In this document: positions 1-64,000 of the stretch, in pieces
Position numbering within the stretch: the first letter of the stretch is position 1
Layout of the letters: every line of letters starts with the position of its first letter
DNA from: a virus
Lineage: Duplodnaviria; Caudoviricetes
IMG/VR virus record: IMGVR_UViG_3300037067_018912
Span: 96,001-160,000 of that record
Reading direction: 5' to 3' (one strand)
DNA length: 64,000 bases
Notes under the pieces: model-generated
Told to the model about the DNA's origin: nothing
The model's database searches: none
The model's input: only the letters and a program-made list of their open reading frames with translations
Translations under genes and position numbers: made by a program

Positions 1-210
1 GGTTTCTTGGAATGCCCTGTCCGTATTAATCGCCAAGTTGTTGGTGACACCTGCATTTATATCGATGAGCATTGCTCCGACACTTGAATCGGTGAAATCA
101 TTCAACACTTCAGGATAGGTCTGCCGGATAAGGGTGATCAAATCCGTCCTGATTTCGCCGAATGTTCTGCTTCCGTATTGTATCACATTTGTCGTCATGT
201 TTGTTGCCAT
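1..210 (-). CDS. Baseplate wedge protein, T4 gp6/baseplate J-like, N-terminal part (runs off window)
   Basis: Manual translation from ATG at 210: MATNMTTNVIQYGSRTFGEIRTDLITLIRQTYPEVLNDFTDSSVGAMLIDINAGVTNNLAINTDRAFQET. This resembles the gp6-type N-terminus and follows a gp25-like gene. Confidence 0.75.
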   Translation of the reverse strand, partial: MATNMTTNVIQYGSRTFGEIRTDLITLIRQTYPEVLNDFTDSSVGAMLIDINAGVTNNLAINTDRAFQET

Positions 211-220
211 GTTCTATGTC

Positions 221-619
221 TTAAAAATTTAATTCTAATTCACCTGTTTCAGAAAACGTATCTTCGGTGTATGTAAATTTAATGTAAACGTTCAATTGAC
301 TTTCAGACATTGGGAGACCTTGGTCATCGACGTTCTTGTTGAATGTGATCCGGTCTATTTTCAACGCCGGAATGTAGGATGATACCGTCCTTTTTATCTC
401 CTGTTCAATATCTGATTGTACGAGATTATCATTCGGTTCGAAGATGAATCTCAATAAGTCCGTTCCATAATCGGGTTCGTAATATCTTTCGCCTTTCTGT
501 GTTAATAATAACAAGAGCAAATCCGAAGTCAACGCATCTTTGGTCGTCTTGGTAAGTGCGAAATACGTGTTCGTTGTGACATCGTCGTTCAACGGGAATT
601 TGATATTATACGATACCAT
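221..619 (-). CDS. Baseplate wedge subunit, gp25/GPW-like
   Basis: LLLLTQKGERYYEPDYGTDLLRFIFEP matches the gp25-family motif L.T.KGER...P.FG..L...FEP; 132 aa. Confidence 0.85.
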   Translation of the reverse strand: MVSYNIKFPLNDDVTTNTYFALTKTTKDALTSDLLLLLLTQKGERYYEPDYGTDLLRFIFEPNDNLVQSDIEQEIKRTVSSYIPALKIDRITFNKNVDDQGLPMSESQLNVYIKFTYTEDTFSETGELELNF

Positions 620-635
620 TATGAAAGAATTTATT

Positions 636-643
636 ATAAATAC
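636..643 (-). promoter_or_regulatory. Conserved upstream motif GTATTTAT (sense), putative phage late promoter; first of 14 copies
   Basis: ATAAATAC on + at 636, 4651, 5952, 11128, 11862, 13054, 14689, 35169, 35502, 44264, 48675, 49732, 59641 (ATAAATAG at 52852). Each lies just upstream of a minus-strand start codon. Confidence 0.7.
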
Positions 644-651
644 TCATGAAC

Positions 652-683
652 AAAAAAATCCCGACGGATAACCGCCGGGATTT
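652..683 (-). terminator. Rho-independent terminator
   Basis: Sense AAAUCCCGGCGG-UUAU-CCGUCGGGAUUUUUUU, downstream of 706..1185. Confidence 0.8.
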
Positions 684-705
684 ATAAATGCAACGAATGT
701 GATGT

Positions 706-1185
706 TTATTTATTAAACTTCTTACCACGTTTACCTTTACGTGCAGCCTTTTCCTCATCTTCTTTCTGTTTTTGCTTGTCGAAAAGACTTTTTATCGACT
801 CATGCAGCACAATAATCGGATCGTGACCGTATTTCTCTAAAACACCCCTGTAGGTGCTGAAATTGGGTTTTTCCAATGTGACAGCGTCGGTTTCAGAAAC
901 AGAAACGCCTGCCAAACATTCAATGATCGCCATTTCTTTCTGATCATCAGGCATTTGGTCAAGAATTTCCTCGTTGAAAACAACCGCAAAATTAACCCCC
1001 GGTGAATCCGAAATAATGCTTGTCAATGTCTCGACAAGATCGTTCAATTTTACGATTTTATAAAGCATTTTCTGCTTGTTACTGCAGAGAATTTCAAATT
1101 CCAACCAATGTGGAATTGCAGTCTTTGCCTTAATGCCGTTAAACAGAGTAACAACATCTTCGGACGCTCTTTCAAACTTTGCCAT
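706..1185 (-). CDS. Putative phage metallopeptidase-like protein, degenerate active site
   Basis: FAVVFNEEILDQMPDDQKEMAIIECLAGV...LEKPNFSTYRGVLEKYG resembles that family's layout but lacks the HExxH histidines. Confidence 0.45.
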   Translation of the reverse strand: MAKFERASEDVVTLFNGIKAKTAIPHWLEFEILCSNKQKMLYKIVKLNDLVETLTSIISDSPGVNFAVVFNEEILDQMPDDQKEMAIIECLAGVSVSETDAVTLEKPNFSTYRGVLEKYGHDPIIVLHESIKSLFDKQKQKEDEEKAARKGKRGKKFNK

Positions 1186-1196
1186 AAATAATTGAT

Positions 1197-1634
1197 TTAG
1201 TTAATGATAAAATTACTGTATTTCAGTTTAATATCTTCAATTTTCTGATACAAATCGCCGAACACAGGGTCTTCACCCTCGAATTCTGTCGCAAATTTGT
1301 CTTCAAGTTCCTTGACGTGAGAGAACATGTCGTCAATGCTCATCTTCACCATGTCTTCAATTTCGATAAGGGTGACCAACAATTTATTGATTTCATCCTT
1401 TTTTGTCACAACTGTCATTTCGTTCACGTAATTATTGTTCGCTGCCAACACCTCTTCTTCTGTAACAACGGGAGGTGTTTTTAATTTTTCCAACATTTCT
1501 TTCTCTTCATCGGAGAGGAACAATCCTTTGGCATTATCCGCATTCTTTTCGATCTCATTGATCTTCTTAGCCGCTTCCGAATTAAATTCGCCGTTATCGA
1601 CCGCTTTTTTCAATTCATCTAAAAAATTTCCCAT
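1197..1634 (-). CDS. Hypothetical acidic helical protein
   Basis: 145-aa ORF packed in a minus-strand operon. Confidence 0.7.
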   Translation of the reverse strand: MGNFLDELKKAVDNGEFNSEAAKKINEIEKNADNAKGLFLSDEEKEMLEKLKTPPVVTEEEVLAANNNYVNEMTVVTKKDEINKLLVTLIEIEDMVKMSIDDMFSHVKELEDKFATEFEGEDPVFGDLYQKIEDIKLKYSNFIIN

Positions 1635-1646
1635 ATAAAATAAGTT

Positions 1647-2561
1647 TTATCTTCCAAAATTTACCGTTTCCATTTCAATTCCCTTGAACTTCCAAACTTC
1701 GTGGGTGTCATTGTATTTAATCCTTTTCATGAAACCGATTATGTTGAAACCGATCATCTCACCATAATCGTTATTAATAAAAACATCCTTCATATTGCAA
1801 ACCTCTTTGAAAACGTTCGAATCGTCTGCAATATCTATAGTTCCGAATTTCAACGGAATAAAGAATTCCAACAACCTGTATTCCATTCCAATCTTCTTTA
1901 TGTGTAGGAATTCAGTGAGTTGTTCAATCTTGTTCACAACGTCTTCTTCACGGAACACTTTTAACGGGAACACAAATTGCTTCGACTTCTTAAACACGTC
2001 CAACACTTCATATTCAAAATCAACACCTTCTTTTTCTGTCTTTTCAACCACGTCCATTATGTTCGACAAACCCGTTTCAATTGGTTTATTATTGAAAATG
2101 TAAAGAAGTTCGTAATTATCGTCTTTGGTGCGTCTTTCTTCGTATTCCAATTCCAGTACTTCGCCCAACGTCTTACCTTTGTGCCTGTGTTTCCCATCAA
2201 AAAAGCCGTAATGCTCGTACCGTCTTCCATATTGATCCTTTTGACCATAATTCATGTGATATTTGTCGGCAGCCACCGCCACTTTATGGGGTGTCGCCTT
2301 GCGGACGAATTTATCGGCCTTCTTGAGAAGTTCGTAATAATCCTGCACGTATTTCTCATCACGCTGCCCTGCGTAGAATTTTTCAAGCAGGGGGTTGTGA
2401 TGTAATTTACGTTGGACGTACTTATCCTTCTCATCAAGATCATCGGGGTTAGCCTTGAGAATCTCCTCCTCAGTATTGTAGAGGGCGATGCTTATATTAA
2501 TCATGACACTGTGGAACTTAATATACAACCACAGTACTACTCTTTCAAAAAATCTCCTCAT
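1647..2561 (-). CDS. Hypothetical protein
   Basis: 304-aa ORF; start overlaps the stop of the upstream gene. Confidence 0.7.
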   Translation of the reverse strand: MRRFFERVVLWLYIKFHSVMINISIALYNTEEEILKANPDDLDEKDKYVQRKLHHNPLLEKFYAGQRDEKYVQDYYELLKKADKFVRKATPHKVAVAADKYHMNYGQKDQYGRRYEHYGFFDGKHRHKGKTLGEVLELEYEERRTKDDNYELLYIFNNKPIETGLSNIMDVVEKTEKEGVDFEYEVLDVFKKSKQFVFPLKVFREEDVVNKIEQLTEFLHIKKIGMEYRLLEFFIPLKFGTIDIADDSNVFKEVCNMKDVFINNDYGEMIGFNIIGFMKRIKYNDTHEVWKFKGIEMETVNFGR

Positions 2562-3214
2562 TACCCGGCGACAGTTTTTTCCAATTCGGTCTTACGCTTT
2601 TCAAGGGTTTTCACCTCGGTGGTCAATAGATTTAACTCACGCTGTCTTTGTTCAATTTTTAATTGCAAGTCATCGGCCTTGAAAGCATATGTTTTATTGT
2701 ATTTCTCGATCAATTGTTTGAATTCCGTGAAAAGTTCGTTGATATATCTTTCCTCCCAATCTTTTCGAGTTTTCTCTTCACTGAGAATGAACGTCTTATT
2801 GAGACGAACACTGTTGGCGAGGGAATCGATTAAACCATTCATCCCCTTTTCTTCTAAATCGGGAAATGATTTTTCCACGATCTTCCGGATTTTATTGAAC
2901 TTTTTTTGTGTTTTCTTCTTCTTTTTTTCTAAATCCTTGACGAAGGTAGATTTTTTCACCGGGGTCGACTTGACGGGGTTCTTCACTGTTGAACCATTCG
3001 CAAGCCTGATAAGATTCTTATCCTTTTCAGGAATTTTCGATTTGTTCTCCGATTGTGATTCGTTCAACTTCCTTTGAAGTTTGATGTACTTCATTTCAGA
3101 TTTTGAATATAATTTATCCAACTTCCTTTGAAGTTTATCTAATTTCTTTTTAGGTTTAGCCTGTTTTTTCAGAAGTTTCTTCTCCTGTTTCTTCACTTTC
3201 TTACTTTTTTTCAT
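2561..3214 (-). CDS. Lys-rich coiled-coil hypothetical protein
   Basis: 217-aa ORF with a very basic N-terminus and a heptad-like C-terminus. Confidence 0.65.
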   Translation of the reverse strand: MKKSKKVKKQEKKLLKKQAKPKKKLDKLQRKLDKLYSKSEMKYIKLQRKLNESQSENKSKIPEKDKNLIRLANGSTVKNPVKSTPVKKSTFVKDLEKKKKKTQKKFNKIRKIVEKSFPDLEEKGMNGLIDSLANSVRLNKTFILSEEKTRKDWEERYINELFTEFKQLIEKYNKTYAFKADDLQLKIEQRQRELNLLTTEVKTLEKRKTELEKTVAG

Positions 3215-3225
3215 GGTATTTGGTT

Positions 3226-4608
3226 TTAAACTACTGCCAATGTCTTTGCAACTGCCGCCCTATAAAAATCAGCACGTTTTTTTGTCACATCAGCAAGATT
3301 ATATTGATCTTTGAAGTCCTCGTACAATTGCTCGCCGAGTTGTTTTCTCAAATCGGGATTGAGGATCAACCTTTTGAGATATTTCGTCCAATATTTATGT
3401 GCATTTTTCACTGCAGGAATTAACACACAGTTCTCCATGTGCCGCCCATGTACGTTATAAGGCGGAATATCTGAACATACGATCGGAAGTTTTCTCGACC
3501 AACATTCAACCTGTTTCAAATTTGATTTCATCCTGTTGAAAGAATTATCGGCCAACGGGGCAATCACGATATCGGTTTCATCGAGAACTTTCGCATAAGT
3601 ATTCGCTTTCTGCGTCCACCTGCGGGCAAAATTACCCTCCTCCGGGTATTCGACATTTCTTTCGAAATTATGAAGCCATTGAATGTAATCAGGATTGCTT
3701 ATCATCCTATGATTATCGGTTAATATCTTCTCGTATATGTAATATACGCTTTCCGTCGATTTGATGTCCCTCTGTTGGCTGTTGAATATCTTACCACGGT
3801 ACTTTTCCTTCAAATCAAGCGGCAGATCAGGTATCTTGTCCACATCGCCCCTCGATTTATTAATATCCTTAACCATTTTGTGCACCCATAACCCTCTTTT
3901 TTGCAATTCAGTACCGAATTCTTGGTTAAAGGTGATGTCGGTGGTATTGCCCTCAGTATCCCATCCGGCGATTACAACCTTAAATTTATTCTTTAAATTA
4001 GTGTCGTTTGAAAGAACGTTCATTACACCTTGAAGTTGTTCAACGTCCGCCATATGGGACGACCCGGCCATATATGTTATCCTGACACGACCGTCGGGAT
4101 CGGGTCTCCAATTATTTTGAAACTGTTTCATCCAAACAGGGTCAACGGAATTATAGAATACCCCAACATTGTCCCTTCCAGTTACCTTGCGGATTTCCTC
4201 GGCGAATAAATCGGTGGTTGTAGTAACATAATCCGCTATTTTAAGGTTCTCAAGGATTGGGATGTATAACTTCTTTTCGAGACTCATCGTGTAAAACGGA
4301 TGTTTTTGATGCAAATTCCAATAGTCGTCTATATCAACTATCAGTATTGTCCCCGATTTTTTCAATTCGTTTGCAAGATTCAACATCTGCTTTGAATCTC
4401 CAAGAAACTGACGGTGGTAGTGTATAATATGAAACGTTTTTAAATAATCCACAAAAGCGGGGTCGTTGAAATTGATTTGGGGGTTGATTTCAACGTAAAA
4501 TTCATCCGAATGATTCCTTTCAATCTCTATTGCCGGAGTCAGAGTCCTGAAATAGTTAACTCCCGCACCGTCAAGGTTATAGAACAAAATTCTTATCTTT
4601 CCATCCAT
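3226..4608 (-). CDS. Glycosyltransferase, GT-B fold (GT4-like)
   Basis: GAGVNYFR, VDIDDYW, ADYVTTTT, DIVIAPLADNSFNRMKSNLKQVE, PIVCSDIPPY: motifs typical of phage GT-B enzymes. Confidence 0.8.
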   Translation of the reverse strand: MDGKIRILFYNLDGAGVNYFRTLTPAIEIERNHSDEFYVEINPQINFNDPAFVDYLKTFHIIHYHRQFLGDSKQMLNLANELKKSGTILIVDIDDYWNLHQKHPFYTMSLEKKLYIPILENLKIADYVTTTTDLFAEEIRKVTGRDNVGVFYNSVDPVWMKQFQNNWRPDPDGRVRITYMAGSSHMADVEQLQGVMNVLSNDTNLKNKFKVVIAGWDTEGNTTDITFNQEFGTELQKRGLWVHKMVKDINKSRGDVDKIPDLPLDLKEKYRGKIFNSQQRDIKSTESVYYIYEKILTDNHRMISNPDYIQWLHNFERNVEYPEEGNFARRWTQKANTYAKVLDETDIVIAPLADNSFNRMKSNLKQVECWSRKLPIVCSDIPPYNVHGRHMENCVLIPAVKNAHKYWTKYLKRLILNPDLRKQLGEQLYEDFKDQYNLADVTKKRADFYRAAVAKTLAVV

Positions 4609-4697
4609 ATCCGATAACTTATAAAATATTATAATTTTTAGTAATTAATTATAAATACTAAAAATAAGTGAAAAGGATCAAAGATGAAAGGGTTTTT

Positions 4698-4724
4698 AAA
4701 AAAAATGCCGACTTTTGGTCGGCA
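4698..4724 (-). terminator. Rho-independent terminator
   Basis: Sense UGCCGAC-CAAAA-GUCGGCA followed by a U-run, downstream of 4748..5098. Confidence 0.7.
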
Positions 4725-4747
4725 CAATGTTTTGATGTGAAAATGTG

Positions 4748-5098
4748 TTACTCGTCCCTGTGGACTTGAACCTTCTTTTTGGCGATCTTTTTAGTTTCCA
4801 TCTCGTCTTTTGTTTCCTCAACGGATTTGACTGGTATGGAGACAGGTTTTGCCACCTTTTTTATCTCGGCGTTCAACTCTGCAGATGTCACCTCAATAAC
4901 AGTAACAAGTCCCTTGACTCTCAACCTGTGTATCGAAAGTGGTAAGGTTTGAACGGTAAGATAGATCGAACCACCGGGTTTTACCTTGACGGTCTTCTTC
5001 ATCATTCCGTCAACATAACTGACGTCTAAAGGAGAATTGTATTTGAAGTCACGTTTCCCGACTGAGTTTGTTATATTTGTTATTCTGTATGTAACCAT
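4748..5098 (-). CDS. Hypothetical protein
   Basis: 116-aa ORF, operonic, followed by a terminator. Confidence 0.65.
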   Translation of the reverse strand: MVTYRITNITNSVGKRDFKYNSPLDVSYVDGMMKKTVKVKPGGSIYLTVQTLPLSIHRLRVKGLVTVIEVTSAELNAEIKKVAKPVSIPVKSVEETKDEMETKKIAKKKVQVHRDE

Positions 5099-5106
5099 GA
5101 TTTTAA

Positions 5107-5937
5107 TTATTTAAGTCCTTGTATTAATTTATCGCCATATTTGACTCCATCATAACCCAATTGTTTCGCTTTTTCGGCGATTGCCTTGCTTTTAAGGTTC
5201 TTCGGATCAGCATCGTATTGGCCGCTTATTTTTTCAAAATTTATATGTGGAAACCACATCTTTGCCACAATATCGACAGGGTCTTGACTGTCCTTGTAAG
5301 CCACCCCTAATTCATTCGTGTCAAGTAAGTTGTCAAAATCAATTTGATATTTACTGAAACCATCAATCGGATTCAAAACAAAGAAATTGCCAACCACAGA
5401 ATTCTCTTTTATTGGGTCTTTCCTGTAAGCAATTATGGTTTTCTGATTCGTTTCAGGTTTTTCTTGCCGGATCGCCTCATTATCCTCTTCCAATGAAGCA
5501 AGGAACTCACTTTGACTTACGCCCGCATCCATTTGGTTCTCATCGTTGATTACCTCATTGTTGGTGGTTTCCTCCATAGCATGCGCCATCTCATATTCAT
5601 AAATGTCTTGAATTTTGTTCAAGACCCTGGCAGCATCCTTTTCGTTTAGATTGATACTGATGGCTTTTAGAGGCTTTTCATCAAGCATCGCACGGACCAT
5701 TCTATGGTGACCATCGAGAATTTTGTTTTGCTCCGCCATCCAAATCGGATTTGAATCATCAAGATTCACCTTTTCTACTTCGTCGGAAAAAGTGACACCC
5801 TGAGACGGTTGCAATTCATTGGGATCAACCTCGACAAAATCATAACCCACACCCTCCTCATCAAGTTTCTCAAGCACATAGTCATATGGTGCATTCATTT
5901 GAGGAAGAAACCGTGGTTTGTATCGCATGTCAATCAT
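5107..5937 (-). CDS. ParB/Srx-like N-terminal domain protein
   Basis: LQPSQ...PIWM...ILDGHHR motif. Start moved to ATG 5937 because the GTATTTAT motif occupies 5952-5959. Confidence 0.65.
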   Translation of the reverse strand: MIDMRYKPRFLPQMNAPYDYVLEKLDEEGVGYDFVEVDPNELQPSQGVTFSDEVEKVNLDDSNPIWMAEQNKILDGHHRMVRAMLDEKPLKAISINLNEKDAARVLNKIQDIYEYEMAHAMEETTNNEVINDENQMDAGVSQSEFLASLEEDNEAIRQEKPETNQKTIIAYRKDPIKENSVVGNFFVLNPIDGFSKYQIDFDNLLDTNELGVAYKDSQDPVDIVAKMWFPHINFEKISGQYDADPKNLKSKAIAEKAKQLGYDGVKYGDKLIQGLK

Positions 5938-5961
5938 TTTGATATTTTCATATAAATACAA

Positions 5962-8900
5962 TCAAATTAATTTTTGAATTTCCTCCTTAATGGTATTCAA
6001 AAGTTTGGATTCCGTCAACGCCAAATTACCCTTATCAGCAAAATAAATATTGAATCTCACATTTTCGGGAATCTGATTTTTGATAGCATTATACGCCTCT
6101 AATTCAACATCCCGGTCTTCATAGACATTGATTTCTTGGATATCTGGAAATTCTTTCAAATAATTCAAGACTTTCTGCCCCTTGTCGAGATCGTCGTCCC
6201 CATTTTTCATATCAAGCCTATCAACATGAACACCACCCCTTTTCAATATCTCTTCAACTTGAGGGCGCAACTTCTCGATCCTCGACGTTAGAATGAGGAC
6301 ATATGTACCCGGTGTCGACTTCTCCTTTTGATATTGGTTGTAGATACCGGGAAATGGTTTGATATCAAAAATATCCAAATCCAAACTTTCAGGTTTACTC
6401 CACCATCCGATATGAGGGTATTTCTCACCCGTTTTTTCAGTCCATTCTTGCTTCCCGACCTCTGGATGTGGTGAATTCATCAACGTACCATCGAAATCAA
6501 ATATTGCAAGCCTTTTCACCCCCCTTGGTGTGTTCTGTGGGGTTTCAATCAGTTGGTTCTCAACTTCCTCAATCTTCCCCGTTACTTTAAATCGAAATCC
6601 AAGTGGTTTCCAATCCGTCAATTCTTTGGACATGGCTGGTTTTCCACCCGCTTCTTTATTGATCGCCAATGTTATATGAGGTTTTGTACTTTCGCTCGGA
6701 TACCCGGTAACACCAACAGCCATCACCAAATCATTCAATGCATAATCGACAATATTGAGTGTGATTGTTTTACTCCCTTTCATATCCAAATATTCTTTCG
6801 AATTGGGATCAAGTTCATCGAGCCTTATTGTCATGTGATGTGCAACAACCTCCCATCCTTCGGGGATCATGGCCTTGAAAACTTTCAATAACTGTTTTCT
6901 CGATTCCTTGTCAAGTATCACCCCGGTGTATGAAACCCTTTTCATTGGAGGTCTCTCTTCAACACCTTCATTCAGGACCTCCCTATCAGTCAACATCCAA
7001 CGTAATTCGTTCTTTAATCTTTCATCATTTACCAAATCGGGGAACTCGTCTTCCAAAAATCTCAACACAGATTCTTTTGACGGATCGTGAAACCTACCCC
7101 CGGCGTTCCATTGGTCGTATTTGTCGATGAATTGATCAAGATTCAACGATTTCACCCCTTCTTGAATATCGGCGATGTCTCTCTTAACATCAACACCTTT
7201 GTTCTGCTGTGCGAATTTCATCAATTCCTGCTTGTCGTTTCTTAATTTATCGGCATATATTTTCAAAAGTATGCTTTTAAGCATATCGCCAATCTCGCTG
7301 CCTTTAAATCCCAATGTCATTAAATCATTTCCGTTCACAGTCAATTCGCCAAGAGTCTTCGGGTATTTTCCCTGCACCAACTCTCGTGCTGCATTCTCGA
7401 TATTTTCGGGCAATATCGTACTTTGAAAAGTCTGTGGGGACAAGACGTACACATTATGAGCAATCGCTCTCGCCTTGACAGGATTGGATTCCTGCGAACC
7501 ATTGTAGGCGGTGTCAAGTGCCTTAATCTCCTTGTATGTGTTGATGTCGCCTCTCAGATTATTTTTGTAATATCCTGCAGGGTTCGGATTGAGGTGGATT
7601 AATAGAAATATAAACTCACCCATCGTCTTCACATCCTCGAAAGGACTCCTATCAATTGTTGATTGTTTAATGTCAAACCCAAAAATATTTTGGAAGAGTC
7701 CTGTATTTTTCAATAATTGCGCACCCATACGCTTATTGCCTTTTTTGACAATCTTATCGAATTCAATAAGAACCCTTTCAGCCGGAATTTCTTTTATTCT
7801 ACCTGCATTGGTTTGGATCATTTTCATCGTTTCTGGCTCAATTGTGAACCCAAAACGTGCTGCAAATTGAACCGCACGAAGCATTCTCAACGGATCATCA
7901 CTGAACGCCTTGGGATTGACGATGCGGATTATCTTGTTTTTTAAATCCTCCCGTCCGCCATAAGGATCGACTATATTACCCTCACTGTCTTTTGCAATAG
8001 AGTTGATAGTGAAATCCCTTCGTTCCAAATCCTTTTCGATTGGCAAGGCATGATCCGAAGTCACGCTGAATCCATGATAGCCGCCTTCTCCCGTCGGTGT
8101 TTCAGTTCTTGGTATAGCGACATCGACCTCCTCGCCACCTCTCGGTTTGAATTTCAATATACCGAAAGATTTTCCAACGGCGTTAACCACACCGTACTTT
8201 GAAAGGATTTTTTCAAGTTCATCGAAGGGAATTCCCGTAACAAGAATATCCAAATCCTTACTTTCTTTGCCAAGGAATTCATCCCGGACAGCACCACCGA
8301 CAGAATATATCTTTCCACCCACCGCTTCAACGTCATTTTTGAACGGCAGGTCAGTCAATGACGTCGACACCGCCTCGTTCAACGATTTTGGCAATCTGTA
8401 CATTGATTCAGATGTTTGATAATCAGCGTGAGTTCCCTTGTTGGGAACAAATCCATACGATTTATACCATTTCTTCAATCTCTCTTTGCTTGCACCCCAA
8501 ACATTATCCGGTGTTAATGTTAATATTTTATTGTTTTTGTCGGCGAAATCAATCAAGAGTCTCATCGCTTTATCGGCGAATCCACGTCCCCTAAATTCCC
8601 TGTGGATGATGATTTTATTTAAAGTAAGGTATTGGTTCTTCCTATCGGTGAGTTCCATCTCACCCACAATTTCACCGTCGTTAATAATATTATGTACGTT
8701 CCATCCACCCCCGGTGCTACTTGCAGGCAAATTTACGGTTAGTTCCTCTTGTACCCCACCATTTTCATTCACGGCATACGCTAATTGAGGTAATTCAATC
8801 ACTCCATACCGTCTGTTGAGATATTTTAGAATAGATTCGTCCGTATAATCCAATAATTTCCCGATCTCATACCCTTCTTCCGGTGTCATGTCTGCCGTAT

Positions 8901-10485
8901 AACCCCCGTGAGTTTTCATAATGTCGTGCAGCCTGTTCGCCTGATTCTCATAGCCTTTCCTGTAAACAAGGACGGGTTCAAAACTTGCAGGATGATTCGT
9001 TTGCTGTATCGGTATAATACCAAATCCTGCTTCTTTAACTCTGTCACGGAGCATGCGCCCACCAGTCAATCCGAAATTAATGAAACCAACATTTTTGTCA
9101 CCCGCAATCATCGAGTCAACGGTTTTTTCGTCCGAAAAACCCTCACTTGCATCAACCTCTTCTTTCAACGATCCATTTTCTTCCGCACCAATTTTTTCCG
9201 CCTTTATTATTTCAATAATATTGGGGTTATATATTATATAATGTTTTCTGTTATTGGGTTTTTCTATTATTTGACCGTCATAACCCAATCCTACCATTGC
9301 CCGTACAAATTCCTTGGGGTAATACCTAAAAAAATCATACCATACTTGTTGAAACAAATCTTTTTCATTCTTGGAATATTTAAAAAACGAATCGATGGCC
9401 GCATATAATCCCTTTTCAGGATTTTCTGACCAATTAGTCGCACTGTCCTCCCAAGTCGGAGACATTTTGATCAAATTCACCAATTCTTTTGGAGAAACTT
9501 TTCTGTGGGACGATTCGTCAAGTAACTTTCTTGGTGACAATCTTACTGTATGCATATAACCGCCATGACCGCCATACATCCATGCATCATCATAGTCGTT
9601 TGTAAAATAAATGCCAGGTCCTTCTTGATCCGTGGCTTTTTCAGCACCCACAAACTCATCGGTGAAACTATCAATTTTATTTGGAGAACCATGAAAGGCC
9701 AAAATACCACCTTCTTCAAAAGTTGTAATCGATTCGCCAATTGGTTTGATATCAAGATTGCTTATGTCGCCCTGGTTGCAAGCGGCACTTGTATTCCCCA
9801 TACCTCCGAGTCTGCATTTCTTCTTGACGCTGACGGCACTGCTGCCGGGCATATAGGATTGTAATCTCTCGTTTAAATTCTCACGGGTTAATTCTTCAAG
9901 CACCTGCCGGATTGTCTTAATATGAAAATCACGGTCTTCTTCTTTCAAGAACCCAATAACAGTAAACATTTGTTGCAACGCATCCACTGGGTTTATAAGA
10001 ACAAATTCCTTATATTTGAAACCTTCCTTACGAATGTAATTGATTATGTCTTTCAACGCCTTAATGAAACCCGCTTTGTCGCCGTTATTAAATGCGTTTT
10101 CCATTGCAGGGAAATAATCGTTCAACACTTCGCCTGCAATCCTTTTTGCGAGATCGATTTGTTCGTTAACATCACCCTCCCTCGGAACAGCATGTTTTAT
10201 TATCCTGGTAAGATAATAATCAATCCCTTCCGCCTCGGTCATAATGAACCTGTCTTTGGTAGCATCACCAACATGGTTATATTCCAAATCCTCGCTCAAA
10301 TTCTCTTGCGGTGGAAATTCATCTTGTCCAACAGCAGAATCGGTTGAGAATTTCGAAGACCCGTCTTCATCAACTGTATTGGGGGTCACGGCGGTCATTC
10401 CGTTTCTTATATCAGCACCACCGCCGATATCCGAAAGAATATCGTCATTGCCGTCGGCGTTGAATAATTCATGTAATTCATCCAT
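5962..10485 (-). CDS. Multidomain RNA-end repair polyprotein: ART-like, GNAT, CCA-adding/poly(A) polymerase-type nucleotidyltransferase, 2H phosphoesterase, HAD phosphatase
   Basis: FHGSP..GPGIYFT (~9.2-9.7 kb); EFRGRGFA...WYKSYGF (~8.4-8.7 kb); VGGAVRD, DLDI, RRDFTINSIA, DDPLRMLRAVQFAARFGF (~7.3-8.3 kb); HHMTI and PHITLA (~6.6-6.9 kb); FDFDGTL...YEDR (~6.0-6.5 kb). Confidence 0.85.
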   Translation of the reverse strand: MDELHELFNADGNDDILSDIGGGADIRNGMTAVTPNTVDEDGSSKFSTDSAVGQDEFPPQENLSEDLEYNHVGDATKDRFIMTEAEGIDYYLTRIIKHAVPREGDVNEQIDLAKRIAGEVLNDYFPAMENAFNNGDKAGFIKALKDIINYIRKEGFKYKEFVLINPVDALQQMFTVIGFLKEEDRDFHIKTIRQVLEELTRENLNERLQSYMPGSSAVSVKKKCRLGGMGNTSAACNQGDISNLDIKPIGESITTFEEGGILAFHGSPNKIDSFTDEFVGAEKATDQEGPGIYFTNDYDDAWMYGGHGGYMHTVRLSPRKLLDESSHRKVSPKELVNLIKMSPTWEDSATNWSENPEKGLYAAIDSFFKYSKNEKDLFQQVWYDFFRYYPKEFVRAMVGLGYDGQIIEKPNNRKHYIIYNPNIIEIIKAEKIGAEENGSLKEEVDASEGFSDEKTVDSMIAGDKNVGFINFGLTGGRMLRDRVKEAGFGIIPIQQTNHPASFEPVLVYRKGYENQANRLHDIMKTHGGYTADMTPEEGYEIGKLLDYTDESILKYLNRRYGVIELPQLAYAVNENGGVQEELTVNLPASSTGGGWNVHNIINDGEIVGEMELTDRKNQYLTLNKIIIHREFRGRGFADKAMRLLIDFADKNNKILTLTPDNVWGASKERLKKWYKSYGFVPNKGTHADYQTSESMYRLPKSLNEAVSTSLTDLPFKNDVEAVGGKIYSVGGAVRDEFLGKESKDLDILVTGIPFDELEKILSKYGVVNAVGKSFGILKFKPRGGEEVDVAIPRTETPTGEGGYHGFSVTSDHALPIEKDLERRDFTINSIAKDSEGNIVDPYGGREDLKNKIIRIVNPKAFSDDPLRMLRAVQFAARFGFTIEPETMKMIQTNAGRIKEIPAERVLIEFDKIVKKGNKRMGAQLLKNTGLFQNIFGFDIKQSTIDRSPFEDVKTMGEFIFLLIHLNPNPAGYYKNNLRGDINTYKEIKALDTAYNGSQESNPVKARAIAHNVYVLSPQTFQSTILPENIENAARELVQGKYPKTLGELTVNGNDLMTLGFKGSEIGDMLKSILLKIYADKLRNDKQELMKFAQQNKGVDVKRDIADIQEGVKSLNLDQFIDKYDQWNAGGRFHDPSKESVLRFLEDEFPDLVNDERLKNELRWMLTDREVLNEGVEERPPMKRVSYTGVILDKESRKQLLKVFKAMIPEGWEVVAHHMTIRLDELDPNSKEYLDMKGSKTITLNIVDYALNDLVMAVGVTGYPSESTKPHITLAINKEAGGKPAMSKELTDWKPLGFRFKVTGKIEEVENQLIETPQNTPRGVKRLAIFDFDGTLMNSPHPEVGKQEWTEKTGEKYPHIGWWSKPESLDLDIFDIKPFPGIYNQYQKEKSTPGTYVLILTSRIEKLRPQVEEILKRGGVHVDRLDMKNGDDDLDKGQKVLNYLKEFPDIQEINVYEDRDVELEAYNAIKNQIPENVRFNIYFADKGNLALTESKLLNTIKEEIQKLI

Positions 10486-10487
10486 TG

Positions 10488-11102
10488 TTACTTCTTATTG
10501 TAATGTTTATCATATATGTCATTGGTCAACCCATAATCAACCAAAACAGCCGTAGGCTTACCATTCCGGAGAATCTCACCATAAGTATTTATACAACTCA
10601 AATCCCCAAAATGAATATCATATTTAAAAACAAATTCTTCAAATTTTATGATGAAATTATCCCCATTCATATTATTTTCGATATTGACGGGCAATAAATG
10701 TCTCTTCTCGTTTCCCCTTCGTACTTCACCACAATTCACCAAATAAAAATAAACATCTTTCAACTTAAACCCTGTCAACTCCTTGAATTTTTTCAAGGTA
10801 ACCCTTCCGGCTTTTTCTGCAACCACCCAATCCTTGCAATCATTACTGTCAAGAACGTTGGCAAGAAATTCAAACCTCCTGTCCGTCCACCGGGGCAGGA
10901 AAGACGCCTCCACCGCATTTTGCATGAGACCTTCTTGGTTCACTGCCAATTTAAAAATTTTGGCGTCGTCGAATTCATACACGAATCTACCTGATCCACG
11001 GGCGATCTTCTTTAAACGTTTGTTACAATATTCAATCCTTTTTACAAAAGTATCGATTCCATTCAAACCTTCCAAAAAATTTGAAAATTCAATTTGTGTC
11101 AT
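10488..11102 (-). CDS. Protein kinase-like fold protein
   Basis: ARGSGRFVY..KIFKLA..QNAVE..GDLSCINTYG..LVDYG resembles the Gly-loop, Lys, catalytic loop and DFG-equivalent. Confidence 0.55.
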   Translation of the reverse strand: MTQIEFSNFLEGLNGIDTFVKRIEYCNKRLKKIARGSGRFVYEFDDAKIFKLAVNQEGLMQNAVEASFLPRWTDRRFEFLANVLDSNDCKDWVVAEKAGRVTLKKFKELTGFKLKDVYFYLVNCGEVRRGNEKRHLLPVNIENNMNGDNFIIKFEEFVFKYDIHFGDLSCINTYGEILRNGKPTAVLVDYGLTNDIYDKHYNKK

Positions 11103-11163
11103 CCCGAAATATTTTTACGGTATACACATAAATACATGAAAAAGGGGATAAAAAAAGCGCAAC

Positions 11164-11838
11164 TTACTGTTGCGCTTTCGCCTTGGTTTTGGCTTGTATT
11201 TCTCTGATCACTTCGACGACCACGCCTTTTATCAGTTCCCTGTTCTCTCGCAGGACTTCCTTTATTCTCTCGACAGCGTACATTTCGATTATTGTACTGT
11301 TGATGGCTTCTTCAAGCACCGGACCGAGGTTTTCAACCAAATGATTGTTGACTATTTTTTTGACGCTCTCTGCCAAGTACGCTTCATTCAGCATGGGTTG
11401 CTGATATACGTTCTCGTTCAAAGGTACGGTTGCTGGTTTGTGTCCTTGAGAAGGGTTTATATAATTCTGCATTGATTCCGCAAGCGTGCTCTTCTTTCTT
11501 TTTTCAAGGTCACGGTATAAATCCTCATCCCTTTCAGGAGACATTTCAACAGGACCGGGTTTTTCAATAGGTTTGCGTGCAACCTGCGTTTCAGATATAA
11601 CATGTCTTGGAGTTTCACCTGCTTTCAACGAAGCCTTATTGTCAACAGTTTTTATCAAATTCGTTGACACGGTATCTTTGCCAGTCTTTATTGCTTCCAC
11701 CAACCCGTGCAAAAATGCATCTTTCGGTGCTAAATTTGGACCAACACTTTCTCCAAAAGCCGATTGAGTCATATTTTTCTCTCTCTTGCTTTTCTCAATC
11801 TCGTTTTTTATTTTGCTTATATCGAAATTCTTTGCCAT
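11164..11838 (-). CDS. Hypothetical protein, possibly head-internal
   Basis: 224-aa ORF with upstream late motif and several L-x-E motifs. Confidence 0.65.
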   Translation of the reverse strand: MAKNFDISKIKNEIEKSKREKNMTQSAFGESVGPNLAPKDAFLHGLVEAIKTGKDTVSTNLIKTVDNKASLKAGETPRHVISETQVARKPIEKPGPVEMSPERDEDLYRDLEKRKKSTLAESMQNYINPSQGHKPATVPLNENVYQQPMLNEAYLAESVKKIVNNHLVENLGPVLEEAINSTIIEMYAVERIKEVLRENRELIKGVVVEVIREIQAKTKAKAQQ

Positions 11839-11870
11839 TTTATAAAAATTTATACTTTTTTATAAATACT

Positions 11871-12782
11871 TTAGGTTTTGAAAAAAGGCTTCCTTTCAAA
11901 TGGAATTGTTGGAAGTTCGCTCTCCTTCACCATTTCCTGTTTCTTCCTTTCCTCACTCTGCCTTTTCAAATCGTCCTTAATTTTTCTTGTCTGACGACCT
12001 GCCGCTACTTTTTCCTGCTTTACTGTTCTATCATATAAAGTGGTCAAGTCGCCGATTATCGCATTCTTCGGAAACACAATCTTGTTCTTGACGTGTATCA
12101 ACCTGAAATTCCCTGCATCATCTACCGCAACGAAATATGAATTCGGGGATTTGTGATAGACATCCTTTGTTTTATAATACAATCCATTTATGATATTCGG
12201 AGGCATGGCTTTCTTGTACCTGCCCGCATCTGCTTTCATAAAACCAACCCATTTGCCCTTCCGGGGTTCTATTGGGACTTCCCTTGGTACAAATTCTGGT
12301 TCTGTCTTCGATGATACATATGCGATGACACTCATCATATCATCGTCTCCACCTTCATGATAATCAGGAGGTATTATCACCTTCCCTTGTTCGTCGTTAA
12401 ACTTTTCTCCGGTCGGATATGCTTTACTTATTTTATCAACACGAAAGAACCTCCAACCAGGCTTAATGCCGCCGAAATGATCATCAACCCAATAATCGTG
12501 GCGATGATCGTCGGGGCGTGTCGGCCTGTTTTGAAACGTAACACTATTAGGATTATCTTGCCATGCCCTGAGAACCCTGCCATTCTTGTTCGTACCCAAC
12601 ACATAGGGGCGTATCGTTCTATACCCACTTTTGTTACTCCCGTCGCCCGCATAATAAATATACAGATATTGATGGTTGTTAATGGCGTCAACAATCATGT
12701 CGTCGTTCACGCCTTCGGTCAAAAGGGTTTCACCACGGAATTTCCTGATGTTATCGAACAATATGCCGGACTCGTTGGTCAT
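11871..12782 (-). CDS. WYL-like domain protein
   Basis: IYYAG...GYRTIRPYVLG...LRAWQ...GWRFFRVDKI matches the WYL pattern R.I.P..L.....L.A......R.FR.D.I; no HTH seen. Confidence 0.65.
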   Translation of the reverse strand: MTNESGILFDNIRKFRGETLLTEGVNDDMIVDAINNHQYLYIYYAGDGSNKSGYRTIRPYVLGTNKNGRVLRAWQDNPNSVTFQNRPTRPDDHRHDYWVDDHFGGIKPGWRFFRVDKISKAYPTGEKFNDEQGKVIIPPDYHEGGDDDMMSVIAYVSSKTEPEFVPREVPIEPRKGKWVGFMKADAGRYKKAMPPNIINGLYYKTKDVYHKSPNSYFVAVDDAGNFRLIHVKNKIVFPKNAIIGDLTTLYDRTVKQEKVAAGRQTRKIKDDLKRQSEERKKQEMVKESELPTIPFERKPFFKT

Positions 12783-13021
12783 TAGGCGGTTGCGTCGTTG
12801 TATTCTCTGTTCCTGTTGAATTTATTTCTGACCATTGAAGTTTCCCTCGTCTTTATGTCAGTAATACCTCCAACTTGATTGTTTACTTCACCCTTACCTT
12901 TTTCATCACCGTTTGACAATGCGTTCGAGTGTGCAACATTGTACGGGGCGTTATTGTCATATGAATTCCTGGCGACATTCGTCTTCCGGAAAGTAACGCT
13001 GATGTCCTCTAATCTGCTCAT
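12782..13021 (-). CDS. Hypothetical protein
   Basis: 79-aa ORF with upstream late motif; its stop overlaps the next start. Confidence 0.6.
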   Translation of the reverse strand: MSRLEDISVTFRKTNVARNSYDNNAPYNVAHSNALSNGDEKGKGEVNNQVGGITDIKTRETSMVRNKFNRNREYNDATA

Positions 13022-13064
13022 TTTTTAATGTATTAAGTTCGTTGTTATTTATCATAAATACGGG

Positions 13065-13853
13065 TTAATCGTATTTTTTAAACGTCAATGTAATGTATTC
13101 AATCAAATGCGGTACTGTGTCGAGATATTCCATCTCCTCAACGCTGAACCACCCATATTTCGTATTTTCTTTCTGATCAAGTGCAATATCGGCAGTGTCA
13201 CCATTGAACCTGCAAGCAAAAATATGCTCGATACTATCTGAATGCCTTTGAATGCTGAATGTCTTGATGAATTTTTTTATGTCGAGATCGGTTTCTTCTT
13301 TAATCTCCCTTTTAACGGCCTCTTCTGGGGATTCTCCTTTTTCAATACCGCCGCCGACCAACGCCCATTTATTGGGCATCCAATATTCCTTATGATCCGC
13401 ACGTTTTAAAAGAAGAATTTTATTGTCATCGTTCACAATTATTGCAACCGCATTTTTCTTCAATTCCTTCTTGTCTTTCTTTTTTTCCTCATTCAACACA
13501 GGTGTTTGCGAAGGCTGCAATTCCAAATTTGGATTGACATTTGCATCTTGTGTGACTTTTTTCGCTTGTGCAACAGCATTCCTATCTGTTGCAAGGGAAG
13601 TCTCAATGAATGATTTCATCAAATCACCCCCGGCAAGTGCATACTGCATCTTGTTGTTAACCTGTTGATCAAAATGATCGAAAAAGTTCTTCAACCTCTT
13701 CATGTCCTGATAGGTTATACTGCCGTTTTTTAAGAGGAATTTGGCTCTTTTAACGCCTTCACCCCCCGGAGTGGATACCAAGGTCGCCTGGATGTATTTC
13801 AGCACGTCAGGTGGAATCCTGTACGTTTTATCGTATAATTCCGAGTTCATCAA
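13065..13853 (-). CDS. Nudix hydrolase with an N-terminal domain of unknown function
   Basis: Nudix box GGIEKGESPEEAVKREIKEETDL. Confidence 0.85.
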   Translation of the reverse strand: MMNSELYDKTYRIPPDVLKYIQATLVSTPGGEGVKRAKFLLKNGSITYQDMKRLKNFFDHFDQQVNNKMQYALAGGDLMKSFIETSLATDRNAVAQAKKVTQDANVNPNLELQPSQTPVLNEEKKKDKKELKKNAVAIIVNDDNKILLLKRADHKEYWMPNKWALVGGGIEKGESPEEAVKREIKEETDLDIKKFIKTFSIQRHSDSIEHIFACRFNGDTADIALDQKENTKYGWFSVEEMEYLDTVPHLIEYITLTFKKYD

Positions 13854-14672
13854 TTACTGTTTTTTTAATCCTGCACGTGCAAGACTGTAGATATATTCTT
13901 CAACCTCATGCTTGTCCAAACCGATTTCACCTGAAAACTTGTGAATATCCTCATCGTTAAAATCCCCTTTGTAATCAGCCACAAAATCTTTGATCTTCTG
14001 CTTTTGTTCGGTAGAAAATTCGGATTCCTCTTTTTTACTTTCCAATAGATTGATCAACTTGTCGATATCGCCTTTCTCGAATTTCTTGTTGATGAGTCCG
14101 GCAATCTTTTCAACCTGCTTTTCACGAACTTCTTTGTCTTCACCCTTCTTGGACATTTCATCTTCGGATTTTTTGTCAATCACTTTGTCCTCAACGACTT
14201 TTTCTTCGGAGACTGCAGATTCGTCAAGATTTTCAGGCTGTTTGAATGAACCCTCAAAATATTTTTCAAATATTTTAACAACCTTTTGAGAATTCGTGCT
14301 GAAATTGAATATTTGGTTGTCGTCGTGTTGCCCGTCTTGGACTATTCGCCTGTAATCACTTTTGATTTTATTGGGGTTGCGGAAATAATATTCAAGGAAT
14401 TCCTTATATAATTCAAGAAATTCATTGGAAACTTCCTTTACCAGTTCAGTTTGTTCTTGATTTTCCTCACCTTCGAAGAACGGCAGGAGTGTGAATCCGA
14501 AACGGCCAAGCATGTCATATCTGAAAGGTTGATTACCTTTCTGCACATTCTGATCGGTAGTGCTATTGGCTTGAGTGTCCAAATCACTACCACTTCTTGG
14601 AATATCGTCGCTTCCGATCAGGTCGCCGTTTGAATCAATTATTTCATTCAGTTCCTTCTTCGTTATTTTCAT
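13854..14672 (-). CDS. Hypothetical acidic protein
   Basis: 272-aa ORF with upstream late motif; begins MKITKKELNEII. Confidence 0.65.
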   Translation of the reverse strand: MKITKKELNEIIDSNGDLIGSDDIPRSGSDLDTQANSTTDQNVQKGNQPFRYDMLGRFGFTLLPFFEGEENQEQTELVKEVSNEFLELYKEFLEYYFRNPNKIKSDYRRIVQDGQHDDNQIFNFSTNSQKVVKIFEKYFEGSFKQPENLDESAVSEEKVVEDKVIDKKSEDEMSKKGEDKEVREKQVEKIAGLINKKFEKGDIDKLINLLESKKEESEFSTEQKQKIKDFVADYKGDFNDEDIHKFSGEIGLDKHEVEEYIYSLARAGLKKQ

Positions 14673-14705
14673 GATGATGCATTTTCATATAAATACTACT
14701 AATTA

Positions 14706-17700
14706 TCAATATGCACCATCACCCCCGTCGTCAATATCTCCATCACCCTCGTCATCCTCATCAGGATCGCCAGCGAGTTCACGTTTTTTCTTTTTATAAT
14801 AATCGTTGAACAATTCTTCTGCATCGGGTTCGGCTTTCACAAGTTCTTCCAATGTATACTTTTCCGGAATACCGACTTCATGTTTAAAATCCTCGAAAAT
14901 CGCTTGTTTAAGTTTGAATTCCAATTCCTTGGCTTCGGATTCTTTATCCTCTTCATCTACTTTTTTAGCCGCCAATTCAGACATCTTGAGTTCTTGAAGT
15001 TTTCTTTCCTGTTCTTCCCGTCTCCGATCGAGTTCTAATTCGAGTTCACCTTTGGGTACTGTAACATTTGCCCTCACTATTTGAATATAAGTGCCGTTGA
15101 ATGCGCCAACATGATATTCACTACCATCCTTGATCAAAACAAAATCGCCTTCCTTATATTCGCTATTGATTGATTTGATCCTTGGTTTGTTGTTTTTGGT
15201 CATCAAATCATTCAAATAATTCAGCGCATTCTCGTAAATCTCATAATAAACCATGTGTTCGTCATCATTATGCATTTTAAAGCCGTCCCAAATTAACCTT
15301 GGATCATACCCGGTTTTGTTCCAAAATTCAACTTCCATCTTCTCCAAATGCATTGATTCGTCGAAATCATCAAGATCGAAATTCTTTAAAACCAAATCAT
15401 CGCTGGTGAACTCACCTCTTTCTTTATCCAAGTCACCCTGTTTGTTCGTCTTGACAAGTATTTTCTTGCGGATTTCAGGATCGAAACCCACCAACAGTGT
15501 CGTCACCCTTTTATTAAATGCATCAAGGTATTTTTCATAATTATATTCGCCTTTCAATTCCGAATTATTGAGAAGATCGTCATTATCGATCAATCTCGCA
15601 GCAAACCTCTCTTCCCCTGTTTTCTTATCTTTCAGTTTCCTCGAATCCCCATGAGACTTTTTATAACCACAATTGACATAATATACCATACTGTCCAATT
15701 CCGGTTCAGGAGGCATGTAATTGGCAACGAGTTTCATTATAGTATTGATGTCATTGACATCTTTAATTTTTTCCAACGCAAATTCTTCTTTGTGTTTTTC
15801 GTAAAGTTCCCTTGCGATCCGCTCCCTCTTTTCGATAAGAAGTTCCATATGCGCCTGCATCCCTTTCTGCCTACCGTTCTTATCCTTGCCTCTCTTCTTG
15901 TATGCGGCCAACGTGGTTTTTACCTTGCTTTTGCTTGCAATCTTCTTCAACGGAATTTCCATATAACGAATGTCGCTTACATAATCATAATAATAATCGA
16001 CAAATTCCTTACTCTTACCCAAAAGAATCATTTTCAAAGCCTTGTCGATGAATTCTTCAATATATTCCGACATGACCTTAGATTTTATCGTGTTTCCTGT
16101 GAGTTTGATCTTCTCTTTCAACTCCCCAGTTTTCTTGTCCTTGGCCATTGAAAGAGTGGCATAATTGATACGAGACAGGTTGAGACATGCAATCGATTCT
16201 CCATCTTCATCGACCGACATATACGGCGGCTTCATCTCCTCTTTGTTGTATTTCTCAATCAATGCATGAATTCCCGTTTTCCCACCGTATTGCCACATTT
16301 CTTCAATTGGTTGTTCAATTTCTTCATGAACCACACCTTTATCAGTGATCCTGATTTTTGATTTTTCAGGAAAATGAAAGTTTATACCATCTGTAACCGC
16401 AAGAAGAGCAATGCAACCATAACCATTAAACCATTTTATAGCATGACGCAAGTGAAGTCTTCCTGTGCAAGTGATTCTTGCCGCACAAACATTATCTGAC
16501 CAATTGAACGAGATTCCCGATCCTAACGCTCCGAACATGGAGTTATTCAAAATTTTGATAGGGAGTTGCTTAATTTTGCACATCGCTTTATCTGCAGGAG
16601 TGAGTTCCTTGTTAACGTATTTCACATGAAGTTGGGGATCGATCTGTCTTAAAAGCGTCATCTCCTCATTGTTGAGTTCACTGCCGAGTGCAAGTTTCTT
16701 GTAGATGTTTCTCGTTGTGGTGAGGTATAACAGCATCTTCTTCATCACACCCGTGATGTCGAATATTGGGAATACATCCTCCGACAACTGTATTGAGGGA
16801 TACAAACCTGCGTAGTCGATTTTTAATAACCTTGTGGTATACCCGGATTTATAGCACCTTGCCAACCCCCCAGAGAATTTCAAATTCTTATCACAAATCG
16901 GAATCGCCAAATCGTTTTCATATGACCATGCTGTCATTAGAAGATTCCAAATACTCGCAGTTCCCATCGTACAAATCCTTTGATATGTCGTTGGAACGAT
17001 TTTAGCAACCATAAAAGACGATTGGTTGTATAATTCATCAACCTGCTCAGTCTCCCACAAGTCGTCGAGCAAATATTGTTTAACAAGGTTCTTTCCGCTT
17101 ATAAATTTCAAAAGTTTCTTCGGCAACGCTTCCTCCCTAAACCAAGCCACAAAACCGGGATTGGCGTCAAGGCATTGTTTCCGCAGTGTATTATATTGTC
17201 CTTCTGGAATTTTACTCTTGTTATATTGTAAAACGAGTAGTTTTTTTGCTGTTTCTTGGTGATTTTCAGGAACTTGCACGTAGTTATTGAACTCGTCAAT
17301 AAGAAAGACCTTGTTTTCATAATAAAAACGCCCTATTGAATTATCCTCACCGTCGATATACGTTCTGTTAGGTCTTGCAACTTTCTCGAACTTTGCAATA
17401 TATTTCAACCCGGTCTCCTTGATATCGCTGTTGACCGCAGCCGTCCTCCTTACAGCGTGATGTATATCAATCACAGAAATACCCCACATTTCGGTCGCAG
17501 TGAATTTCTCTACAGTGCCACCATATTTAAGGGAGACGTCCGCTCTTCTTTTCAATGGAATATCTTTATTCAAGGATGTTGGAACTTCTGATAAGTCCAT
17601 ACCGAGAAGTTTTGCCCTACCCAAAATAAAATCAAAGTCAAATGTTTCCGAGAAATAACCGGAAATAACAGCGGGGTTCAAATAATGCAATAAATTGAAA

Positions 17701-18404
17701 AATCCCTGTATGATCTTTACTTCGGATTCGTCGTCGTTCACCTTATCAACTTCGAGGATGATTTCAAAGCCACGGTTGTCTCTGACCCCAATAGCAAAAA
17801 CCCTTGCAATTTGGTAGCGCAACCCTGTGGTTTCAATATCGAATGTTACCTTATGAACGTCCTTATACTCTTCATATCCTTTGTATAACCGGGTTCTTGT
17901 GGAAATGAAAAATTGTTCGACAGGTCTTGGAGAATAAAACAAATCACGATGTTTGTAAATGAATTTTCCTTTCTTGTCCCTTTTCCATTTGCCTTTTTCA
18001 TCCTCTTCTTTTTTATAAGGATCAAGACCACCTTCTTTAAAATAATTAACAATTGAATTATACGATTTGCTGCTGGTGACTTTATAACAATAACCATCAA
18101 GCAGCCTTTTTTGATTCCCGGTCTTTAATTTTTTTATCTTAATTCCGTATTTCACCGCCATGCTCTCACAATAGAGACTGGAATGACCCTCGTACAATTT
18201 GATTCCTAATTTATCAAAATCTTTTATGTACATGAAAGGTTCGTATTCGACATTAATGATCTTCGGATTTTCTTTTGGTGCATGAATAACACACTTCGCA
18301 ACATTGGTTGAAGAATCAGTTTCAACATTGACCAAGTATTTCAGATCATTATTGTAACCGTCGAGAAAACTTTTGATTTCGGTAAGTATGCTGATTTTAT
18401 CCAT
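14706..18404 (-). CDS. polB: Family B DNA polymerase with 3'-5' exonuclease
   Basis: ExoI FDIETTG; motif A DYAGLYPSI; motif B KILNNSMFGAL; motif C AVTDGI. Confidence 0.93.
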   Translation of the reverse strand: MDKISILTEIKSFLDGYNNDLKYLVNVETDSSTNVAKCVIHAPKENPKIINVEYEPFMYIKDFDKLGIKLYEGHSSLYCESMAVKYGIKIKKLKTGNQKRLLDGYCYKVTSSKSYNSIVNYFKEGGLDPYKKEEDEKGKWKRDKKGKFIYKHRDLFYSPRPVEQFFISTRTRLYKGYEEYKDVHKVTFDIETTGLRYQIARVFAIGVRDNRGFEIILEVDKVNDDESEVKIIQGFFNLLHYLNPAVISGYFSETFDFDFILGRAKLLGMDLSEVPTSLNKDIPLKRRADVSLKYGGTVEKFTATEMWGISVIDIHHAVRRTAAVNSDIKETGLKYIAKFEKVARPNRTYIDGEDNSIGRFYYENKVFLIDEFNNYVQVPENHQETAKKLLVLQYNKSKIPEGQYNTLRKQCLDANPGFVAWFREEALPKKLLKFISGKNLVKQYLLDDLWETEQVDELYNQSSFMVAKIVPTTYQRICTMGTASIWNLLMTAWSYENDLAIPICDKNLKFSGGLARCYKSGYTTRLLKIDYAGLYPSIQLSEDVFPIFDITGVMKKMLLYLTTTRNIYKKLALGSELNNEEMTLLRQIDPQLHVKYVNKELTPADKAMCKIKQLPIKILNNSMFGALGSGISFNWSDNVCAARITCTGRLHLRHAIKWFNGYGCIALLAVTDGINFHFPEKSKIRITDKGVVHEEIEQPIEEMWQYGGKTGIHALIEKYNKEEMKPPYMSVDEDGESIACLNLSRINYATLSMAKDKKTGELKEKIKLTGNTIKSKVMSEYIEEFIDKALKMILLGKSKEFVDYYYDYVSDIRYMEIPLKKIASKSKVKTTLAAYKKRGKDKNGRQKGMQAHMELLIEKRERIARELYEKHKEEFALEKIKDVNDINTIMKLVANYMPPEPELDSMVYYVNCGYKKSHGDSRKLKDKKTGEERFAARLIDNDDLLNNSELKGEYNYEKYLDAFNKRVTTLLVGFDPEIRKKILVKTNKQGDLDKERGEFTSDDLVLKNFDLDDFDESMHLEKMEVEFWNKTGYDPRLIWDGFKMHNDDEHMVYYEIYENALNYLNDLMTKNNKPRIKSINSEYKEGDFVLIKDGSEYHVGAFNGTYIQIVRANVTVPKGELELELDRRREEQERKLQELKMSELAAKKVDEEDKESEAKELEFKLKQAIFEDFKHEVGIPEKYTLEELVKAEPDAEELFNDYYKKKKRELAGDPDEDDEGDGDIDDGGDGAY

Positions 18405-18770
18405 TTAATTCTTTATTATCGAATACGTTAATTTTTTCGTTTTTTTATTGTACGCATACCTTCTGTCATCGACAATCATAATGTTATGCCTTAATACTTC
18501 GATCGTATTCTCCGGGATTATTCCAGAAAGCCACAAGGCAGTTACCGAATTGTTTCCGATAATCCTGACATACTCCTTTTCGCCAATTATGTCGAAATCC
18601 AAATATACAATATCCCCTTCGTTTTCCAAAAAACTTCTCAAAATGTACGTAAAACCATCCACAATACCTTTTCTCGATTTTTCGTCAGCAATATCCGCAC
18701 CCAACAGCATTGCTTTGAGAAGGAAATCCTGGAACGGGTTGTAATAACCCCACTTATACTCACTTGCCAT
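18405..18770 (-). CDS. Hypothetical protein
   Basis: 121-aa ORF between helicase and polymerase, tightly packed. Confidence 0.65.
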   Translation of the reverse strand: MASEYKWGYYNPFQDFLLKAMLLGADIADEKSRKGIVDGFTYILRSFLENEGDIVYLDFDIIGEKEYVRIIGNNSVTALWLSGIIPENTIEVLRHNIMIVDDRRYAYNKKTKKLTYSIIKN

Positions 18771-20574
18771 GCTTTTTCTTTATAATTTCTATTACCTCAC
18801 CTAAAACAGAATTACCAACATTCGATTTATAATCCTCATTATCCAATACTTTAACGATTTCAGTCCTTTTACTTTCGATCAAATTATACACGTATTCATC
18901 AATCGTTTCGGGGAATATCATTGGATATGCATTCACAACATCTTTTTGAGTTATGCGATGCAAACGGTCAACCACCTGATCGTATTCTCCGGGAGCGAAT
19001 GGAAGTGTAAGTAGGAAAACTTTGCTTGCTGCAGTCAATGTCAACCCATAATTACAAGTTTGAATCGATCCAAGGAAGATTTTCATTTTATCCTGTGGGT
19101 CTTGAAACCTTTTCACAATATCGGCACGCTCCTCCACGGGTTGATCACCCGTATGCAACCCCGCAATATCGCCGAATCTTTCTTTGAGGGCAATTAATTG
19201 TTCCTTGAAATAATCTACGATAACAACTTTTTCTCCGGTTTCAAGGATATTCTCAATCAGTTCAACGATACTTTCAATCTTTAATTTGGCAACGTATTGC
19301 CTCAACCGGAGCATCGTGGTCAACGGATTACCGTTCGGATGTGTCACAAATTCATTCGCAACGCCTTCCTCTATTTTATTGTATAACTCTAACTCCTTAT
19401 CATCCATTTCAAGGATTATCCTTTGATAAACTTTATCAGGTAAATCCTTGAGAACTTCACTTTTCCTCTTCCTGTGTGTGTATGGTGCGATTTTATGATA
19501 CAACTCTTCAAATTTCTGTTCGGCGGTGTCTGTGACATATCCCCAACCATTGTAATCGTAGACCATCCCGCAATAATACTCATAGAAATACTTTTTCGTC
19601 GGGAAGTCGGTCGGAGAAACTTGGTTCAAAACCGTGTATAATTCATGTGCCCTATTGGGTGCAGGTGTACCGGAGAGGAATATCTTACTTATCTTACCCC
19701 CACGGAATAAACCGCTCTTAAATGTGGTTTTGAAATTTTTGTAAGTATTCGCTTTGGTATTCTTGAGTTTTTGTGACTCATCACAAATAACACAATCAAT
19801 AATATCGATTCCCAATTTCTTCCATTTCGTCAGGAATTTTTCCTTGCTGCCCGGATTGAAGAAGTCATAGTTGACTATAATATATTTGGCGTCCTCGATG
19901 CTACACTTGTTCTTCTTCCATTTTACGATATATGCCAGGCTGTCTGTGAACTTTTCAACTTCGTTGAGGAAGTTGAATTTCAATGAGTTTGGAGTAATGA
20001 CGAACACTTTTTTAAAACCGTTCATCTCAGCATAAAGAATGGAACTCAAGGTTTTTCCGAGACCCATTTCGTGTGAGATCAGCGTGTTGCGGGTTGCGTT
20101 CATGAACATCGCAGCCACGATTTGGTGAGGGTAGAGTTTCACACCCTCTTTCAAAAGGGCATGGCATTGATCGGAATATAAGATATAATCACGTTCAAGG
20201 TCTTGTTTATATTTGACCCATTCCTCTTTTTTGATATTGAGTTCGGCAATGAATTTCCGCTTCTCGACTTCGGTAATCTCGATCTTCTTGATTTGTTGAA
20301 TGAAAATCTTTCTACTATCCTCGTTACCAAAATCGAAATGAATTTTATTGGAATTCCTATACTTTCTTATTAAGGAAAAAAGAGACGGTGTCGTTACTTC
20401 CCACGCCATGACTCCAGCGTTCCACTTACGGCTATCATCCGGCAAATCTTTAATGCGCCCAATCAATTGATTATTGACAGGAAAGCGCAAAAAATATGCA
20501 AGCCTCCTTGGAATTCTTTCACAGTGAACCACAAAGACTGGTTCTTGAAACCGGGGGGTTTGATTCTCATCCAT
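18760..20574 (-). CDS. SNF2-family helicase/translocase with possible N-terminal HARP-like domain
   Basis: HEMGLGKT, DESQ, SGTPAPN, GLTLTAA, QVVDRLHRITQ. ATG 20574 preferred over the TTG at 20583. Confidence 0.88.
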   Translation of the reverse strand: MDENQTPRFQEPVFVVHCERIPRRLAYFLRFPVNNQLIGRIKDLPDDSRKWNAGVMAWEVTTPSLFSLIRKYRNSNKIHFDFGNEDSRKIFIQQIKKIEITEVEKRKFIAELNIKKEEWVKYKQDLERDYILYSDQCHALLKEGVKLYPHQIVAAMFMNATRNTLISHEMGLGKTLSSILYAEMNGFKKVFVITPNSLKFNFLNEVEKFTDSLAYIVKWKKNKCSIEDAKYIIVNYDFFNPGSKEKFLTKWKKLGIDIIDCVICDESQKLKNTKANTYKNFKTTFKSGLFRGGKISKIFLSGTPAPNRAHELYTVLNQVSPTDFPTKKYFYEYYCGMVYDYNGWGYVTDTAEQKFEELYHKIAPYTHRKRKSEVLKDLPDKVYQRIILEMDDKELELYNKIEEGVANEFVTHPNGNPLTTMLRLRQYVAKLKIESIVELIENILETGEKVVIVDYFKEQLIALKERFGDIAGLHTGDQPVEERADIVKRFQDPQDKMKIFLGSIQTCNYGLTLTAASKVFLLTLPFAPGEYDQVVDRLHRITQKDVVNAYPMIFPETIDEYVYNLIESKRTEIVKVLDNEDYKSNVGNSVLGEVIEIIKKKHGK

Positions 20575-20881
20575 ATCCGCCAAGCGTCACCTCTTGATCC
20601 AACTCTTCGCCACAGATCGCACAAACTGTTTTGCGTATGTACCTTGTTCTGTTGTAATAATCCCCCCCTTCTGTAACACAGACAGTTTTCTTTTCACTGT
20701 GTGTGCAGATTTTGGGGAGTTCCTCCAAGCATCTTTCAATTTCGATTGCAACTTTATCCCTTTTTCTATATGGAGGAGTCAGTTGTATTTCAATTTCAAG
20801 TTCGCACTTCCTGCGCCTCAACTTTTCGATTTTTCGAAATAAAACCAATGCCGGACCGTTTTCACGTTCGATCAGTTTCAT
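20567..20881 (-). CDS. Small hypothetical protein, possibly Zn-binding (CxH, CxxC)
   Basis: ATG at 20881 sits just downstream of a TAnnTTTG promoter; ICTHS...CAICG. Confidence 0.55.
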   Translation of the reverse strand: MKLIERENGPALVLFRKIEKLRRRKCELEIEIQLTPPYRKRDKVAIEIERCLEELPKICTHSEKKTVCVTEGGDYYNRTRYIRKTVCAICGEELDQEVTLGGYG

Positions 20882-20901
20882 AGCCTTGTTTAATGTATTA
20901 A

Positions 20902-20909
20902 CAAAGATA
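20902..20909 (-). promoter_or_regulatory. Bacteroidota-type -7 promoter element (TATCTTTG) heading the replication genes
   Basis: Matches TAnnTTTG, 20 nt upstream of ATG 20881; the -33 position reads ATTG, an imperfect match. Confidence 0.55.
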
Positions 20910-20953
20910 TAGGAAAAAAAGAAGAATGTCAATTGATTTTAAAAAAACGACTA

Positions 20954-21256
20954 TCATCCCGTCGGGGCGATAAAGACAGATTGATAATCAGTGACATCTT
21001 GGGTGTTGGTATCACCCGTGTCGGGATAATAAGTTAGATTATCGGGAACAATATAAATTGATTGATAATCAGTGATATCCTGCGTATTGGTGTCCCCGGT
21101 GTCAAAATAATACGACGTCCCTGTCGCAGGAGTGATAAAAACCAATTGATAATCGGTCACATCCTGTGTGTTGGTATCACCCGTATCGAAATAATACGCC
21201 GTATTGGTCGGAGTGACTCCCGAAATGTAAACGTCCGTTATATCTTGCGTGTTCAT
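20954..21256 (-). CDS. Small acidic tandem-repeat protein (YYxDTGDTNTQDxTDYQ)
   Basis: Three full and one partial ~27-28-aa repeats; no K, R, E, H, C or W. Confidence 0.6.
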   Translation of the reverse strand: MNTQDITDVYISGVTPTNTAYYFDTGDTNTQDVTDYQLVFITPATGTSYYFDTGDTNTQDITDYQSIYIVPDNLTYYPDTGDTNTQDVTDYQSVFIAPTG

Positions 21257-21672
21257 TACACCACCGTGGTTTTAGTCATGCTATCGGAAATAATGATATT
21301 TATGTAACCCTCTGTTGGAAGCGTAATTTTTCCACATTCATTCTCACCAAGAAAGTCGAGTTTGAATTCACCCAAATACCTTCCCGCCTTTCTCGTGTCT
21401 TTGAGGGTAAATTTGTACACGAGAGTGTACCTCACTTCATCAGGATATTCCGGTCTGTCATTATTAATAACGAGACTCGCCGGGACGTTTGCAATCCGAT
21501 ACAACCCTGTGTCGGCATCCGTCATGGAAAAAGTGATTGCCACATTTTCAAGCATATTATCGGTGAGGTCATATTTCTCCCTTACATGCTGAATAAGAGG
21601 GTATTTCAACTCCGGAAGGGTGCTGTCCTTCTTAATAAAAAAGTCATTAAGCCTAAATGTTGAATAATCCAT
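21256..21672 (-). CDS. BppU-like baseplate/tail-associated Ig-like protein
   Basis: IKKDSTLPELKY...ITFSM...YKFTLKDTRKAGRYLGEFKLDF...ITLPTEGYINIII resembles BppU N-terminal domains. Confidence 0.55.
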   Translation of the reverse strand: MDYSTFRLNDFFIKKDSTLPELKYPLIQHVREKYDLTDNMLENVAITFSMTDADTGLYRIANVPASLVINNDRPEYPDEVRYTLVYKFTLKDTRKAGRYLGEFKLDFLGENECGKITLPTEGYINIIISDSMTKTTVV

Positions 21673-21674
21673 AT

Positions 21675-22073
21675 TTATCCCCTTTCCTCATTATTTTCTT
21701 TTTCGGTCTGATTCAAATATTTTTCCCTATCTGCACCAACAACACTTTTAATTTTTTTCTTTAACATAGCAGCAATCCCATCTCCAACAAGACCCAAAGT
21801 CACGGCATCAACATCACCAAAAGAATGTCCGCTGAATTCAGAATAAAACCTAAAAAGGACATAGGTGCATAAAACAGTTGCTATATACCTTTTCCAATTA
21901 TCATAAAACCAAAATTTCCAACTCCATTTCTTTGGTGTGTTGGGACTTTGTATATTACGGCTATTGGTCTCCGTCATACCATAAATAACATAACCAATAA
22001 TAAAAAACCATAAAAATCCAAGTAATTGAACTCCCGTATAATCTCCAAATACTGTTTTACAAAATTCGTTCAT
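21675..22073 (-). CDS. Small membrane protein, holin-like candidate
   Basis: Two to three hydrophobic segments and a charged C-terminus. Confidence 0.45.
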   Translation of the reverse strand: MNEFCKTVFGDYTGVQLLGFLWFFIIGYVIYGMTETNSRNIQSPNTPKKWSWKFWFYDNWKRYIATVLCTYVLFRFYSEFSGHSFGDVDAVTLGLVGDGIAAMLKKKIKSVVGADREKYLNQTEKENNEERG

Positions 22074-22074
22074 A

Positions 22075-23136
22075 TTATAATACTTTAAGTAACGTCATAT
22101 ACCTGTTAGTGTTTGCGGTTGCAGTACCACTTGCTGTTCTCCATCTTATTTCAACATTTTGTGCTGTTGCCAATGTGATCCTGAAATTTGAATAACCATG
22201 ATTTGCCGTAACTGCTTGCGTTCCTCTCATGAATGTTAATTCACTGTTGGAAACTAAATTACCTCCAACATATATCGATGTTGTTGTAGCCACACTACTT
22301 GTACCATGCGATAATGATGTTCCAAAACTAACCAAATATGTTCCTGCGGGTACGTTTGTAAATTGCATGCCCGTCATTAATACAGCAGTTGTTGATGTTG
22401 TGGTTATGTTGCCAGTAACACCTGTATGATATGTTGTTATTATAGCACCACCCACTGCAATTGGCTGTGTATTATCTCCCCAACCCGCAACCAAAACTCC
22501 GTCTTTATTAACACCCACTATATAGTAAGGAACTGTAGTACCAGTTGTTGCACCAGTTGGATTAAGTATAACCAAACCAGCGATGTTACCACCACCAAGT
22601 CCACTGTCTTGATTTACACGTATCTGCATTTGATTTGCTTCCTGTTTAACCCTTCGAATTGTTTCAATCCAAAGTTTACCTTCAATGCGTAAATCTCCCC
22701 AAAATGTTCCACTACTTCCCGATATATTCTCAACAGTCAAATCGGTGGTAGTACCACCAGTGGTTGCCATTTTACTATCCGTGACACCAGTAAGAGCATT
22801 TGGTGTCGATATACTGCTTAAAATCAGATTACCATCAATATTAGTCATACTGTTTAAACCAACAGTCGCATAACCCTCCAATATTTTAAACTGCTCTGGC
22901 GTCGGAATATTCGGTATTAATTTAAGAATTTCAGTTTTTATTGCTTCTACACTCAACACAGAACCAGCAAAAGAATCCCAATTATTCACAGAAGATATGT
23001 CCGTATAATCTGCAGGGATGCCATCACCATCCCCGATTGCAATAAATGCAGTATTCCCGCTCAACATAATGTTGTTCCATGCCTTGATATCCACACCTAA
23101 TTTTTGTCCGTTGATTGTATATGCTAATAGTTTCAT
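22075..23136 (-). CDS. Tail fibre/virion structural protein
   Basis: Thr/Gly-rich; C-terminal beta-sandwich-like segment (AGTYLVSF...VEIRWR). Confidence 0.55.
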   Translation of the reverse strand: MKLLAYTINGQKLGVDIKAWNNIMLSGNTAFIAIGDGDGIPADYTDISSVNNWDSFAGSVLSVEAIKTEILKLIPNIPTPEQFKILEGYATVGLNSMTNIDGNLILSSISTPNALTGVTDSKMATTGGTTTDLTVENISGSSGTFWGDLRIEGKLWIETIRRVKQEANQMQIRVNQDSGLGGGNIAGLVILNPTGATTGTTVPYYIVGVNKDGVLVAGWGDNTQPIAVGGAIITTYHTGVTGNITTTSTTAVLMTGMQFTNVPAGTYLVSFGTSLSHGTSSVATTTSIYVGGNLVSNSELTFMRGTQAVTANHGYSNFRITLATAQNVEIRWRTASGTATANTNRYMTLLKVL

Positions 23137-23152
23137 TATTTATGATTTATTT

Positions 23153-26100
23153 TTAACAAATCTTTTTCACCCTAATTGTTGCACAACATATCGTACCATT
23201 GGTGCTTTGTGTGCAGAAATAGAAATTAAAGCAATGGCTTCCCGCAGAAAGTGTCAAATCTTTCGTGAATTGATCTGCACGGTAATAACCGATCATATTA
23301 CACCCACCAAGTGTTGCTACCGGAGTTCCATCAACATTATATGTCACATAAATATATCTATTACCCGTAGAATTTGCAAATATTGACATCATATCCATCT
23401 GATACCTTCCCGCAGTAAAAGTTGAAGCAGTATACCCATAATAATATGTTGGTGTTGTTGTTGCAATTGTACATACCGTATTGGTTTCAGCATAATGGTA
23501 ATTATCACTGCCGCCAGTCAATAAGATTGCTTTGACTTGCTTATCAGTAGGATTCCAAAATAATGTACGATCAGTTGAAATACTACCTATTGAAGGTGTT
23601 GAAACAAGACAAAGCGTATTTCCAACTGTGGTAACACCACTCGCATTAAATGTTGAAGCAGCAGTTGTTGCACCAACCAATCTTGTTGTACCTACCGAAC
23701 ACAAACATGTGCTGCCATAAACCGTCGAACCCGATACCAAACCTGCGGCAAGGAAGTCTCCGCTTGTTCTTAACGTACCTGTCATTGTGTCGCCACTCAC
23801 ATTCACCTTCGTTAAATCACGAGGATGGACGTGATCTTGACGGCTGTACCTCAATGATGTACCCACTACCGTCAATCCATTCATCAATGGTGTCGCCGTA
23901 CCCGCTTGGCCAACGACAAACGCCGTTGTTGCAAACTGAGTCGTATTGGTATCGGCTACCGCCGTCAAACCATACACAGCACCTGTGAACGTATCCCCCG
24001 TCAAATCGGCCTTACCATCAAGGATTGTCTTCGTGACACCCGTGTAAGTATTGAATTGTGTTCTTCCAATATAATTAGCCGGAAGTGTTGTGCCTGTGAA
24101 CGTGGCAAATGCCGTCTTATCGAGTTTTGTCCCTATTAAAGTGTTTGTAACACCCGTATAGGCATTGATTTCAGTCTTATTATAATAGTTCGCCGGAACT
24201 GTCGTTCCAGAATAGGTATTAAAATCACTTACCGCAAGTCTGCTTGTATCGCTCGGATGAACATGATCTTGACGACTGTATTTTAACGACGTGCCGACTG
24301 CTGCCAATCCGTTCATCAACGGTATTGCTGTTCCAACCTGGCAAGAAGTAATAAATGCTGTTGTTGCAATACAAGTGTTGTTTGAATCCGCAACAGGTGT
24401 TGGAGCACATGCACTCGTCAAAAACGTTGGACTTGTAATCGGTGCTTTCGTATCAATCAAAGACTTTGTCGCCGCACTATAAACATTGATTTCAGTCTTG
24501 TTATAATAGTTTGCCGGAACTGTTGTACCGCTGTAAGTATTGAACGCACTTATGTCGAGTTTCGTCCCTATAAGAGTGTTTGTAGCACCCGTATAGGCAT
24601 TGATTTCAGTCTTGTTATAATAATTCGCCGGAACTGTTGTACCGCTATAAGTGTTGAATGCACTTACCGCAAGTCTGCTTGTATCACTCGGATGAACATG
24701 ATCCTGACGTGCATATCTCAACGATGTCCCAATAGCCACCGCACCGTTCATCAAAGGATTGGTGTTGGCAGCCTGGCCGAGAACGAACGCCGTTGTTGCA
24801 ACCCTTGTAGTGTTGGTATCGGCGGGAGCGGTGGTTGTGTAGATCGCCCCCGTGAAAGTATCCCCCGTCAAATCGGCCTTGCCATCAAGTGCCGTCTTTG
24901 TAACACCAGTATAAACATTGAAATTGCCAATGTTCACATATGTTGCAGGTGCTGTCGTCCCAGTGTATGTTACAAACACCGTGGTTGGCAGTTTGGCATC
25001 TATCGAGGTCTTCGTCGTACCACTGTAAGAATTAAAATTGACGATCTTTAAATAGGTCGCAGGGATTGTCGTGCCCGAATAGGTGTTGAATGCGGTTATC
25101 GACAATTTGGTATTCGTAACCCCCGAAATATAATCAATATCACCATCAATACCATTCAGTCTCGTATTTGTCGCACCACTGTAAGAATTAAAATTAGTGA
25201 TAGCCAGATAAGTCGCCGGGACTGTCGTACCTGAATAAGTATTAAATGCAGTTATACTGAGTTTCAATGCATCCGCATCGTCGACATATTTCTTATCAAC
25301 AAGATCGGTGGTTGTTGTGAATGTTGGATGGGATTGGTAATGTTGTATGCCCGTCAAATTCCTCGTACCATCAGTCCTCAGATATTGCGGATGATCGTCA
25401 TTCAAAAGGCCGCTTAAATCACCGTGGTTCGAAATACCACCACCACCACCAACCTGACCACCTATCTGATAAGAGAATGGCAATGGCCTGATATCATATA
25501 TCTCACCACCGAATGTTGTTGATCCTGCCGAATACACCACATATGCCATGTTTATCGCAGTAGTGTCAAACGGCGGCACTTTGCCTGGCAGACCTCCTGC
25601 TATTGCTTCCTCCTTAGTGCTGTAGTACGTCTGTGGCAAATAGAATGCCAATTGACCGCTCGTTGTTCTAAGCACGATCGCCTTCACCCATTTCCCGGAA
25701 GGTATGTTCTTCGTTGCTAAACTGACAACCGCCGTGTGACCCGTGCCCCCTGCACCAAAATACGGTATTGCCAAGGTCAATGTAGTCCCCGTGCCATCCC
25801 ATGTATGACCAGTGACAAGTGTCTCATATTGATATGGTGCAACACCATCGAAAGCATCGTATATGCGGAAGGTATCGCCTGTCGGCAGCACGCTTCTCAC
25901 ATCATCAGGACTTGTAACGATATTGCTGCCATATGTAAAATTGAAAGTATATGCGGTCAATATCAATCCCGATGGTTGGGTAGGATCGTTGTAATATGTG
26001 GTAGGGATGCTCGCATCCCCCGTATAGAATGACTTGTTAATATAATAAAAATCAGCATTAACTCCTTGATCAGGACTATTGTATGCAACAAGCGTCGTCA

Positions 26101-29100
26101 ATCCACTGATGTCAGCAAGAGTAGTACCAACTTGTGGCAAATCGACCGACATCAACCCCATCTGTATCTTGCATGGGGTACTGGTAATCATTGTTGTATT
26201 AGCACTTAATTGTTGAATGCTACCGCCATTATCGTATATGAAAATCCCAAGCCTTTTCAAATATTCGGAAGTCCTGGAAACCGCATTCTCAATAACACCA
26301 CCATCTTGTTTAATGTTACCGATTTGCACCGCCCAATAGAACGTACCTAATCTAATATTTTGAATGTTATTCGGCTCGGATATTGCCACCTGTATATCAC
26401 CATTAGAATTTACGTAGACATAGTAAGTCCCAACATCGTCCGGTGTGGTATATCCACTGGTATTGATTGTTTGACCGCTCCAAGTTATTAATTTGTGAAA
26501 TCCATCGTATGTAATATATCCATTACCAGGATAAATATACAGCAAATTCAAGTCAATTTGTGCAAGTGCCGTTTCAGGTGAAAGCCTGCCGGAGATTTGC
26601 GTTCTTTCAATATAATTAGCGACTTTTTGGTTAAAATCATCAACAGTCGTGCTTTCCCAATCGGGAATACTGATATTAACATCAATTGCATTACGTGTTG
26701 CAAGATCAGCCAATGAACTACCGACCTTACTTACTTTCGTCCAAGGTATTGTGCCCCCGGTGTATGCTGCAAACACCGCCGTTGGAAGTTTGGTGTCGGT
26801 GACACCGGAAATGTAATCAATATCGTCTTCAACACCATCAAGTCTTGTCTCTGTTGAAGCGGTGTAATTTACAAATGTTGCGATTTCTACATGTTCTATG
26901 TTCGTACCACCAGAATCCAAAATAAATTGGTATAGATTGTAACCATTTATTGAAGTACCTGTTGGTATTACAGGAGTTCCCGTGAACATGGGACTTTCAA
27001 GGAAGGCGAATGTTTTCCTCGTGCTTCCTGTCGTAGTGCCGTACCAATTATTACCGAGAAATTCCATTGCTCCCGGTTGTGGTGAACCCAACAACGATCC
27101 GCTTGTGAATTTCAACGGGGAAACAGTTGTTGTACCTGCTTTTAGGTGAACCACCGCCGTCGGTGAAGAAATTCCAAATCCTGTTCCAAGGTCTGAAATC
27201 CTGACCTTTTCCGTTGGAGCAGAACCACTTGATGTCTTGAACAACATATCTGCATAACAAGTCGTGCTGTTGCCTTTGTATATTACGTCAAGCGATGCCA
27301 ACGACGTGCCGACCGTCCCACCGCCACAGCACACCCTTGTTCTGAAGCATAAATGACCAAGAGAATCACCCGAACAGGAAGCCAATGGCGCATCCAATGT
27401 TCCTCTTGTTTTTGCAGCCACATACCCGCCACCAATAGCATCGTTGGACGACGCTCTCACTCTTATTTGGGCGGTAGCACTACAATTAGAATCGACTTCG
27501 AATAAACTGAAACTCTGACCTGCTGTCAAATCGACATAATTCGATTCATTCACCTGCAATTGATTGCATCCAGACATGTTACCGCCGCCGATGTTAGTCC
27601 TGCCGAGACTGTCGATGTAGAAATTCGGTCTTGCATCGAATTGTGAAGAATATACTCCAAACCTCTTATCACCGCCACGGACAACCGTATTTAAAGTTGG
27701 TATCACCGACGGCAGGCTTGACGTCCTCATCCTCACCCAATATAATTCCTTTTGTTGAAGTTCATCAGGCAGCACTGATAATATCCAATCATTTATTTGG
27801 GTATTATCCCAATAGATCGCACCCGATCTTGTCAAATCTACCGTTGAATCGTAATAATAATCACTTCCTTCCGTGATCTCGACCCAAGACGAACCATCGA
27901 AATATTCGATGATTAATATAGTATCCTGACTTGGAATTATTATATTGATTTGAACTGAATTGAATTTAGTGTATCCACCTATATACAATGCCCCCAACGT
28001 ATCCCCAGTGTTAAATATTTGAATAGGGTAGTTGGAATCCGACAGACTCGCCCTAACGGTGAGGTCTTCATACCCAATCACACCCGCCGTATAATCGGAA
28101 GTTTTTAAAATAGCATCAAACTGAGCGGGTGCTACAATCAACGTACCTGATGGAAGTTGAGGGAATGCATTGAAACTCCAAGTATCACCGGAAGTGTGCC
28201 CTGTTGTGTAATCAAATTTGACCTGCACACCATTCTCAATAAGAGTTAAACCTGTCGAACACCCGGTTGGTTGAGACCAACTGTTGAAAGTGACTCCCAA
28301 ATCCTTAGAAACCCTCCAAACGAATGTATCGGTCGTTCCCGTTACACCCGATATTCGGATTTCATAATTGGAGATAAATGTCTTATCATATATACCGTCG
28401 ACATACAGGTCGTTAAGTCCTGTGCCGATTATTTTGTTGGCATAGAATGAAAAATAATTCGACGGCGAGTTTACCCCGACCCTTCCACTCTCGGAAGCCA
28501 CGATTGGCGTCGTATTGCCCGCCATGTTGTATAAGTACCAAAATTCAGCATTCTCACCCCTAAATGTTTCTGCAAACCATTTTGGTTCACCATTTTCAAG
28601 CCACACCACATCCTTGTCAGCACCCGTAGGACCATCAACATTCAAACCATTGGCCTGTGTGTTGTAACCACCATCATCAAGTAAATCAGTTCCATAAAGA
28701 TGAATTTGTTTTACCGGATTAGTAATACCAATTCCAGTAAAACCACTTATGGTATTGATCGTTATGATTGGTGTGATACCATCCGCCTTATTAATCGTTA
28801 TTGCGGACGCTGTCCCCCCAAACGGCCTGATCTCATTGACCACAATACCACCATTGAAACTGCTTTCAACAGTCGTTGAAGCACCCACTTCCGTGACCTC
28901 TTGCAAATCCGGAACGGTGATATCGCAAGTATATGCGAATTCCCGCCTCGTGCCGCCAGTCGTCGTACCATAAAACTTGTCCCCTTGAAACTCTACAGCA
29001 CCTGATTCGGGTGTCGCCAGCAACAACCCGCTCGTGAATTTCAACGGAGCGGTGTTGGCTGCAGTTGTACCTGATTGCAAATGAACAAGTGCTGTTGGAA

Positions 29101-32100
29101 CAATTCCTCCAAAGCCAACACCTGCACCGCTCACCCTTATCTTTTCGACTTGGACAAGGTTTTGACCATTTGCCACTGCGAAGCGCAAATCACCATAATA
29201 CGTGCTGCCGTCACCGATATATTTTGAAATTATTTTTGCTGTGACAAAACCACAACCGTTTATAGGAGAACCCCATGTTATACAACCCATGTTGTCATCA
29301 TATTGGGGATTGACTGCACCGCTCAAAGTACCTCTTGATTTCGTCAGCAAAAGTGCCGGACCACAAGCATCATCACTTGCCTGTCTCAATTTGAGTAAAA
29401 GTGCAATACTACTATCCTCGTTGTCGAATTCCACAAGGCTTGAAGCACCTGAATATACTTGATAATTCTTGTTAGTATTTACTTGCAGTACATTACGACC
29501 CGTAAGATTACCACCACCTATGCTCGTCCTTCCCAAGGCATCAACATAGAATGATGGTCTGTAATCCATTGCTGACGCATACACTGCAAACCTCATGTTG
29601 CTGCCACGGGATACCCCGCCGATCAAAGGCGTTACCGTAGATGGACTTGCCGTCCTGATTCTTACCCAATAATACTCCCCTTCTCCCGGCATTTCCAAAG
29701 GCTCTGCATACGTCCAATTCGTCAAAGCATTCGTGTTCCAAGTCAAATATCCGGTTTGAGTTAAATTATTGGTAGTATCATTAAAATAACCGCTACTTGT
29801 GCCGATGTTTTCCCACGAATTTCCATCCCAATACTCTCCGACAAGGGTTATTCCTTCGCCCCCCTGAATGACATTAATAAACAATGAATTGAGTTTCGTG
29901 TTTGTGCCAATATACGCAGCATTTGTCGTTACACCCGTCTCAAACATCGGAGTTGGGACATCCACAACTGAAGTATTCACTTCAGCAGTGAAATCGGAAA
30001 ACGTCACCGCACTTGCAGTATAATCCAAAGTAGCCAATACCTTATTAACCCGGTTTCCGGTCACAGTAAACGTGGAAGGTGCTAATTGAGGAAACGTTGC
30101 GAACCTCCAAGCATCACCAACAACAAATCCGGTGATTTGGACGAATGACACCTCAACTCCACTATCAATTATTGTTGCACCTGTCGTACAACCTGTCGGT
30201 GTCGACCAAGCGGTATATGTGTTATTCAAATCACTGGACACCCTCCATTGATAAGTATCTGTTACACCAGTAGTGCTGTCGATCCTCACCTCGTAAATAG
30301 CGATGTAACTCTTGTCATACAACCCGCCGATCACAAGTCCATTATTATATGGCGTGCTGCCGACAGATTGAGCAGGATAATCGATTATATTCGACGGACT
30401 GTTAACACCAATTCTGCCACTTTCTGAAATAGTGAGTGGTGACAAATCACCCTCACTATTATACAAATACCAAAATTTTCCTTCTTCACCCCTGTAAATC
30501 TCGGCAAACCATTTCTCAGCACCATCGTCCCGCCATACAACATCCTTGTCGCCATCAGCAACACCATCAATGATAATACCGTTTTTATGTGTTGAAATAT
30601 AACTACCATTGGAATTATCAACCCCGTATATGTGAATGATATTGTCGGGTTCAACCGTTCCAAACCCGGTCAAACCACTTGTTGTGTTGATTGTTATAAT
30701 CGGCGTGACACCATCGGCTTTGTTAATTGTTATAGCCGATGCAGTTCCTCCAGACGGCCTGATCTCATTAACAACAAGACCCCCATTAAAACATGTTTCA
30801 ACGGTTGTCACCGCCCCTATCTCAGTAACTGTTTGCAAATTAATTGCATTGGTATCACACATGAAAGCGAATCTCTGCCTTGTACCGCCAGTCGTAGTCC
30901 CATAAAATTTCTCACCTTGGAACTCTACAGCACCCGCTTGGGGTGTTGTTAATAATGTCCCACTCGTGAACTTCAAAGGGGCGTTGGTTGTAGTGCCGGA
31001 CTTCAAATGAACAAGTGCCGTTGGTGTTGAAACCCCAAACCCAGTATCACCTTTATAGTCAATTCTAACCCTTTCCAACGGATCAGAGCCGTTTGCTGTT
31101 TTAAAGAAAATATCACCACATCTTGCTGTCGGAGCACCTGTGAATTGCGAATTGATCTCCGCCAACAGGCGTCCTGATGTCCCAGACCTGCCCCTGAAAC
31201 TGATGCGTCCGAGAAGGTCGCCCGTTTGCGTGCAGGATGATGCATCAAGCGTGCCACGGGTCTTGACAAACGTCAACCCTGGAGCACATGCGTCGTTCGA
31301 TGCAAGTTTTATTTTCAGATCAACAACGTTGCTGTCCTCGCTGTCGAATTCAACAAGACTGTCAGTGCCTGTGGTAGTCACTTGGACATTATTCCCAGTG
31401 TTGACTTGCAATTTATTGCTTCCTGTGATATTCCCGCCGCCGACGTTTATCCTCCCCAACGCATCCACATAAAATGCAGGTTTGTAATCGAACGCCGAAG
31501 CATATATCGAGAATCTTTGAGAACTACCTCTGGAAACACTACCAATATACGGTGCTATTGTTGGAGGACTTGACGTCCTAAATCTCAACCAATATAACAA
31601 TTCACCGCTGTTCCTCCCATCATAAGGAATCCACCCTGTCATTGTATCGACGTTCCATGTGATCGCACCAGATTGGGACACATTGTTCGTGCCGTCAAGG
31701 AAAAATTCATTCCCAATTGAAATGTCGACCCATGAAGTGCCGTTCCAATATTCAACAACCAATGTCATTCCGACACCGGGGGTTGGAATATTAAGAAACA
31801 ATGAATTAAGTTTCGTCACAGTACCAACGTATGCGGCGTTCAAGGTTGTCCCTGTTTGGAATAATTGAAGTGGAGAATCTATAGTTGATGAGTTCGCAAC
31901 CCCCGTTATATCAACACCCACAATGTATTGTGGTGGATATGTTGTGTAATTAGTGGTGTATATCACCCTGTCCACACGGTTTCCAGTGACGGACAACGTC
32001 GCCGGGGCAAGTTGCGGGAATGCGGCGAATTGCCATGTATCCCCCAGGCTGTTTCCGGTGGGGTTAACAAACGACACTTCGATTCCACTGTCGATCACCG

Positions 32101-33151
32101 TAGTCCCGGTGGTCGCACTTAATGGTGATGACCAAACCCCGTAAGATGAACCGAGATTGATCGACCTTCTCCAAATATATGTATCAGTTATTCCGGTGAT
32201 GCTATCAATCTTTACTTGGTACACCCCAATGAAATTCTTGTCATACTTTCCGCTTATTACAAGATTCGCATATGCACTATAAGATGAGCCTGTAATCAAC
32301 ACTGGAGGATAATTGATATTATTTGTGACACTATTGACACCGATCCTGCCACTTTCAGACACGGTCAATGTGGACAAGCCGCCCTCTTCATTATACAAGT
32401 ACCAGAATTGCCCGTTCTCACACCTGCACGTCTTGGCATGCCATTTCGGATTACCGGATTCCGCCCAAGAAAGTATCTTATCCCCATTAGCAACACCGTC
32501 AAGTGTAATACCGTTCCTGTGGCCGAGTTCTGATGTGTCCGTCCCGTACACATGTATGATATCATTAGGAGTTGCAGTCCCGAATCCTGTGAAACCACTA
32601 ATAGTATCAATAGTAATTATTGGTGTAATGCCATCGGCTTTATTAACCGTTATTTCAGACGCAGTCCCACCGGACGGTCTGATCTCGTTGACCACAATGC
32701 CACCATTAAAACTGCTTTCAACAGTAGTTGTCGCATTAATCTCAGTCACTTCCTGCAGACCCATGTTCGCTGTGATACCTGTGATATCACTTTCTATCGA
32801 ATCCAACCTGCTATCGGTTGCTGCTGTGTATGAAACATAGTCAGTGATGTTCAATTTGGTGTCAGTGACAGCGGAAAGGTAGAGCACCTCACCATAATCA
32901 GCAAAATCGGTTGTGATTTTCGGGGAAATATGTCTCTCCCAAGAAGCGATCCACGCCTCACTATTCGGCACAAGAACACCCGTGCTACCGCTTATGCCAG
33001 TTGCCTTCCAATAATACAACGGCTGTATTGAAGGAATATAAGAGTTTGAATATATTTCATTCTCGTTCGCCCCCGTCATTCCTGACACCGGACTCTCCCT
33101 TACGACAGTGTTGTCATAATCAATTCTATAAATTAAATATCTGAACACCAT
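23153..33151 (-). CDS. Giant (3332 aa) tail fibre-like protein with three ~640-aa internal repeats
   Basis: LQ[ET]VTE...NGG.VVNEIRP.GGTAS.IT.NKADG begins at 32758, 30838 and 28906. The C-terminus has three ATTAF...RQDHVHP fibre repeats. Confidence 0.75.
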   Translation of the reverse strand: MVFRYLIYRIDYDNTVVRESPVSGMTGANENEIYSNSYIPSIQPLYYWKATGISGSTGVLVPNSEAWIASWERHISPKITTDFADYGEVLYLSAVTDTKLNITDYVSYTAATDSRLDSIESDITGITANMGLQEVTEINATTTVESSFNGGIVVNEIRPSGGTASEITVNKADGITPIITIDTISGFTGFGTATPNDIIHVYGTDTSELGHRNGITLDGVANGDKILSWAESGNPKWHAKTCRCENGQFWYLYNEEGGLSTLTVSESGRIGVNSVTNNINYPPVLITGSSYSAYANLVISGKYDKNFIGVYQVKIDSITGITDTYIWRRSINLGSSYGVWSSPLSATTGTTVIDSGIEVSFVNPTGNSLGDTWQFAAFPQLAPATLSVTGNRVDRVIYTTNYTTYPPQYIVGVDITGVANSSTIDSPLQLFQTGTTLNAAYVGTVTKLNSLFLNIPTPGVGMTLVVEYWNGTSWVDISIGNEFFLDGTNNVSQSGAITWNVDTMTGWIPYDGRNSGELLYWLRFRTSSPPTIAPYIGSVSRGSSQRFSIYASAFDYKPAFYVDALGRINVGGGNITGSNKLQVNTGNNVQVTTTGTDSLVEFDSEDSNVVDLKIKLASNDACAPGLTFVKTRGTLDASSCTQTGDLLGRISFRGRSGTSGRLLAEINSQFTGAPTARCGDIFFKTANGSDPLERVRIDYKGDTGFGVSTPTALVHLKSGTTTNAPLKFTSGTLLTTPQAGAVEFQGEKFYGTTTGGTRQRFAFMCDTNAINLQTVTEIGAVTTVETCFNGGLVVNEIRPSGGTASAITINKADGVTPIITINTTSGLTGFGTVEPDNIIHIYGVDNSNGSYISTHKNGIIIDGVADGDKDVVWRDDGAEKWFAEIYRGEEGKFWYLYNSEGDLSPLTISESGRIGVNSPSNIIDYPAQSVGSTPYNNGLVIGGLYDKSYIAIYEVRIDSTTGVTDTYQWRVSSDLNNTYTAWSTPTGCTTGATIIDSGVEVSFVQITGFVVGDAWRFATFPQLAPSTFTVTGNRVNKVLATLDYTASAVTFSDFTAEVNTSVVDVPTPMFETGVTTNAAYIGTNTKLNSLFINVIQGGEGITLVGEYWDGNSWENIGTSSGYFNDTTNNLTQTGYLTWNTNALTNWTYAEPLEMPGEGEYYWVRIRTASPSTVTPLIGGVSRGSNMRFAVYASAMDYRPSFYVDALGRTSIGGGNLTGRNVLQVNTNKNYQVYSGASSLVEFDNEDSSIALLLKLRQASDDACGPALLLTKSRGTLSGAVNPQYDDNMGCITWGSPINGCGFVTAKIISKYIGDGSTYYGDLRFAVANGQNLVQVEKIRVSGAGVGFGGIVPTALVHLQSGTTAANTAPLKFTSGLLLATPESGAVEFQGDKFYGTTTGGTRREFAYTCDITVPDLQEVTEVGASTTVESSFNGGIVVNEIRPFGGTASAITINKADGITPIITINTISGFTGIGITNPVKQIHLYGTDLLDDGGYNTQANGLNVDGPTGADKDVVWLENGEPKWFAETFRGENAEFWYLYNMAGNTTPIVASESGRVGVNSPSNYFSFYANKIIGTGLNDLYVDGIYDKTFISNYEIRISGVTGTTDTFVWRVSKDLGVTFNSWSQPTGCSTGLTLIENGVQVKFDYTTGHTSGDTWSFNAFPQLPSGTLIVAPAQFDAILKTSDYTAGVIGYEDLTVRASLSDSNYPIQIFNTGDTLGALYIGGYTKFNSVQINIIIPSQDTILIIEYFDGSSWVEITEGSDYYYDSTVDLTRSGAIYWDNTQINDWILSVLPDELQQKELYWVRMRTSSLPSVIPTLNTVVRGGDKRFGVYSSQFDARPNFYIDSLGRTNIGGGNMSGCNQLQVNESNYVDLTAGQSFSLFEVDSNCSATAQIRVRASSNDAIGGGYVAAKTRGTLDAPLASCSGDSLGHLCFRTRVCCGGGTVGTSLASLDVIYKGNSTTCYADMLFKTSSGSAPTEKVRISDLGTGFGISSPTAVVHLKAGTTTVSPLKFTSGSLLGSPQPGAMEFLGNNWYGTTTGSTRKTFAFLESPMFTGTPVIPTGTSINGYNLYQFILDSGGTNIEHVEIATFVNYTASTETRLDGVEDDIDYISGVTDTKLPTAVFAAYTGGTIPWTKVSKVGSSLADLATRNAIDVNISIPDWESTTVDDFNQKVANYIERTQISGRLSPETALAQIDLNLLYIYPGNGYITYDGFHKLITWSGQTINTSGYTTPDDVGTYYVYVNSNGDIQVAISEPNNIQNIRLGTFYWAVQIGNIKQDGGVIENAVSRTSEYLKRLGIFIYDNGGSIQQLSANTTMITSTPCKIQMGLMSVDLPQVGTTLADISGLTTLVAYNSPDQGVNADFYYINKSFYTGDASIPTTYYNDPTQPSGLILTAYTFNFTYGSNIVTSPDDVRSVLPTGDTFRIYDAFDGVAPYQYETLVTGHTWDGTGTTLTLAIPYFGAGGTGHTAVVSLATKNIPSGKWVKAIVLRTTSGQLAFYLPQTYYSTKEEAIAGGLPGKVPPFDTTAINMAYVVYSAGSTTFGGEIYDIRPLPFSYQIGGQVGGGGGISNHGDLSGLLNDDHPQYLRTDGTRNLTGIQHYQSHPTFTTTTDLVDKKYVDDADALKLSITAFNTYSGTTVPATYLAITNFNSYSGATNTRLNGIDGDIDYISGVTNTKLSITAFNTYSGTTIPATYLKIVNFNSYSGTTKTSIDAKLPTTVFVTYTGTTAPATYVNIGNFNVYTGVTKTALDGKADLTGDTFTGAIYTTTAPADTNTTRVATTAFVLGQAANTNPLMNGAVAIGTSLRYARQDHVHPSDTSRLAVSAFNTYSGTTVPANYYNKTEINAYTGATNTLIGTKLDISAFNTYSGTTVPANYYNKTEINVYSAATKSLIDTKAPITSPTFLTSACAPTPVADSNNTCIATTAFITSCQVGTAIPLMNGLAAVGTSLKYSRQDHVHPSDTSRLAVSDFNTYSGTTVPANYYNKTEINAYTGVTNTLIGTKLDKTAFATFTGTTLPANYIGRTQFNTYTGVTKTILDGKADLTGDTFTGAVYGLTAVADTNTTQFATTAFVVGQAGTATPLMNGLTVVGTSLRYSRQDHVHPRDLTKVNVSGDTMTGTLRTSGDFLAAGLVSGSTVYGSTCLCSVGTTRLVGATTAASTFNASGVTTVGNTLCLVSTPSIGSISTDRTLFWNPTDKQVKAILLTGGSDNYHYAETNTVCTIATTTPTYYYGYTASTFTAGRYQMDMMSIFANSTGNRYIYVTYNVDGTPVATLGGCNMIGYYRADQFTKDLTLSAGSHCFNFYFCTQSTNGTICCATIRVKKIC

Positions 33152-33158
33152 TTATTTA

Positions 33159-35153
33159 TTATATTTTATTCATCATTATCCATGACCCATCAGGTTTCGT
33201 CAACATCACCCCGGCATCCCCCATCCGGAAAGCGAATAATTCCACATAATCCCCACTTGACAAGATTGTCCTGTATGTCGGCATTATATTCGTCCCACTC
33301 TTATTCATAATGTTGATCGCAAGTGACGTGCTCGATGTTGGGGTTATATCGATCCCACCATTCTTCCTTACCACAGTTCCAACATTCTTCGAAGACCCAC
33401 TTTGACTATAAACATTCAAGACATAACTGATGCCATATACTCCAGTCTCCGTCACATAAATACGTGATCCCCCGGTGTAATTAAAACTTGAACCCGTATA
33501 TTCCTGCGTCGTCCAATTTATTGACACCCCCGATATAAGATTAGCGTCCGTTCCGCCACTTACATCTTTCAATTGGATCACCTTTTGAACGGTTGATATG
33601 GTGGTCGCCGTATATGCTGTAAATTGTGCAACTGTGGTGAATCCTGTGATCTGGCTCATTGTATAATGAATACCAGTATTACCTGTATGTGACGCAAAAT
33701 CAGATTGAAGAGTCAGATTCGGCTTGCCTGTGATGTCAATCCATGCCACAGTCGATCCACTTGGAACAACCGAATAAATCGTAACAACATTTCCATTTTG
33801 GAATATCTGCGTCCCGCCTGATTCAATAAAAGTGTATCCGGTGAACCCACCAGTACTACCTGTCGGTGTTGGTGAATAAATCGTAACATAATCTCCATTG
33901 ACCGATATCACCGTAGCACCCGATTGAATGAACGTGTGCCCCGTGAAAAGTTCTGGCAAATTAGTTATAGAACCGCCAGTATAACTATGAGTATGCCCGG
34001 TCAGACTGTATTGAGGATGTGTATGTCCCGTACTCGATTTACCCGCAAGATCAGAAACCAAATTGACAACTTGTAATTGGTTGATCGTTATTGCTGATTG
34101 CACATAATGTATAGTCGTATCCCCCGTATGGATAGAAAAATCAGATTGAAGAGTTAGATTCGGCTTACCTGTGATGTCAATCCACGCCACAGTGCTCCCG
34201 CTTGGAACAACCGAATAAATCGTAACAACATTTCCATTTTGGAATATCTGCGTCCCGCCTGATTCAATAAAAGTGTATCCAGTAAATGTCGATCCACTGT
34301 ATGCAGTAAATGCAGATATTGTAAGATATTGGCCATGCGTGTGTCCCGTATTACTCTTACCCGCCAAATCAGATACCAAATTAAGAACCTGACTTTCGGT
34401 TATTGTAATCGCCGATTGTTGGTAATGTATTGCCGTATCACCCGTATGAACAGAGAAATCAGATTGTAAAGTCAGGTTTGGCTTGCTTGTGACATCATTC
34501 CACGTTACACCTGTCAGATATTGACTATGGGTGTGCCCGGTGAGTGAATATTGTGAATGCGTGTGTCCTGTCAGACTGTATTGGTCGTGTTCATGTCCTT
34601 CTTCGAACTGTTGGAGGGTTGTACCTGTCAACCAAGCGGGTTTGCCTGTGAGAGTGCCCCATGTAGCCGTAGAACCCGTCGCCGGGATTGAATATATCGT
34701 AACATAATTCCCATTGACGCTTATCTGTGTCGAACCACTTGCAATAAAAGTATAACCCGTAAAACCCCCTGTAGCACCAGTTGGAGAATAAATGACAACC
34801 GTGTTGCCACTCCCCACACTGATTAACGTACCGCCACTCGGTATGAAAGTATAATAATTAACGATTGTTTGACCGCTATCTCCTTTCGCTCCGGTCGCTC
34901 CACTAACACCAGGAATGCCTTGATCTCCTTGTGCTCCAGTTGCACCACTCGGAGTATAAATGGATATTATTTGGGTCTGGCCGCTGTATGATGTTGTGAC
35001 AACAGTTGGAGACACACCGGAGAACACGGTTAATCCTGAATAGATTACCGTCGTTACTCCCGATGCACCGGGATCACCCTTATCGCCTTTGAGTCCAGAA
35101 AAGGAGAAAATATACTCCTGTCCTGTTAATAAATCCAATGTGAATGTTGCCAT
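33159..35153 (-). CDS. Tail fibre-like protein with short collagen-like and GHTH repeats
   Basis: GDKGDPGASG, GAQGDQGIPG, repeated TGHTHSQY and W.DITGKP fibre motifs; C1q/TNF-like C-terminus. Confidence 0.7.
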   Translation of the reverse strand: MATFTLDLLTGQEYIFSFSGLKGDKGDPGASGVTTVIYSGLTVFSGVSPTVVTTSYSGQTQIISIYTPSGATGAQGDQGIPGVSGATGAKGDSGQTIVNYYTFIPSGGTLISVGSGNTVVIYSPTGATGGFTGYTFIASGSTQISVNGNYVTIYSIPATGSTATWGTLTGKPAWLTGTTLQQFEEGHEHDQYSLTGHTHSQYSLTGHTHSQYLTGVTWNDVTSKPNLTLQSDFSVHTGDTAIHYQQSAITITESQVLNLVSDLAGKSNTGHTHGQYLTISAFTAYSGSTFTGYTFIESGGTQIFQNGNVVTIYSVVPSGSTVAWIDITGKPNLTLQSDFSIHTGDTTIHYVQSAITINQLQVVNLVSDLAGKSSTGHTHPQYSLTGHTHSYTGGSITNLPELFTGHTFIQSGATVISVNGDYVTIYSPTPTGSTGGFTGYTFIESGGTQIFQNGNVVTIYSVVPSGSTVAWIDITGKPNLTLQSDFASHTGNTGIHYTMSQITGFTTVAQFTAYTATTISTVQKVIQLKDVSGGTDANLISGVSINWTTQEYTGSSFNYTGGSRIYVTETGVYGISYVLNVYSQSGSSKNVGTVVRKNGGIDITPTSSTSLAINIMNKSGTNIMPTYRTILSSGDYVELFAFRMGDAGVMLTKPDGSWIMMNKI
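33696..34280. repeat. Near-identical 144-bp direct repeat (33696-33839 and 34137-34280)
   Basis: Both copies encode GYTFIESGGTQIFQNGNVVTIYSVVPSGSTVAWIDITGKPNLTLQSDF, with only synonymous differences. Confidence 0.9.
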
Positions 35154-35238
35154 TAAATAGACTTTTAGATAAATACTAAAAGAAAGTAAAATAACGGCGG
35201 ATGTAAAATGAAGAAGAGGAAATTTTTAAGAAGAGTGC

Positions 35239-35487
35239 TTACATCTCGTAAATGTACAATGCCCTATCGTCCCACACGAATTCAAAATCTTGGTCACCAT
35301 CCGGGAAGCCAAAATGCCAAACCGTACCATCTTTCCAAATTTTCTTGATCCTCCAATGTGAGGCAGCAGTATTACTTGTATTTTTTGAGACCCCGATGTA
35401 AAATTCTGTAGCCGACACCTCGTCGACCAGCATCACCGGGTCGATTTTGTGCATATCAACGTTTATATCTGAAGTGTAGTAACTCAT
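35239..35487 (-). CDS. Small hypothetical virion-associated protein
   Basis: 82 aa with YIG...WRIKKI...F.F.WDDR and its own late motif. Confidence 0.6.
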   Translation of the reverse strand: MSYYTSDINVDMHKIDPVMLVDEVSATEFYIGVSKNTSNTAASHWRIKKIWKDGTVWHFGFPDGDQDFEFVWDDRALYIYEM

Positions 35488-35518
35488 GACCTACTTTTTC
35501 TATAAATACTTGAATGTT

Positions 35519-37804
35519 TTAATATGTTATGTTGTACCTAACATATCTGTAATTCAAATTAGTGGAACTGATTTTTGCGTTCTCAATCCAATACACCTTC
35601 TGCTTGGAATCCCAAGGAGTATTCGTTCCCAATCCGTCGTAATCCGTACCAACGGCAAGATTATTTACTTCCTCCTCAGTCAAATCCCAACCCGTTGAAC
35701 TCCCAGAATACGTTCCTAAATCACCAAGGGTTTCCGATGTACCTGTAACGGCTTCACCAATGTTTGAAAAATTTATCGTTACTGTATATATATACGTAAA
35801 ATATTTCCGATACGTAAACAAATAATTAATAAAAGCGTTTGACCCCACAATATTTGGACAATTATAAACATAGAACTGTGCTAAACCACTTGAAAGTGTT
35901 ACCCCCGACAAACTACCCGTCAAATTAGAACAATTATTCATTTGAATCACATATCCCCTCGTTAAAAAATTAAAATCAGTTGCTATGTTGCTATTTATAC
36001 CTGTATTATGAGTATACAAATACTGTACGTTATTATGTTTCAACGCCCCCGTTAATCCGGTACAACTATGAATATCTAAATAATAAATATCATTAACATC
36101 CCAATTAATTAAATTTCCTGTTAAATGTGGATTTGAACTCATAGTCAAATAACTCAATATTGTTGTTCCTGTAATCCAATTAGATATATTACCATACATA
36201 CTACCACAATTATCTATCGCAAGCGAATTCACTTTTGACGGGTTCAAATTCGATAAATCTGCATTAATATTCGTATTCCTCAAATAAACTGTTGACATAT
36301 TATTATCAAAAATTAAATTTGATAAATTTCCTGTAATACCACTAATACTTTCAAAAGAAAAAACGGTTAAATTCTTTGTATGAAAAACGCCGTTATCAAA
36401 ATTAACATACACATCCGTATTAGAAATATAGAAAGTATTTAATGAATTGGGTATTGACATATTAATAATATCGCCACTAATAGGATTAAGTTGTAAATAC
36501 AAAGTTTGGATTACATTGTTAAATGTTATTCCAGAAATGTTCCCGGTTATATCGTTGCTATTGAAATTTATATATGTTGTACCAGTGGGCACTACAAAAT
36601 TTCCAATATCCCCGGTTAAAGAACAATAATACATTTGTATTGTACTCAACTTATTGTTGAAATTAATGGTATTAATATCATCAACCAATAAAGGACAATA
36701 ACCAATATTTATAGAGTTCAAATTAGAATTAAACGTGACACCAGATATGGTTCTTAATGAATTCAAATAAGTAAATGCCATGCTATTCAATAATGGTGTA
36801 GTGGTAAAATCTTGCGGTATTGCTGTTATATTATATAAATGATCAAACCCTATTGAATTTAATGTATTTGGTAAAACCCAATTCGAAGTATCGCCAGAAA
36901 TATTATTATAATTTGAGTAACTGTCTATATATATTGTATCAATCTTAGTATCACTAAAATCCCAATCAGTTATATTACCCGTGAGATATCTATGATATAA
37001 ATAAAAATACGTTAAACCAGTATTAAATGTCCAATCAGTTATCGATCCAGTAATTCCAGGGGTATTATGTATTCTAAAATAAATATAATTTAATTGAGAA
37101 ACATCTAAAGTCGTCGCATTACCTGTGATCAGATTACTATCATACACCATCAAGTTATAAAGATTTGGATTGTTCTCAACAAGATCATTAAGATTACAAT
37201 TCAAATATGAAATTGCACTTAATTGAACCACACCCAAATTCTCAAAATCTATATTAGAAAGATTACCAGTAAAGTCACAATTCGTAAGATACAATCTTTC
37301 CAATTTTTCAAAATTTGTGATTGTATTAATATTACCGTATATTATCGGGTCATTCAGGTTCAATTCCCTTAATTTGCTTGGAAAACTACCATAACTAATA
37401 TTTTGATTGAAATATGACTGATTTATTATAAAACGGTTTAAATTAGGAAATTCATTTATAAGTTTAATGAAATCACCCCGGTAATAATAACCTGTGTATG
37501 GGTTATTGAAATAAAGATAATAAACGGCATTCAAATTGCCAGAAAAATAAAATTTTTTTTGACTGGTTTCGGTTGTTTGGGTATATTGTAAAAGATAACT
37601 TGAACTATTTGTAATAAACGAATTCTTTTGCAACCCCGTCGGTTTTGCAAAATACACTTTCAATGGATTTGTTGTACTCACTCCGCTAAATCCAATATAT
37701 AAATTATGATAATAATATGCATCGTTATTTATATAAGAATTAACAACTTGCGCCCTGAACACCTTGCCGTCATTCCACAAAACCCTGTCGTCGTTCTTTA
37801 ACAT
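35519..37804 (-). CDS. Leucine-rich-repeat-like solenoid protein
   Basis: Recurrent ~23-25-aa L..L.L......TG[ND]I.. units; visibly AT-rich DNA. Confidence 0.65.
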   Translation of the reverse strand: MLKNDDRVLWNDGKVFRAQVVNSYINNDAYYYHNLYIGFSGVSTTNPLKVYFAKPTGLQKNSFITNSSSYLLQYTQTTETSQKKFYFSGNLNAVYYLYFNNPYTGYYYRGDFIKLINEFPNLNRFIINQSYFNQNISYGSFPSKLRELNLNDPIIYGNINTITNFEKLERLYLTNCDFTGNLSNIDFENLGVVQLSAISYLNCNLNDLVENNPNLYNLMVYDSNLITGNATTLDVSQLNYIYFRIHNTPGITGSITDWTFNTGLTYFYLYHRYLTGNITDWDFSDTKIDTIYIDSYSNYNNISGDTSNWVLPNTLNSIGFDHLYNITAIPQDFTTTPLLNSMAFTYLNSLRTISGVTFNSNLNSINIGYCPLLVDDINTINFNNKLSTIQMYYCSLTGDIGNFVVPTGTTYINFNSNDITGNISGITFNNVIQTLYLQLNPISGDIINMSIPNSLNTFYISNTDVYVNFDNGVFHTKNLTVFSFESISGITGNLSNLIFDNNMSTVYLRNTNINADLSNLNPSKVNSLAIDNCGSMYGNISNWITGTTILSYLTMSSNPHLTGNLINWDVNDIYYLDIHSCTGLTGALKHNNVQYLYTHNTGINSNIATDFNFLTRGYVIQMNNCSNLTGSLSGVTLSSGLAQFYVYNCPNIVGSNAFINYLFTYRKYFTYIYTVTINFSNIGEAVTGTSETLGDLGTYSGSSTGWDLTEEEVNNLAVGTDYDGLGTNTPWDSKQKVYWIENAKISSTNLNYRYVRYNITY

Positions 37805-37813
37805 AATGGACTA

Positions 37814-39067
37814 TTAATAAATAAACCCTTCGGTCAATAAATTGGCACATAATGTTGCACACGCCGATGCGGACGATACCCTAAAATAAACCGTGCCTCC
37901 TGCTGTTGCGGGTGTACCTTTCTGAGTCACTTCCAAATCATATGTTTCATTCGTTAACACATTATCAATTACGACCGCTGGTGACAGGTTACAATACGTC
38001 GAAGCGACGTTCCCAACACTCACAGTGAAAGATGTCACCGGAGCATCCTGTCGGATAATCAATTTGAAACGATTGAATAAAACACATTTTCCCGTCGGAA
38101 TAGTCATTATCGCTGTATTTCCCACCGCATTTAATGGAATGTTTTGTGTGTAAACATAATTTGGCACGAGCGTACACACACCCAAATCGGTCATAAACAC
38201 CGATTGTGTAGGATATGCAAATTTTTGCCCGATGTATTGTAGACCAGTTATTGCATCTACCCATTCATCAATCACGGGAACTTCACAGACGCAATTACTT
38301 GTGGCATGTCCAATCCATGTATAACCACTTGTTATCGGCCTGTTGTATGATTCCTTAGACCAATATCCACTATCACAATATCTTAAATATACATCTTCCA
38401 GGCTTAAATTAACATTTATCGCCGTATCAGTACTGTCCTTGAAATTAGTGAATGTATAACTAAACACCCCACCCGCCGTCGGTTCGGGTTTAACCCATTG
38501 ATTCTGTTTCAAGTTTGAGGGTTCTGCTGATGATTGGGTTACTGTGCCTAAAAACCCACCCCCACCGCTTGAATAAATGATAGCAGTTCCCCCACTGTTT
38601 GTAATCGTCGTGCCTCCGCTTCCTAAAAGACTCCTAAATTGAAGCACCGTTCCACTCGTCCCGCTGTACAAACCTGCACCCGATCCGATGTTCTGCGCCG
38701 AAGTCACACTACCAACACCCCCTGTTGAATTGATTATAACAGTTTGGCCACTGGTCGTGACTATAGTGTTCCCACTACCATAAAGACTCCTGAGTTGAAG
38801 TATATTAACGAACTTACTGTCGAAGATTCCTGATCCTGAACCAACATTTTGTGCCGTGCTAACCCCGGTTATAACGCCTCCAGTTACACCGCTGATACGT
38901 ATTTGATCGCCTTGTTCGAACACCCATATACCCTCACCAATGGCACTTATACTTCTAAACCGGAGATTATTTGCTCCAGATTTGTTGATATAAACACCCG
39001 CTCCTCCACCAATATTTTGACCAGTGGTTGTATTGCCTACAAGGCTTATATTTGATCTATTTGTCAT
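37814..39067 (-). CDS. Virion structural/fibre protein
   Basis: Three N[IV]G.G.G.Y......LQFRSL.GSG repeats shared with neighbouring proteins. Confidence 0.6.
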   Translation of the reverse strand: MTNRSNISLVGNTTTGQNIGGGAGVYINKSGANNLRFRSISAIGEGIWVFEQGDQIRISGVTGGVITGVSTAQNVGSGSGIFDSKFVNILQLRSLYGSGNTIVTTSGQTVIINSTGGVGSVTSAQNIGSGAGLYSGTSGTVLQFRSLLGSGGTTITNSGGTAIIYSSGGGGFLGTVTQSSAEPSNLKQNQWVKPEPTAGGVFSYTFTNFKDSTDTAINVNLSLEDVYLRYCDSGYWSKESYNRPITSGYTWIGHATSNCVCEVPVIDEWVDAITGLQYIGQKFAYPTQSVFMTDLGVCTLVPNYVYTQNIPLNAVGNTAIMTIPTGKCVLFNRFKLIIRQDAPVTSFTVSVGNVASTYCNLSPAVVIDNVLTNETYDLEVTQKGTPATAGGTVYFRVSSASACATLCANLLTEGFIY

Positions 39068-39083
39068 AATGTTTTAAAAATTT

Positions 39084-39683
39084 TTAACAAGTATAAATGG
39101 TGCAAGTTATTGGTGTTGCTGCTCTACAAAATAATCCTCTTGTCGGCAATACTGAAGTTATACAAACGAATGCACAGGAAATCCCCGTACCACCCGGTAT
39201 TGGATGTATAGAACAGATTTTAACACAAATCGTATCGCCAGCAACAACGGGGAAACTACATGAAAAACTGACCGCACCAAGAATGTTAGGTCTTGTACAA
39301 CTGTATACACCAACACCATTACAACATCCACAAGCAAATGATTGGCTTCCAGTACAAGTATTGGCACACAAACAATGACATATGGTAATAGTATAACATT
39401 GATCCGTGCTCATCGCCGGGTTCGAACAAATGCAATCCGTTCTACAAGTAGTTGCCGTTCCATTCGTACCAGCAACACTTATTTGGTTTAACCCAACTGC
39501 CTTATACGACGTTTCACGGCAGAAACTATAAAATTCGCTCATACAATGAGGTGCAGTTTTTCCTGCAATAATGCTTAAAACCGACAAACACTCCCTATCA
39601 CCGAGAACGGAGGCACAAATGCTTGAACACGTCTGCAATGTATTATTTAATATCGCTATACTACCCGATGCTGGCATTGGCAT
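39084..39683 (-). CDS. Cys-rich small tail-associated protein
   Basis: 25 Cys in 199 aa; MP.PASG.I...PH.MSEFY N-terminus like small fibre-tip proteins. Confidence 0.6.
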   Translation of the reverse strand: MPMPASGSIAILNNTLQTCSSICASVLGDRECLSVLSIIAGKTAPHCMSEFYSFCRETSYKAVGLNQISVAGTNGTATTCRTDCICSNPAMSTDQCYTITICHCLCANTCTGSQSFACGCCNGVGVYSCTRPNILGAVSFSCSFPVVAGDTICVKICSIHPIPGGTGISCAFVCITSVLPTRGLFCRAATPITCTIYTC

Positions 39684-39705
39684 GATTCATATCCTCCTTT
39701 ATATT

Positions 39706-42700
39706 TTATCCCGTTATTAATATTTTATAATTTATTCCCGTCGATGGTGCTGTATCAAATGTTATACAAACACAATTTGCATTCGTCCTTTGAACATTCG
39801 TATAAACTGTTGCATAAGGTGCGTCCGCTTGAACCAATTGTACCATAACAAATTGTTGATTACAACTGTGTGTCACACTAAACCCAGTCGTCAAACTGTT
39901 ACCACTTATCATATAAACCCCCACACCACCACCAATAGGCGTACTCCAAGAAGCAGTACCGTCAGCAGACGATGTCAACACACATCCTGCGGCAGCACCT
40001 GTTGTTATCTTGATCACAGGTGTCGAAATGTAACTCCCTTGTGGTTGGAAACACAATGGATATTGTGTTGCACCATCAAAAGAACCCGACTGCATGTACA
40101 TGACGCCGCTACCGATAAGACCCATATAAAGGCCATAATTTTCAGCGGCTTTCGAAATGCTGAAAGTGCTTGCTGATGCAGTCAATGTTACCGAATTGGG
40201 AACTCCGATTTTCAAACAACTATTGATTGTTTGTATTGAAGCACTTGTACATTTCAAAAACGTTGCGGGTGCTGTCGTACCCGTGTAGGTGATGAACACC
40301 GTCTTGGCGACATATGTGGCCGGAACGGTAGTGCCTGTGTAAGTATCGAATGCGGTTTTAATAACATATGTTGCAGGTGCAGTAGTACCCGTGTAAGTCG
40401 CCACTGAAGATTGTAAAGCATAAATACCATGCGTGTGACCGCTTGCAGAATAATACAACTTAGAAACGTATTCCGCCACGCCGCTTGCATTAAATGCGGC
40501 AAGCGTATCGTTGTTGCCGAGATGGCCACTGTCTGTCCAAGTCAAATTACTCAAATTGGCATGATTGGTGGTGCTGACACCCGCAACACTCAATGCGGAG
40601 AATTTGCTGCCCACAACATATGTGATGCCGTCCGTCGGTATCACCACCTTACCATAATTGGAATAACTGTTCGATGTTGAATAACTTATGCGAGCATAAA
40701 TCACGTATTCGGCACTCGCCGATGTCAGCGAACCAAGCCTCAATCCCCTCGTATCCTCCGCCTGCGCCCCGGCGAGTGTTGTATACGTCGCCTGCGGCGG
40801 CAGGAAGATCATCCTGTATTTCTGACTGTTGGAATCCGAAGTTGTTGGCACGAGAATCTGATAGGCATTGTAATAACGATTAGCAACACCTGCGGTCAAC
40901 GTTCCTGTCACCGGATCGTTGACATAGATATATGAATCATCTCCTACTGCAAGGAACGGGGCGGTGTTGGAGAACGTATAAACACTCGTGCCCGCACTGA
41001 TTCGCATAACGGTGTATCCACTCGTCTTCGGCCATGAGGCTATTGTCGATGTTAAATCTTCATCATCGAGAGATGCGGCATTAAAACTCGGAGTTATCCC
41101 TGCATTTGTCGCTGTGTTCGCCGTATAACTCCCAGAAGTTGCTTGTCCACCGGATTTCAAATATGTCCCAATGGTATTATGTAAAGTTTCATGAGCCTGC
41201 CAATCAAGCAGACCGTGGGTTTCACGAATTGCAAGCGACGCCGCCTCGGTCGCTTGGTAATAAATACCTGAAACCATTATATGATTAAATTCCCAAACAG
41301 ATTGACTCCACGTGAAACCTAATCCATCTGTCGAATACAAATACCAACGTCCCACTGTTGCCGTATGTGCACTTGAAGTCCAAGGACTCGTCAGAGTCCT
41401 CTTGACGCCTTTCCAATAGTAATCCAATGTGCCAGTCAGGGTTATAGTCCTGTTGGTGTAATTGTATGAAATGTTTATATTGCTTCCGTCCACGAAACCC
41501 GTCGGGTCTTGCATGTCGGTAGCCATTTGGAAAGGCAAGTACTTGCTTGCAAGACATGTGCCGTTTTCAATAAACACCGGACTTGTCGAATATGTGGTCG
41601 CTGATAATATCGGCGAACGCACACAAGTTGACCCTATTATGACCGGACTTATCATACATGTCGAACCACAAACAATCGGCGATGTCACACAAGTTGTACC
41701 ACTTAACAATGGAGATGTCACACAGGTACTTGCACAAATATTCCCCATAACGCCCAATCTTGTACCATTAAAAGTCAAATTGGGTTGTGAACAGATTGTA
41801 TTGGCGTCGATATATGTACCAATACCATTTGCTGTAGTCCCGTTCCATTCAATACCACTTGCATCATTTGCATTAATTGCTATATAATTACCACTGCATG
41901 TGAGGGTTACATTCGTTCCACCACTCAATGTCTTCAAATTCAACTTGTTGTTTGTGGTAGTGGTGTATATTGTGCCATTCCCCGTGCCTAAATTAGTCGC
42001 ACCCGTAATCGTGCCACCCGCAACATAACTTCCCAAATACGATTTATAGACCAAATCACAATCGTTATTTAACGCCACAGCACTGCCATATCTCGCCGTT
42101 CCACCAGAAAGAATAGTCAAAATTGCAGCATTATTCCTTATGAAACAGAAATTCCTGGTTTTATAATCCCCAAGAAATTTAAGGTTTTGTGAACTTGAAC
42201 TCTTACATTCGATCACCTCACAAAAAAATACAGTACCCGATGGATGATTCAATCGTGTTTCTTGTTCATATGACGCTGCACTGTTCTCCGTCTGAATGTG
42301 GAAATTACTGTTTGTAGCACCGAGTATATCACTTAACTTAAATTCAAGATAATTCGTGTCTTCAGAAGCAGCCAATAAAATTTTAGTTGTCGATGTCGGA
42401 AATAAATTAATACCACCATATGCTGTTCCACCACTATTAACCAATAACATATCAAATTCTGGTGCAACGGGATCGTGTTCCAAACGCATACAAGTATAAC
42501 CATTACCATCACAAACACCAAATATTGGTGTTACTGCAATAAGTGAAGATAATGCACTTCCTGTACAACCCAAATTAAATGCATAAGCACCACATATCGT
42601 CGTATTTCCAGTTAGCAAACCACCCAATGCAACATTCGGTCCTGAAAGATGTAAACCACTCTCCGCTCCAGTAACAGTACCTGTGGCCGTAGAGTTAATA

Positions 42701-44232
42701 ACAACATAACTGTCGCCGGATGTTATCGTGATGTTCGTCCCACCACTCAACCTCTTTAACTGAATTAATTGATCTGAGACTGAAGTATAAAGAGCACCAT
42801 TGCCCGCACCCAAATTGGTCACTCCAGTAACGGATTTTAAAAGCACCGTCTGAAGGTCAGTTTGATCGGCAATGCTTCCGGATATATCACCCCAAGCCAC
42901 GCTTGGAGTTACACCCGACGTTATAATATAACCGGGATACGGAAGTACCCATCCGGTTGTAGTTGAATTTGCAATAAGAACCGCTTTACTGATATGATCC
43001 ACCGTAGTTGGTTCGGTGGCGGTCAAAAGACCCGCTGTGGCGTCACTCAAAAAATATGTCGTGTTTATGACGAGTCCTGTCAATCCGGTGACGTAACCCG
43101 CTTGGGTGAGATCGAAATAATTGGCGTTGTGACATTTACTTACAATTCCCAACACTTCACCATCATATGTACCATCAGCAATGGCTTTGTTGTATGTCCC
43201 CCCGCTCCAACCAATAACATCTTGAACAGCAAAACCATGAGAAGTTTTATTAATGCATTTCGTTATTCTTTCACCGGAAGCAATCAACGTTGATATTGAT
43301 GAAGTCAACCCGGTGACATATCCCTTGTCAACAAGTGATCGCAATGTGTAACTGCCACTGTAATCGGCAGCGTACCTAACGCCCCCACCACTATTAACTG
43401 TGAATACAACACCGTTTGTATCCATGCAAAGTCTATCGTTGCTGCACGATGATAAATAAACATCACCATTTAACAACAAAGTTGCGCCACAAGTACACAT
43501 GGCAGTACCTGCACCATTAACCAACATCGCACTGTTTCCGGTATAACATACCATGAATGTTGCAACCGGAGAGGCTAATGACAACGTCGTATTTGTTGCA
43601 CCCAATGTCCCACCGAGACAAACTCTGCGACCTGTCACCCCAATACCGTTCGTCGCCCCTGTGATCATATTAGCAGTTAATCCAGTCACATATCCTTTGT
43701 CAACAAGGGAACGAGAAGTATAATTTGAAGAATAATCACCACCGTATTTAATTCCACCCCCGCTTGCACTTGTGAACGTGGTTGCAACAGGACTCATAAA
43801 CAAACAATCTCCAATATCCGATGAAAGGCTGGCACAGCCATCCTTCAAATATAACGTCGCACCACTTGCATAAACTATCGCACTATCCCCGGTCAAAGCA
43901 ATAAGATTCTCAACACCTGAAACTTGAAACTTGTATGAACAAATTTCAATTTCAGTATCCCCACTCAAAGTACCACCAAGTGCCGCCCGACCTGAATCAC
44001 ACACGGAAAGACCATTATAAACCGGAACATTGCCCCAACTACCACAACCTGTAGCATTTGAAACCAACACCTTGTTCACGCCGGGACTGCTCTCCATTAC
44101 AAAAGTAGCACCACTTTGAAGACGGAACTCTCCATAGTCGTGCACATGTGTGCTGCCCGACAGATGCAGTATTTCACCAGGACGTTGTTCGAATTTACTG
44201 TCGCTCAGATTGGGTTTTGTATCTAATGCCAT
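39706..44232 (-). CDS. Large modular tail fibre/virion protein
   Basis: 1508 aa; shared N-terminal PNL...F.Q..G..L.LSG.T motif; ITGATNG..LGG and YGGDYS..RSLVDK modules. Confidence 0.7.
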   Translation of the reverse strand: MALDTKPNLSDSKFEQRPGEILHLSGSTHVHDYGEFRLQSGATFVMESSPGVNKVLVSNATGCGSWGNVPVYNGLSVCDSGRAALGGTLSGDTEIEICSYKFQVSGVENLIALTGDSAIVYASGATLYLKDGCASLSSDIGDCLFMSPVATTFTSASGGGIKYGGDYSSNYTSRSLVDKGYVTGLTANMITGATNGIGVTGRRVCLGGTLGATNTTLSLASPVATFMVCYTGNSAMLVNGAGTAMCTCGATLLLNGDVYLSSCSNDRLCMDTNGVVFTVNSGGGVRYAADYSGSYTLRSLVDKGYVTGLTSSISTLIASGERITKCINKTSHGFAVQDVIGWSGGTYNKAIADGTYDGEVLGIVSKCHNANYFDLTQAGYVTGLTGLVINTTYFLSDATAGLLTATEPTTVDHISKAVLIANSTTTGWVLPYPGYIITSGVTPSVAWGDISGSIADQTDLQTVLLKSVTGVTNLGAGNGALYTSVSDQLIQLKRLSGGTNITITSGDSYVVINSTATGTVTGAESGLHLSGPNVALGGLLTGNTTICGAYAFNLGCTGSALSSLIAVTPIFGVCDGNGYTCMRLEHDPVAPEFDMLLVNSGGTAYGGINLFPTSTTKILLAASEDTNYLEFKLSDILGATNSNFHIQTENSAASYEQETRLNHPSGTVFFCEVIECKSSSSQNLKFLGDYKTRNFCFIRNNAAILTILSGGTARYGSAVALNNDCDLVYKSYLGSYVAGGTITGATNLGTGNGTIYTTTTNNKLNLKTLSGGTNVTLTCSGNYIAINANDASGIEWNGTTANGIGTYIDANTICSQPNLTFNGTRLGVMGNICASTCVTSPLLSGTTCVTSPIVCGSTCMISPVIIGSTCVRSPILSATTYSTSPVFIENGTCLASKYLPFQMATDMQDPTGFVDGSNINISYNYTNRTITLTGTLDYYWKGVKRTLTSPWTSSAHTATVGRWYLYSTDGLGFTWSQSVWEFNHIMVSGIYYQATEAASLAIRETHGLLDWQAHETLHNTIGTYLKSGGQATSGSYTANTATNAGITPSFNAASLDDEDLTSTIASWPKTSGYTVMRISAGTSVYTFSNTAPFLAVGDDSYIYVNDPVTGTLTAGVANRYYNAYQILVPTTSDSNSQKYRMIFLPPQATYTTLAGAQAEDTRGLRLGSLTSASAEYVIYARISYSTSNSYSNYGKVVIPTDGITYVVGSKFSALSVAGVSTTNHANLSNLTWTDSGHLGNNDTLAAFNASGVAEYVSKLYYSASGHTHGIYALQSSVATYTGTTAPATYVIKTAFDTYTGTTVPATYVAKTVFITYTGTTAPATFLKCTSASIQTINSCLKIGVPNSVTLTASASTFSISKAAENYGLYMGLIGSGVMYMQSGSFDGATQYPLCFQPQGSYISTPVIKITTGAAAGCVLTSSADGTASWSTPIGGGVGVYMISGNSLTTGFSVTHSCNQQFVMVQLVQADAPYATVYTNVQRTNANCVCITFDTAPSTGINYKILITG

Positions 44233-44303
44233 CTCGAAATTTTAATTGATATGGTTATTTAAGATAAATACTCTGAAACTGACACTTAATTCGATACAGT
44301 AAT

Positions 44304-44333
44304 AAAAAAATAAACCCTCCGAATGGGAGGGTC
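44304..44333 (-). terminator. Rho-independent terminator
   Basis: Sense ACCCUCC-CAUUC-GGAGGGU followed by a U-rich tail. Confidence 0.7.
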
Positions 44334-44361
44334 TAATATTATTACTGATATTACAATCATT

Positions 44362-47300
44362 TTATGGTGATATTGTATCCTTGGTGACATACACCCCCGT
44401 TTGTCTTATTTGATGTATAAATGACCCCCCGCTGACACCATATCTCCACGTACCGTTGGTATCAGGATCACCAAAATACTGCCATGAAGTGCATTTATAC
44501 ATTGCATCACCACAATCATAATTGAAACAGACTGTCGTTCCTGATTTATTGCCCATCCTCACACCATAACCATCAAACGTGGTGTCGATTATTGATTCAT
44601 CGGCACTCCCATCGCAACATAAACGCATAATACCATTATAATTACGTCCATCATATGATGTAAAACCGCCCGAAACAATAATTTTTTTATCAGGTTGAAC
44701 CCAGATATCGTTTATATATTCAGTATCAAATTTATTGGTTGCAAGAAATGTCTCATCAAGACTTCCATCAGTATTCAAACGAATTATTTGACTTACACTA
44801 ACACCACTATATGAAGTAAATCCACCACTCACCAATATCTTACCATCATAAGGTTGATATGCCAAACCATTAGTTACATATGATCCAAGCGAACCCGTAT
44901 ATGTAAACCCTTGGCTATAAAAAGTTGGATCATATGTACCATTTGAATTCAATCTTACGATATAATTTGCAGTAATGCCACTATATGTATCGAAACGACC
45001 TGTTACAACATATTTACCATCTGATTGCTGTATCACACAAGAGCCATACCAATTAAAACCCGATCCGGTGGTGAATGTGTTATCAATACTACCATTACTG
45101 CATATTCGAACAATATGTCCCCTTGCAATCTCGTTATATTTATTTAATGCTCCTGTAACAATGATCTTACCATCGGATTGAAGCACCGCTTTGGAAGGAC
45201 CTAAACCGGACTCATTAAACCCATTACCAGGATTGAATGTAACATCCCGGCTTCCATTAGTATTCAAACGGATTATTTTCGGAGACGTAACGCCACTATA
45301 TGAAGTAAATCCACCAACCACTATTATCTTACTATCACCAGTCTGAATCATCACATCATCAGGAGCACCATTAAAACTTCCTCCTCCCGGAGATAATGTA
45401 TAATCTATACTACCGTTGGTATTCAGTCGAACTATACGGCATCTCGAAACACCTGAATATTGTGTAAACGCCCCGACTGCAACTAATTTACCGTCCGGTT
45501 GAAATGCCGTACAAGATACCCAATTGTTTATTGGAAAACCAGAACCAACTGAAAATGAAGTGTCTATCGTACCATTATAATTTATTTGAACCATTCCACT
45601 TGACGATAAACCTGAATAACATTGAAACTGTCCAGCAAGATTCATTCTACCGTCAGGATAAGTCAATACACTTGAAGCCTGACCAATGCCAAAACTCCAC
45701 GTTAATCCCAAACCTATAAGGAAATTCCGGGCGTAATTCGTTATTGAAAGAGTGTTGCTGCAAAGATTAATACAAGAATTATTAATCAACGTCCCCCCCA
45801 AACAAACATTTTTTCCACAAACACCCAATCCGTTTGTCGCCCCGGTGATGGGAACATTATCTAAAACCCATTTTTTGGTGACTAAATGGTTATCTCCAAA
45901 TAATGACGTGTTCGGAGTTGCAGTGTAACGAATTCCGCTGCAATCATACCTTAAATACCTGTAACCAGTACCACAATAAACGCAATTTTCAATAAAAGTA
46001 GGACCGACATACACCCCGGCAACACAACCCGTCCCCTCGTTCCCTGCTCTCGTCTCAATATATCCACTCATATCGGCATTCTTGGTCACTTGCAAATAAG
46101 TCGTGTAATTACCATCCCCGACGGTGAGCCTCCTCGATCCTGCCGCCGTACCAAGATTCAAATACGTTTCTGTGGCGGTCAAACTACCACCAAGACAAAC
46201 ATTTTGGCCTGTTGTTCCAATACCGTTCGTCGCCCCAGTGATCCCACCTGTCGTGAAACCACTGATTTGGTTCAATACCCACTCCTTATCAACAAGAGAA
46301 CGATCTGTGTAATTTGCACTATAATCATCACCATATTCAATAACCCCACCGTTAAACATTGATAAATATATGGTTGATGTGCTACCATCCGTATTCAACT
46401 TAATTATACTTTGAGCAGTCTCTCCATTATACGTTATAAAACCACCACCAACCAATATCTTACCGTCATTAAAAATTTTAATTGATGGAATTTGACTACT
46501 ATCAAAACCAGTACCAGTATCAAAAGTATTATCAATACTGCCATTCGTATTCAACCTAATTATGTTAATAGCAGTTACGCCGCTGTATGTTAAGAAATTA
46601 CCACCAACCAATATTTTACCATCATTCTGAATCGCTATTGTAAGAGGTGAATTATTAAAACCAGAGCCTGTACTAAAAGTATTGTCAACGCTACCGTCTG
46701 TGTTCAACCTGATTATGCGATTAGCAGTTACACCGCTATATGAGGTGAAATCACCACCAATAAGTATTTTACCATCATTCTGAATTGCCATCGACCACAC
46801 AGTAGTATCAAAACCAGTACCGCTATTAAAAGTATTATCAATACTACCGTCCGTGTTCAACCTGATTATGTAATTGGCAGTTACACCACTATATGAAGTG
46901 AAATCACCACCAACTAATATTTTACCATCGTTCTGAATTGCTATTGAATAAGTACTCGCACCATTAAAACCAGCACCAATGCTAAAAGTATTATCAATGC
47001 CACCATTCGTATTCAACCTAATTATACGATTAGCAGTTACACCACTGTATGAATTAAAACCACCGCCAACTAATATTTTACCATCGTTCTGAATCGCTAT
47101 CGACCGCACATTGGTATTAAAACCAGTACCACTATTAAAAGTATTATCAATGTTACCATTCGTATTCAACCTGATTATGCGATTGGCAGTTACGCCACTG
47201 TATGAAGTGAATATACCGCCAATAAGTATTTTGTTGTCATTCTGAACCACTATTGAATGAACCTCATTATTAAACCCACCGCCACCATTAAAAGTATTAT

Positions 47301-48657
47301 CAACACTGCCATTCGTATTCAACCTGATTATGCCATTGGCAGTTACACCACTGTATGAATTGAAAGTACCACCAACTAATATTTTACCATCGTTCTGAAT
47401 CGCCGTCGACCACACATTATGATTAAAACCACTACCACTATTAAACTCTACAATAGCATCACTAAATATTAATGTTTTATTGTTTAAATCAATATTAGTA
47501 TTACCATTTAATGCACCACCAAGAGTAACATTATTACCCGAAACGCTCAAACCATTCGTCGCTCCGGTAATACCACCTGAAGTACCTCCACTAATTTGAC
47601 TCAATACCCATCCCTTGTTGACAAGTGAACAATCATTAAAATTAGCACTATAATCATGTCCATAAACTATTCCGGCAAACCCCGTATCACCACTATTATT
47701 TACTAATGAATACATTGACACCAAATCACCAAGCATTTCAAAACGTGTACATCTTACAATATCATTTTGATAATTTATTAGTGAAATGACACCTGATTCG
47801 GCCACCACTGTTGAACATGTAGTATTATTGGTATTTTCAGTAATTAATTCAATACAAGAACAATTAATACGAAAATCCGAACTGTATTTAGTACCATCAT
47901 AATGACAAATAAATGTACCATCGGATCGAAAACTCGCATAATTATTTCCACTTGTATCGGTAAAACAAATACAACCACTATCATAATTAATGCAAGTATC
48001 ACCATTTAATGTACCACCAAGACAAACTATTGTACCATCAGTTGTTAAACCATTCGTCGCCCCAGTGATGGCTGTCGTCAACCTGATTTTCTTGGTCGAC
48101 GGATTCCAAGAAAGTACATCCCCACTACCCGCAGGTGTAGTTAAAATTGCCAAATCAGGAACAACAACAGTATTGGAATAACAATCTTTTTCTACAATGC
48201 AATTATTAACCCCAATAAGGGTCGTGTTAGTATTACCACTGCAAATTATGTTGCCATATCCACCAAAAATATTACCCCCTGCCGAACACGAAACGTTGCC
48301 ACAACCGACAATTGCCGTATAGTTACAAAACGTCTTGGATTCGCTACCTATTGAAATACTTCCCGTCCCGTAAGTGCATGAGCCGCAACCAATACTGGTC
48401 GATGCCGTGCCCATAGCCTTCACCCCCGCTCCAATAGCGGTGGCCGCAGTGCCGCCGGATGCGTTACAACCAATTAAAGTAGTGTTCAATCCTACGCCCG
48501 CACTTAAAAATGTCATGCCGGAAATCCGGTATCCAGTATTAGAACTGATCGTTCCATAAGCACCAACAATACAATTAGTACCTTTCAAATACAGCGTATC
48601 TCCACTGAATTGGTCAAACCTTTGGCAACTGAGGTTTGGTCTATTATCGTAAGCCAT
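44362..48657 (-). CDS. Virion protein with two blocks of delta-60-type beta-propeller repeats
   Basis: Tandem ~54-aa IQNDGKILVGG.F.SYSGVTAN.IIRLNT.GS.D.TF repeats (~46.4-47.4 kb, plus a more diverged set at ~44.6-45.7 kb). Confidence 0.8.
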   Translation of the reverse strand: MAYDNRPNLSCQRFDQFSGDTLYLKGTNCIVGAYGTISSNTGYRISGMTFLSAGVGLNTTLIGCNASGGTAATAIGAGVKAMGTASTSIGCGSCTYGTGSISIGSESKTFCNYTAIVGCGNVSCSAGGNIFGGYGNIICSGNTNTTLIGVNNCIVEKDCYSNTVVVPDLAILTTPAGSGDVLSWNPSTKKIRLTTAITGATNGLTTDGTIVCLGGTLNGDTCINYDSGCICFTDTSGNNYASFRSDGTFICHYDGTKYSSDFRINCSCIELITENTNNTTCSTVVAESGVISLINYQNDIVRCTRFEMLGDLVSMYSLVNNSGDTGFAGIVYGHDYSANFNDCSLVNKGWVLSQISGGTSGGITGATNGLSVSGNNVTLGGALNGNTNIDLNNKTLIFSDAIVEFNSGSGFNHNVWSTAIQNDGKILVGGTFNSYSGVTANGIIRLNTNGSVDNTFNGGGGFNNEVHSIVVQNDNKILIGGIFTSYSGVTANRIIRLNTNGNIDNTFNSGTGFNTNVRSIAIQNDGKILVGGGFNSYSGVTANRIIRLNTNGGIDNTFSIGAGFNGASTYSIAIQNDGKILVGGDFTSYSGVTANYIIRLNTDGSIDNTFNSGTGFDTTVWSMAIQNDGKILIGGDFTSYSGVTANRIIRLNTDGSVDNTFSTGSGFNNSPLTIAIQNDGKILVGGNFLTYSGVTAINIIRLNTNGSIDNTFDTGTGFDSSQIPSIKIFNDGKILVGGGFITYNGETAQSIIKLNTDGSTSTIYLSMFNGGVIEYGDDYSANYTDRSLVDKEWVLNQISGFTTGGITGATNGIGTTGQNVCLGGSLTATETYLNLGTAAGSRRLTVGDGNYTTYLQVTKNADMSGYIETRAGNEGTGCVAGVYVGPTFIENCVYCGTGYRYLRYDCSGIRYTATPNTSLFGDNHLVTKKWVLDNVPITGATNGLGVCGKNVCLGGTLINNSCINLCSNTLSITNYARNFLIGLGLTWSFGIGQASSVLTYPDGRMNLAGQFQCYSGLSSSGMVQINYNGTIDTSFSVGSGFPINNWVSCTAFQPDGKLVAVGAFTQYSGVSRCRIVRLNTNGSIDYTLSPGGGSFNGAPDDVMIQTGDSKIIVVGGFTSYSGVTSPKIIRLNTNGSRDVTFNPGNGFNESGLGPSKAVLQSDGKIIVTGALNKYNEIARGHIVRICSNGSIDNTFTTGSGFNWYGSCVIQQSDGKYVVTGRFDTYSGITANYIVRLNSNGTYDPTFYSQGFTYTGSLGSYVTNGLAYQPYDGKILVSGGFTSYSGVSVSQIIRLNTDGSLDETFLATNKFDTEYINDIWVQPDKKIIVSGGFTSYDGRNYNGIMRLCCDGSADESIIDTTFDGYGVRMGNKSGTTVCFNYDCGDAMYKCTSWQYFGDPDTNGTWRYGVSGGSFIHQIRQTGVYVTKDTISP

Positions 48658-48701
48658 ATGTCATAATATTTATCATAAATACTTTAAGGCGATTAATAAA
48701 T

Positions 48702-48728
48702 AAAAAAACCCGCCGAAATCGACGGGTT
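48702..48728 (-). terminator. Rho-independent terminator
   Basis: Sense AACCCGUCG-AUUU-CGGCGGGUUUUUUU. Confidence 0.75.
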
Positions 48729-48766
48729 AAAAATGATAATTACATATAATGATTTACATTCAACCA

Positions 48767-49693
48767 TTATTTTTGCTTGTTCACGGCCTCTATAATCTTG
48801 TTGATATCGAAAACATTCACCGTATCGAAAGGAAATTGCTGAATTTGCCCTGAGATATCAAATTGTTCAAGGTAACTGAATTTATTCAATTCCCTGACAT
48901 AATTGGCGTTCGGAGTAACATTGATATGTTCGGGATATCCAAACACCTCCGGCTTGTTACCGATCCACACAACCGTGCTTTGAAGATCGAGAGCCGCTGC
49001 CACGTGTTGGGAAAAAGAATCAATAAAAAGTCTCTTCTGTGATAATGGAAAAACGGCATATAATTCCCTAAACGGTAAACTGATGGCTTCAACACCCTGC
49101 AAAACGGGTTGCTCCGGTGCTTTAATATGTAAAATCCTATAAGACTTGGCGAAATAATTGACGAGTTTCTGTGCAATTTCGATTGGCATGTCCCTGAACC
49201 ACGATTTCTTCGAATACTGTCCCGTCGGAGAACCCCCATGCGTTTGTAACAGCATGATCGGCCTGTTGTCAGGTTTTATCTTATCCCTTGCAATCTCAAT
49301 TTCACGGGGATTAAGATAAATCTTGGGTTTATATCCATCATAAGGAATGCCGAACATATCACACCAGGTCTGTGTCAAATGTTTGCGTTGAAGGATATGG
49401 TCTTCGCTGTGATATGGTTCGAACCTGAATATCTTGGTGTCGGGTTTGATAAAGTCTGAAAAGAAGTACTGCATTTGTCCGAAAGTGTAGAAACGCCATA
49501 CGTCGGGATTGTAGAAGAACGGACCATCCCAAGCCGTTACCACAACCAATTTTCTATCAGGATATGCTTTCTTTATCGCCCGGCAGACGGCGGTCGCCAT
49601 CACTTGCTTACCATGTCCACCTTCGGTATGAAAAATTATGTATTTGTCATTGTCATTGATCTTGTCATCGGGGATTCTTACCTCATTTGCCAT
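48767..49693 (-). CDS. Glycosyltransferase, GT9/heptosyltransferase-like GT-B fold
   Basis: EGGHGKQVMATAVCRAIKKAYPDRKL...FYNPDV; FIDSFSQHVAAAL...VVW......FGY. Confidence 0.7.
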   Translation of the reverse strand: MANEVRIPDDKINDNDKYIIFHTEGGHGKQVMATAVCRAIKKAYPDRKLVVVTAWDGPFFYNPDVWRFYTFGQMQYFFSDFIKPDTKIFRFEPYHSEDHILQRKHLTQTWCDMFGIPYDGYKPKIYLNPREIEIARDKIKPDNRPIMLLQTHGGSPTGQYSKKSWFRDMPIEIAQKLVNYFAKSYRILHIKAPEQPVLQGVEAISLPFRELYAVFPLSQKRLFIDSFSQHVAAALDLQSTVVWIGNKPEVFGYPEHINVTPNANYVRELNKFSYLEQFDISGQIQQFPFDTVNVFDINKIIEAVNKQK

Positions 49694-49769
49694 AACATGA
49701 AAATTTTAATTATAAATTTTTATATTTTTTTATAAATACTGTAATAATCTCAAAAATCGGGGTTTGTTG

Positions 49770-49805
49770 AAAAAAAAACGGGAGATTTTTTGTCCCCCGT
49801 TTTTT
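49770..49805 (-). terminator. Rho-independent terminator, possibly bidirectional
   Basis: A-run, then CGGGAGA...TCCCCCG, then T-run, between 49841..52807 and the GT gene. Confidence 0.6.
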
Positions 49806-49840
49806 CTCGCCATTTTCTCGCCAATTTGGCGATATCATGA

Positions 49841-52807
49841 TTAGTTGATGAATGCCAAACTATACCATGCGCCTCCACTGTACATCAGTTCGAGTGCACC
49901 ATAATTTGTGTTGATCAAAGCATTCGCAGCACCGTCTATCGTGCCCACGATCGAAATATTCGTAGTCAACGCCGTTCCGGCGGCATCCTTGATCTTAAAC
50001 ACTTGACCATCTTGTGCAGGACTCGGCAATGTGATTGTTGCGGGTGCTGTAGCCAAAACGACGTATGAACTTCCGGTTAACAAGGCCACCGTCCCAGTAA
50101 CTGCAGTGTAAGAGTAAATATTGTTATGATCACCAAGAACACTGCCCGCAACCACTTGAATTTGACCCGTGGAATCCCTTACAAGCACTGAATCCGCAGT
50201 CGATCCGGCTGGTGGTACTTGTGTCAATACTATCGACGGACTGTTGAGGTTTATCGCCGAAGTTCCAGTCATGCTCAACGTCGTCACATTGAAGTTCAAT
50301 GCTTGTGCACCACTGATTGTTGTTGTTTCAGTTATTGTACCACCTAATTTAGCACTATGAGCACCTACTTTGGTAAGTCCGTTTGTTACTCCTGTTATTG
50401 CAACAGCAACAATTGCTTGTGTTGCACCTGACCAAACAGCCAAATTATTCACATCGGCTTCAAGGTCATCGATTGCAGTTTGAGTTGTTCCAGACCAAAC
50501 AGCCAAGTTATTCACATCGGCTTCAAGGTCATCGATCGCAGTCTGTGTAGTACCCGACCAAACTGCAAGGTTATATACGTCAGCCTCAAGATCATCAATA
50601 GCAGTCTGTGTAGTACCCGACCAAACAGCCAAATTATTCACATCGGCTTCAAGATTGTTTAATCTCGTATTTGTCGTACCCGACCAAACAGCCAAATTAT
50701 TAACATCCGCTTCAAGATCGTCGATGCGTATATCCAAATTACTTGTCAATCCCGTTACATATTTCGCACTGACAAGAGAATTCGACACAAATGTTGCACT
50801 ATAATCACCACCATACAGGATACCCCTTTTGTTAGTGATCGCCGTGTCGGTGTATGTCAACGTGCAGGTATCACTACCTGTAATCGTAGTCGCACCCGTC
50901 AAAACGCCGCCCAAAGCAACCTTATTGCCTGATGTTACATGCAAACCACTTTCAGCACCCGTCAGAGCACCAACAGCAGCCGTAATATCGGCACAATTAA
51001 TAACAAGTTGGGTATCGCCCGCATTGTATCTTACCGGAATTGAGGATACAGAACCACCACTAATCACATCTGCATTAAGAACGCCTGCAGAATAAGACAA
51101 ACCGTGACCTGCAATATTTGGATCAACACACAAACCACCCACACCTACAGATAAACCGCAGGAAGTTGGTTCAGCACCACCAAGATTAACACAAACTGTG
51201 TGCAAGCCACCGACCTGTGTTATATCGATACCCGCACCACCCTGCATATCAATAACGGTTGCAAATTCTGTAAACGTTATAGTATCACCACTGTCAATCG
51301 GGTTGGGTGATGTTATAACCCATATCGAGTTGTTTTGTGTAGAACCGCTTGTAACCGGGACAAGGTCACCGTTGGTGATTTCACCAGAAGGAGTCCAATC
51401 CATATCAGTTGAACGTGTCCAAGTTGTTGCAGATGCTGTGTAAATACCGTTTTGTGATGCATCAGTTTGGTTTTTAACCAAAATCCTCATGCCATTCGTG
51501 GTGGTGATTCCATCAATCGTTTCAACACCACTCAAATCAAGGTTCTGACCAACCGTCGTCGCAGCACAAACAGAATTATGCACAACCAGTCCGGTTGCAA
51601 TCGTATCAACATATATTTTGCTTACAAGCGAGTTGTTACAGAAACTATTACTATAATCACCGCCGTATATTATACCGTGGGGTGTCGAACACAAATCAGT
51701 GAATGTCGCACCACTTGATGAGATCGATAAAGAACCCGTCGTCACCGCAGCAGCACCGCTTGCACAAACATTAAGCGCATCCAATTTACTCGCCGCTGTG
51801 CCAAGTGTGAAATCCATACCGCCACCGCAAATCACGGTGTCATCACACAACACACCACCAAGTCCAAGATTATAATCCCCAACATCCGTAATACCGTTCG
51901 TACCACCAGTTATTCCACCAAAAGCCGATAACGAAGTCCGTCCGACTTGGCCTGTGATTGTATCAAAGCAAAGCAGGTTGCCCGTGCCCACCATAGGTGC
52001 GATGTAAGTTACACCAGAAAGGCGAATACCCCCTGTATATCCTGTGATATTAACGGTATTGACATTAAAATTCAACGTCTGTGAACCGTATATCGTGGTT
52101 GTTCCTGTCAATTGGCCACCCAATTGTGCACCATGTGCACCAACTTTGGTAAGACCATTGGTGACATTGGTTATTGCATTGGCAATAATTGGTTGTGACG
52201 CTCCCGACCATGCGACTAAATTGTCGACCCTTGTTTCTGTGATCGCAGACCATGCCTCAAGATTGTCGACCCTTGTTTCCGTTGTCCCCGACCAAACAGC
52301 CAAATTGTTGACATCAGCCTCAAGATTGTTTAATCTCGTATTTGTTGTTCCCGACCAAGCAGCCAAATTATCAACATCCGCTTCAAGAGCATCAATCGCA
52401 TTTTGGGTAGTTCCTGACCATGCAGCCAAGTTGTTGACATCCGCTTCAAGAGCATCAATCGCATTTTGGGTAGTTCCTGACCATGCAGCCAAGTTGTTGA
52501 CATCCGCTTCAAGATTATCGACCCTTGTCTCAGTCGTTGCAGACCAAGTTGAAAGGTTGTCAACCCTTGTCTCGGTTATTGCAGACCATGCTTCAAGGAG
52601 GTCAATTCTTCCATCCAAATTGCCTGTCAATCCTGTGACATATGCCACATCAGGAACGGATCGTGCAACATAAGTGCCGCTTTGATTCGAAGTATATTGC
52701 AACGTACCCACATCATGAATCCGGGTGTCGCCTGACAAAGTCAGTAATCCGCCATCCTGTTGGTAGAATTTGGCGTTAATCAGGTTTAATTTTGTGGTGA
52801 GAGCCAT
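49841..52807 (-). CDS. Fibre protein with two 21-aa-repeat coiled-coil stalks
   Basis: DLEADVNNLA[AV]WSGTTQ.AID repeats (63-bp period) at ~50.43-50.73 kb and ~52.2-52.6 kb; DG......RILVKNQTDASQNGIY...WTRSTD fibre module. Confidence 0.75.
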   Translation of the reverse strand: MALTTKLNLINAKFYQQDGGLLTLSGDTRIHDVGTLQYTSNQSGTYVARSVPDVAYVTGLTGNLDGRIDLLEAWSAITETRVDNLSTWSATTETRVDNLEADVNNLAAWSGTTQNAIDALEADVNNLAAWSGTTQNAIDALEADVDNLAAWSGTTNTRLNNLEADVNNLAVWSGTTETRVDNLEAWSAITETRVDNLVAWSGASQPIIANAITNVTNGLTKVGAHGAQLGGQLTGTTTIYGSQTLNFNVNTVNITGYTGGIRLSGVTYIAPMVGTGNLLCFDTITGQVGRTSLSAFGGITGGTNGITDVGDYNLGLGGVLCDDTVICGGGMDFTLGTAASKLDALNVCASGAAAVTTGSLSISSSGATFTDLCSTPHGIIYGGDYSNSFCNNSLVSKIYVDTIATGLVVHNSVCAATTVGQNLDLSGVETIDGITTTNGMRILVKNQTDASQNGIYTASATTWTRSTDMDWTPSGEITNGDLVPVTSGSTQNNSIWVITSPNPIDSGDTITFTEFATVIDMQGGAGIDITQVGGLHTVCVNLGGAEPTSCGLSVGVGGLCVDPNIAGHGLSYSAGVLNADVISGGSVSSIPVRYNAGDTQLVINCADITAAVGALTGAESGLHVTSGNKVALGGVLTGATTITGSDTCTLTYTDTAITNKRGILYGGDYSATFVSNSLVSAKYVTGLTSNLDIRIDDLEADVNNLAVWSGTTNTRLNNLEADVNNLAVWSGTTQTAIDDLEADVYNLAVWSGTTQTAIDDLEADVNNLAVWSGTTQTAIDDLEADVNNLAVWSGATQAIVAVAITGVTNGLTKVGAHSAKLGGTITETTTISGAQALNFNVTTLSMTGTSAINLNSPSIVLTQVPPAGSTADSVLVRDSTGQIQVVAGSVLGDHNNIYSYTAVTGTVALLTGSSYVVLATAPATITLPSPAQDGQVFKIKDAAGTALTTNISIVGTIDGAANALINTNYGALELMYSGGAWYSLAFIN

Positions 52808-52912
52808 ATGGTTTTTTTATTAATTTGTTTTATTAATTTTTCCGCTTTTATATAAATAGTTCCCGTTATCAATAAATGTTACAACACATTGAAATATTTC
52901 GTATGATTTTCA

Positions 52913-53902
52913 TTAGTTGACAAAGGCAACCGCACTCCAAAAAATGTTATTATATATAAATGTTATTGATCCAAAATTCGTATTAATCATAGCAGTTCCA
53001 TTGTCATTGATGCATTTGCCATTCCCATCAATATAAATCGGATTTGCCAACGCATCGCCGCAAACATCGGTGATTGTAATTCTTTGACCGTTACTTGGTG
53101 AAGCATATAAGTAAATACACTCTGTCACGCCCGAAACCCCGACGAATCCGATTGCTGCACTACTGATCGTATATGGATCAGCATTTGTGAGAACTGTGCA
53201 AACTGTGTTCAATTTACTCTCAACAAAACTCCTTGTGACGAGCGAACGGCTTGTAAAATTCGCCTCGTAATCACCACCATATGTCGCACCTGAAGGTGCT
53301 GTGATGAACATGTTATTGTTAGTGCAATATAACAGATTCCCGCCTTTTGCGCATGTGGTTATCGTGTTGCCCGTTTTATTGATATCGATAAAAGCACCAT
53401 TTGTGGCATTCACTGTTTCCAACGTAACATAATTTGCATCAACACAAGCATAACTATATGATGTGGGTGTACCAACAAAAGATAATATCTTACCTGTCGT
53501 GCCGGAAAGTGTTAATGTCTTTCCGTCAATATTAATAATCGTGTTCCCCGTCAACGTACCTCCAAGAGAAACAGTCGTCCCACTTACACCGACAAGACTC
53601 AAACCATTGGTAGCACCCGTCAATGTTCCTGCACCCGTACCGCCGCCCAATTTAACCCAACTACCTGCTGTTGTATAATTCACTGCATCACACAACCAAT
53701 ACACACCACTGCCAGCACCGGAAGCAACAACGGTCAGCATACCGTCATACAACGCCATACTGCTGCACACGGGACTGAAGCACCATGTCGCCGGAAGAGT
53801 CAGATCGGCATATGTGCAAACCAACTGACGGGCGTCAATAGGAACTGTCGAACCGCCTTCAAAATTTGCCCCGAATATGAATGTACCTTTGTATCTTGAC
53901 AT
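52913..53902 (-). CDS. Virion structural protein, paralogous N-terminus with 53918..55954
   Basis: MSRYKGTF.F.ANFEG....PIDARQ.VCTYADLTLPATW. C-terminal INTN[FY]G.....Y....W..[LV]AF[IV]N is shared with 49841..52807. Confidence 0.65.
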   Translation of the reverse strand: MSRYKGTFIFGANFEGGSTVPIDARQLVCTYADLTLPATWCFSPVCSSMALYDGMLTVVASGAGSGVYWLCDAVNYTTAGSWVKLGGGTGAGTLTGATNGLSLVGVSGTTVSLGGTLTGNTIINIDGKTLTLSGTTGKILSFVGTPTSYSYACVDANYVTLETVNATNGAFIDINKTGNTITTCAKGGNLLYCTNNNMFITAPSGATYGGDYEANFTSRSLVTRSFVESKLNTVCTVLTNADPYTISSAAIGFVGVSGVTECIYLYASPSNGQRITITDVCGDALANPIYIDGNGKCINDNGTAMINTNFGSITFIYNNIFWSAVAFVN

Positions 53903-53917
53903 ATCTTTGTTTTTTTA

Positions 53918-55954
53918 TTAGAATACTAATCTTATGCAAGTGGTTGTCAACCTGCACGCTCCATTGTATGTATACAAGCAATATGGTGCTGAACCACAAC
54001 AAAGCGTCTCTGATGAAACACTTGGTGTCCATGTAGTCAGTGATGCCGCTCCCGAACCACCTTCCCATTCCCATGCCGATGAAAATGTGTTGTATGTGCA
54101 AATACATTTCAATGGATTTCCAGTCCAAGCATTTGGAATCTCAAATCTATCCTTCAACCCACCACTTTCAGCAACCAATATTAATGTAACTGGAGTTGTA
54201 GTCATAGCCACATACGATTGTTTCGTCATTGTGCCAATTGCTGATGTTGTTGCAAATATTGGATACACACCACAAATCGTTTTTGAATCACTTAATGATC
54301 CTGCAGGACAAGCACTATTAAACGGCGTACCGTTTTGTCCCAACGGTTGAACACCAGCACTATAACATACAGTAATTCCCCAAACTTCAGGAGTGCCAAT
54401 TACAACATAACTTGTAACGGGTTGTGATATCGTGCATGCCGATGTTATATAAGTACCCGCCACTTGAGCACCCGTGTACACATAGCAAGTTGCACATCCA
54501 ACCCTTTTATCTGAAGTACTCATGTATTGTGGGTTGATGCAACCTCTATTGAACGTTCCACAAACACTTAAAGATGGTATTGTACAACCAATTTCATAAT
54601 ATGTCGTTGATGCCGCCAATGTCGTCGAGAAAGATGGTGGTGTCAACACCCCACATAATTCAGGCACTAATATTTCCTGCAATATTTGAATTGCTGTTTT
54701 CCCTGTTAATACTGTACCAACACACATACCGCCAGTGGCACAAATGGACGGCGAAGCCAAATCATAAATCTCCGTACCACCACTTGTGAAAATCACAATT
54801 TCATTTCCAACTTTCGATACTGATGTATTACCACTTCCAATAATCGTGTTTAAAATTATGTTATGTCCACTTGTGCCACTGTAAACCGATTCGCCACCAC
54901 CACTATTCGTTACACCAGTAATCGCAACAGCAAGTGTTGCTTGTGTTGCAGCATTAAGTGATATTATATGTGTTCCGGTTATCGTTGTAACCGTAATTCC
55001 AGTTCCGGCGGTAACGTCCTTAACATGATCATATAATGCAAATGTTAATGTCGAACCTGTAATATCGTGTATGTATACAGGATCGGGTGTTATTAAAACC
55101 CATGATGATTGGGCGTTCGTAAGTCCTGTCAAGACCCACATATAACTTCCAGACATAGTTTCACCCGTCGGAATTCCATCAAAGTCTGTCGAACGTGTCC
55201 AAGTTCCACCACTATTAACAACCCAAATACCATTGGTTTGACCGCTCGGTGTTTGATCCTTAATAAGAACCCTATCACCATTTGAAAGCGGAATCCCGTC
55301 AATCGTCGTCAATCCGGAAAAGGGGTATGAAATATTGGTTGTTGTTGCAACACAAACAGCACCCTTGGGTAGCAGTCCGCTTGCTATAGCATCAACATAT
55401 TGTTTGTCGACAAGGGAATATTCGTTGTAAGGATAATGACCTCCATACGTCAATCCACCGCTACTATCCAAACTAACTGTTGATCCGGCATATGATAGTG
55501 TTATTCCTGCAGGTTCTAATATAATTTCTGTGGTACTTCCACTTGTTGAAACATTAAATCCATCAACATTTGAAAGATTAACATCCCATAAACCAACACC
55601 ATTAATTGTCGTATCACCAGTTAAATCGCCACCCAAGGAAACCAATGTTCCATTATTTACAAGGCTTAAACCATTAGTTGCACCCGTTAATGTTCCACTA
55701 CCACTACCTGCTTTTATCCAACTACTTGCATTCGTATAATTTGCTGAATCACATAGCCAATATATACCACTATTAGCACCCGTAGCAACAGAGACAACAG
55801 CACCATCATATAACCAAATACCACTACTGCCACTCCATGTCGCCGGAAGCGTTAAATCAGCATATGTGCAAACCATTTGACGTGCATCGATAGGTGCTTT
55901 TAAAAGACCTTCGAAGTTTGCCGCAAAATTAAATGTACCTTTATTCCTTGACAT
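53918..55954 (-). CDS. Virion structural/fibre protein
   Basis: Same N-terminus as 52913..53902; DRVLIKDQT...NGIW...WTRSTD module; C-terminal half paralogous to 55965..58496. Confidence 0.65.
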   Translation of the reverse strand: MSRNKGTFNFAANFEGLLKAPIDARQMVCTYADLTLPATWSGSSGIWLYDGAVVSVATGANSGIYWLCDSANYTNASSWIKAGSGSGTLTGATNGLSLVNNGTLVSLGGDLTGDTTINGVGLWDVNLSNVDGFNVSTSGSTTEIILEPAGITLSYAGSTVSLDSSGGLTYGGHYPYNEYSLVDKQYVDAIASGLLPKGAVCVATTTNISYPFSGLTTIDGIPLSNGDRVLIKDQTPSGQTNGIWVVNSGGTWTRSTDFDGIPTGETMSGSYMWVLTGLTNAQSSWVLITPDPVYIHDITGSTLTFALYDHVKDVTAGTGITVTTITGTHIISLNAATQATLAVAITGVTNSGGGESVYSGTSGHNIILNTIIGSGNTSVSKVGNEIVIFTSGGTEIYDLASPSICATGGMCVGTVLTGKTAIQILQEILVPELCGVLTPPSFSTTLAASTTYYEIGCTIPSLSVCGTFNRGCINPQYMSTSDKRVGCATCYVYTGAQVAGTYITSACTISQPVTSYVVIGTPEVWGITVCYSAGVQPLGQNGTPFNSACPAGSLSDSKTICGVYPIFATTSAIGTMTKQSYVAMTTTPVTLILVAESGGLKDRFEIPNAWTGNPLKCICTYNTFSSAWEWEGGSGAASLTTWTPSVSSETLCCGSAPYCLYTYNGACRLTTTCIRLVF

Positions 55955-55964
55955 ATTTTATATT

Positions 55965-58496
55965 TTAAAATACCAATCTTATGCATACCGCACTTCTGTC
56001 AGTACTGTTATATGTATATCGGCAGTAACCGATTGAATTTCCTTGCACCGTTTCAGTCACCGGACTTGCTGTCCAAATCGTCAATGAAGTTCCTGCCGAA
56101 CCACCCGGATATTCCCATTGACTTGAAACCGTATTCCATTGACATACTCCAACCAACGGCCTACTTGTCGGAGCACCGAGCCAAGCACATGGAATCTCGA
56201 ATTTCTGTTTATCCGGACTACTATCTGAAACCAAATTAATTTGAATATTATTCGCTGTTGACATATTTTGCAATGTCTGTTTTGTCAATGTAGTAATACC
56301 TACGGTTGTTGCAAACAATGGATACACACCAACAATAGAACCGCTTGCTGCAGATGTACAACCCGAAGGCAGTGCTGCCGAATACTGCGTGCCTTTACTA
56401 CCCAATGCCGGAAATCCTGCATCATATCTTGCACAAACACCCCATGATTGCGTTCCAATAAGAACTATATAACTTGGATTTGTTTGAGATGCTGGCGATG
56501 ATACACATGACTGAAAACCACTTGGCATTCCTGTACCTGTGAAACAATAAGCGTTTACAAAACCGCTCCTGAAAGAAGAAACCGAGCAATATTGGGGACT
56601 TATCGAACCCCTGCTGAATGTTCCTGTAACTGTTTCGGAAACAGTACATCCGATTTCGTAAAGACCCGAAGCACTCAAACCATTGCTTATTGAAGGTGGT
56701 GTTATTGAACCACACAACTCAGGCACTAATAATTCTTCAAATAATTGAAATGAAGTTTTCCCCGTCAATACAGTACCTGAACATATCCCACCAAGGGGTA
56801 TTACTGAAGGAGAACTCAAATTATAAGTCCCGCCTGCACCACCAGTTCCACCACTCGAATAAATGATTATATTGTTGCCCACAGTACTCACAATCGTATT
56901 GCCGCTTCCAACAAGAGTCCTAAATGCAAGCGTATTGCCTGTCATCCCACTAAAAACATGCTGTCCCGTGCCGATGTTTCTACCACCCGTCGCACCCGTT
57001 ATTCCTTGCGCAGTCGTTATGCCAGACAAATAAACAAAATTGTCATCATACGTCACCAAAAGTGAACTCGGACTGTTCGACACTATCGTCCTGAATCGGA
57101 GTTCTTTATATTGTTTATCACTGTAAACCGGACCTCCAAAAACATAAGTGTCACCTGTGTTTAAATTTCCATAAACATCATTGATGGTGGCGTAAGAAAG
57201 GTTGTTATAAACACTTCCAGTGATCCATTCGGTTTGAGTATATGAATTACCCGTATAACCTGTTCCATAATATCTTTGAGTAAATCCAATTGAAGTCTCA
57301 CCAACAAAATTACTGACGTCACCATCAAGGAATATCCACCCAACCTGGCTGAGAGTATCCCCTGTGTATTCATTCCACACCCAAGATTTATGTGTCGGAC
57401 TTGTGATTGGTATTGGTTGCCTCACATATCCACGTCTTAAAACACCGTGGTACGTCGGTGAACCTATTTTAATTTCACCTGTATTATCAATATAATAATA
57501 GTTGTAAAGCGAATTATACGTATGAAGAGTATCTGAATTATACGTATTGGGAACAGTACCCAAAGTTTGAACGTTAAGTCTTTGAATCCCTGTCTTACCG
57601 GAAAAGAACCCAATGTTCGTTGCCCCCGTAACTGCAGCGTCGAGATGTATCTGTGTACTTGCACTGTAATCAAGAAAATCCTGCAAACTAACACCCTCTT
57701 CAGTTCTCGATCTTCCCCAATATTGAAGGACGACCCCCTTACCTGTTTCAGTTGTTACAAGCATCGGTTTCGAAACATCCGTAAGATTCGTTGGTGGAAT
57801 GTGTGATAGTTTACCATCGAAACTCGTATATCCCGTACCAACAAAATTTGGACTGAGATAATAAACCGTGGATGCACTCAATGAATTACCACTGTAATCC
57901 ACCATGCCGTTAGTACTAACATGCCCGGCGAATGTTAAAATAAAAGTATCGCCCGTTACAGTTACAACTCCTAATGGTTCAATCAAAGCAGCCGTTGCTG
58001 AATTAACCCTAACAAAATCATTCCCATCATGTCCAATAACATCACCAAGATCAAAACCATTCGTATTTTGATAGAATTCCTTACTTATCCTTTCGCCAAT
58101 ATCATCATTATCGCCGATGGGAACAATGTGCCAATTGGCATTATCAGTCAACCCACTAACTTTTTGGTAATAAGTGTAGCCATTCCATTCCGCCAAGGTT
58201 ATGTATGTTCCACCACTTGTTTGAGGGTGGAGATGATAATACTCATTTGTCTCCAACACGTGTGCAAGCATTCCAAACCTGCGTTGGCCTATCGAAATAT
58301 CATCATAATTAAGCGGCAGGTTGAGTTGATTCACAGCCAATTCAAATGTTGGTGGAAGGGCATCCCTTTCAGCAAGCGTCTTGAACTCCATATAACCGCC
58401 GACACCAAGAACTGAATGATGAGTGCCGTATGTGTCCCCTGATGAACCCCTCACGATTGGAGAGGCTAACAACGTACCTTTGTAATATTCTGCCAT
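55965..58496 (-). CDS. Virion structural protein
   Basis: C-terminal LVPELCG...GVYP.FATT...FEIP..W...CIRLVF is shared with 53918..55954. Confidence 0.65.
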   Translation of the reverse strand: MAEYYKGTLLASPIVRGSSGDTYGTHHSVLGVGGYMEFKTLAERDALPPTFELAVNQLNLPLNYDDISIGQRRFGMLAHVLETNEYYHLHPQTSGGTYITLAEWNGYTYYQKVSGLTDNANWHIVPIGDNDDIGERISKEFYQNTNGFDLGDVIGHDGNDFVRVNSATAALIEPLGVVTVTGDTFILTFAGHVSTNGMVDYSGNSLSASTVYYLSPNFVGTGYTSFDGKLSHIPPTNLTDVSKPMLVTTETGKGVVLQYWGRSRTEEGVSLQDFLDYSASTQIHLDAAVTGATNIGFFSGKTGIQRLNVQTLGTVPNTYNSDTLHTYNSLYNYYYIDNTGEIKIGSPTYHGVLRRGYVRQPIPITSPTHKSWVWNEYTGDTLSQVGWIFLDGDVSNFVGETSIGFTQRYYGTGYTGNSYTQTEWITGSVYNNLSYATINDVYGNLNTGDTYVFGGPVYSDKQYKELRFRTIVSNSPSSLLVTYDDNFVYLSGITTAQGITGATGGRNIGTGQHVFSGMTGNTLAFRTLVGSGNTIVSTVGNNIIIYSSGGTGGAGGTYNLSSPSVIPLGGICSGTVLTGKTSFQLFEELLVPELCGSITPPSISNGLSASGLYEIGCTVSETVTGTFSRGSISPQYCSVSSFRSGFVNAYCFTGTGMPSGFQSCVSSPASQTNPSYIVLIGTQSWGVCARYDAGFPALGSKGTQYSAALPSGCTSAASGSIVGVYPLFATTVGITTLTKQTLQNMSTANNIQINLVSDSSPDKQKFEIPCAWLGAPTSRPLVGVCQWNTVSSQWEYPGGSAGTSLTIWTASPVTETVQGNSIGYCRYTYNSTDRSAVCIRLVF

Positions 58497-58508
58497 GATT
58501 ATTCTTTA

Positions 58509-59537
58509 TTAACTTACAATTATGCTGTAAACCCCCGTTATTCTGCTGTCCGACCTTGCAATATAATATTGATTGGCGTATCCACACTCATTAATGAATG
58601 TTAATGGGAACAGCGTACCCGCCAATAGACTCCCCCAAGCATTGTTTGGTAGACCGTTGATTGTGAACGATGGTGCTCCGAATGACGTGGGATATGCATA
58701 ATAGAAAAATTCATTATTGAATGTCAGCGAACAATTGAACGTCCTGCTTGTCGACAATTGACTTACTGACGAAGTACACATTGCAGCACAAGCGGTAGTG
58801 CAATTGCTTGAATAATAAGCCGTACCTGTTTTGAAATAGTATTTTTTATTCATCCATGTGATTGTTGCAGGATCAATAGCGATTTCATTTGCCGTGGTAG
58901 CAGCACTTAGATAGAATGCAACGCTTGTGGACGACGTACCTGTTGCAGGGGTCGCACCCGTAATATTAAACGTGTATGGTATAAGGCCATTCGTTGTTCC
59001 GGTTGTACCACCGGAGAATATTGTAGTATAGTAAACCCCATCTCCTCCGTCACTCGCCCTGATAACACAAACGTAATTGGTGTTCTTTATAACACTCCAA
59101 CAAAGATTGCCGTAAACACTATCCCCGAATTGCCTCGAATCACCACCAATTGGTGTTGCAATACTCAAACTCACACTCAACGGAATTGCGGGAACTAAGA
59201 TGGTTTGAAGAATACATTCGATCGTACATCCGCTTATAGCACTCCCGGTCGGTAAGCCGCCAACCGTCGTTGTGGTGGGTGACATTCCGTAATACCTACT
59301 GTCGCCAGACGCCGCCGTGGGTTCTAATGCAATTATACCACCACGGTATGTCATGACTTGGCCGTCGCTTGCAGGTGTTGCACCACTCGCTGTGATTATC
59401 ACACTACCGCTTGCCCCGTCGGAAAGGGTTAAACCACTCCACGACGAAATATTTGTCAATCCCGATAAGTTCAACTCACTGCCCGGAAGTTGTTTGAATT
59501 GAACGTCGTCTAAATTGGGTCTTGCGAAAAATGGCAT
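58509..59537 (-). CDS. Virion structural protein heading the fibre cluster
   Basis: MPFFARPNLDDVQFKQLPGSELNLSGLT N-terminal motif shared with three other cluster proteins. Confidence 0.65.
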   Translation of the reverse strand: MPFFARPNLDDVQFKQLPGSELNLSGLTNISSWSGLTLSDGASGSVIITASGATPASDGQVMTYRGGIIALEPTAASGDSRYYGMSPTTTTVGGLPTGSAISGCTIECILQTILVPAIPLSVSLSIATPIGGDSRQFGDSVYGNLCWSVIKNTNYVCVIRASDGGDGVYYTTIFSGGTTGTTNGLIPYTFNITGATPATGTSSTSVAFYLSAATTANEIAIDPATITWMNKKYYFKTGTAYYSSNCTTACAAMCTSSVSQLSTSRTFNCSLTFNNEFFYYAYPTSFGAPSFTINGLPNNAWGSLLAGTLFPLTFINECGYANQYYIARSDSRITGVYSIIVS

Positions 59538-59678
59538 ATTTTCTGATTTAGTTGTATTATATTATTTTCTCAAATCTCTTAACTGCATGACCGTCCAGTT
59601 AGTTACCTAAACCGGAGGTTTCGCTCCGGTTTGATTTATAATAAATACAACACAATCAGATTAAAAACACGTGCAAAT

Positions 59679-59709
59679 AAAAAAACCCGTGAGATTTTTC
59701 TCACGGGTT
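59679..59709 (-). terminator. Rho-independent terminator after the VWA/ARPP operon
   Basis: Sense AACCCGUGAGA-AAAA-UCUCACGGGUUUUUUU. Confidence 0.8.
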
Positions 59710-59785
59710 CATATATTCATGACAATCGCAGACTTTACTGCCAAAACGTTTTAATTTACCGTTGAACGGTATATCGTCATTTTAT

Positions 59786-60886
59786 TTACATAGCGAACCT
59801 TTGCTGCCTACGAGCCTTGTTCCTGAGTTCATTCACTTCACGGAGTGCGTTCGGATCGAATCTCTCTCTCTTAACCACACTCACGACATGGTTGAACTCA
59901 TTCTCGGTAATGACCTGACCGATGTACCCCTCGGTTTTGAGGATGTACGACTTCGGTGCTTTACTCGCCGAGGAAGGATTTCCTTCCGCATCAAGGGTCG
60001 CATCGAAGGTCAGTTCGAGCAGTTCTTGGATTTTTTCCTGAACGCTCGCTGTCATCTTCTGCTTCGTCCTTTTCAGAGCGGCCTCAAGCAGGTCTACAAT
60101 GTTGTCACGGTAGTCCTTCTTAATTTCCTCGTATGACTGCGAGAAGTTGTTCATCGTGGACTTATTCTTCAATTCGCTGATTATTGCAAGCGAACCGTAG
60201 CAGTCACGGATCATCAAATCCCACACCTGTTCGGCGTATGTGAAGGACGGGAACTTGTCGATTGCGACGATTTCACCGTCGATCAGCACGACTATACCGA
60301 TCAGATTCTTTGGACGTTCAAAGTGTGCAATGAACTGTTCAAGTTTCTTGTCATACTTATCGAAGTAGACATTAAGATACCTTCCTGCACCGGAATTAGT
60401 ATCATGGCCAAGTTTCTCAATCGCCGGATAAATCCTGCCAAGATTATGCGGTTGGCCGACAGTGTCGAAAACCATTTCACGCATTGTTACAGGAAGCATA
60501 CGGAACTCCTGAGTACCCCTGAACGTACCACCCTGCGAACCCTGAACGCAACCTGCGTCATTGAAGGTCACGCTCGACTTTTGAGCCATGTAACCCGCCT
60601 TGGTCATACCGTGGTTCTGCGCCGACTGCTTAGTTATAACAGCCATTTGCGTGGGCACAATAATCTCCTTGTCCTCCTTGTTAGTGAAGCCAATTTGACC
60701 ATAGTTGTTGTTACCCGCAACAAGTGCAGTCATGGGATTTCCAAAACGTTCGTCCATTGAATACTCCTTATCGGTCGTCAAACAGACGATTTGCATGTTC
60801 AAAATCGATTGAACTATGATGTTGCCGTCAGCGTCCTTGACGGGACGGCATCCTTTCAGCAATTCTACGAATTCTCTCGTGTTCAT
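59786..60886 (-). CDS. ARPP-1/DUF6569-like protein
   Basis: TNKEDKEIIVP...QNH...AGCVQ and FE....IGIVVLIDGEIVAIDKFPS......W..MIRDCYG resemble the family pattern (recalled, not searched). Confidence 0.55.
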   Translation of the reverse strand: MNTREFVELLKGCRPVKDADGNIIVQSILNMQIVCLTTDKEYSMDERFGNPMTALVAGNNNYGQIGFTNKEDKEIIVPTQMAVITKQSAQNHGMTKAGYMAQKSSVTFNDAGCVQGSQGGTFRGTQEFRMLPVTMREMVFDTVGQPHNLGRIYPAIEKLGHDTNSGAGRYLNVYFDKYDKKLEQFIAHFERPKNLIGIVVLIDGEIVAIDKFPSFTYAEQVWDLMIRDCYGSLAIISELKNKSTMNNFSQSYEEIKKDYRDNIVDLLEAALKRTKQKMTASVQEKIQELLELTFDATLDAEGNPSSASKAPKSYILKTEGYIGQVITENEFNHVVSVVKRERFDPNALREVNELRNKARRQQRFAM

Positions 60887-60897
60887 AACCGTAATTA

Positions 60898-62526
60898 TTA
60901 AGCGTTTACACTAATTTTCTTCAACCTCTTGACGGGTGCTGCTTCAAGAACAGCCACCTGATTTTCAAGCCACCTCTTGGTATCGATTTCAAGCAACCTT
61001 GCGTTGATCTGTGGTTGCAGTGCGACCGGGTTGTTTATCGCCATTGTGACGACTCCAGGACCCAACTTCCTCACATTCGCACCCATTTCAGCACTGACTA
61101 TCGGCGAAATTTGGAACACCGGAATGTCCCTGCCGCTTTCAGCCTTCCAAATCGAGATGACCTCGTTGGTCATGCCGTCATAAGCATTTTCATACCCGTC
61201 AGTCAAGATAAACATCGCATCAAACGGCTTCGAAGGATTCTCCTTCTTTAACAATTCGATGAACGAAGTTGCAAGATCGGTGACCTCATCCTTGGTTCTT
61301 ACAACGATGCTTGAATTCGCAGACCTTGCAAGAACTTTCGACGTAAAGTCGGCAATCGCCCTCGGCGTGTTCTTGGATTCTTGCTTGTGACCCGTCATCG
61401 AGTTGCTCTCGTCGAGCACAACACCGATGTTTTGATAGAAGAACCCTGTGATCTTCTTGCTTTCGGCAAGTTTATCAATCGCCACACCGATTTCACGAGT
61501 GAAACCGTTTTCATACCCCGTCTTGTACAGAGCAAGGAAATCGGTTGCCTTTTCGTAATCAACCGTCTTTTCAACACCCAACTTAGCCGTCGACTTCGTC
61601 TGACGGACTTGCTGGTTGACAGACGTCACTTCGGTAGACTTCCTGATCATTGCCTTGGTCGCCTCCCTTTGGAGTTTGGTCGCCCACATAGAATGATACT
61701 GCGGATGCCTTATGTTCGAGATCAAACCCAAAAGAACTTCTTCCGGGACGGTCTTGACACCTGTAATGTCACGCCTTGCCTTTTCGTATTCACTCAACAG
61801 CGGGAATTCGACTGCACCATAATCAACACCATCATTCCTTTTCATAATAAAGAGGAAGAGTTTGAACACCTTTATTGCTTCGATGTTGGTGTATCTCAAG
61901 ATGTGTTCGTTGACAATCTTTGCTTCCTTCTCGGTGCTTATGCCGGAAGGGTACGTCAACTGCTTGCGTGCGATAGTGACCAATATGGAGGCAGTTTTTC
62001 CACCATACACGTGTCTCAACGCCTTGGCAATCTTGTTACGGTACTTCATAGCATAGAATTCAAGGTTGTCCTGACCCCAAATGTACCCAAGCATGATCTT
62101 CCTCGACCTGTCGTTGTTCACCTTTGCATCTTTCAACGCAACGAACAAACGGAGGATATACGGAAGACCGTTCTCACCGAGGTTATTCAGGGCGCAAAGA
62201 ACCGCCTTGTCGCTCAATCCATTGTCGTACCAATCGATCGGGTTGACAATATGGTTCGCACCGCCCCGTAAAGTGTTTTTAAACTCATTGAGCAACACTT
62301 CGGAGATGAATTGACCTGTAGCACCCTTTTGGTTTGCCACGATCAATGGGAGTTCCTTTGAAAGAGTATACATTTTCTTTATCTGATCCTGTACGGCCTT
62401 CAATTGTTCGTCCTTCTTGTGGTAGTAAGTTGCACTACCCTTCGCAGCACTTGCAATAGTCAATCCTTCAATCAACGATTGTCTGATCGTGCCGAGCGTC
62501 TTTTGTGTCAATACCAAATCTTTCAT
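60898..62526 (-). CDS. 542-aa protein with helical N-terminal region and C-terminal VWA domain (Ro60/TROVE-like architecture)
   Basis: MIDAS VVLDESNSM, TDLA, FILTDGYEN in the last ~180 aa; size and layout match Ro60. The VWA call is firm; TROVE homology is inferred. Confidence 0.6.
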   Translation of the reverse strand: MKDLVLTQKTLGTIRQSLIEGLTIASAAKGSATYYHKKDEQLKAVQDQIKKMYTLSKELPLIVANQKGATGQFISEVLLNEFKNTLRGGANHIVNPIDWYDNGLSDKAVLCALNNLGENGLPYILRLFVALKDAKVNNDRSRKIMLGYIWGQDNLEFYAMKYRNKIAKALRHVYGGKTASILVTIARKQLTYPSGISTEKEAKIVNEHILRYTNIEAIKVFKLFLFIMKRNDGVDYGAVEFPLLSEYEKARRDITGVKTVPEEVLLGLISNIRHPQYHSMWATKLQREATKAMIRKSTEVTSVNQQVRQTKSTAKLGVEKTVDYEKATDFLALYKTGYENGFTREIGVAIDKLAESKKITGFFYQNIGVVLDESNSMTGHKQESKNTPRAIADFTSKVLARSANSSIVVRTKDEVTDLATSFIELLKKENPSKPFDAMFILTDGYENAYDGMTNEVISIWKAESGRDIPVFQISPIVSAEMGANVRKLGPGVVTMAINNPVALQPQINARLLEIDTKRWLENQVAVLEAAPVKRLKKISVNA

Positions 62527-62616
62527 CGTACAACAATTTTAATTTACAGTTATTCAAAAATCGCATGGTAAACATACGAATATTTTATTTCAATATCAAT
62601 TAAACCCAAAAAATAA

Positions 62617-62672
62617 ACAAAAAAAATGGGCAGATCGACCGACGCATTGCTGCGCCGATTCCCCCACCCATT
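62617..62672 (-). terminator. Long hairpin plus U-tract ending the ncRNA array
   Basis: Sense AUGGGUGGGGGAAUCGGCGCA-GCAA-UGCGUCGGUCGAUCUGCCCAU then UUUUUUUUG. Confidence 0.6.
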
Positions 62673-62703
62673 TAATTATAGGAATGTTCTTCTCTTCTTC
62701 GAT

Positions 62704-62806
62704 TAAGAAGAAGTGCGGTTGTATTGTCCTGTAAGTTTGCGCCCCCTACTCGAAAGCGGGAACGTTTCATGTTTCAATCTACTGAAAACACAGCCAGTTC
62801 TTCCCT
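62704..62806 (-). ncRNA. Module RNA A (stand-alone, with GC-rich hairpin insert)
   Basis: GGGAAG-AACU-GGCUGUGUUUU-CAGUA...GACAAUACAACC-GCA-CUUCUUCUU; the ends pair and N11 pairs with the distal strand. Confidence 0.7.
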
Positions 62807-63000
62807 ATTTTTTGTTTTTTGAAAAAATACAGCACTTCTGCCGTTAAAAACCATTCTTGACCATCAAATGTTAGGCGACGTGCCCCGTTTTTTACTAAAA
62901 ACTCTGACGCCGACAACCAAAAAATTCAAGCGGTGGGGTTTGCTTGTTTGACTTAAATTATAAATCCATTCGTTTTACCCATTTACCGCTTTTATAAAAA

Positions 63001-63141
63001 GGGGAACAGTTTGAAAGTAATTTTTGTTGTATTTGCAAGTTTACGAAACTCGTGCCTTAACCAACTTGGCTATTCGTCCAATTTTGGCGGACAAAGATGG
63101 AGTCGAACCATCGTTTTACTGGAATCACTTTCAGTTTTCCC
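63001..63141 (-). ncRNA. Module RNA B: circularly permuted tRNA-like RNA (T arm, closed acceptor stem, D arm, anticodon arm CGU) inside the module helix
   Basis: GAUGG-UUCGACU-CCAUC / UUUGUCC-GCCAAAAUU-GGACGAA / UA-GCC-AAGUUGGUUAA-GGC / CGAGU-UUCGUAA-ACUUG, flanked by an 11-bp UGAAAGUGAUU:AAUUACUUUCA helix. Confidence 0.85.
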
Positions 63142-63147
63142 ATTTTG

Positions 63148-63281
63148 AGGGGAGAGCCGGGATCGAACCGACAATCAATTGTTTAATAGACAATTTGCTT
63201 TACCTTTACTGGAAACACCATTAGTTCTCCTGTTGAGGAGCAATGAGATAGTATTTTTCGTTTTTGATTTGCTATCTCCCC
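63148..63281 (-). ncRNA. Module RNA C: tRNA-like RNA (anticodon AUU) with ~60-nt module inserted in the D-loop
   Basis: Acceptor GGGGAGA:UCUCCCC; AUUGU-CUAUUAA-ACAAU; GUCGG-UUCGAUC-CCGGC. The insert carries AACU-N11-CAGUA. Confidence 0.8.
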
Positions 63282-63315
63282 TTGTAATCAATAAAAAAAG
63301 AACTCTTAAAAAATC

Positions 63316-63392
63316 AGAAGAAATTTGTTGGTTTTTGTTTTGTAGATATTGAATTTGCCTCTCAATTTACTGAAAAAACCATCAGTTCTTCC
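63316..63392 (-). ncRNA. Module RNA D (minimal stand-alone form)
   Basis: GGAAG-AACU-GAUGGUUUUUU-CAGUA, short AUUGAG:UUCAAU hairpin, then AAAAACCAACA-AAU-UUCUUC. Confidence 0.7.
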
Positions 63393-63493
63393 TCAATGCC
63401 GATATTGAATGTGGTGTCGGCCTAATTCGGCCTCGATCTTACACTGTCTATCATCAGAACCACTAAACCACTCTCATGATCTCAATATACTTG

Positions 63494-63567
63494 TAGCGGG
63501 AGAGGGATTTGAACCCTCGAACTCTTGGTTATGAGCCAAGCGAGATGCCGGACTTCTCCACCCCGCA
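63494..63567 (-). tRNA. tRNA-Met(CAU), initiator-like 1:72 mismatch, CCA not encoded
   Basis: UGCGGGG UG GAGA-AGUCCGGCA-UCUC G CUUGG-CUCAUAA-CCAAG AGUUC GAGGG-UUCAAAU-CCCUC UCCCGCU A. Confidence 0.9.
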
Positions 63568-63644
63568 ATGTGAAACGTTGATTCGGGTTCAACGTTTAAA
63601 ACCTTTACAAATTCCTTACACAAGGTAAAGAACTAAAATTTAAA

Positions 63645-63768
63645 AAGGATAGTTTGTTTGTTGTCTTGTTTTTAACAAAATCGGACTTGAACCGACAACG
63701 TACTGCTCTGAAGGCAATTCCTCTTCCAATTGAGGTATTTGTTTACTGAAACAACACTCAGTTTCCTT
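63645..63768 (-). ncRNA. Module RNA F: complete tRNA-like body (63672-63744, anticodon UCA) extended at its acceptor ends by the module
   Basis: AAACAAA UA CCUC-AAUUGGAA-GAGG A AUUGC-CUUCAGA-GCAGU ACGUU GUCGG-UUCAAGU-CCGAU UUUGUUA, inside AAGGA-AACU-N11-CAGU...AGACAACA..UCCUU. Confidence 0.8.
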
Positions 63769-63774
63769 TTTTTG

Positions 63775-63907
63775 TGGGGAGAGTCGGATTTGAACCAACA
63801 ATCAATTGTTTTACGGACAATTTGCTTTACCTATTACTGTAAACACTAATAGTTCTCCTGTTAAGGAGTATGAGATAGTATTTTCGTTTTGTTTTTGCTA
63901 TCTCCCC
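63775..63907 (-). ncRNA. Module RNA G: paralogue of RNA C (anticodon loop CCGUAAA), module in D-loop
   Basis: Diverged direct repeat of 63148-63281 with stems preserved and the anticodon changed to GUA. Confidence 0.8.
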
Positions 63908-63926
63908 ATGTAAAATTCAAAATTTA

Positions 63927-63934
63927 AAAGAACT
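63927..63934 (-). promoter_or_regulatory. boxA-like antitermination element AGTTCTTT (also at 63627-63634 and 63297-63304)
   Basis: The same 8-mer occurs three times in spacers upstream of RNA G, tRNA-Met and RNA C; it resembles rrn-type boxA. Confidence 0.5.
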
Positions 63935-63954
63935 CTTTTGTCATTAAGACGATG

Positions 63955-63986
63955 CAAACATAATTCGAATTTTTTAATTCTCCAAA
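63955..63986 (-). promoter_or_regulatory. Bacteroidota primary-sigma promoter driving the ncRNA array
   Basis: Sense TTTG-N20-TATGTTTG, an exact fit to the TTTG-N19-21-TAnnTTTG consensus. Confidence 0.75.
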
Positions 63987-64000
63987 TGTTTTTGCAAAAA

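Follow-up and report, generated by a model that had tools for sequence, protein, structure and literature searches.

A single reading frame that codes for several unrelated enzymes raises the question of what a phage does with such a protein, and whether its parts act together. The minus-strand ORF at positions 5962 to 10485 of the window (the whole stretch of 64,000 nucleotides analyzed here, from the 357-kb genome of an uncultured phage) had been interpreted as a five-enzyme line for restoring tRNAs with damaged 3′ ends. The explanation that we now consider moderately probable is a modular polyprotein in which the CCA-adding, 2H, and HAD domains form a tRNA 3′-end unit, the remaining modules are swappable extras, and the chain is probably cleaved. 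Domains, catalytic motifs, folds, synteny, the pattern of fusion and fission, the junction motif, and the ends of the tRNA genes were all read directly.

Layout of the polyprotein

Reading of the translation gave one open frame of 1507 residues with at least eight modules (Table 1). All five enzyme domains named in the earlier, sequence-only reading were present, each with intact catalytic motifs, and the ART, GNAT, and CCA domains were matched above Pfam cutoffs or at strong E values. The mid and link modules, the Cys-loop motif, the N-terminal leader, and the upstream ORF were absent from that reading.

Table 1. Features of the polyprotein gene and the adjoining upstream ORF
Feature	Position	Strand	Residues	Characteristics
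Upstream ORF, putatively protein-kinase-like	10488..11102	-	204 aa	Motifs GSGRFVY, KLA, GDLSCIN, and DYG, by eye
N-terminal leader	9868..10485	-	1-206	C-terminal end NLNE206
Cys-loop motif	9733..9867	-	207-251 (45 aa)	SYMPGSxxVxVKKKCRLGGxGNTSxACNQGDIxNL
ART-PolyVal ADP-ribosyltransferase	9160..9732	-	252-442	Triad H265, Y293, D403
Mid module	8746..9159	-	443-580 (folded module, 436-580)	NleE-like alpha/beta fold
GNAT acetyltransferase	8371..8745	-	581-705	C-terminal end SLNE705
Class II CCA-adding-type tRNA nucleotidyltransferase	7159..8370	-	706-1109	
Link module	6967..7158	-	1110-1173	C-terminal end VLNE1173
2H cyclic phosphodiesterase, CNPase/Trl1-CPD type	6544..6966	-	1174-1314	H1217xT, H1270xT
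HAD phosphatase, T4 Pnkp/HAD_SAK type	5965..6543	-	1315-1507	DFDGT; LILTS; EDRD

The upstream ORF matched phrog_4301 (E = 3.8e-7) and was 37 to 43% identical by BLASTP to residues 1 to 204 of the relatives. In 80 of 119 relatives the polyprotein begins with this domain, which is split off in the query, where the junction reads TAA, then CA, then ATG. Motifs seen by eye only suggest that it may be kinase-like. A search for a family match to the leader found none; its segments DGNDDILSD and EDLEYNHV are common to the relatives. The Cys-loop motif has [LIVM]xE on either side and was found at 60 to 80% identity in 116/119 relatives; a profile search of 1.84 billion proteins matched only 193 clusters, and the motif occurs once in its own genome. 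The link module was kept in 71/119 relatives.

A constant core and shuffled extras

The homologue set comprised 119 giant proteins, every one with the CCA module, and 80 loci shared identical flanking genes. These define a fixed but hypervariable gene slot in a clade of uncultured jumbo phages of about 320 to 366 kb, with the order PolB ... Nudix, WYL-like, o11164, the slot, ParB-like ... glycosyltransferase. The CCA module was present in all 80 loci, the query-type 2H in 74, and the HAD in 66, and the order CCA-2H-HAD was constant, whether as fusions or as neighboring genes; the HAD was an ORF of its own, downstream, in 62 of the 66 loci possessing it. Together with four compact 2H-CCA-HAD fusions at loci lacking this synteny, these comparisons support CCA, 2H, and HAD as a conserved unit.

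The other enzymes behaved differently. ART occurred in 4/80 loci and 18/119 relatives (15%), GNAT in 11/80 loci and 35/119 relatives (29%), both at varying positions; in all, the modules occurred in 46 orders. The ART module scored 31.5 bits against PF18760 (cutoff, 31.2) and matched phrog_25279 over residues 246 to 430 (E = 3.9e-32), with each triad residue invariant in 19/19 relatives. The GNAT module scored 30 bits against PF13508 (cutoff, 27) over residues 597 to 681 and carries the motif R632-G-x-G-x-A. The mid module, present in 65/119 relatives, was modeled with a pLDDT of 83, and its fold had two matches that stood out, 2guk (Z = 10.0) and NleE (4r29; Z = 9.8), the next best reaching 4.5. 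Judged by domain content and order, ART and GNAT are swappable extras and not end-healing steps. The proposal of a tRNA-end line therefore held for the conserved CCA/2H/HAD unit but not for five enzymes. The H-Y-D-type ART, the GNAT, the NleE-like, and the kinase-like modules would be exchangeable additions of the "polyvalent protein" type, with a role probably in modifying host targets, outside end healing.

Junction motifs and probable cleavage

The motif [LIVM]xE precedes every fused module. It lay within 14 residues upstream of the fused CCA module in 127/128 cases and of the fused 2H in 69/76, compared with 25% of random windows, counts that are inflated by kinship and in which the motif may partly have been inherited along with the module. 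It was specific to fused junctions regardless of the upstream module: it was missing from all 36 stand-alone 2H ORFs, and HAD ORFs that stand alone, like most such CCA ORFs, begin at Met, leaderless. The phage encodes a Peptidase_S77 prohead protease of the T4 gp21 family (E = 1.6e-19), and T4-family prohead proteases cleave after Glu (PMC5694885). Its gp23-type capsid protein has six [LIVM]xE sites in the first 59 residues, the last being MINE followed by S, and the capsid gene adjoins an LxE-rich scaffold-like ORF. The Nudix neighbor has a leader of about 120 residues ending in LNE in 50/50 homologues. The junction motifs, the gp21-type protease, and the LxE-rich capsid propeptide together make it probable that the chain is processed into individual enzymes, perhaps within the capsid.

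The main alternative is an uncleaved, cytoplasmic five-enzyme assembly line acting on damaged tRNA 3′ ends, with LxE serving as linker only. The continuous ORF with all active sites intact is consistent with it, as is the lack of any N-terminal signal for capsid targeting or any structural anchor (e.g., MuF) among the features looked for in the polyprotein, and the compact 2H-CCA-HAD proteins (about 700 to 1040 residues) from the four loci without the shared synteny point to a benefit of physical coupling. We nevertheless consider it rather unlikely, given the low frequency and varying positions of ART and GNAT, the frequent occurrence of the same modules as separate genes, and the presence of [LIVM]xE at fused junctions but not in stand-alone copies. 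The single-chain picture, correct as regards the continuous ORF, is doubtful because the junction motifs suggest cutting. Since leaderless stand-alone 2H, HAD, and CCA genes occur in relatives, the enzymes can work without packaging, and the LxE junctions could therefore be sites of another protease or mere linkers. The promoter-like motif GTATTTAT was found upstream of the head genes and tRNA clusters as well as of the polyprotein operon and so carries no information on timing.

The 2H and HAD modules

The 2H segment of the query had no match in Pfam, and the HAD scored 22.2 bits against PF10307 (HAD_SAK_1), under the cutoff of 25.6; the folds confirmed both assignments of the sequence-only reading (Z of about 13). 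The predicted 2H fold resembled the catalytic domain of CNPase (Z = 13.1; rmsd, 2.2 to 3.4 Å over 124 to 128 residues), and H1217-x-T1219 and H1270-x-T1272 were invariant in 62/62 relatives. The HAD, with the motif D1330-x-D-G-T, matched phrog_415 polynucleotide kinase (E = 1.5e-7), and in fold it came closest to 3′ phosphatases that act on polynucleotides in RNA repair, with Z = 13.0 for Pnkp1 and Z = 12.7 for the 3′ phosphatase of T4 Pnkp.

A second alternative holds that 2H and HAD, like the Nudix neighbor, serve counterdefense, destroying nucleotide signals (e.g., 2′,3′-cyclic nucleotides, CBASS-type) or NAD/ADP-ribose derivatives with no healing of RNA ends, while the CCA enzyme only matures phage tRNAs. 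A second, Acb1-like 2H (PF13563) sits in the same slot in relatives, which shows that targets other than tRNA are possible for 2H domains in this setting; CNPase, the best 2H fold match, acts on free 2′,3′-cyclic nucleotides; and the setting, with ART, Nudix, and ParB-like neighbors, is that of polyvalent proteins (PMC5512222, PMC7824862). This alternative appears improbable: the best HAD folds belong to RNA repair, Pnkp1 being part of the Pnkp1/Rnl/Hen1 complex, the homologous query-type 2H segments of relatives match PF08302 (tRNA_lig_CPD) above its cutoff, and the three enzymes are fused in two orders, CCA-2H-HAD in the query and 2H-CCA-HAD in the compact proteins.

The CCA-adding enzyme and the phage tRNAs

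The nucleotidyltransferase matched PF01743 (E = 5.7e-22), PF12627 (E = 8.6e-15), and NF009814 (E = 1.8e-52, aligned over 16 to 394 of 396 positions), and its nearest solved structure was the Bacillus-type CCA enzyme 1miv (E = 7e-32). It has a head, neck, body, and tail, no HD domain, and the motifs GGAVRD, DLD, RRD, DDPLR, and ER..E..K. The module was 49 to 77% identical among all relatives, with a single gene per genome.

The genome carries 60 tRNA genes and a tmRNA. At tRNA positions 74 to 76, C74 was found in 55 genes, CAA in 31, and an encoded CCA in only 4, leaving 56 without it. Three related complete genomes, with 53 to 55 tRNAs each, had the same CCA-poor pattern, CCA being encoded in 8 of the 119 distinct tRNA genes taken from them as a sample. 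A poly(A) polymerase, or a tRNA-end modifier directed at the host for shutoff, is very improbable: although every head motif is common to class II CCA enzymes, A-adding enzymes, and poly(A) polymerases, so that these activities cannot be separated by sequence, and the query at 178.7 bits misses the NCBIfam CCA equivalog threshold of 290, its best matches were full-length Bacillus-type CCA enzymes, ahead of PcnB, and each phage has a single such enzyme for 53 to 60 tRNAs, nearly all without CCA. Maturation of the phage's own tRNAs, earlier mentioned as an aside, is probably the main job, since 56/60 genes lack CCA.

The earlier statement that no RNA ligase is visible was true for the window; elsewhere in the genome, RtcB is encoded at 348,880 to 349,941, and a genome-wide search for an ATP-dependent RNA ligase found none. 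RtcB acts on phosphate or cyclic-phosphate ends. The 2H and HAD enzymes would remove the very ends that it uses.

Proposed pathway

From these observations, we infer substrates, reaction order, cleavage, and packaging as follows. The constant enzymatic core would be the class II CCA-adding enzyme, which with 2H and HAD, parts of the same chain in the query but products of neighboring genes in most relatives, probably finishes or repairs tRNA 3′ ends. The 2H would open a terminal 2′,3′-cyclic phosphate, the HAD would take off the phosphate left at the end, and the nucleotidyltransferase would supply C75-A76 or all three CCA nucleotides, whichever are missing. In routine use the unit most likely acts on the tRNAs that the phage itself encodes, and repair of tRNA ends damaged by host defenses may be a second use. 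The prohead-type protease would probably cut the chain at [LIVM]xE into individual enzymes. Cutting would plausibly take place in the prohead, and the enzymes would then be delivered to the next host together with the DNA.

Comparison with known systems

Phages and conjugative elements encode polyvalent proteins, in which one polypeptide carries many unrelated enzymatic domains (Iyer et al. 2017, PMC5512222). The phage chain shares with them H-Y-D-type ART, GNAT, 2H, and kinase-like domains, ParB-like and Nudix neighbors, extreme domain shuffling, and a proposed delivery with DNA. That paper mentions no CCA-adding enzyme ("CCA" occurs zero times) and argued that its 2H domains are not RNA repair enzymes, whereas the phage chain is built around an invariant CCA enzyme. 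The chain showed neither an embedded peptidase nor a MuF-type anchor and instead has [LIVM]xE of the prohead-protease type at its junctions.

Among tRNA-processing enzymes, the two HxT motifs and the CNPase fold of the 2H are shared with fungal and plant tRNA ligase CPD and vertebrate CNPase (PMC6379707), but the phage 2H has about 130 residues, is not fused to ligase or kinase, and in the query falls under Pfam detection. With T4 Pnkp and Pnkp1/Rnl/Hen1 the chain shares the HAD fold (Z = 12.7 to 13.0) and a DxDxT active site, but it lacks the fused P-loop 5′ kinase, and the phage ligase is RtcB, for which healed ends are not needed. The functional logic is that of the E. coli-type CCA enzyme, with CCA addition and removal of 3′-end phosphates in one protein; for that enzyme, Yakunin et al. 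(2004) reportedly described 2′,3′-cyclic phosphodiesterase, 2′-nucleotidase, and phosphatase activities. In the phage, end cleaning would be supplied by the unrelated 2H and HAD; the chain has no HD domain, and NF008137, the multifunctional E. coli-type enzyme with an HD domain, aligns only over positions 2 to 207 of 409.

Processing by the gp21 family is known for T4 head cargo (Alt and internal proteins) and giant-phage ejection proteins (PMC9958956, PMC5694885). In common with T4 head cargo are the gp21-family protease, an LxE-rich gp23-type propeptide, an Alt-like ART module, and the Nudix LNE leader. Known head cargo loses a single N-terminal propeptide, whereas the phage chain has up to eight putative internal sites; if it is cut, one precursor would release a series of enzymes via these junctions.

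Domain composition of the polyprotein

One uninterrupted reading frame (1507 aa) encoded the polyprotein, which comprised at least eight modules. The window spans positions 96,001-160,000 of an IMG/VR genome of 357,275 bp with direct terminal repeats. The sequence-only reading had reported five enzyme domains in this one ORF, and HMM searches, motifs, and folds confirmed all of them.

The nucleotidyltransferase matched PF01743 (E 5.7e-22) and PF12627 (E 8.6e-15) and carried the head motifs GGAVRD (730-735), DLD (745-747), RRD (822-824), DPYGG (840-844), DDPLR (863-867), and ERVLIEFDK (903-911). The Bacillus-type model NF009814 aligned at 16-394 of its 396 positions (E 1.8e-52), with a score of 178.7 bits against an equivalog cut-off of 290. 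The HD domain was absent, the E. coli-type multifunctional CCA enzyme model NF008137 aligning only at 2-207 of 409. With all head-domain motifs present, the module was classified as a putative class II CCA-adding enzyme. The E. coli CCA enzyme has HD-domain activities, which parallel the steps proposed here for 2H and HAD.

In the 2H module, HxT motifs were located at H1217/T1219 and H1270/T1272 (PHITL, 1269-1273); none of H1217, T1219, and H1270 varied among 62 relatives. The query 2H gave no Pfam 2H match at E<=1 and a weak PHROG match only; the homologous segments of two relatives, P0042 and P0098, matched PF08302 (tRNA-ligase CPD) at 33 and 26.3 bits (cut-off, 23). The HAD motifs were D1330-F-D-G-T1334, LILTS (1397-1401), K1435, and EDRD (1456-1459). 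On the query HAD, PF10307 scored 22.2 bits, below its cut-off of 25.6, and a precomputed PF10307 match existed for P0003, a relative 87% identical to the query. A 2H plus HAD profile retrieved nothing significant from PDB sequences. Residues 1174-1507 were modeled with AlphaFold (pLDDT 78); model residues 6-137 matched the catalytic domain of CNPase (Z 13.1, rmsd 2.2-3.4 Å, 124-128 aligned residues), and LigT and 1iuh likewise matched the 2H half. The HAD half matched Pnkp1 (4xrp_A; Z 13.0, rmsd 2.4 Å over 118 residues) and the T4 Pnkp phosphatase (5uj0_B; Z 12.7). Foldseek ranked FNR-like reductases highest for this two-domain model, and they were rejected as spurious two-domain matches (rmsd 17-24 Å). 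Many relatives, P0042, P0022, P0072, and P0099 among them, contained a second 2H between CCA and "link"; its scores for PF13563 and for PF23474, the anti-CBASS Acb1 family, fell just short of the cut-offs.

The ART module matched PF18760 at 31.5 bits (cut-off, 31.2), and each residue of its triad, H265, Y293, and D403, was kept in 19/19 relatives. For GNAT, PF13508 scored 30 bits (cut-off, 27) and PF00583 scored 26.6 (cut-off, 20.7); in acetyl-CoA motif A, R632 was kept in 36/36 relatives and was followed by G-x-G-x-A. PDB sequence searches with these two modules yielded nothing informative. The "mid" fold had clear structural neighbors only in an uncharacterized P. gingivalis protein (2guk, Z 10.0) and the cysteine methyltransferase effector NleE (Z 9.8); the next best Z score was 4.5. 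Its conserved segment, GGY..D.TPEE..EIG.LL.Y, had no match to a known catalytic motif, and an Atlas search with the module returned no usable match. The N-terminal leader matched no family. The Cys-loop motif had no Pfam family match and no second copy in its own genome, and its profile matched just 193 clusters among 1.84 billion proteins. One relative carried two tandem Cys-loop copies (L044:9068-9409), each flanked by [LIVM]xE.

In 80/119 relatives, the counterpart of the upstream ORF o10488 formed the N-terminal domain of the polyprotein. Here a clean TAA-CA-ATG junction separated it from the polyprotein, and it was also split off in the closest relative. A programmed frameshift or sequencing error was rejected as the cause, as no slippery sequence was present, termination and restart were clean, and the homologue P0002 began at the same Met.

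Features of the polyprotein, its surroundings, and the phage genome (aa, polyprotein or ORF residues)
Feature	Position	Strand	Remarks
Polyprotein ORF	window 5962-10485	-	
N-terminal leader	aa 1-206		
Cys-loop motif	aa 207-251		Two cysteines; 60-80% identity in 116/119 relatives
ART-PolyVal	aa 246-430		HMM search
"mid" module	aa 436-580; window 8746-9159	-	Folded; present in 65/119 relatives
GNAT	aa 597-681		HMM search
Class II CCA-type nucleotidyltransferase	aa 719-1096		HMM search
"link" module	aa 1110-1173		Conserved in 71/119 relatives
HAD_SAK_1/polynucleotide-kinase-phosphatase match	aa 1317-1477		Weak; HMM search
Upstream ORF o10488	window 10488-11102	-	204 aa; protein-kinase-like motifs (G-loop, K, DxxxxN, DYG), by eye only
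ParB-like gene	window 5107-5961	-	
Nudix gene	window 13065-13853	-	
(A)GTATTTAT motif	window 4650, 11861, 14688, 35501, 49731, 52851, and others		
tRNA gene	window 63493-63567	-	
tRNA gene, anticodon tca	window 63671-63745	-	ARAGORN; read as SeC
tRNA gene, anticodon cta	genome 282,907-282,981	+	ARAGORN; Pyl
Remaining tRNA genes	genome 249-283 kb		
T4-like head module	genome 223,732-227,913	-	gp21-type protease, LxE-rich scaffold-like ORF (548 aa), gp23-type capsid protein
RtcB RNA ligase	genome 348,880-349,941	-	Intact; locus L003 1492-2676

Gene family and linkage of the modules

Database searching recovered 119 giant homologues (∼930 to 2500 aa) on metagenomic contigs, the longest being 366 kb; every homologue contained the CCA module (49-76% identity). 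In the phage collection, none of the 516 matching records covered even 80% of the query, and no relative with this architecture was found; the best record matched the CCA part only, at 38.6% identity. Across 80 IMG/VR loci, the polyprotein slot was preceded by PolB, o13854, Nudix, a WYL-like gene, and o11164 and followed by the ParB-like gene, o4748, and a glycosyltransferase. The ParB-like gene, which has a ParB/sulfiredoxin-type "LDGHHR," was syntenic in 70/80 loci; its C-terminal "LGYDG" stretch resembles the D403 region of the ART module.

The content of the slot was fluid. The query's modules occurred in 46 orders among the 119 relatives, that of the query being unique, and whether they were fused or separate ORFs differed from locus to locus. 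CCA was present in 80/80 loci, query-type 2H in 74/80, and HAD in 66/80. Throughout the 80 loci, 2H and HAD were always downstream of CCA, HAD being a separate ORF in 62/66, and a compact 2H-CCA-HAD protein was encoded in four loci without the conserved flanks (L066, L067, L072, and L077). Computationally, a functional link among CCA, 2H, and HAD is best supported by their fusion in two orders combined with their conserved adjacency. This evidence does not cover ART and GNAT, which occurred at changing positions in 4 loci and 18/119 proteins and in 11 loci and 35/119 proteins, respectively. The proposal of a five-enzyme healing line was partly supported, for the conserved unit of three linked enzymes and not for the other two.

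Many unrelated effector domains and rampant shuffling, both seen in this family, are hallmarks shared with polyvalent proteins (Iyer 2017). The published description of these proteins covers ART, GNAT, kinases, and 2H and never mentions a CCA enzyme (Iyer 2017, PMC5512222). The polyprotein is a new, CCA-centered variant of this known theme, marked by its conserved tRNA 3'-end triad and by a previously unreported, testable junction rule.

Junction motif and predicted processing

In relatives, [LIVM]xE was found a few residues before the starts of CCA, 2H, GNAT, "mid," "link," ART, and Cys-loop, whatever the module upstream, most commonly as LNE, INE, MNE, or VNE, and the Cys-loop motif had it on both sides. 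It lay within 14 residues upstream of 127/128 fused CCA and 69/76 fused 2H modules compared with 25% of random windows, the counts being inflated by the relatedness of the sequences. None of 36 stand-alone 2H ORFs had the motif; stand-alone 2H and HAD ORFs, and the majority of stand-alone CCA ORFs, started at Met with the domain directly after. The Nudix neighbor had a leader of ∼120 aa ending in [LIVM]xE (mostly LNE) in 50/50 homologues and looks like a propeptide-bearing cargo protein.

Prohead proteases of the T4 family cleave after Glu (PMC5694885), and in T4 the packaged ART Alt and internal proteins are trimmed by the prohead protease (PMC9958956). The phage encoded a T4 gp21-family prohead protease (PF03420, E 1.6e-19) at genome 227,212-227,913 on the minus strand. 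Its gp23-type capsid protein had a 59-aa LxE-rich propeptide with six [LIVM]xE sites, the last being MINE followed by S, and the LxE-rich scaffold-like gene adjoined the capsid gene. From the junction pattern, the gp21-type protease, and the LxE-rich capsid propeptide, it appeared that the chain is probably cut, into a predicted ∼nine pieces, and that cleavage possibly occurs inside the prohead.

The polyprotein may then be capsid cargo, entering the prohead as one chain, being cut, and releasing a kit with the DNA into the next host, a reading that is put forward tentatively and given slightly under an even chance. The whole chain would be dragged into the prohead, and the gp21-type protease would cut it at ∼eight [LIVM]xE junctions, with predicted cleavage after E206, E251, E442, E580 (or E574), E705, E1109, E1173, and E1314. 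The kit reaching the next host with the DNA would contain the CCA enzyme, 2H, and HAD for tRNA 3'-end repair and completion, together with swappable host-modifying enzymes and the conserved 45-aa Cys-loop peptide. No capsid-targeting sequence was recognizable at the polyprotein N terminus (MDELHE followed by LF). From the leaderless stand-alone genes, it follows that the triad enzymes can work without packaging. The uncleaved cytoplasmic assembly line pictured in the sequence-only reading is compatible with the intact ORF, whereas the module statistics do not fit it.

A T4-type late promoter, TATAAATA, was sought at the operon head and was not there. A recurrent coding-strand motif, (A)GTATTTAT, was located 15 to 45 nt upstream of many gene starts genome-wide, with 65 occurrences on the minus strand against ∼16 expected, and is likely to be the phage's general promoter element. 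GTATTTAT likewise lies ahead of the scaffold/capsid operon and the tRNA clusters and so says nothing about when the polyprotein operon is expressed. The annotated TTG start of the ParB-like gene overlaps the motif, and the true start may be downstream.

Proposed end healing and the likely tRNA substrate

A plausible order of end healing is 2H, HAD, and then CCA. The 2H enzyme would open a 2',3'-cyclic phosphate at the tRNA end, and the product would be a 2'-phosphate if 2H behaves like Trl1-CPD (PMC6379707). HAD would then remove the phosphate, and the CCA enzyme would rebuild the 3' end. An RtcB RNA ligase (PF01139, E 1.2e-45) was encoded far from the window. No Rnl1/Rnl2-type (ATP-dependent) RNA ligase was matched in the genome, a weak absence given that the Rnl1 control matched nowhere. 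With RtcB present and no ATP-dependent ligase found, internal breaks would be sealed without healing; terminal lesions are a better match for the 2H/HAD pair. The Acb1-like 2H domains in relatives keep alive the alternative that 2H and HAD are small-molecule counter-defense enzymes, although the fold matches of HAD and the fusions with CCA agree less well with it.

The genome contained 60 tRNA genes and a tmRNA. With N73 placed by acceptor-stem pairing in order to read positions 74-76, C74 was encoded in 55/60 genes and CCA in 4/60, leaving 56/60 without CCA, and 31 read CAA. Three related complete genomes (363 to 366 kb) carried 53 to 55 tRNAs each, and in a sample of 119 distinct tRNA genes from these genomes, C74 was encoded in 113 and CCA in 8. 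A single CCA enzyme was found per genome examined, this one included. Given the tRNA genes without CCA and the one enzyme per genome, completion of the phage's own tRNAs would explain the invariance of the CCA module most simply. The earlier suggestion in passing that the enzyme could mature the phage's own CCA-less tRNAs is favored by these gene ends and by the same pattern in relatives. In view of the tRNA gene ends, it is unlikely that the nucleotidyltransferase has an activity other than CCA addition. The tca and cta tRNAs could potentially suppress UGA and UAG; the ORFs examined were still open under the standard bacterial code.

Implications for the phage and its relatives

Several bacterial defenses and toxins disable the tRNA 3' end, CapRel and FaRel2 through pyrophosphorylation of the CCA end (PMC9712102; bioRxiv 10.1101/2024.07.05.602228) and MenT toxins by extending the 3' end (PMC10435456). 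A phage CCA/2H/HAD unit would directly counter them and would also be required by phages bringing near-complete tRNA sets without CCA. If the cargo reading is true, a fused module would represent pre-packaged delivery and a gene of its own ordinary expression, with the clade switching enzymes between the two. A polyprotein that is cut and packaged would exemplify both an RNA-repair kit delivered by the phage head and natural, rule-based capsid loading of arbitrary enzymes, by a cleavable linker and then a module. The more than 40 natural module arrangements in the family provide material for testing such capsid-loading rules.

What the first reader, a model, noticed from the sequence alone, without database searches (positions are those of the whole stretch)
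59786..62526. Ro60-sized VWA protein plus ARPP-1-like protein directly downstream of the RNA array
Seen: a two-gene operon (11-nt gap, shared terminator) on the same strand, ~180 nt after RNA A; the first gene has a helical N-terminus and an intact MIDAS VWA domain. Known: bacterial and phage Ro60/Rsr (TROVE + VWA, ~540 aa) genes typically neighbour their Y RNAs and RNA-repair genes. Inference: a divergent Ro-like ring binds the repeated RNA module, with the ARPP-1-like protein as partner or effector.
Basis: partly seen in the sequence, partly recalled or inferred. Interest (0 to 1): 0.75.

Follow-up and report, generated by a model that had tools for sequence, protein, structure and literature searches.

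The report
Ro60-like ring protein with ARPP-1 partner
A giant phage carries a two-gene operon for a very diverged structural cousin of the RNA-surveillance ring protein Ro60 and an enzyme-like ARPP-1 partner. The same pair, with small "handle" RNAs that carry tRNAs or tRNA look-alikes, recurs in over 130 phage and bacterial loci, usually beside tRNA gene arrays, and looks like an undescribed branch of the Ro60/Y-RNA machines.

Summary
On the minus strand lie a 542-aa gene (60898-62526) and a 366-aa gene (59786-60886). They are 11 nt apart and share a terminator at 59683-59710. The operon starts 179 nt after the last RNA of the upstream array.

Protein 1 has no Pfam hit, TROVE included. Its AlphaFold model (pLDDT 93.9) matches only Ro60 proteins over its full length: Xenopus Ro60 Z 18.6 with 406 residues aligned, phage phiLo Ro60 Z 15.1, Deinococcus Rsr Z 12.8. 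All other matches cover the VWA domain alone. The MIDAS site is essentially invariant in 120 relatives.

Protein 2 is a true ARPP-1 member with an invariant Cys, His and Gln. It has no solved structural relative.

The pair is conserved in 129 of 131 testable loci, both phage and bacterial, and one natural fusion exists. A two-stem "handle" RNA lies just upstream: 204 hits on the gene strand, 3 on the opposite strand, 3-8 in shuffles. In bacteria the trio sits at or inside long same-strand tRNA arrays, sometimes with a canonical Ro60 in the same array.

RNA binding and the enzyme's chemistry are untested. This scan has already found the same trio on other DNA (at least 23 genomes). I found no paper describing it.

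The parts
60898..62526 (-). Gene for a 542-aa Ro60-fold protein. The helical ring is roughly residues 8-356 (about 61459-62505). The VWA/MIDAS domain is residues ~360-515 (about 60982-61449). A C-terminal helix (512-529) also falls within the range aligned to phage phiLo Ro60.
   Evidence: ORF and translation. AF2 model pLDDT 93.9, pTM 0.92. Only Ro60 chains match at full length. MIDAS residues D372, S374, S376, T416 and D443 are invariant or nearly so. No Pfam, PHROG or PADLOC hit.
59786..60886 (-). Gene for a 366-aa ARPP-1 family protein, the obligate partner and a probable enzyme.
   Evidence: Pfam PF20208 at E 3.5e-11. Invariant in 54 partners: Q26, Y62, Q90, H92, C113, E190, R227, Y230. 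AF2 model pLDDT 90. No solved relative. Found directly downstream of the Ro-like gene in 129 of 131 loci with enough sequence.
59683..59710 (-). Intrinsic terminator that closes the two-gene operon.
   Evidence: 12-bp stem with 6 G-C pairs, followed by a T run.
62616..62673 (-). Intrinsic terminator (long hairpin plus U8) between the RNA array and the Ro-like gene.
   Evidence: Minimum-free-energy and centroid folds of 62610-62810.
62706..62804 (-). RNA A, the handle RNA nearest the operon. Layout: stem I, ACU loop, stem II, UCAG, then a 56-nt cargo.
   Evidence: Strict descriptor hit. AACTG-N10-CAGTA motif at 62780-62799. The fold pairs the same strands.
63316..63392 (-). Handle RNA with a short hairpin cargo.
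   Evidence: Strict descriptor hit. Motif at 63368-63387.
63644..63769 (-). Handle RNA carrying a whole tRNA cloverleaf with anticodon UCA (tRNA call at 63671-63745).
   Evidence: Strict descriptor hit. tRNA called by ARAGORN and Rfam. The anticodon is the most variable position among orthologues in related phages.
63493..63567 (-). Free-standing tRNA-Met(CAU) inside the RNA array. It is conserved upstream of the pair in most related phages.
62704..63907 (-). The whole upstream RNA array. It holds at least four exact AACTG-N10-CAGTA modules, two variant copies seen by eye, and partial tRNA-like matches.
   Evidence: Pattern search gave 7 matches where 0.72 were expected, four of them here on the minus strand. 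Sub-threshold tRNA matches at 63012-63079, 63156-63210 and 63782-63834. Sequence read.

Best explanation
The operon encodes the two protein subunits of a Ro60/Y-RNA-like ribonucleoprotein that accompanies tRNA genes.

Shown. Protein 1 has the Ro60 architecture, a positively charged helical ring closed by a VWA domain with a complete metal site. Protein 2 is an ARPP-1 enzyme-like protein that is always encoded next to it, often with overlapping stop and start codons, and once fused to it. Just upstream lie small RNAs that share one handle: a terminal stem, an internal loop with conserved ACU, a second stem, and a conserved YCAG junction. The handle carries variable cargo: a hairpin, a tRNA look-alike or a whole tRNA. 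The trio is conserved from giant phages to Planctomycetota and Myxococcota chromosomes, where it sits at or inside long mobile tRNA arrays.

Inferred. The ring binds the RNA handle, as Ro60 binds the conserved stem of Y RNAs. ARPP-1 docks on the ring, probably at the VWA metal site, and is the catalytic effector through its invariant Cys113, His92 and Gln residues. The tRNA-shaped cargo recruits tRNA-recognising factors or mimics the substrate. The particle would then inspect, repair or shield tRNAs in conflicts over tRNA, such as anticodon nucleases or RNA-modifying toxins, in support of the supernumerary tRNA sets.
For: Fold. The AF2 model has pLDDT 93.9 and pTM 0.92. All 12 significant Foldseek hits are Ro60. 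VIA gives Z 18.6 with rmsd 4.4 A over 406 residues for Xenopus Ro60, 15.1 for phiLo Ro60 and 12.8 for Rsr; VWA-only matches reach at most 11.7. For scale, accepted Ro60 structures differ from each other by 5.8-6.5 A (PMC12135203). Viral models give Ro-like and TROVE proteins as top hits. The nearest named protein-language-model clusters are TROVE. hhalign against 13 Ro60 sequences gives probability 92.8%, E 4e-7, over the pre-VWA helix and the VWA domain. The MIDAS site is invariant and the ring has net charge +15.

Coupling. ARPP-1 lies downstream in 129 of 131 loci. The modal gap is 11 nt and overlaps of -4 and -14 are common. P0267 (884 aa) is a natural fusion. In 201 Planctomycetota genomes, all three strong Ro-like hits have ARPP-1 adjacent.

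RNA. The handle descriptor gives 204 hits on the gene strand, 3 on the opposite strand and 3-8 in shuffles. Nearly all lie within 3 kb upstream. It is present in 67 of 70 close phage loci, 8 of 9 distant phage loci, and 22 of 59 bacterial loci under the strict rule or 41 of 47 under the relaxed rule. Stem sequences differ between loci while staying complementary.

tRNA context. 39 of 59 bacterial loci carry same-strand tRNAs, up to 27, and none carries a tRNA on the opposite strand. HNH genes and canonical Ro60 genes occur in the same arrays.

The anticodon of the handle-mounted tRNA is the most variable part among close phages.

Known precedent: Ro60 with YrlA tRNA mimics, and the rsr-yrlBA-rtcBA operon that responds to damaged tRNA (PMC4201824, PMC7790460).
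Against: There is no experimental evidence that the ring binds RNA, that ARPP-1 binds the ring, or that ARPP-1 is an enzyme.

The ring shows no detectable sequence similarity to TROVE. Pfam finds nothing in P0001 or in 68 relatives, and a profile search of PDB sequences finds no Ro60.

The RNA handle lacks the known Ro60-binding motifs (GGUCCGA, GNCGAAN0-1G), and Rfam YrlA scores 18 bits against a threshold of 69.

In this phage a terminator separates the RNAs from the genes. The phage's 58 ordinary tRNAs lie 90 kb away with no handle.

Some bacterial loci have the pair but no detectable handle RNA.

The descriptor requires base pairing, so the covariation I list is not an independent test. 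Only the strand and shuffle controls are.
Confidence: 0.72

Rival explanations
1. The shared handle is only a processing or stability element of tRNA-array transcripts, for example a site for RNase III, P or Z. On this view the VWA/ARPP-1 pair is a protein-only conflict module that rides on the same mobile islands and does not touch these RNAs.
For: ARPP-1 proteins occur in many other conflict contexts without such RNAs. 69 of 201 Planctomycetota genomes have ARPP-1, and none of the top 30 loci lies next to a Ro-like gene (PMC9503650). In the window a terminator separates the RNAs from the genes. Mobile islands do gather unrelated cargo, such as HNH genes.
Against: The handle RNAs track the gene pair, not tRNA arrays in general. 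None of the phage's 58 array tRNAs has a handle. Handles cluster within 3 kb upstream of the pair in phages that have almost no other tRNAs there. The only fold relatives of the ring are RNA-binding Ro60 proteins that partner exactly this kind of stem-plus-tRNA-mimic RNA (PMC4201824).
Confidence: 0.12
2. It is simply a fast-evolving orthologue of canonical Ro60/Rsr doing the known job: Y RNA tethers it to PNPase for degradation of structured RNA. ARPP-1 would be an incidental neighbour.
For: The architecture and MIDAS site match Ro60. Phage Ro60 with Yrl RNAs forms RYPER-like complexes (PMC12135203).
Against: ARPP-1 is present in 129 of 131 loci and once fused, so it is not incidental. Canonical Ro60 (TROVE plus vWA_Ro60) co-occurs with the pair in the same Myxococcota arrays, so the two are not interchangeable. 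The RNA motif differs from Y RNA motifs. No TROVE signature is detectable.
Confidence: 0.08
3. The pair acts on DNA or on the mobility and maintenance of tRNA-array islands, or on virion assembly as a VWA co-chaperone, rather than on RNA.
For: In the window the operon lies next to fibre and structural genes. HNH homing endonucleases are frequent neighbours and are even inserted between the two genes. VWA proteins act as assembly co-chaperones in some phages (PMC7824862).
Against: No AAA+/MoxR partner lies nearby. The bacterial copies are chromosomal and are not next to virion genes. The full-length fold match is to Ro60 only.
Confidence: 0.05

Closest known systems
Bacterial Ro60 (Rsr) with YrlA/YrlB or Yrn1 Y RNAs (Salmonella rsr-yrlBA-rtcBA, M. 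smegmatis, D. radiodurans RYPER; PDB 2NVO; PMC4201824, PMC7790460)
   Same: It is a single chain with a helical ring plus a C-terminal VWA domain with a MIDAS site. The gene lies next to small RNAs whose ends form a long stem and whose middle mimics tRNA. It is linked to tRNA damage and repair biology.
   Different: No TROVE or vWA_Ro60 Pfam signature is detectable. The RNA handle motif is ACU...YCAG, not GNCGAAN0-1G. The obligate partner is ARPP-1, not RtcB/RtcA or PNPase. The cargo can be a complete tRNA. The system sits in tRNA arrays and can co-occur with a canonical Ro60.
Thermus phage phiLo Ro60 with Yrl1/Yrl2 (PDB 9KOP, 9L5Y; PMC12135203)
   Same: It is phage-encoded. The fold match is Z 15.1 over 401 residues and the aligned range (model 12-530) reaches the C-terminal helix. 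Y-like RNAs are encoded in the same genome.
   Different: phiLo Ro60 is recognisable as TROVE and was assayed with PNPase. No ARPP-1 partner and no handle of this type is reported for it.
Xenopus/human Ro60 with Y RNAs and misfolded RNAs (PDB 1YVP, 2I91, 9NF8)
   Same: This is the best structural match: Z 18.2-18.6, rmsd 4.4-4.5 A, 406-408 residues aligned.
   Different: Sequence identity is only 13-15%. There is no tRNA-like cargo in metazoan Y RNAs, and the partners differ (La, Ro52).
ARPP domain proteins of ARG-centred ADP-ribose conflict systems (Pfam PF20208/PF22549; Iyer, Burroughs, Anantharaman and Aravind 2022, PMC9503650)
   Same: Protein 2 matches the family above threshold and keeps the diagnostic invariant Cys and Gln.
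   Different: The published contexts are ARG/macro/NADAR systems, HIRAN, WYL and deacetylase pairs. A Ro60-like/VWA partner and a tRNA-array context are not listed there. The partners here form their own subfamily: generic ARPP-1 proteins score only E 1e-4 to 1e-8 against the partner profile.
Long horizontally transferred tRNA arrays (L-arrays; Santamaria-Gomez et al. 2021, PMC8421152)
   Same: The bacterial copies of the pair lie in or at the 3' end of long same-strand tRNA arrays with HNH endonuclease genes, as described for L-arrays.
   Different: That paper names HNH, RtcB and DpsA as neighbours. Its text contains no mention of VWA, Ro60 or TROVE. In the window itself the main tRNA arrays are 90 kb away.

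Membership tests
Ro60/Rsr (TROVE + VWA) | One chain with a helical (HEAT-like) ring followed by a VWA domain that closes it | tested here: met
   AF2 model pLDDT 93.9. Ro60 chains are the only full-length matches: Z 18.6, 15.1 and 12.8 with about 400 residues aligned.
Ro60/Rsr (TROVE + VWA) | Sequence signature of Pfam TROVE (PF05731) and vWA_Ro60 (PF25045) | tested here: not met
   No hit at E<=1 in P0001. No hit at E<=0.01 in 68 relatives. No TROVE match in the whole phage genome. hhalign against Ro60 profiles aligns only residues 344-467, at probability 72-93%.
Ro60/Rsr (TROVE + VWA) | Complete MIDAS metal site in the VWA domain | tested here: met
   D372 in 120/120, S374 in 119, S376 in 119, T416 in 105 as T plus 13 as S, D443 in 120/120. 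These align with the Ro60 DxSxS, GGT and TD motifs.
Ro60/Rsr (TROVE + VWA) | Adjacent Y RNA with the known Ro60-binding motif (GGUCCGA or GNCGAAN0-1G), or a match to Rfam Y_RNA/YrlA | tested here: not met
   No Y_RNA or YrlA match at gathering score in the window or in 27 related loci. The best YrlA score is 18.3 bits against 69. The handle motif is ACU...YCAG.
Ro60/Rsr (TROVE + VWA) | Neighbouring small RNAs with a terminal stem and a tRNA-like module (YrlA-type architecture) | tested here: met
   204 handle RNAs on the gene strand against 3-8 in controls, many carrying tRNA or tRNA-like cargo.
Ro60/Rsr (TROVE + VWA) | Binds Y RNA on the ring surface and single-stranded RNA ends in the central cavity | not testable with these tools
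   This needs EMSA, RIP-seq or a solved structure. Only a net charge of +15 on the ring was computed.
ARPP-1 (PF20208) | Match to the family profile above the curated cut-off | tested here: met
   43.4 bits against a cut-off of 27, E 3.5e-11. Partners in other loci reach E 6e-25 to 9e-30, with ARPP-2 co-hits.
ARPP-1 (PF20208) | Absolutely conserved Cys and Gln proposed as the catalytic centre (PMC9503650) | tested here: met
   C113, Q26 and Q90 are invariant, and Q115 and Q118 are at least 90% conserved, in 54 partners. H92, E190 and R227 are also invariant.
Long tRNA arrays (L-arrays) | The gene lies within or beside a dense same-strand array of many tRNA genes | tested here: not met
   For the window itself only tRNA-Met and one handle-mounted tRNA are adjacent, and the phage's 58 other tRNAs lie at 249-283 kb. 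For the bacterial homologues the feature is met: up to 27 tRNAs, in 39 of 59 loci.
MoxR-VWA or other VWA co-chaperone pairs | An AAA+ ATPase partner encoded next to the VWA protein | tested here: not met
   The neighbours are ARPP-1, a 342-aa protein without a Pfam hit, and fibre-like proteins. No recurrent AAA+ neighbour appears in 68 loci.

The most novel reading that the evidence does not exclude
The handle RNAs are swappable baits. The ring holds a constant handle while the displayed tRNA or tRNA mimic, whose anticodon changes fastest between related phages, draws in anticodon-loop-targeting nucleases or RNA-modifying toxins. The ring-bound ARPP-1 then reverses or traps the damage through its Cys-His-Gln centre, for example by removing a ribose or ADP-ribose-type adduct. 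That would be a new enzymatic RNA-repair or decoy particle that protects mobile tRNA sets in phage-host conflicts.
Probability: 0.2. Interest if true: 0.9.

Novelty: new variant of a known kind. Interest (0 to 1): 0.78.

Why it matters
Ro60 and Y RNAs form a conserved RNA-surveillance system, and Ro60 is a major human autoantigen. Its bacterial functions are known from only a few species.

This is a second, sequence-invisible branch of that architecture with three new features. It has an obligate enzyme-like partner (ARPP-1) of unknown chemistry and without a solved fold. It has a distinct RNA handle that can carry complete tRNAs. It is tightly linked to horizontally mobile tRNA arrays in phages and bacteria, and what keeps those arrays functional is an open question.

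The system gives the ARPP domain a testable RNA-centred context. It gives tRNA-array biology a candidate dedicated protein machine. Cultured hosts carry it, including Minicystis rosea and Rhodopirellula, Novipirellula, Stieleria and Thalassoglobus strains, so it can be tested directly.

Tried and rejected
- A profile search of PDB sequences with the 120-member alignment found only weak VWA hits (CLCA1, CobT) and no Ro60.
- Pfam, PHROGs and PADLOC gave nothing for protein 1. The PADLOC Csf3 hit for protein 2 (E 0.004) was treated as noise.
- hhalign against 5 and then 13 Ro60 sequences aligned only the VWA part. The last homologue search, meant to deepen the Ro60 profile, returned only sequences at least 67% identical to the query, so it added little.
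- The ARPP-1 model had no Foldseek match at E<=0.001. The best VIA Z in a search of 48,161 chains was 4.4. This does not show that the fold is new.
- The short 5' handle motif, searched in five whole bacterial genomes, occurred at the same rate as the reversed control, so it is uninformative on its own.
- The relaxed RNA descriptor has a high background: 146 opposite-strand hits against 428 on the gene strand. It is used only with that caveat.
- A fixed-offset alignment of RNA A orthologues was abandoned. The RNA's distance from the gene varies and ORFs are inserted in many relatives.
- Burroughs and Aravind 2016 (NAR) and the 2020 Ro60 review were not held. I cannot exclude that they mention this family.
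- No residue-level structural superposition was possible, so the equivalence of the conserved ring residues (N137, N138, R140, Y162, K165, H172) to Ro60's RNA-binding residues is untested.
Full report
**Setting.** The window is bases 96001-160000 of a complete 357,275-bp virus genome with direct terminal repeats. It is a giant phage. Nearly all genes are on the minus strand, with very long ORFs and fibre or structural genes just downstream of the finding. The genome holds 60 tRNA genes and a tmRNA. Fifty-eight of the tRNAs lie in arrays at 249-283 kb on the plus strand.

**Observation.** Two ORFs lie on the minus strand. 60898-62526 encodes 542 aa (P0001) and 59786-60886 encodes 366 aa (P0002). 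They are 11 nt apart. A 12-bp-stem intrinsic terminator lies at 59710-59683. The nearest upstream RNA (RNA A, 62706-62804) ends 179 nt before the ATG. A second strong hairpin plus U8 at about 62673-62616 lies between RNA A and the gene. The RNAs and the genes are therefore probably separate transcription units in this phage.

**Protein 1, sequence level.** It has no hit in Pfam (E<=1), PHROGs or PADLOC. It belongs to a large family: 322 clusters at 50% identity reach E<=0.001 in 1.8 billion representatives. A 120-member alignment (A1) has an essentially invariant VWA metal site: D372, S374, S376, T416 and D443, the last within an SDGYEN motif. It also has conserved ring residues: N137, N138, R140, Y162, K165 and H172. 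None of 68 scanned members hits TROVE or vWA_Ro60. A few hit generic VWA models weakly. A profile search of PDB sequences finds only weak VWA hits. The whole phage genome has no TROVE match.

**Protein 1, fold level.** AlphaFold2 on A1 gives pLDDT 93.9 and pTM 0.92. Helices span residues 8-356, an alpha/beta domain spans 366-510, and a C-terminal helix spans 512-529.
- Foldseek against the PDB gives 12 hits at E<=0.001. All are Ro60/TROVE chains aligned end to end: Xenopus and human Ro60, Deinococcus Rsr and Thermus phage phiLo Ro60. The next hit is at E 0.018 and is unrelated.
- VIA-align gives Z 18.6, rmsd 4.4 A over 406 residues (model 16-511 against chain 28-537) for 2I91. It gives 15.1 for phiLo Ro60 and 12.8 for Rsr. 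Everything below these covers the VWA domain only (Z at most 11.4, at most 171 residues).
- A search that does not rely on Foldseek, over 48,161 representative chains, ranks the three Ro60 representatives first. No other protein aligns to the ring.
- For scale, accepted Ro60 structures differ from one another by 5.8-6.5 A (PMC12135203).
- Viral predicted structures give a "Ro-like RNA binding protein" of Gordonia phage VanLee, TROVE proteins and DUF2828/DUF7788 proteins.
- A protein-language-model search gives TROVE clusters as the nearest named ones, score 0.94. This is a lead only.
- Profile-profile comparison with 13 Ro60 sequences reaches 92.8% probability (E 4e-7), but only over residues 344-467, the helix before the VWA domain and the VWA domain itself.

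Protein 1 therefore has the Ro60 architecture and probably shares ancestry with Ro60, but it fails the family's sequence definition.

**Protein 2.** It hits Pfam ARPP-1 at 43.4 bits against a cut-off of 27. The ARPP domain was defined by Iyer, Burroughs, Anantharaman and Aravind (PMC9503650). They describe it as a probable enzyme with an absolutely conserved Cys and Gln, predict that it acts on ribose or ADP-ribose moieties, and list four contexts: ARG-centred systems, HIRAN, WYL and deacetylase pairs. In 54 partners of Ro-like genes, Q26, Y62, Q90, H92, C113, E190, R227 and Y230 are invariant. The AF2 model (pLDDT 90) has no solved relative. Foldseek finds nothing at E<=0.001, and the best VIA Z over 48,161 chains is 4.4.

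**The pair is a unit.** I examined 80 viral loci and 62 bacterial or archaeal-labelled loci found with A1, plus one 462-kb phage.
- An ARPP-1 homologue lies directly downstream on the same strand in 129 of 131 loci with enough sequence.
- The modal gap is 11 nt, and overlaps of 4 or 14 nt are common.
- This holds down to 24-30% identity.
- One database protein, P0267 (884 aa), is a fusion of the two.
- In 201 sampled Planctomycetota genomes ARPP-1 is common (69 genomes), but none of the 30 best-scoring copies lies next to a Ro-like gene. Those copies score only E 1e-4 to 1e-8 against the partner profile.
- The Ro-like family is rare there (5 genomes), and all three strong hits have ARPP-1 adjacent.

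The partners are therefore a dedicated ARPP-1 subfamily.

**The RNAs travel with the pair.** The whole window has 7 matches where 0.72 are expected. Reading the intergenic DNA of distant phage and bacterial loci showed the same element in a more general form. The layout is:
1. a terminal stem;
2. a 5' loop with ACU;
3. a second 6-bp stem;
4. a YCAG junction;
5. variable cargo;
6. the 3' strands of both stems, separated by a loop that often holds AAC.

A descriptor for this layout gives 204 hits on the gene strand, 3 on the opposite strand and 3-8 in shuffles, over 1.28 Mb. Nearly all hits lie within 3 kb upstream of the Ro-like gene. It is found in 67 of 70 close phage loci and 8 of 9 distant phage loci. 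In bacteria it is found in 22 of 59 loci under the strict rule, and in 41 of 47 under a relaxed rule that has roughly 25% chance background.

Stem sequences differ from locus to locus while staying complementary, for example GTCAAT/ATTGAC, GAGCAA/TTGCTC and GGCCAG/CTGGCC. Because the descriptor requires pairing, only the strand and shuffle controls are independent evidence. In the phage genome the three strict hits next to the operon are 62706-62804, 63316-63392 and 63644-63769. None of the 58 array tRNAs is handle-mounted.

Cargo ranges from a short hairpin to a full tRNA cloverleaf. Among 36 distinct handle-mounted tRNAs of related phages, the handle and the D and T arms are conserved, while the anticodon triplet is the most variable part. 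Rfam finds no Y_RNA or YrlA at threshold; the best YrlA score is 18.3 bits against 69. The handle does not contain the published Ro60-binding motifs GGUCCGA or GNCGAAN0-1G (PMC4201824).

**tRNA arrays.** In bacterial chromosomes the pair lies at the 3' end of, or inside, long same-strand tRNA arrays. These include Rhodopirellula, Novipirellula, Stieleria, Thalassoglobus, Minicystis rosea and Pseudohongiella.
- 39 of 59 loci have same-strand tRNAs within the flanks, up to 27 upstream. The mean is 5.5 upstream and 1.6 downstream. None has a tRNA on the opposite strand.
- HNH endonuclease genes lie in the same arrays, as described for horizontally transferred L-arrays (PMC8421152). The text of that paper does not mention VWA, Ro60 or TROVE.
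- In six Myxococcota loci a Ro60 that Pfam recognises (TROVE, and vWA_Ro60 where scanned) sits in the same array as the Ro-like/ARPP-1 pair. The two ring proteins are therefore not interchangeable.
- In phages a tRNA-Met(CAU) is almost always present upstream.

**How it most likely works.** What is shown: a Ro60-fold protein with an intact metal site, a dedicated enzyme-like partner, and handle RNAs with tRNA-type cargo are inherited together across phages and several bacterial phyla, usually with tRNA arrays. What is inferred, by analogy with Ro60/Y RNA (Y RNA binds the ring and tethers an effector; YrlA mimics tRNA; the Salmonella operon responds to damaged tRNA, PMC7790460):
- the ring binds the handle;
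- ARPP-1 docks on the ring, plausibly at the MIDAS site, and supplies catalysis;
- the cargo recruits tRNA-recognising factors or mimics the substrate.

The biological role is most likely surveillance, repair or shielding of tRNAs in conflicts over tRNA. I put 0.72 on the three-part RNP reading and about 0.5 on the tRNA-conflict role. The chemistry of ARPP-1 is unknown.

**Rivals.**
- The handle is only a processing signal and the proteins are unrelated cargo (0.12). Against this, handles track the pair and not tRNA arrays in general.
- It is an ordinary Ro60 with an incidental neighbour (0.08). Against this are the near-universal coupling, the fusion and the co-occurrence with canonical Ro60.
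- It has a DNA-mobility or virion-assembly role (0.05). Against this are the chromosomal bacterial copies and the absence of an AAA+ partner.

**Novelty.** I found no paper in the held library that links ARPP-1, a Ro60-like VWA protein and tRNA arrays. Two relevant papers were not held. This scan has already reported the same trio on other DNA: 35 notes in at least 23 genomes, and notes on this same genome. My results agree with them. The tRNA-array link, the fold result and the pair conservation were obtained here before I read those summaries. I class it as a new variant of a known kind, the Ro60/Y-RNA particles.

Noticed in passing
L098 (Minicystis rosea CP016211.1) and L146:1378-3075; L097:8795-10564; L114:7673-9355; L121:9420-11141: A Pfam-recognisable Ro60 (TROVE, plus vWA_Ro60 in the three scanned) lies in the same tRNA array as the Ro-like/ARPP-1 pair in several Myxococcota. 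The arrays can therefore carry two different Ro-type ring proteins.
   Followed up: partly
L004:5758-6174 (also L010-L013, L021, L022, L064, L076; gap of 544-571 nt): In some related phages an HNH_3 homing-endonuclease gene is inserted between the Ro-like and ARPP-1 genes. This splits the usual 11-nt junction.
   Followed up: partly
G000 C1:249256-282981 (outside the window): The phage encodes 58 further tRNAs covering most anticodons, a tmRNA (257755-258118) and a putative tRNA with a CUA anticodon. All are on the plus strand, about 90 kb from the Ro-like operon, and none has a handle.
   Followed up: partly
L119:1139-1577 and L119:7302-7520: A 204-kb contig labelled Bacteroidales that carries the pair also holds a GOLLD RNA (165 bits) and a group I intron beside its tRNAs. 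It is probably a phage contig.
   Followed up: no
window 63671-63745 and its orthologues in L003-L076: The anticodon of the handle-mounted tRNA differs between closely related phages. Examples are UCA, CGU, GUC, UGA, CAA, UCU, UUC, UUU, UUA, GCU, GUU, ACA, CGC, CCU and UAU. The rest of the RNA is conserved.
   Followed up: yes
window 55965-59537 (-): The two genes just downstream of the operon (843 aa and 342 aa) have no Pfam or PHROG hit. The next genes carry fibre or head-decoration-like domains.
   Followed up: partly
L143, L144: These are more distant Ro-like homologues (E about 1e-75 against the family profile) without a detectable ARPP-1 gene downstream. They may form a sister family with a different partner.
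   Followed up: no

What the first reader, a model, noticed from the sequence alone, without database searches (positions are those of the whole stretch)
63001..63141. Circularly permuted tRNA that keeps both its anticodon arm and an internal CCA
The order is T arm, acceptor 3' strand, G-CCA-AAAUU linker, acceptor 5' strand, D arm, anticodon arm (CGU at 63043-63045), with the module replacing the variable arm. YrlA-type RNAs lose the anticodon arm; this one has all four arms. CCA (63085-63087) sits correctly after a discriminator base. Cutting the 5-nt linker, as in two-piece tmRNA maturation, would give a two-piece, potentially chargeable tRNA with a giant variable arm.
Basis: partly seen in the sequence, partly recalled or inferred. 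Interest (0 to 1): 0.85.

Follow-up and report, generated by a model that had tools for sequence, protein, structure and literature searches.

The report
Rewired tRNA look-alike beside phage Ro60-like gene
A giant phage encodes a 140-base RNA that is a complete tRNA shape with its ends moved to the variable-arm position and its acceptor end sealed by a loop holding CCA; it most likely partners the neighbouring Ro60-like protein as a tRNA mimic and does not decode codons.

Summary
On the minus strand (63141 to 63002) lie a conserved two-helix handle, T arm, 7-bp acceptor hairpin closed by G-CCA-AAAUU, D arm and a full anticodon arm (CGU). Homologues sit upstream of the same protein gene in 71 of 73 related phage contigs. 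In 51 distinct sequences 98% of cells pair, 25 of 35 pairs show double changes, and the 15:48 tertiary pair covaries. ARAGORN calls all 51 tRNAs once the order is restored in silico.

It is not a decoding tRNA. The anticodon loop is hypervariable (15 different 'anticodons', U33 in only 71%) and acceptor sequences follow no identity rules.

The adjacent 542-aa protein has no Pfam match but folds like Ro60 (Z 18). An ARPP-like gene always follows it. The best reading is a new topology of Y-RNA-type tRNA mimic, with the handle at the variable-arm position rather than the anticodon stem as in YrlA.

The two-piece idea remains open. Two thirds of the family keep NCCA, with U at -1 and G at +1 (an RNase P-like site), and M. 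smegmatis YrlA is a published precedent. One third seal the stem with a 5-nt loop.

The scan has noted similar phage Ro60-like/tRNA-mimic RNAs on other DNA.

The parts
63137..63141 (-). Handle helix P1, 5' strand (GGGAA); probable 5' end of the RNA
   Evidence: Pairs with 63002-63006. 99.6% paired in 50 distinct sequences and nearly invariant.
63123..63136 (-). Handle internal loop (AACU) and helix P2 5' strand (10 nt)
   Evidence: P2 pairs with 63013-63022; 6 of 10 pairs change on both sides. It is part of the AACU-N11-CAGUA motif, found 6 times in this 1.1-kb array and twice in the rest of the genome.
63113..63122 (-). Junction CCAGUAAAAC: conserved CAGUAA, ending in C48 (the Levitt partner of G15)
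   Evidence: CAGUAA is nearly invariant. 15:48 covaries G:C 45 / A:U 6. ACAGUAA/ACAGAA also occurs in the RNAs upstream of distant homologues.
63096..63112 (-). T arm (5-bp stem, loop UUCGACU)
   Evidence: G53, T54, T55, C56, A58 and C61 are invariant; 3 of 5 stem pairs covary.
63089..63095 (-). Acceptor stem, 3' strand
   Evidence: All 7 pairs change on both sides across the family; 98% paired.
63080..63088 (-). Loop sealing the acceptor stem: G73, CCA (63087-63085), linker AAAUU
   Evidence: NCCA in 34 of 51. U at -1 in 32 of those 34. Linker 3-6 or 14-18 nt. Only 4 of the phage's 60 tRNA genes encode N73-CCA.
63073..63079 (-). Acceptor stem, 5' strand (GGACGAA)
   Evidence: Covaries with 63089-63095. 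G at +1 in 40 of 51.
63053..63072 (-). U8, A9, D arm (3-bp stem, loop with G18 G19), A26
   Evidence: U8, G10, A14, A21 and C25 are invariant; G18 and G19 are at least 90% conserved. The 11:24 pair is C:G in 25 and A:U in 24.
63036..63052 (-). Anticodon arm: 5-bp stem, 7-nt loop UUCGUAA (CGU at 63045-63043)
   Evidence: All 5 stem pairs covary. The loop is always 7 nt but has 26 different sequences, and U33 is present in 36 of 51.
63023..63035 (-). A-rich single-stranded link from the anticodon stem to the handle
   Evidence: 9-16 nt long, variable and A-rich in all members.
63002..63022 (-). Handle P2 3' strand, internal loop, P1 3' strand; probable 3' end
   Evidence: Pairs with 63123-63141. 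Conservation stops outside P1.
60898..62526 (-). 542-aa Ro60-like protein (helical ring plus vWA/MIDAS), the presumed protein partner
   Evidence: AF2 model pLDDT 93. The top 12 Foldseek hits are all Ro60. VIA Z 18.0, rmsd 4.4 A over 404 residues to 1yvr; Z 14.8 to Thermus phage phiLo Ro60. No Pfam, PHROG or PDB sequence match. The RNA lies upstream of this gene in 71 of 73 related contigs.
59786..60886 (-). 366-aa ARPP-1-like protein, 11 nt downstream of the Ro60-like gene
   Evidence: PF20208, E 3.5e-11. A homologue lies directly downstream in 81 of 81 loci that hold that DNA. Invariant C113, Q115 and H92.
62706..63915 (-). Array of handle-bearing RNAs that contains this element
   Evidence: The array also holds two tRNA-like RNAs with the handle in the D loop (63915-63773, 63281-63150), a UCA tRNA inside a handle (63768-63645), tRNA-Met (63567-63493), a minimal handle RNA (63392-63316) and one more (62804-62706). 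Sources: motif count, R1 hits, folds, tRNAs.

Best explanation
It is a small non-coding RNA of the Y-RNA type. A conserved two-helix handle (P1, a 4x6 internal loop, P2, then CAGUAA) most likely binds the Ro60-like ring protein encoded just downstream. The handle carries a complete tRNA-shaped body as its outward-facing domain.

The body is a circular permutation of a tRNA, with the ends at the variable-arm position. This leaves the elbow, the 12-bp acceptor/T stack, the NCCA region and the anticodon arm all exposed. The body mimics tRNA shape rather than any one tRNA identity. It probably recruits, occupies or reports to tRNA-handling factors (RNase P, the CCA-adding enzyme, nucleases or other tRNA binders) on behalf of the Ro60-like/ARPP-like pair, as Y RNAs tether Ro60 to effectors.

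Shown here: the fold, its conservation, its tRNA geometry, its linkage to the two genes, and the Ro60-like fold of the protein. Inferred: binding to the protein, the effector role, and any cleavage at the linker.
For: Fold and covariation, including the tertiary 15:48 pair. All 51 sequences are called tRNA after in-silico re-permutation.

The handle is the most conserved part (entropy 0.06-0.38 bits), while the acceptor strands (1.17) and the anticodon loop (1.09) are the most variable. The same handle motif occurs on five other RNAs of the array.

The RNA lies upstream of the Ro60-like gene in 71 of 73 contigs. The same architecture sits beside proteins only 27-31% identical (L089, L090, L091).

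The protein is Ro60-like by structure. Published Ro60 systems place their Y RNAs directly upstream of the gene, and some of those Y RNAs mimic tRNA (PMC4201824; phiLo phage, PMC12135203). The anticodon loop and acceptor follow no decoding or identity rule.
Against: No transcript, binding or processing datum exists. The protein does not match Pfam TROVE. The handle lacks the published Rsr-binding motif GNCGAAN0-1G. The RNA scores only 18.3 bits against Rfam YrlA, whose gathering score is 69, so the Ro60/Y-RNA analogy rests on fold and gene order. NCCA, U(-1) and G(+1) are more conserved than a mere sealing loop requires, which hints at processing or CCA-dependent recognition that this account leaves open.
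Confidence: 0.65

Rival explanations
1. Two-piece RNA. RNase P (the host's, or a phage-encoded RNase P-like RNA) cuts between U(-1) and G(+1). The AAAUU tail is trimmed back to the encoded CCA. The result is a 57-nt and a 79-nt piece held together by the acceptor stem, the handle and tertiary contacts, with a free CCA end that could be charged or otherwise modified. This can coexist with the best explanation.
For: The family has a 7-bp acceptor stem plus a 5-bp T stem in 51/51, NCCA in 34/51, U(-1) in 32/34 and G(+1) in 40/51. By established RNase P enzymology (my knowledge) these are the substrate determinants of bacterial RNase P. M. smegmatis YrlA, the one YrlA with a 7-bp acceptor stem, is cut by M1 RNA in vitro and is found as two halves with CCA in vivo (PMC4201824). 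NCCA recurs in all three permuted modules of the distant locus L091. The phage encodes a PolyA_pol/CCA-adding-type domain. A sub-threshold RNase P-clan match lies elsewhere in the genome (26.2 bits, gathering score 84).
Against: 17 of 51 relatives lack NCCA, and 10 of them seal the stem with a 5-nt loop. The trait flips at least 8 times on the protein tree, so cleavage cannot be essential to the family. The phage's real tRNA genes mostly do not encode CCA (4 of 60). An encoded CCA therefore fits an uncut mimic at least as well, since only an uncut loop must carry its own CCA. Nothing supports charging: acceptor and discriminator vary freely.
Confidence: 0.35
2. A genuine permuted tRNA gene, as in the red alga Cyanidioschyzon merolae (my knowledge). 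The transcript would be circularised and then opened at the acceptor end to give an ordinary decoding tRNA-Thr(CGU).
For: The 3' half precedes the 5' half with a CCA-containing junction. The window copy and its closest relative L001 both carry Thr-type loops (CGU, UGU) with U33 and A37. The phage encodes RtcB.
Against: The termini form a 5-bp helix, a 4x6 internal loop and a 10-bp helix, not a bulge-helix-bulge splice motif. This handle is highly conserved and shared with RNAs that are not tRNAs. Orthologues carry 15 different 'anticodons', and 15 of 51 lack U33. The phage already has normal Thr(CGU), Thr(UGU) and Thr(GGU) genes, all with U73 and not G73.
Confidence: 0.02
3. A decoy or sponge that acts without the Ro60-like protein. 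The tRNA body would soak up a host tRNA-targeting defence nuclease or toxin, with the fast-changing acceptor stem and anticodon loop tracking different hosts.
For: The parts that give tRNAs their identity are the hypervariable parts. L004 and L005 have identical Ro60-like proteins and 98.4% identical DNA over 4.45 kb, yet 18 of their 70 differences fall in the 41-nt T-stem/acceptor patch.
Against: The same variability is expected if only pairing is constrained. A second cluster of differences lies in the ARPP-like gene, so ordinary mosaic recombination explains the patch. The strict linkage and the conserved handle argue for a protein-bound RNP.
Confidence: 0.12
4. Debris: the 3' half of one decayed tRNA gene followed by the 5' half of the next, with no function of its own.
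For: Dimeric tRNAs can imitate this order; Chen et al. warn of this (PMC4201824). The loop resembles this phage's usual tRNA trailer N73-C-AAAA.
Against: The two acceptor strands pair 7/7 and covary at all seven positions in 51 sequences. The whole unit is enclosed by a conserved handle and kept at one genomic position across proteins down to 27% identity.
Confidence: 0.01

Closest known systems
YrlA (Rfam RF02553), the tRNA-like Y RNA bound by bacterial Ro60/Rsr (Chen et al. 2014, PMC4201824; Wang et al. 2018, bioRxiv 10.1101/312249)
   Same: A small RNA encoded next to a Ro60-type protein gene. The order T arm, loop-sealed acceptor-like stem, D arm is the same. tRNA tertiary contacts are kept, and a terminal stem is presumed to bind the protein.
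   Different: In YrlA the protein-binding stem continues from the anticodon stem, so there is no anticodon loop. Here the handle leaves from the variable-arm position and a full 5-bp/7-nt anticodon arm is kept. The handle sequence differs (no GNCGAAN0-1G). The Rfam score is 18.3 against a cut-off of 69. The protein does not match Pfam TROVE.
Mycobacterium smegmatis YrlA (Chen et al. 2014, PMC4201824)
   Same: A 7-bp acceptor stem. That RNA is cleaved by RNase P in vitro and found in vivo as two Rsr-bound halves, one ending in CCA.
   Different: There CA is added after cleavage, whereas here GCCA is encoded. There is no anticodon arm in that RNA. Cleavage is untested here.
Deinococcus radiodurans Yrn1 (PMC4201824)
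   Same: A Y RNA modelled with T-like and D-like elements and an 'anticodon arm' with a 5-bp stem.
   Different: In Yrn1 the Ro-binding stem takes the acceptor position, the loop has 6 nt, and there is no acceptor hairpin or CCA.
Thermus phage phiLo Ro60 with Yrl1/Yrl2 (PMC12135203)
   Same: A phage-encoded Ro60 with its partner RNAs directly upstream of the gene. It is a structural neighbour of the protein here (Z 14.8).
   Different: Yrl1 and Yrl2 are stem-bulge-stem RNAs with a CGAA motif and are not described as tRNA-like.
Circularly permuted tRNA genes of Cyanidioschyzon merolae and other algae (my knowledge; not read here)
   Same: The 3' half lies upstream of the 5' half and is joined through the acceptor ends.
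   Different: Those mature through a bulge-helix-bulge splice and a circular intermediate into normal decoding tRNAs. Here the termini form a conserved protein-type handle and the anticodon is not conserved.
Two-piece (permuted) tmRNA (my knowledge)
   Same: A permuted gene whose product is two RNA pieces forming a chargeable tRNA-like domain.
   Different: tmRNA has no anticodon arm and carries a tag reading frame. ARAGORN finds a standard one-piece tmRNA elsewhere in this phage and nothing at this site.

Membership tests
tRNA (RF00005) | Four arms with canonical lengths and conserved core nucleotides (U8, A14, G18, G19, T54-C56, A58) and tertiary pairs | tested here: met
   Invariant or nearly invariant core positions. 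15:48 covaries. ARAGORN accepts 51 of 51 after re-permutation.
tRNA (RF00005) | Contiguous 5'-to-3' order with free acceptor ends; Rfam gathering score 29 bits | tested here: not met
   The order is permuted and the acceptor is sealed by a loop. The best Rfam alignment scores 24.8 bits and skips the T arm. ARAGORN finds nothing in native order.
tRNA (RF00005) | Anticodon loop fit for decoding (U33, stable anticodon, identity elements matching it) | tested here: not met
   15 different anticodon triplets and 26 loop sequences; U33 in 36 of 51. G73 here, against U73 in the phage's Thr tRNAs.
YrlA (RF02553) | Reaches the family's covariance-model score (69 bits) | tested here: not met
   18.3 bits, E 1.8, model positions 30-81 only.
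YrlA (RF02553) | Encoded next to a Ro60/Rsr orthologue | tested here: inconclusive
   The neighbour has the Ro60 fold over its whole length (Z 18.0). It has no Pfam TROVE match and no sequence match to solved Ro60 chains.
YrlA (RF02553) | Protein-binding stem at the anticodon-stem position with the GNCGAAN0-1G motif | tested here: not met
   The handle leaves from the variable region and an anticodon arm is present. The handle consensus GGGAAAAC(U/G)NAAAGUG lacks the motif.
YrlA (RF02553) | T arm, sealed acceptor-like stem and D arm in that order, with tRNA tertiary contacts | tested here: met
Permuted tRNA genes (C. merolae type) | Bulge-helix-bulge motif formed by the termini, for splicing and circularisation | tested here: not met
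   The termini form a 5-bp helix, a 4x6 internal loop and a 10-bp helix. This is a direct reading of the structure.
Permuted tRNA genes (C. merolae type) | Mature product is a normal-length decoding tRNA | not testable with these tools
   Needs RNA ends from infected cells.
Two-piece tmRNA | tRNA-like domain without an anticodon arm, plus a tag reading frame | tested here: not met
   An anticodon arm is present. ARAGORN reports no tmRNA here and a standard tmRNA at genome position 257755-258118.
Bacterial RNase P substrate | 12-bp acceptor/T stack, RCCA after the stem, U at -1, G at +1 | tested here: met
   All are present in the window copy. Family counts are 51/51, 34/51, 32/34 and 40/51. 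Actual cleavage is not testable here.

The most novel reading that the evidence does not exclude
RNase P opens the linker. The particle then carries a complete two-piece tRNA with a free, genome-encoded CCA end, held by its variable-arm handle on a Ro60-like/ARPP-like enzyme pair. That tethered acceptor end would be charged, or chemically worked on at its terminal ribose. This would make a protein-bound tRNA that acts as bait, sensor or substrate in the conflict over host and phage tRNAs.
Probability: 0.1. Interest if true: 0.85.

Novelty: new variant of a known kind. Interest (0 to 1): 0.6.

Why it matters
Y RNAs that imitate tRNA are known, but what their tRNA-like domains do is unknown. Published examples give up either the anticodon arm (YrlA) or the acceptor arm (Yrn1).

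This family keeps the whole tRNA, including an encoded CCA in an RNase P-like context, and hangs it from the variable-arm position. Every face that tRNA enzymes read therefore stays free.

It belongs to a conserved three-part module: an RNA array, a Ro60-like protein invisible to Pfam, and a predicted ribose-acting ARPP enzyme. The module is found in many 300-kb-class phages, with simpler RNAs in Planctomycetota, Myxococcota and Bacteroidota.

This gives a concrete, testable system for asking what tRNA mimicry by Ro-type particles is for. It also raises the question of whether phages with large tRNA sets use such particles in tRNA processing, repair or defence evasion.

Tried and rejected
- **Rfam at gathering thresholds:** found only the two ordinary tRNAs in the window. 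At permissive thresholds the element gave only sub-threshold tRNA, YrlA and tmRNA fragments.
- **BLAST of the array against GenBank phages:** matched only the tRNA-Met.
- **Sequence searches with the 542-aa protein:** Pfam, PHROGs, phmmer against PDB and a 69-sequence profile against PDB all gave nothing useful. Only the predicted structure identified it.
- **RNase P in the phage genome:** RF00010 gave no match at E <= 0.01. I treat a phage RNase P as unconfirmed.
- **Origin from a phage tRNA:** comparison of the re-permuted sequence with the phage's 60 tRNAs showed no close parent (best about 70% identity, the general tRNA background). I dropped the idea that it is a recent copy of the phage tRNA-Thr(CGU).
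- **Class II origin:** I considered a Ser/Leu/Tyr-type origin because of the D arm and the arm position. The window copy has G73, G1-C72, G2-C71, A3-U70 and C11-G24, which I recall as E. coli Ser identity elements. These are not conserved in the family, so I make no claim.
- **Promoters:** the sigma-70 promoter scan was at background level.
- **Complex prediction of the Ro60-like and ARPP-like proteins:** weak support only. Score 0.60, best of 3 controls 0.00; the runs agree in at least 83% of contacts; partner pLDDT is at least 83. The tool states that passes at or below 0.60 were reached by only 7 of 80 solved complexes and by both mismatched pairs that passed. I do not use it as evidence.
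- **Literature search for 'permuted tRNA' plus 'phage':** found nothing on this kind of RNA.

Full report
**Setting.** The window is bases 96001-160000 of a single 357,275-bp virus record with direct terminal repeats, rated complete. ARAGORN finds 60 tRNA genes and a tmRNA in it. It is therefore a jumbo phage with its own large tRNA set. The genes around the finding run on the minus strand, and the finding itself must also be read on that strand.

**The observation.** Read 63141 to 63002 on the minus strand, the elements come in this order:
- GGGAA (helix P1)
- AACU
- a 10-nt strand (helix P2)
- CCAGUAAAAC
- a T arm (GAUGG-UUCGACU-CCAUC)
- UUUGUCC (acceptor 3' strand)
- G, CCA, AAAUU
- GGACGAA (acceptor 5' strand)
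- U8 and A9
- a D arm with G18 and G19
- A26
- an anticodon arm (CGAGU-UUCGUAA-ACUUG)
- 13 A-rich bases
- the partner strands of P2 and P1

RNAfold finds the same structure unaided (-39.2 kcal/mol, z = -3.2, 1 of 200 shuffles as stable).

**Is it more than chance?** The protein gene just downstream has relatives in 73 IMG/VR contigs at 59-90% identity. nhmmer finds a homologue of the RNA upstream of that gene in 71 of them. That gives 51 distinct sequences.
- On a MAFFT alignment, my six-helix structure is paired in 98.2% of cells. 25 of 35 pairs change on both sides, including all seven acceptor pairs and all five anticodon-stem pairs.
- None of 500 shuffles reaches these values. Sliding the partners by 1-3 columns drops pairing to 38-55%.
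- The tertiary Levitt pair is G15:C48 in 45 sequences and A15:U48 in 6, with no mismatch.
- U8, G10, A14, A21, C25 and the T-loop core are invariant.
- As an independent test I restored the normal order in silico (5' acceptor strand to anticodon stem, five junction bases, T arm, 3' acceptor strand). ARAGORN called 51 of 51 a tRNA, against 0 of 51 in native order.

The permuted, four-armed tRNA is real.

**It does not decode.**
- The anticodon loop is always 7 nt on a 5-bp stem. It has 26 different sequences and 15 different middle triplets: CUU, GUU, AUU, UGA, UUA, AUG, CGU and others. U33 is present in only 36 of 51.
- Acceptor sequences and the discriminator (G in 19, A in 14 of the NCCA forms) do not follow the 'anticodon'.
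- The phage already has normal Thr(CGU), Thr(UGU) and Thr(GGU) genes, all with U73, whereas this RNA has G73.
- No phage tRNA is a close parent; the best identity is about 70%.
- By column entropy, the handle (0.06-0.38 bits), the T loop (0.23) and the D arm (0.49) are conserved. The acceptor strands (1.17) and the anticodon loop (1.09) are the freest parts.

Selection keeps tRNA geometry, not tRNA identity.

**The partner.** The 542-aa protein (60898-62526, minus strand) has no Pfam, PHROG or PDB sequence match, even with a 69-sequence profile.
- Its AlphaFold model is confident (pLDDT 93, pTM 0.90).
- The twelve best Foldseek hits in the PDB are all Ro60 proteins (frog, human, Deinococcus Rsr, Thermus phage phiLo; E down to 1e-6).
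- VIA-align gives Z 18.0 with rmsd 4.4 A over 404 residues, spanning residues 16-511. The next unrelated hits (Z about 10) cover only the C-terminal vWA domain. The DxSxS MIDAS residues are invariant.

It is thus a Ro60-shaped protein from a lineage that sequence models do not reach.

A 366-aa ARPP-1-like gene (PF20208) follows after 11 nt. A homologue is directly downstream in all 81 loci that contain that DNA, including those with only 27-31% identical proteins. ARPP was described as a probable enzyme acting on ribose moieties, with a conserved Cys and Gln (PMC9503650). C113 and Q115 are invariant here. A pairing with a Ro60-like protein is not among the neighbourhoods that paper lists.

**The handle is shared.** AACU-N11-CAGUA occurs six times on the minus strand within 62799-63854 and only twice in the other 356 kb, where about two per strand are expected by chance. 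A covariance model of the permuted RNA (R1) also picks up three other handle RNAs in the array through the handle alone. Two further tRNA-like RNAs carry a hairpin form of the handle in their D loop. The same protein-type module is therefore grafted onto tRNA bodies at different positions. This element is the variable-arm version.

**How far it reaches.**
- R1 finds full-length matches (71-74 bits) beside proteins only 27-31% identical in L089, L090 and L091. L091 has three permuted modules. These matches keep the same order, including the anticodon arm in most.
- Some closer relatives (L077-L079) instead carry normal-order tRNA bodies in the handle.
- Bacterial homologues of the protein occur in Pirellulaceae, Myxococcota, Saprospiraceae and others at 26-32% identity. 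The dozen upstream regions I folded show a T arm, a sealed 7-bp acceptor hairpin and a D arm near an ACAG(U/A)A motif. I saw no clear anticodon arm there, so they have the YrlA-like layout. I did not test that sample further.

**The CCA and the two-piece idea.** NCCA opens the sealing loop in 34 of 51 sequences. In those, the base before the 5' acceptor strand is U in 32 of 34, and the linker after CCA is 3-6 or 14-18 nt long. G(+1) occurs in 40 of 51. Together with the invariant 7+5-bp stack, these are the classical determinants of a bacterial RNase P substrate (established enzymology, my knowledge).

The phage's own tRNA genes rarely encode CCA (4 of 60). Their usual trailer is N73-C-AAAA, so the CCA here is not simply house style. 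NCCA also recurs in all three modules of the distant L091.

Chen et al. showed that M. smegmatis YrlA, the one YrlA with a 7-bp acceptor stem, is cut by M1 RNA in vitro. In vivo it exists as two Rsr-bound halves, one ending in CCA (PMC4201824).

Against it as a general rule:
- Ten relatives seal the stem with a 5-nt loop such as CAAUG, and seven more have ACAA, ACUA or similar.
- The trait changes at least eight times on the protein tree, even between sister phages.
- An encoded CCA is also what an uncut mimic would need, because only an uncut loop cannot receive CCA from the CCA-adding enzyme.

I put cleavage of the window copy at about one in three, and charging at well under one in ten.

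**Context that bears on processing.** The phage encodes a PolyA_pol/CCA-adding-type domain and RtcB. The standard RF00010 search found nothing. A permissive scan of that place gave a 26.2-bit RNase P-clan match against a gathering score of 84, with GAGGAA and ACAGAA core motifs aligned. This is suggestive and not confirmed.

**Fast turnover of the acceptor patch.** L004 and L005 have identical Ro60-like proteins and 98.4% identical DNA over 4.45 kb. Yet 18 of their 70 differences fall in the 41 nt that hold the T stem, the acceptor strands and the loop, with pairing kept. A second cluster lies in the ARPP-like gene. Mosaic recombination between phage lineages is therefore the plain explanation, although diversifying pressure on the tRNA 'identity' parts is not excluded.

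**Comparison with known systems.**
- The RNA works like a Y RNA of the YrlA kind (PMC4201824; 10.1101/312249) and like the phage phiLo Ro60/Yrl pair, which assembles with host PNPase (PMC12135203).
- It is not a member of Rfam YrlA. It scores 18.3 bits against 69, the stem is at a different position, and the GNCGAAN0-1G motif is absent.
- It is also not a C. merolae-type permuted tRNA gene (no bulge-helix-bulge motif, no stable anticodon) and not a two-piece tmRNA.
- Known tRNA-like Y RNAs put the protein stem at the anticodon position (YrlA) or the acceptor position (Yrn1). A variable-arm attachment that keeps both ends of the L is, as far as I could find, not described.

**Earlier notes of this scan.** The scan has noted tRNA-mimic RNAs on shared handles beside Ro60-like genes in other phages, and this array in this genome. 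I used those notes as leads only and re-derived what I cite.

**Verdict.** This is a real, conserved RNA and a new variant of a known kind. The decoding or charging reading is unlikely, and linker cleavage is open and easily testable.

Noticed in passing
genome G000 249000-282000 (outside the window), e.g. 276549-276633, 265074-265158, 274848-274933: Many of the phage's tRNAs for amino acids that normally have short variable loops (Thr, Lys, Asn, Trp, Gln, Cys) are 82-87 nt long and carry a stem-loop variable arm.
   Followed up: no
genome G000, all 60 tRNA genes: Only 4 of 60 tRNA genes encode N73-CCA. The usual 3' trailer is N73-C followed by an A run (ACAAAA, GCAAAA, UCAAAA), which suggests one common 3' processing and CCA-completion route.
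   Followed up: partly
window 7924-8310, minus strand: A PolyA_pol/CCA-adding-type nucleotidyltransferase domain (84 bits) lies inside an open frame reported as 1510 aa, far longer than a usual CCA-adding enzyme.
   Followed up: no
L159 408-606 = genome G000 279607-279805: A sub-threshold RNase P-clan match (RF00373, 26.2 bits, gathering score 84) with GAGGAA and ACAGAA core motifs aligned. RF00010 found nothing at E <= 0.01.
   Followed up: partly
window 59786-60886 and L001-L093: An ARPP-1-like gene (invariant C113, Q115, H92) follows the Ro60-like gene in 81 of 81 loci that hold the DNA, down to 27% identity. This pairing is not among the ARPP neighbourhoods listed in PMC9503650.
   Followed up: partly
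L004 1435-1475 and 5184-5379 versus L005: Two contigs 98.4% identical over 4.45 kb differ in two dense patches: the T-stem/acceptor hairpin of the permuted RNA (18 differences in 41 nt, pairing kept) and a 200-nt stretch of the ARPP-like gene.
   Followed up: partly
L098-L158 (genome contigs): The Ro60-like family also occurs in Pirellulaceae, Myxococcota, Saprospiraceae/Chitinophagales and others at 26-32% identity. A T arm, sealed acceptor and D arm RNA often lies just upstream. L097, labelled a Paceibacterota MAG, is a 362,763-bp contig of the same length as the phage contig of L028.
   Followed up: partly
L064, L029, L038, L057 acceptor loops: In the long-loop forms, the bases after the discriminator (CCAAU, CCAUU, CAAAUU, CUAAG) are complementary to the end of the linker plus G1 G2 (AUUGG, AAUGG, AAUUUG, CUUGG). 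This could be an alternative helix competing with the top of the acceptor stem. Read by eye.
   Followed up: no
window 63671-63745 and genome 282907-282981: The phage carries tRNAs with UCA and CUA anticodons. The UCA one sits inside a handle (R1 hit 63645-63768).
   Followed up: no
L077 3315-3437, L078 2332-2454 and 2658-2779: Relatives with 57-59% identical proteins carry normal-order tRNA bodies whose acceptor stem grows out of the CAGUAA end of the handle, followed by ACCA-like sequence.
   Followed up: no
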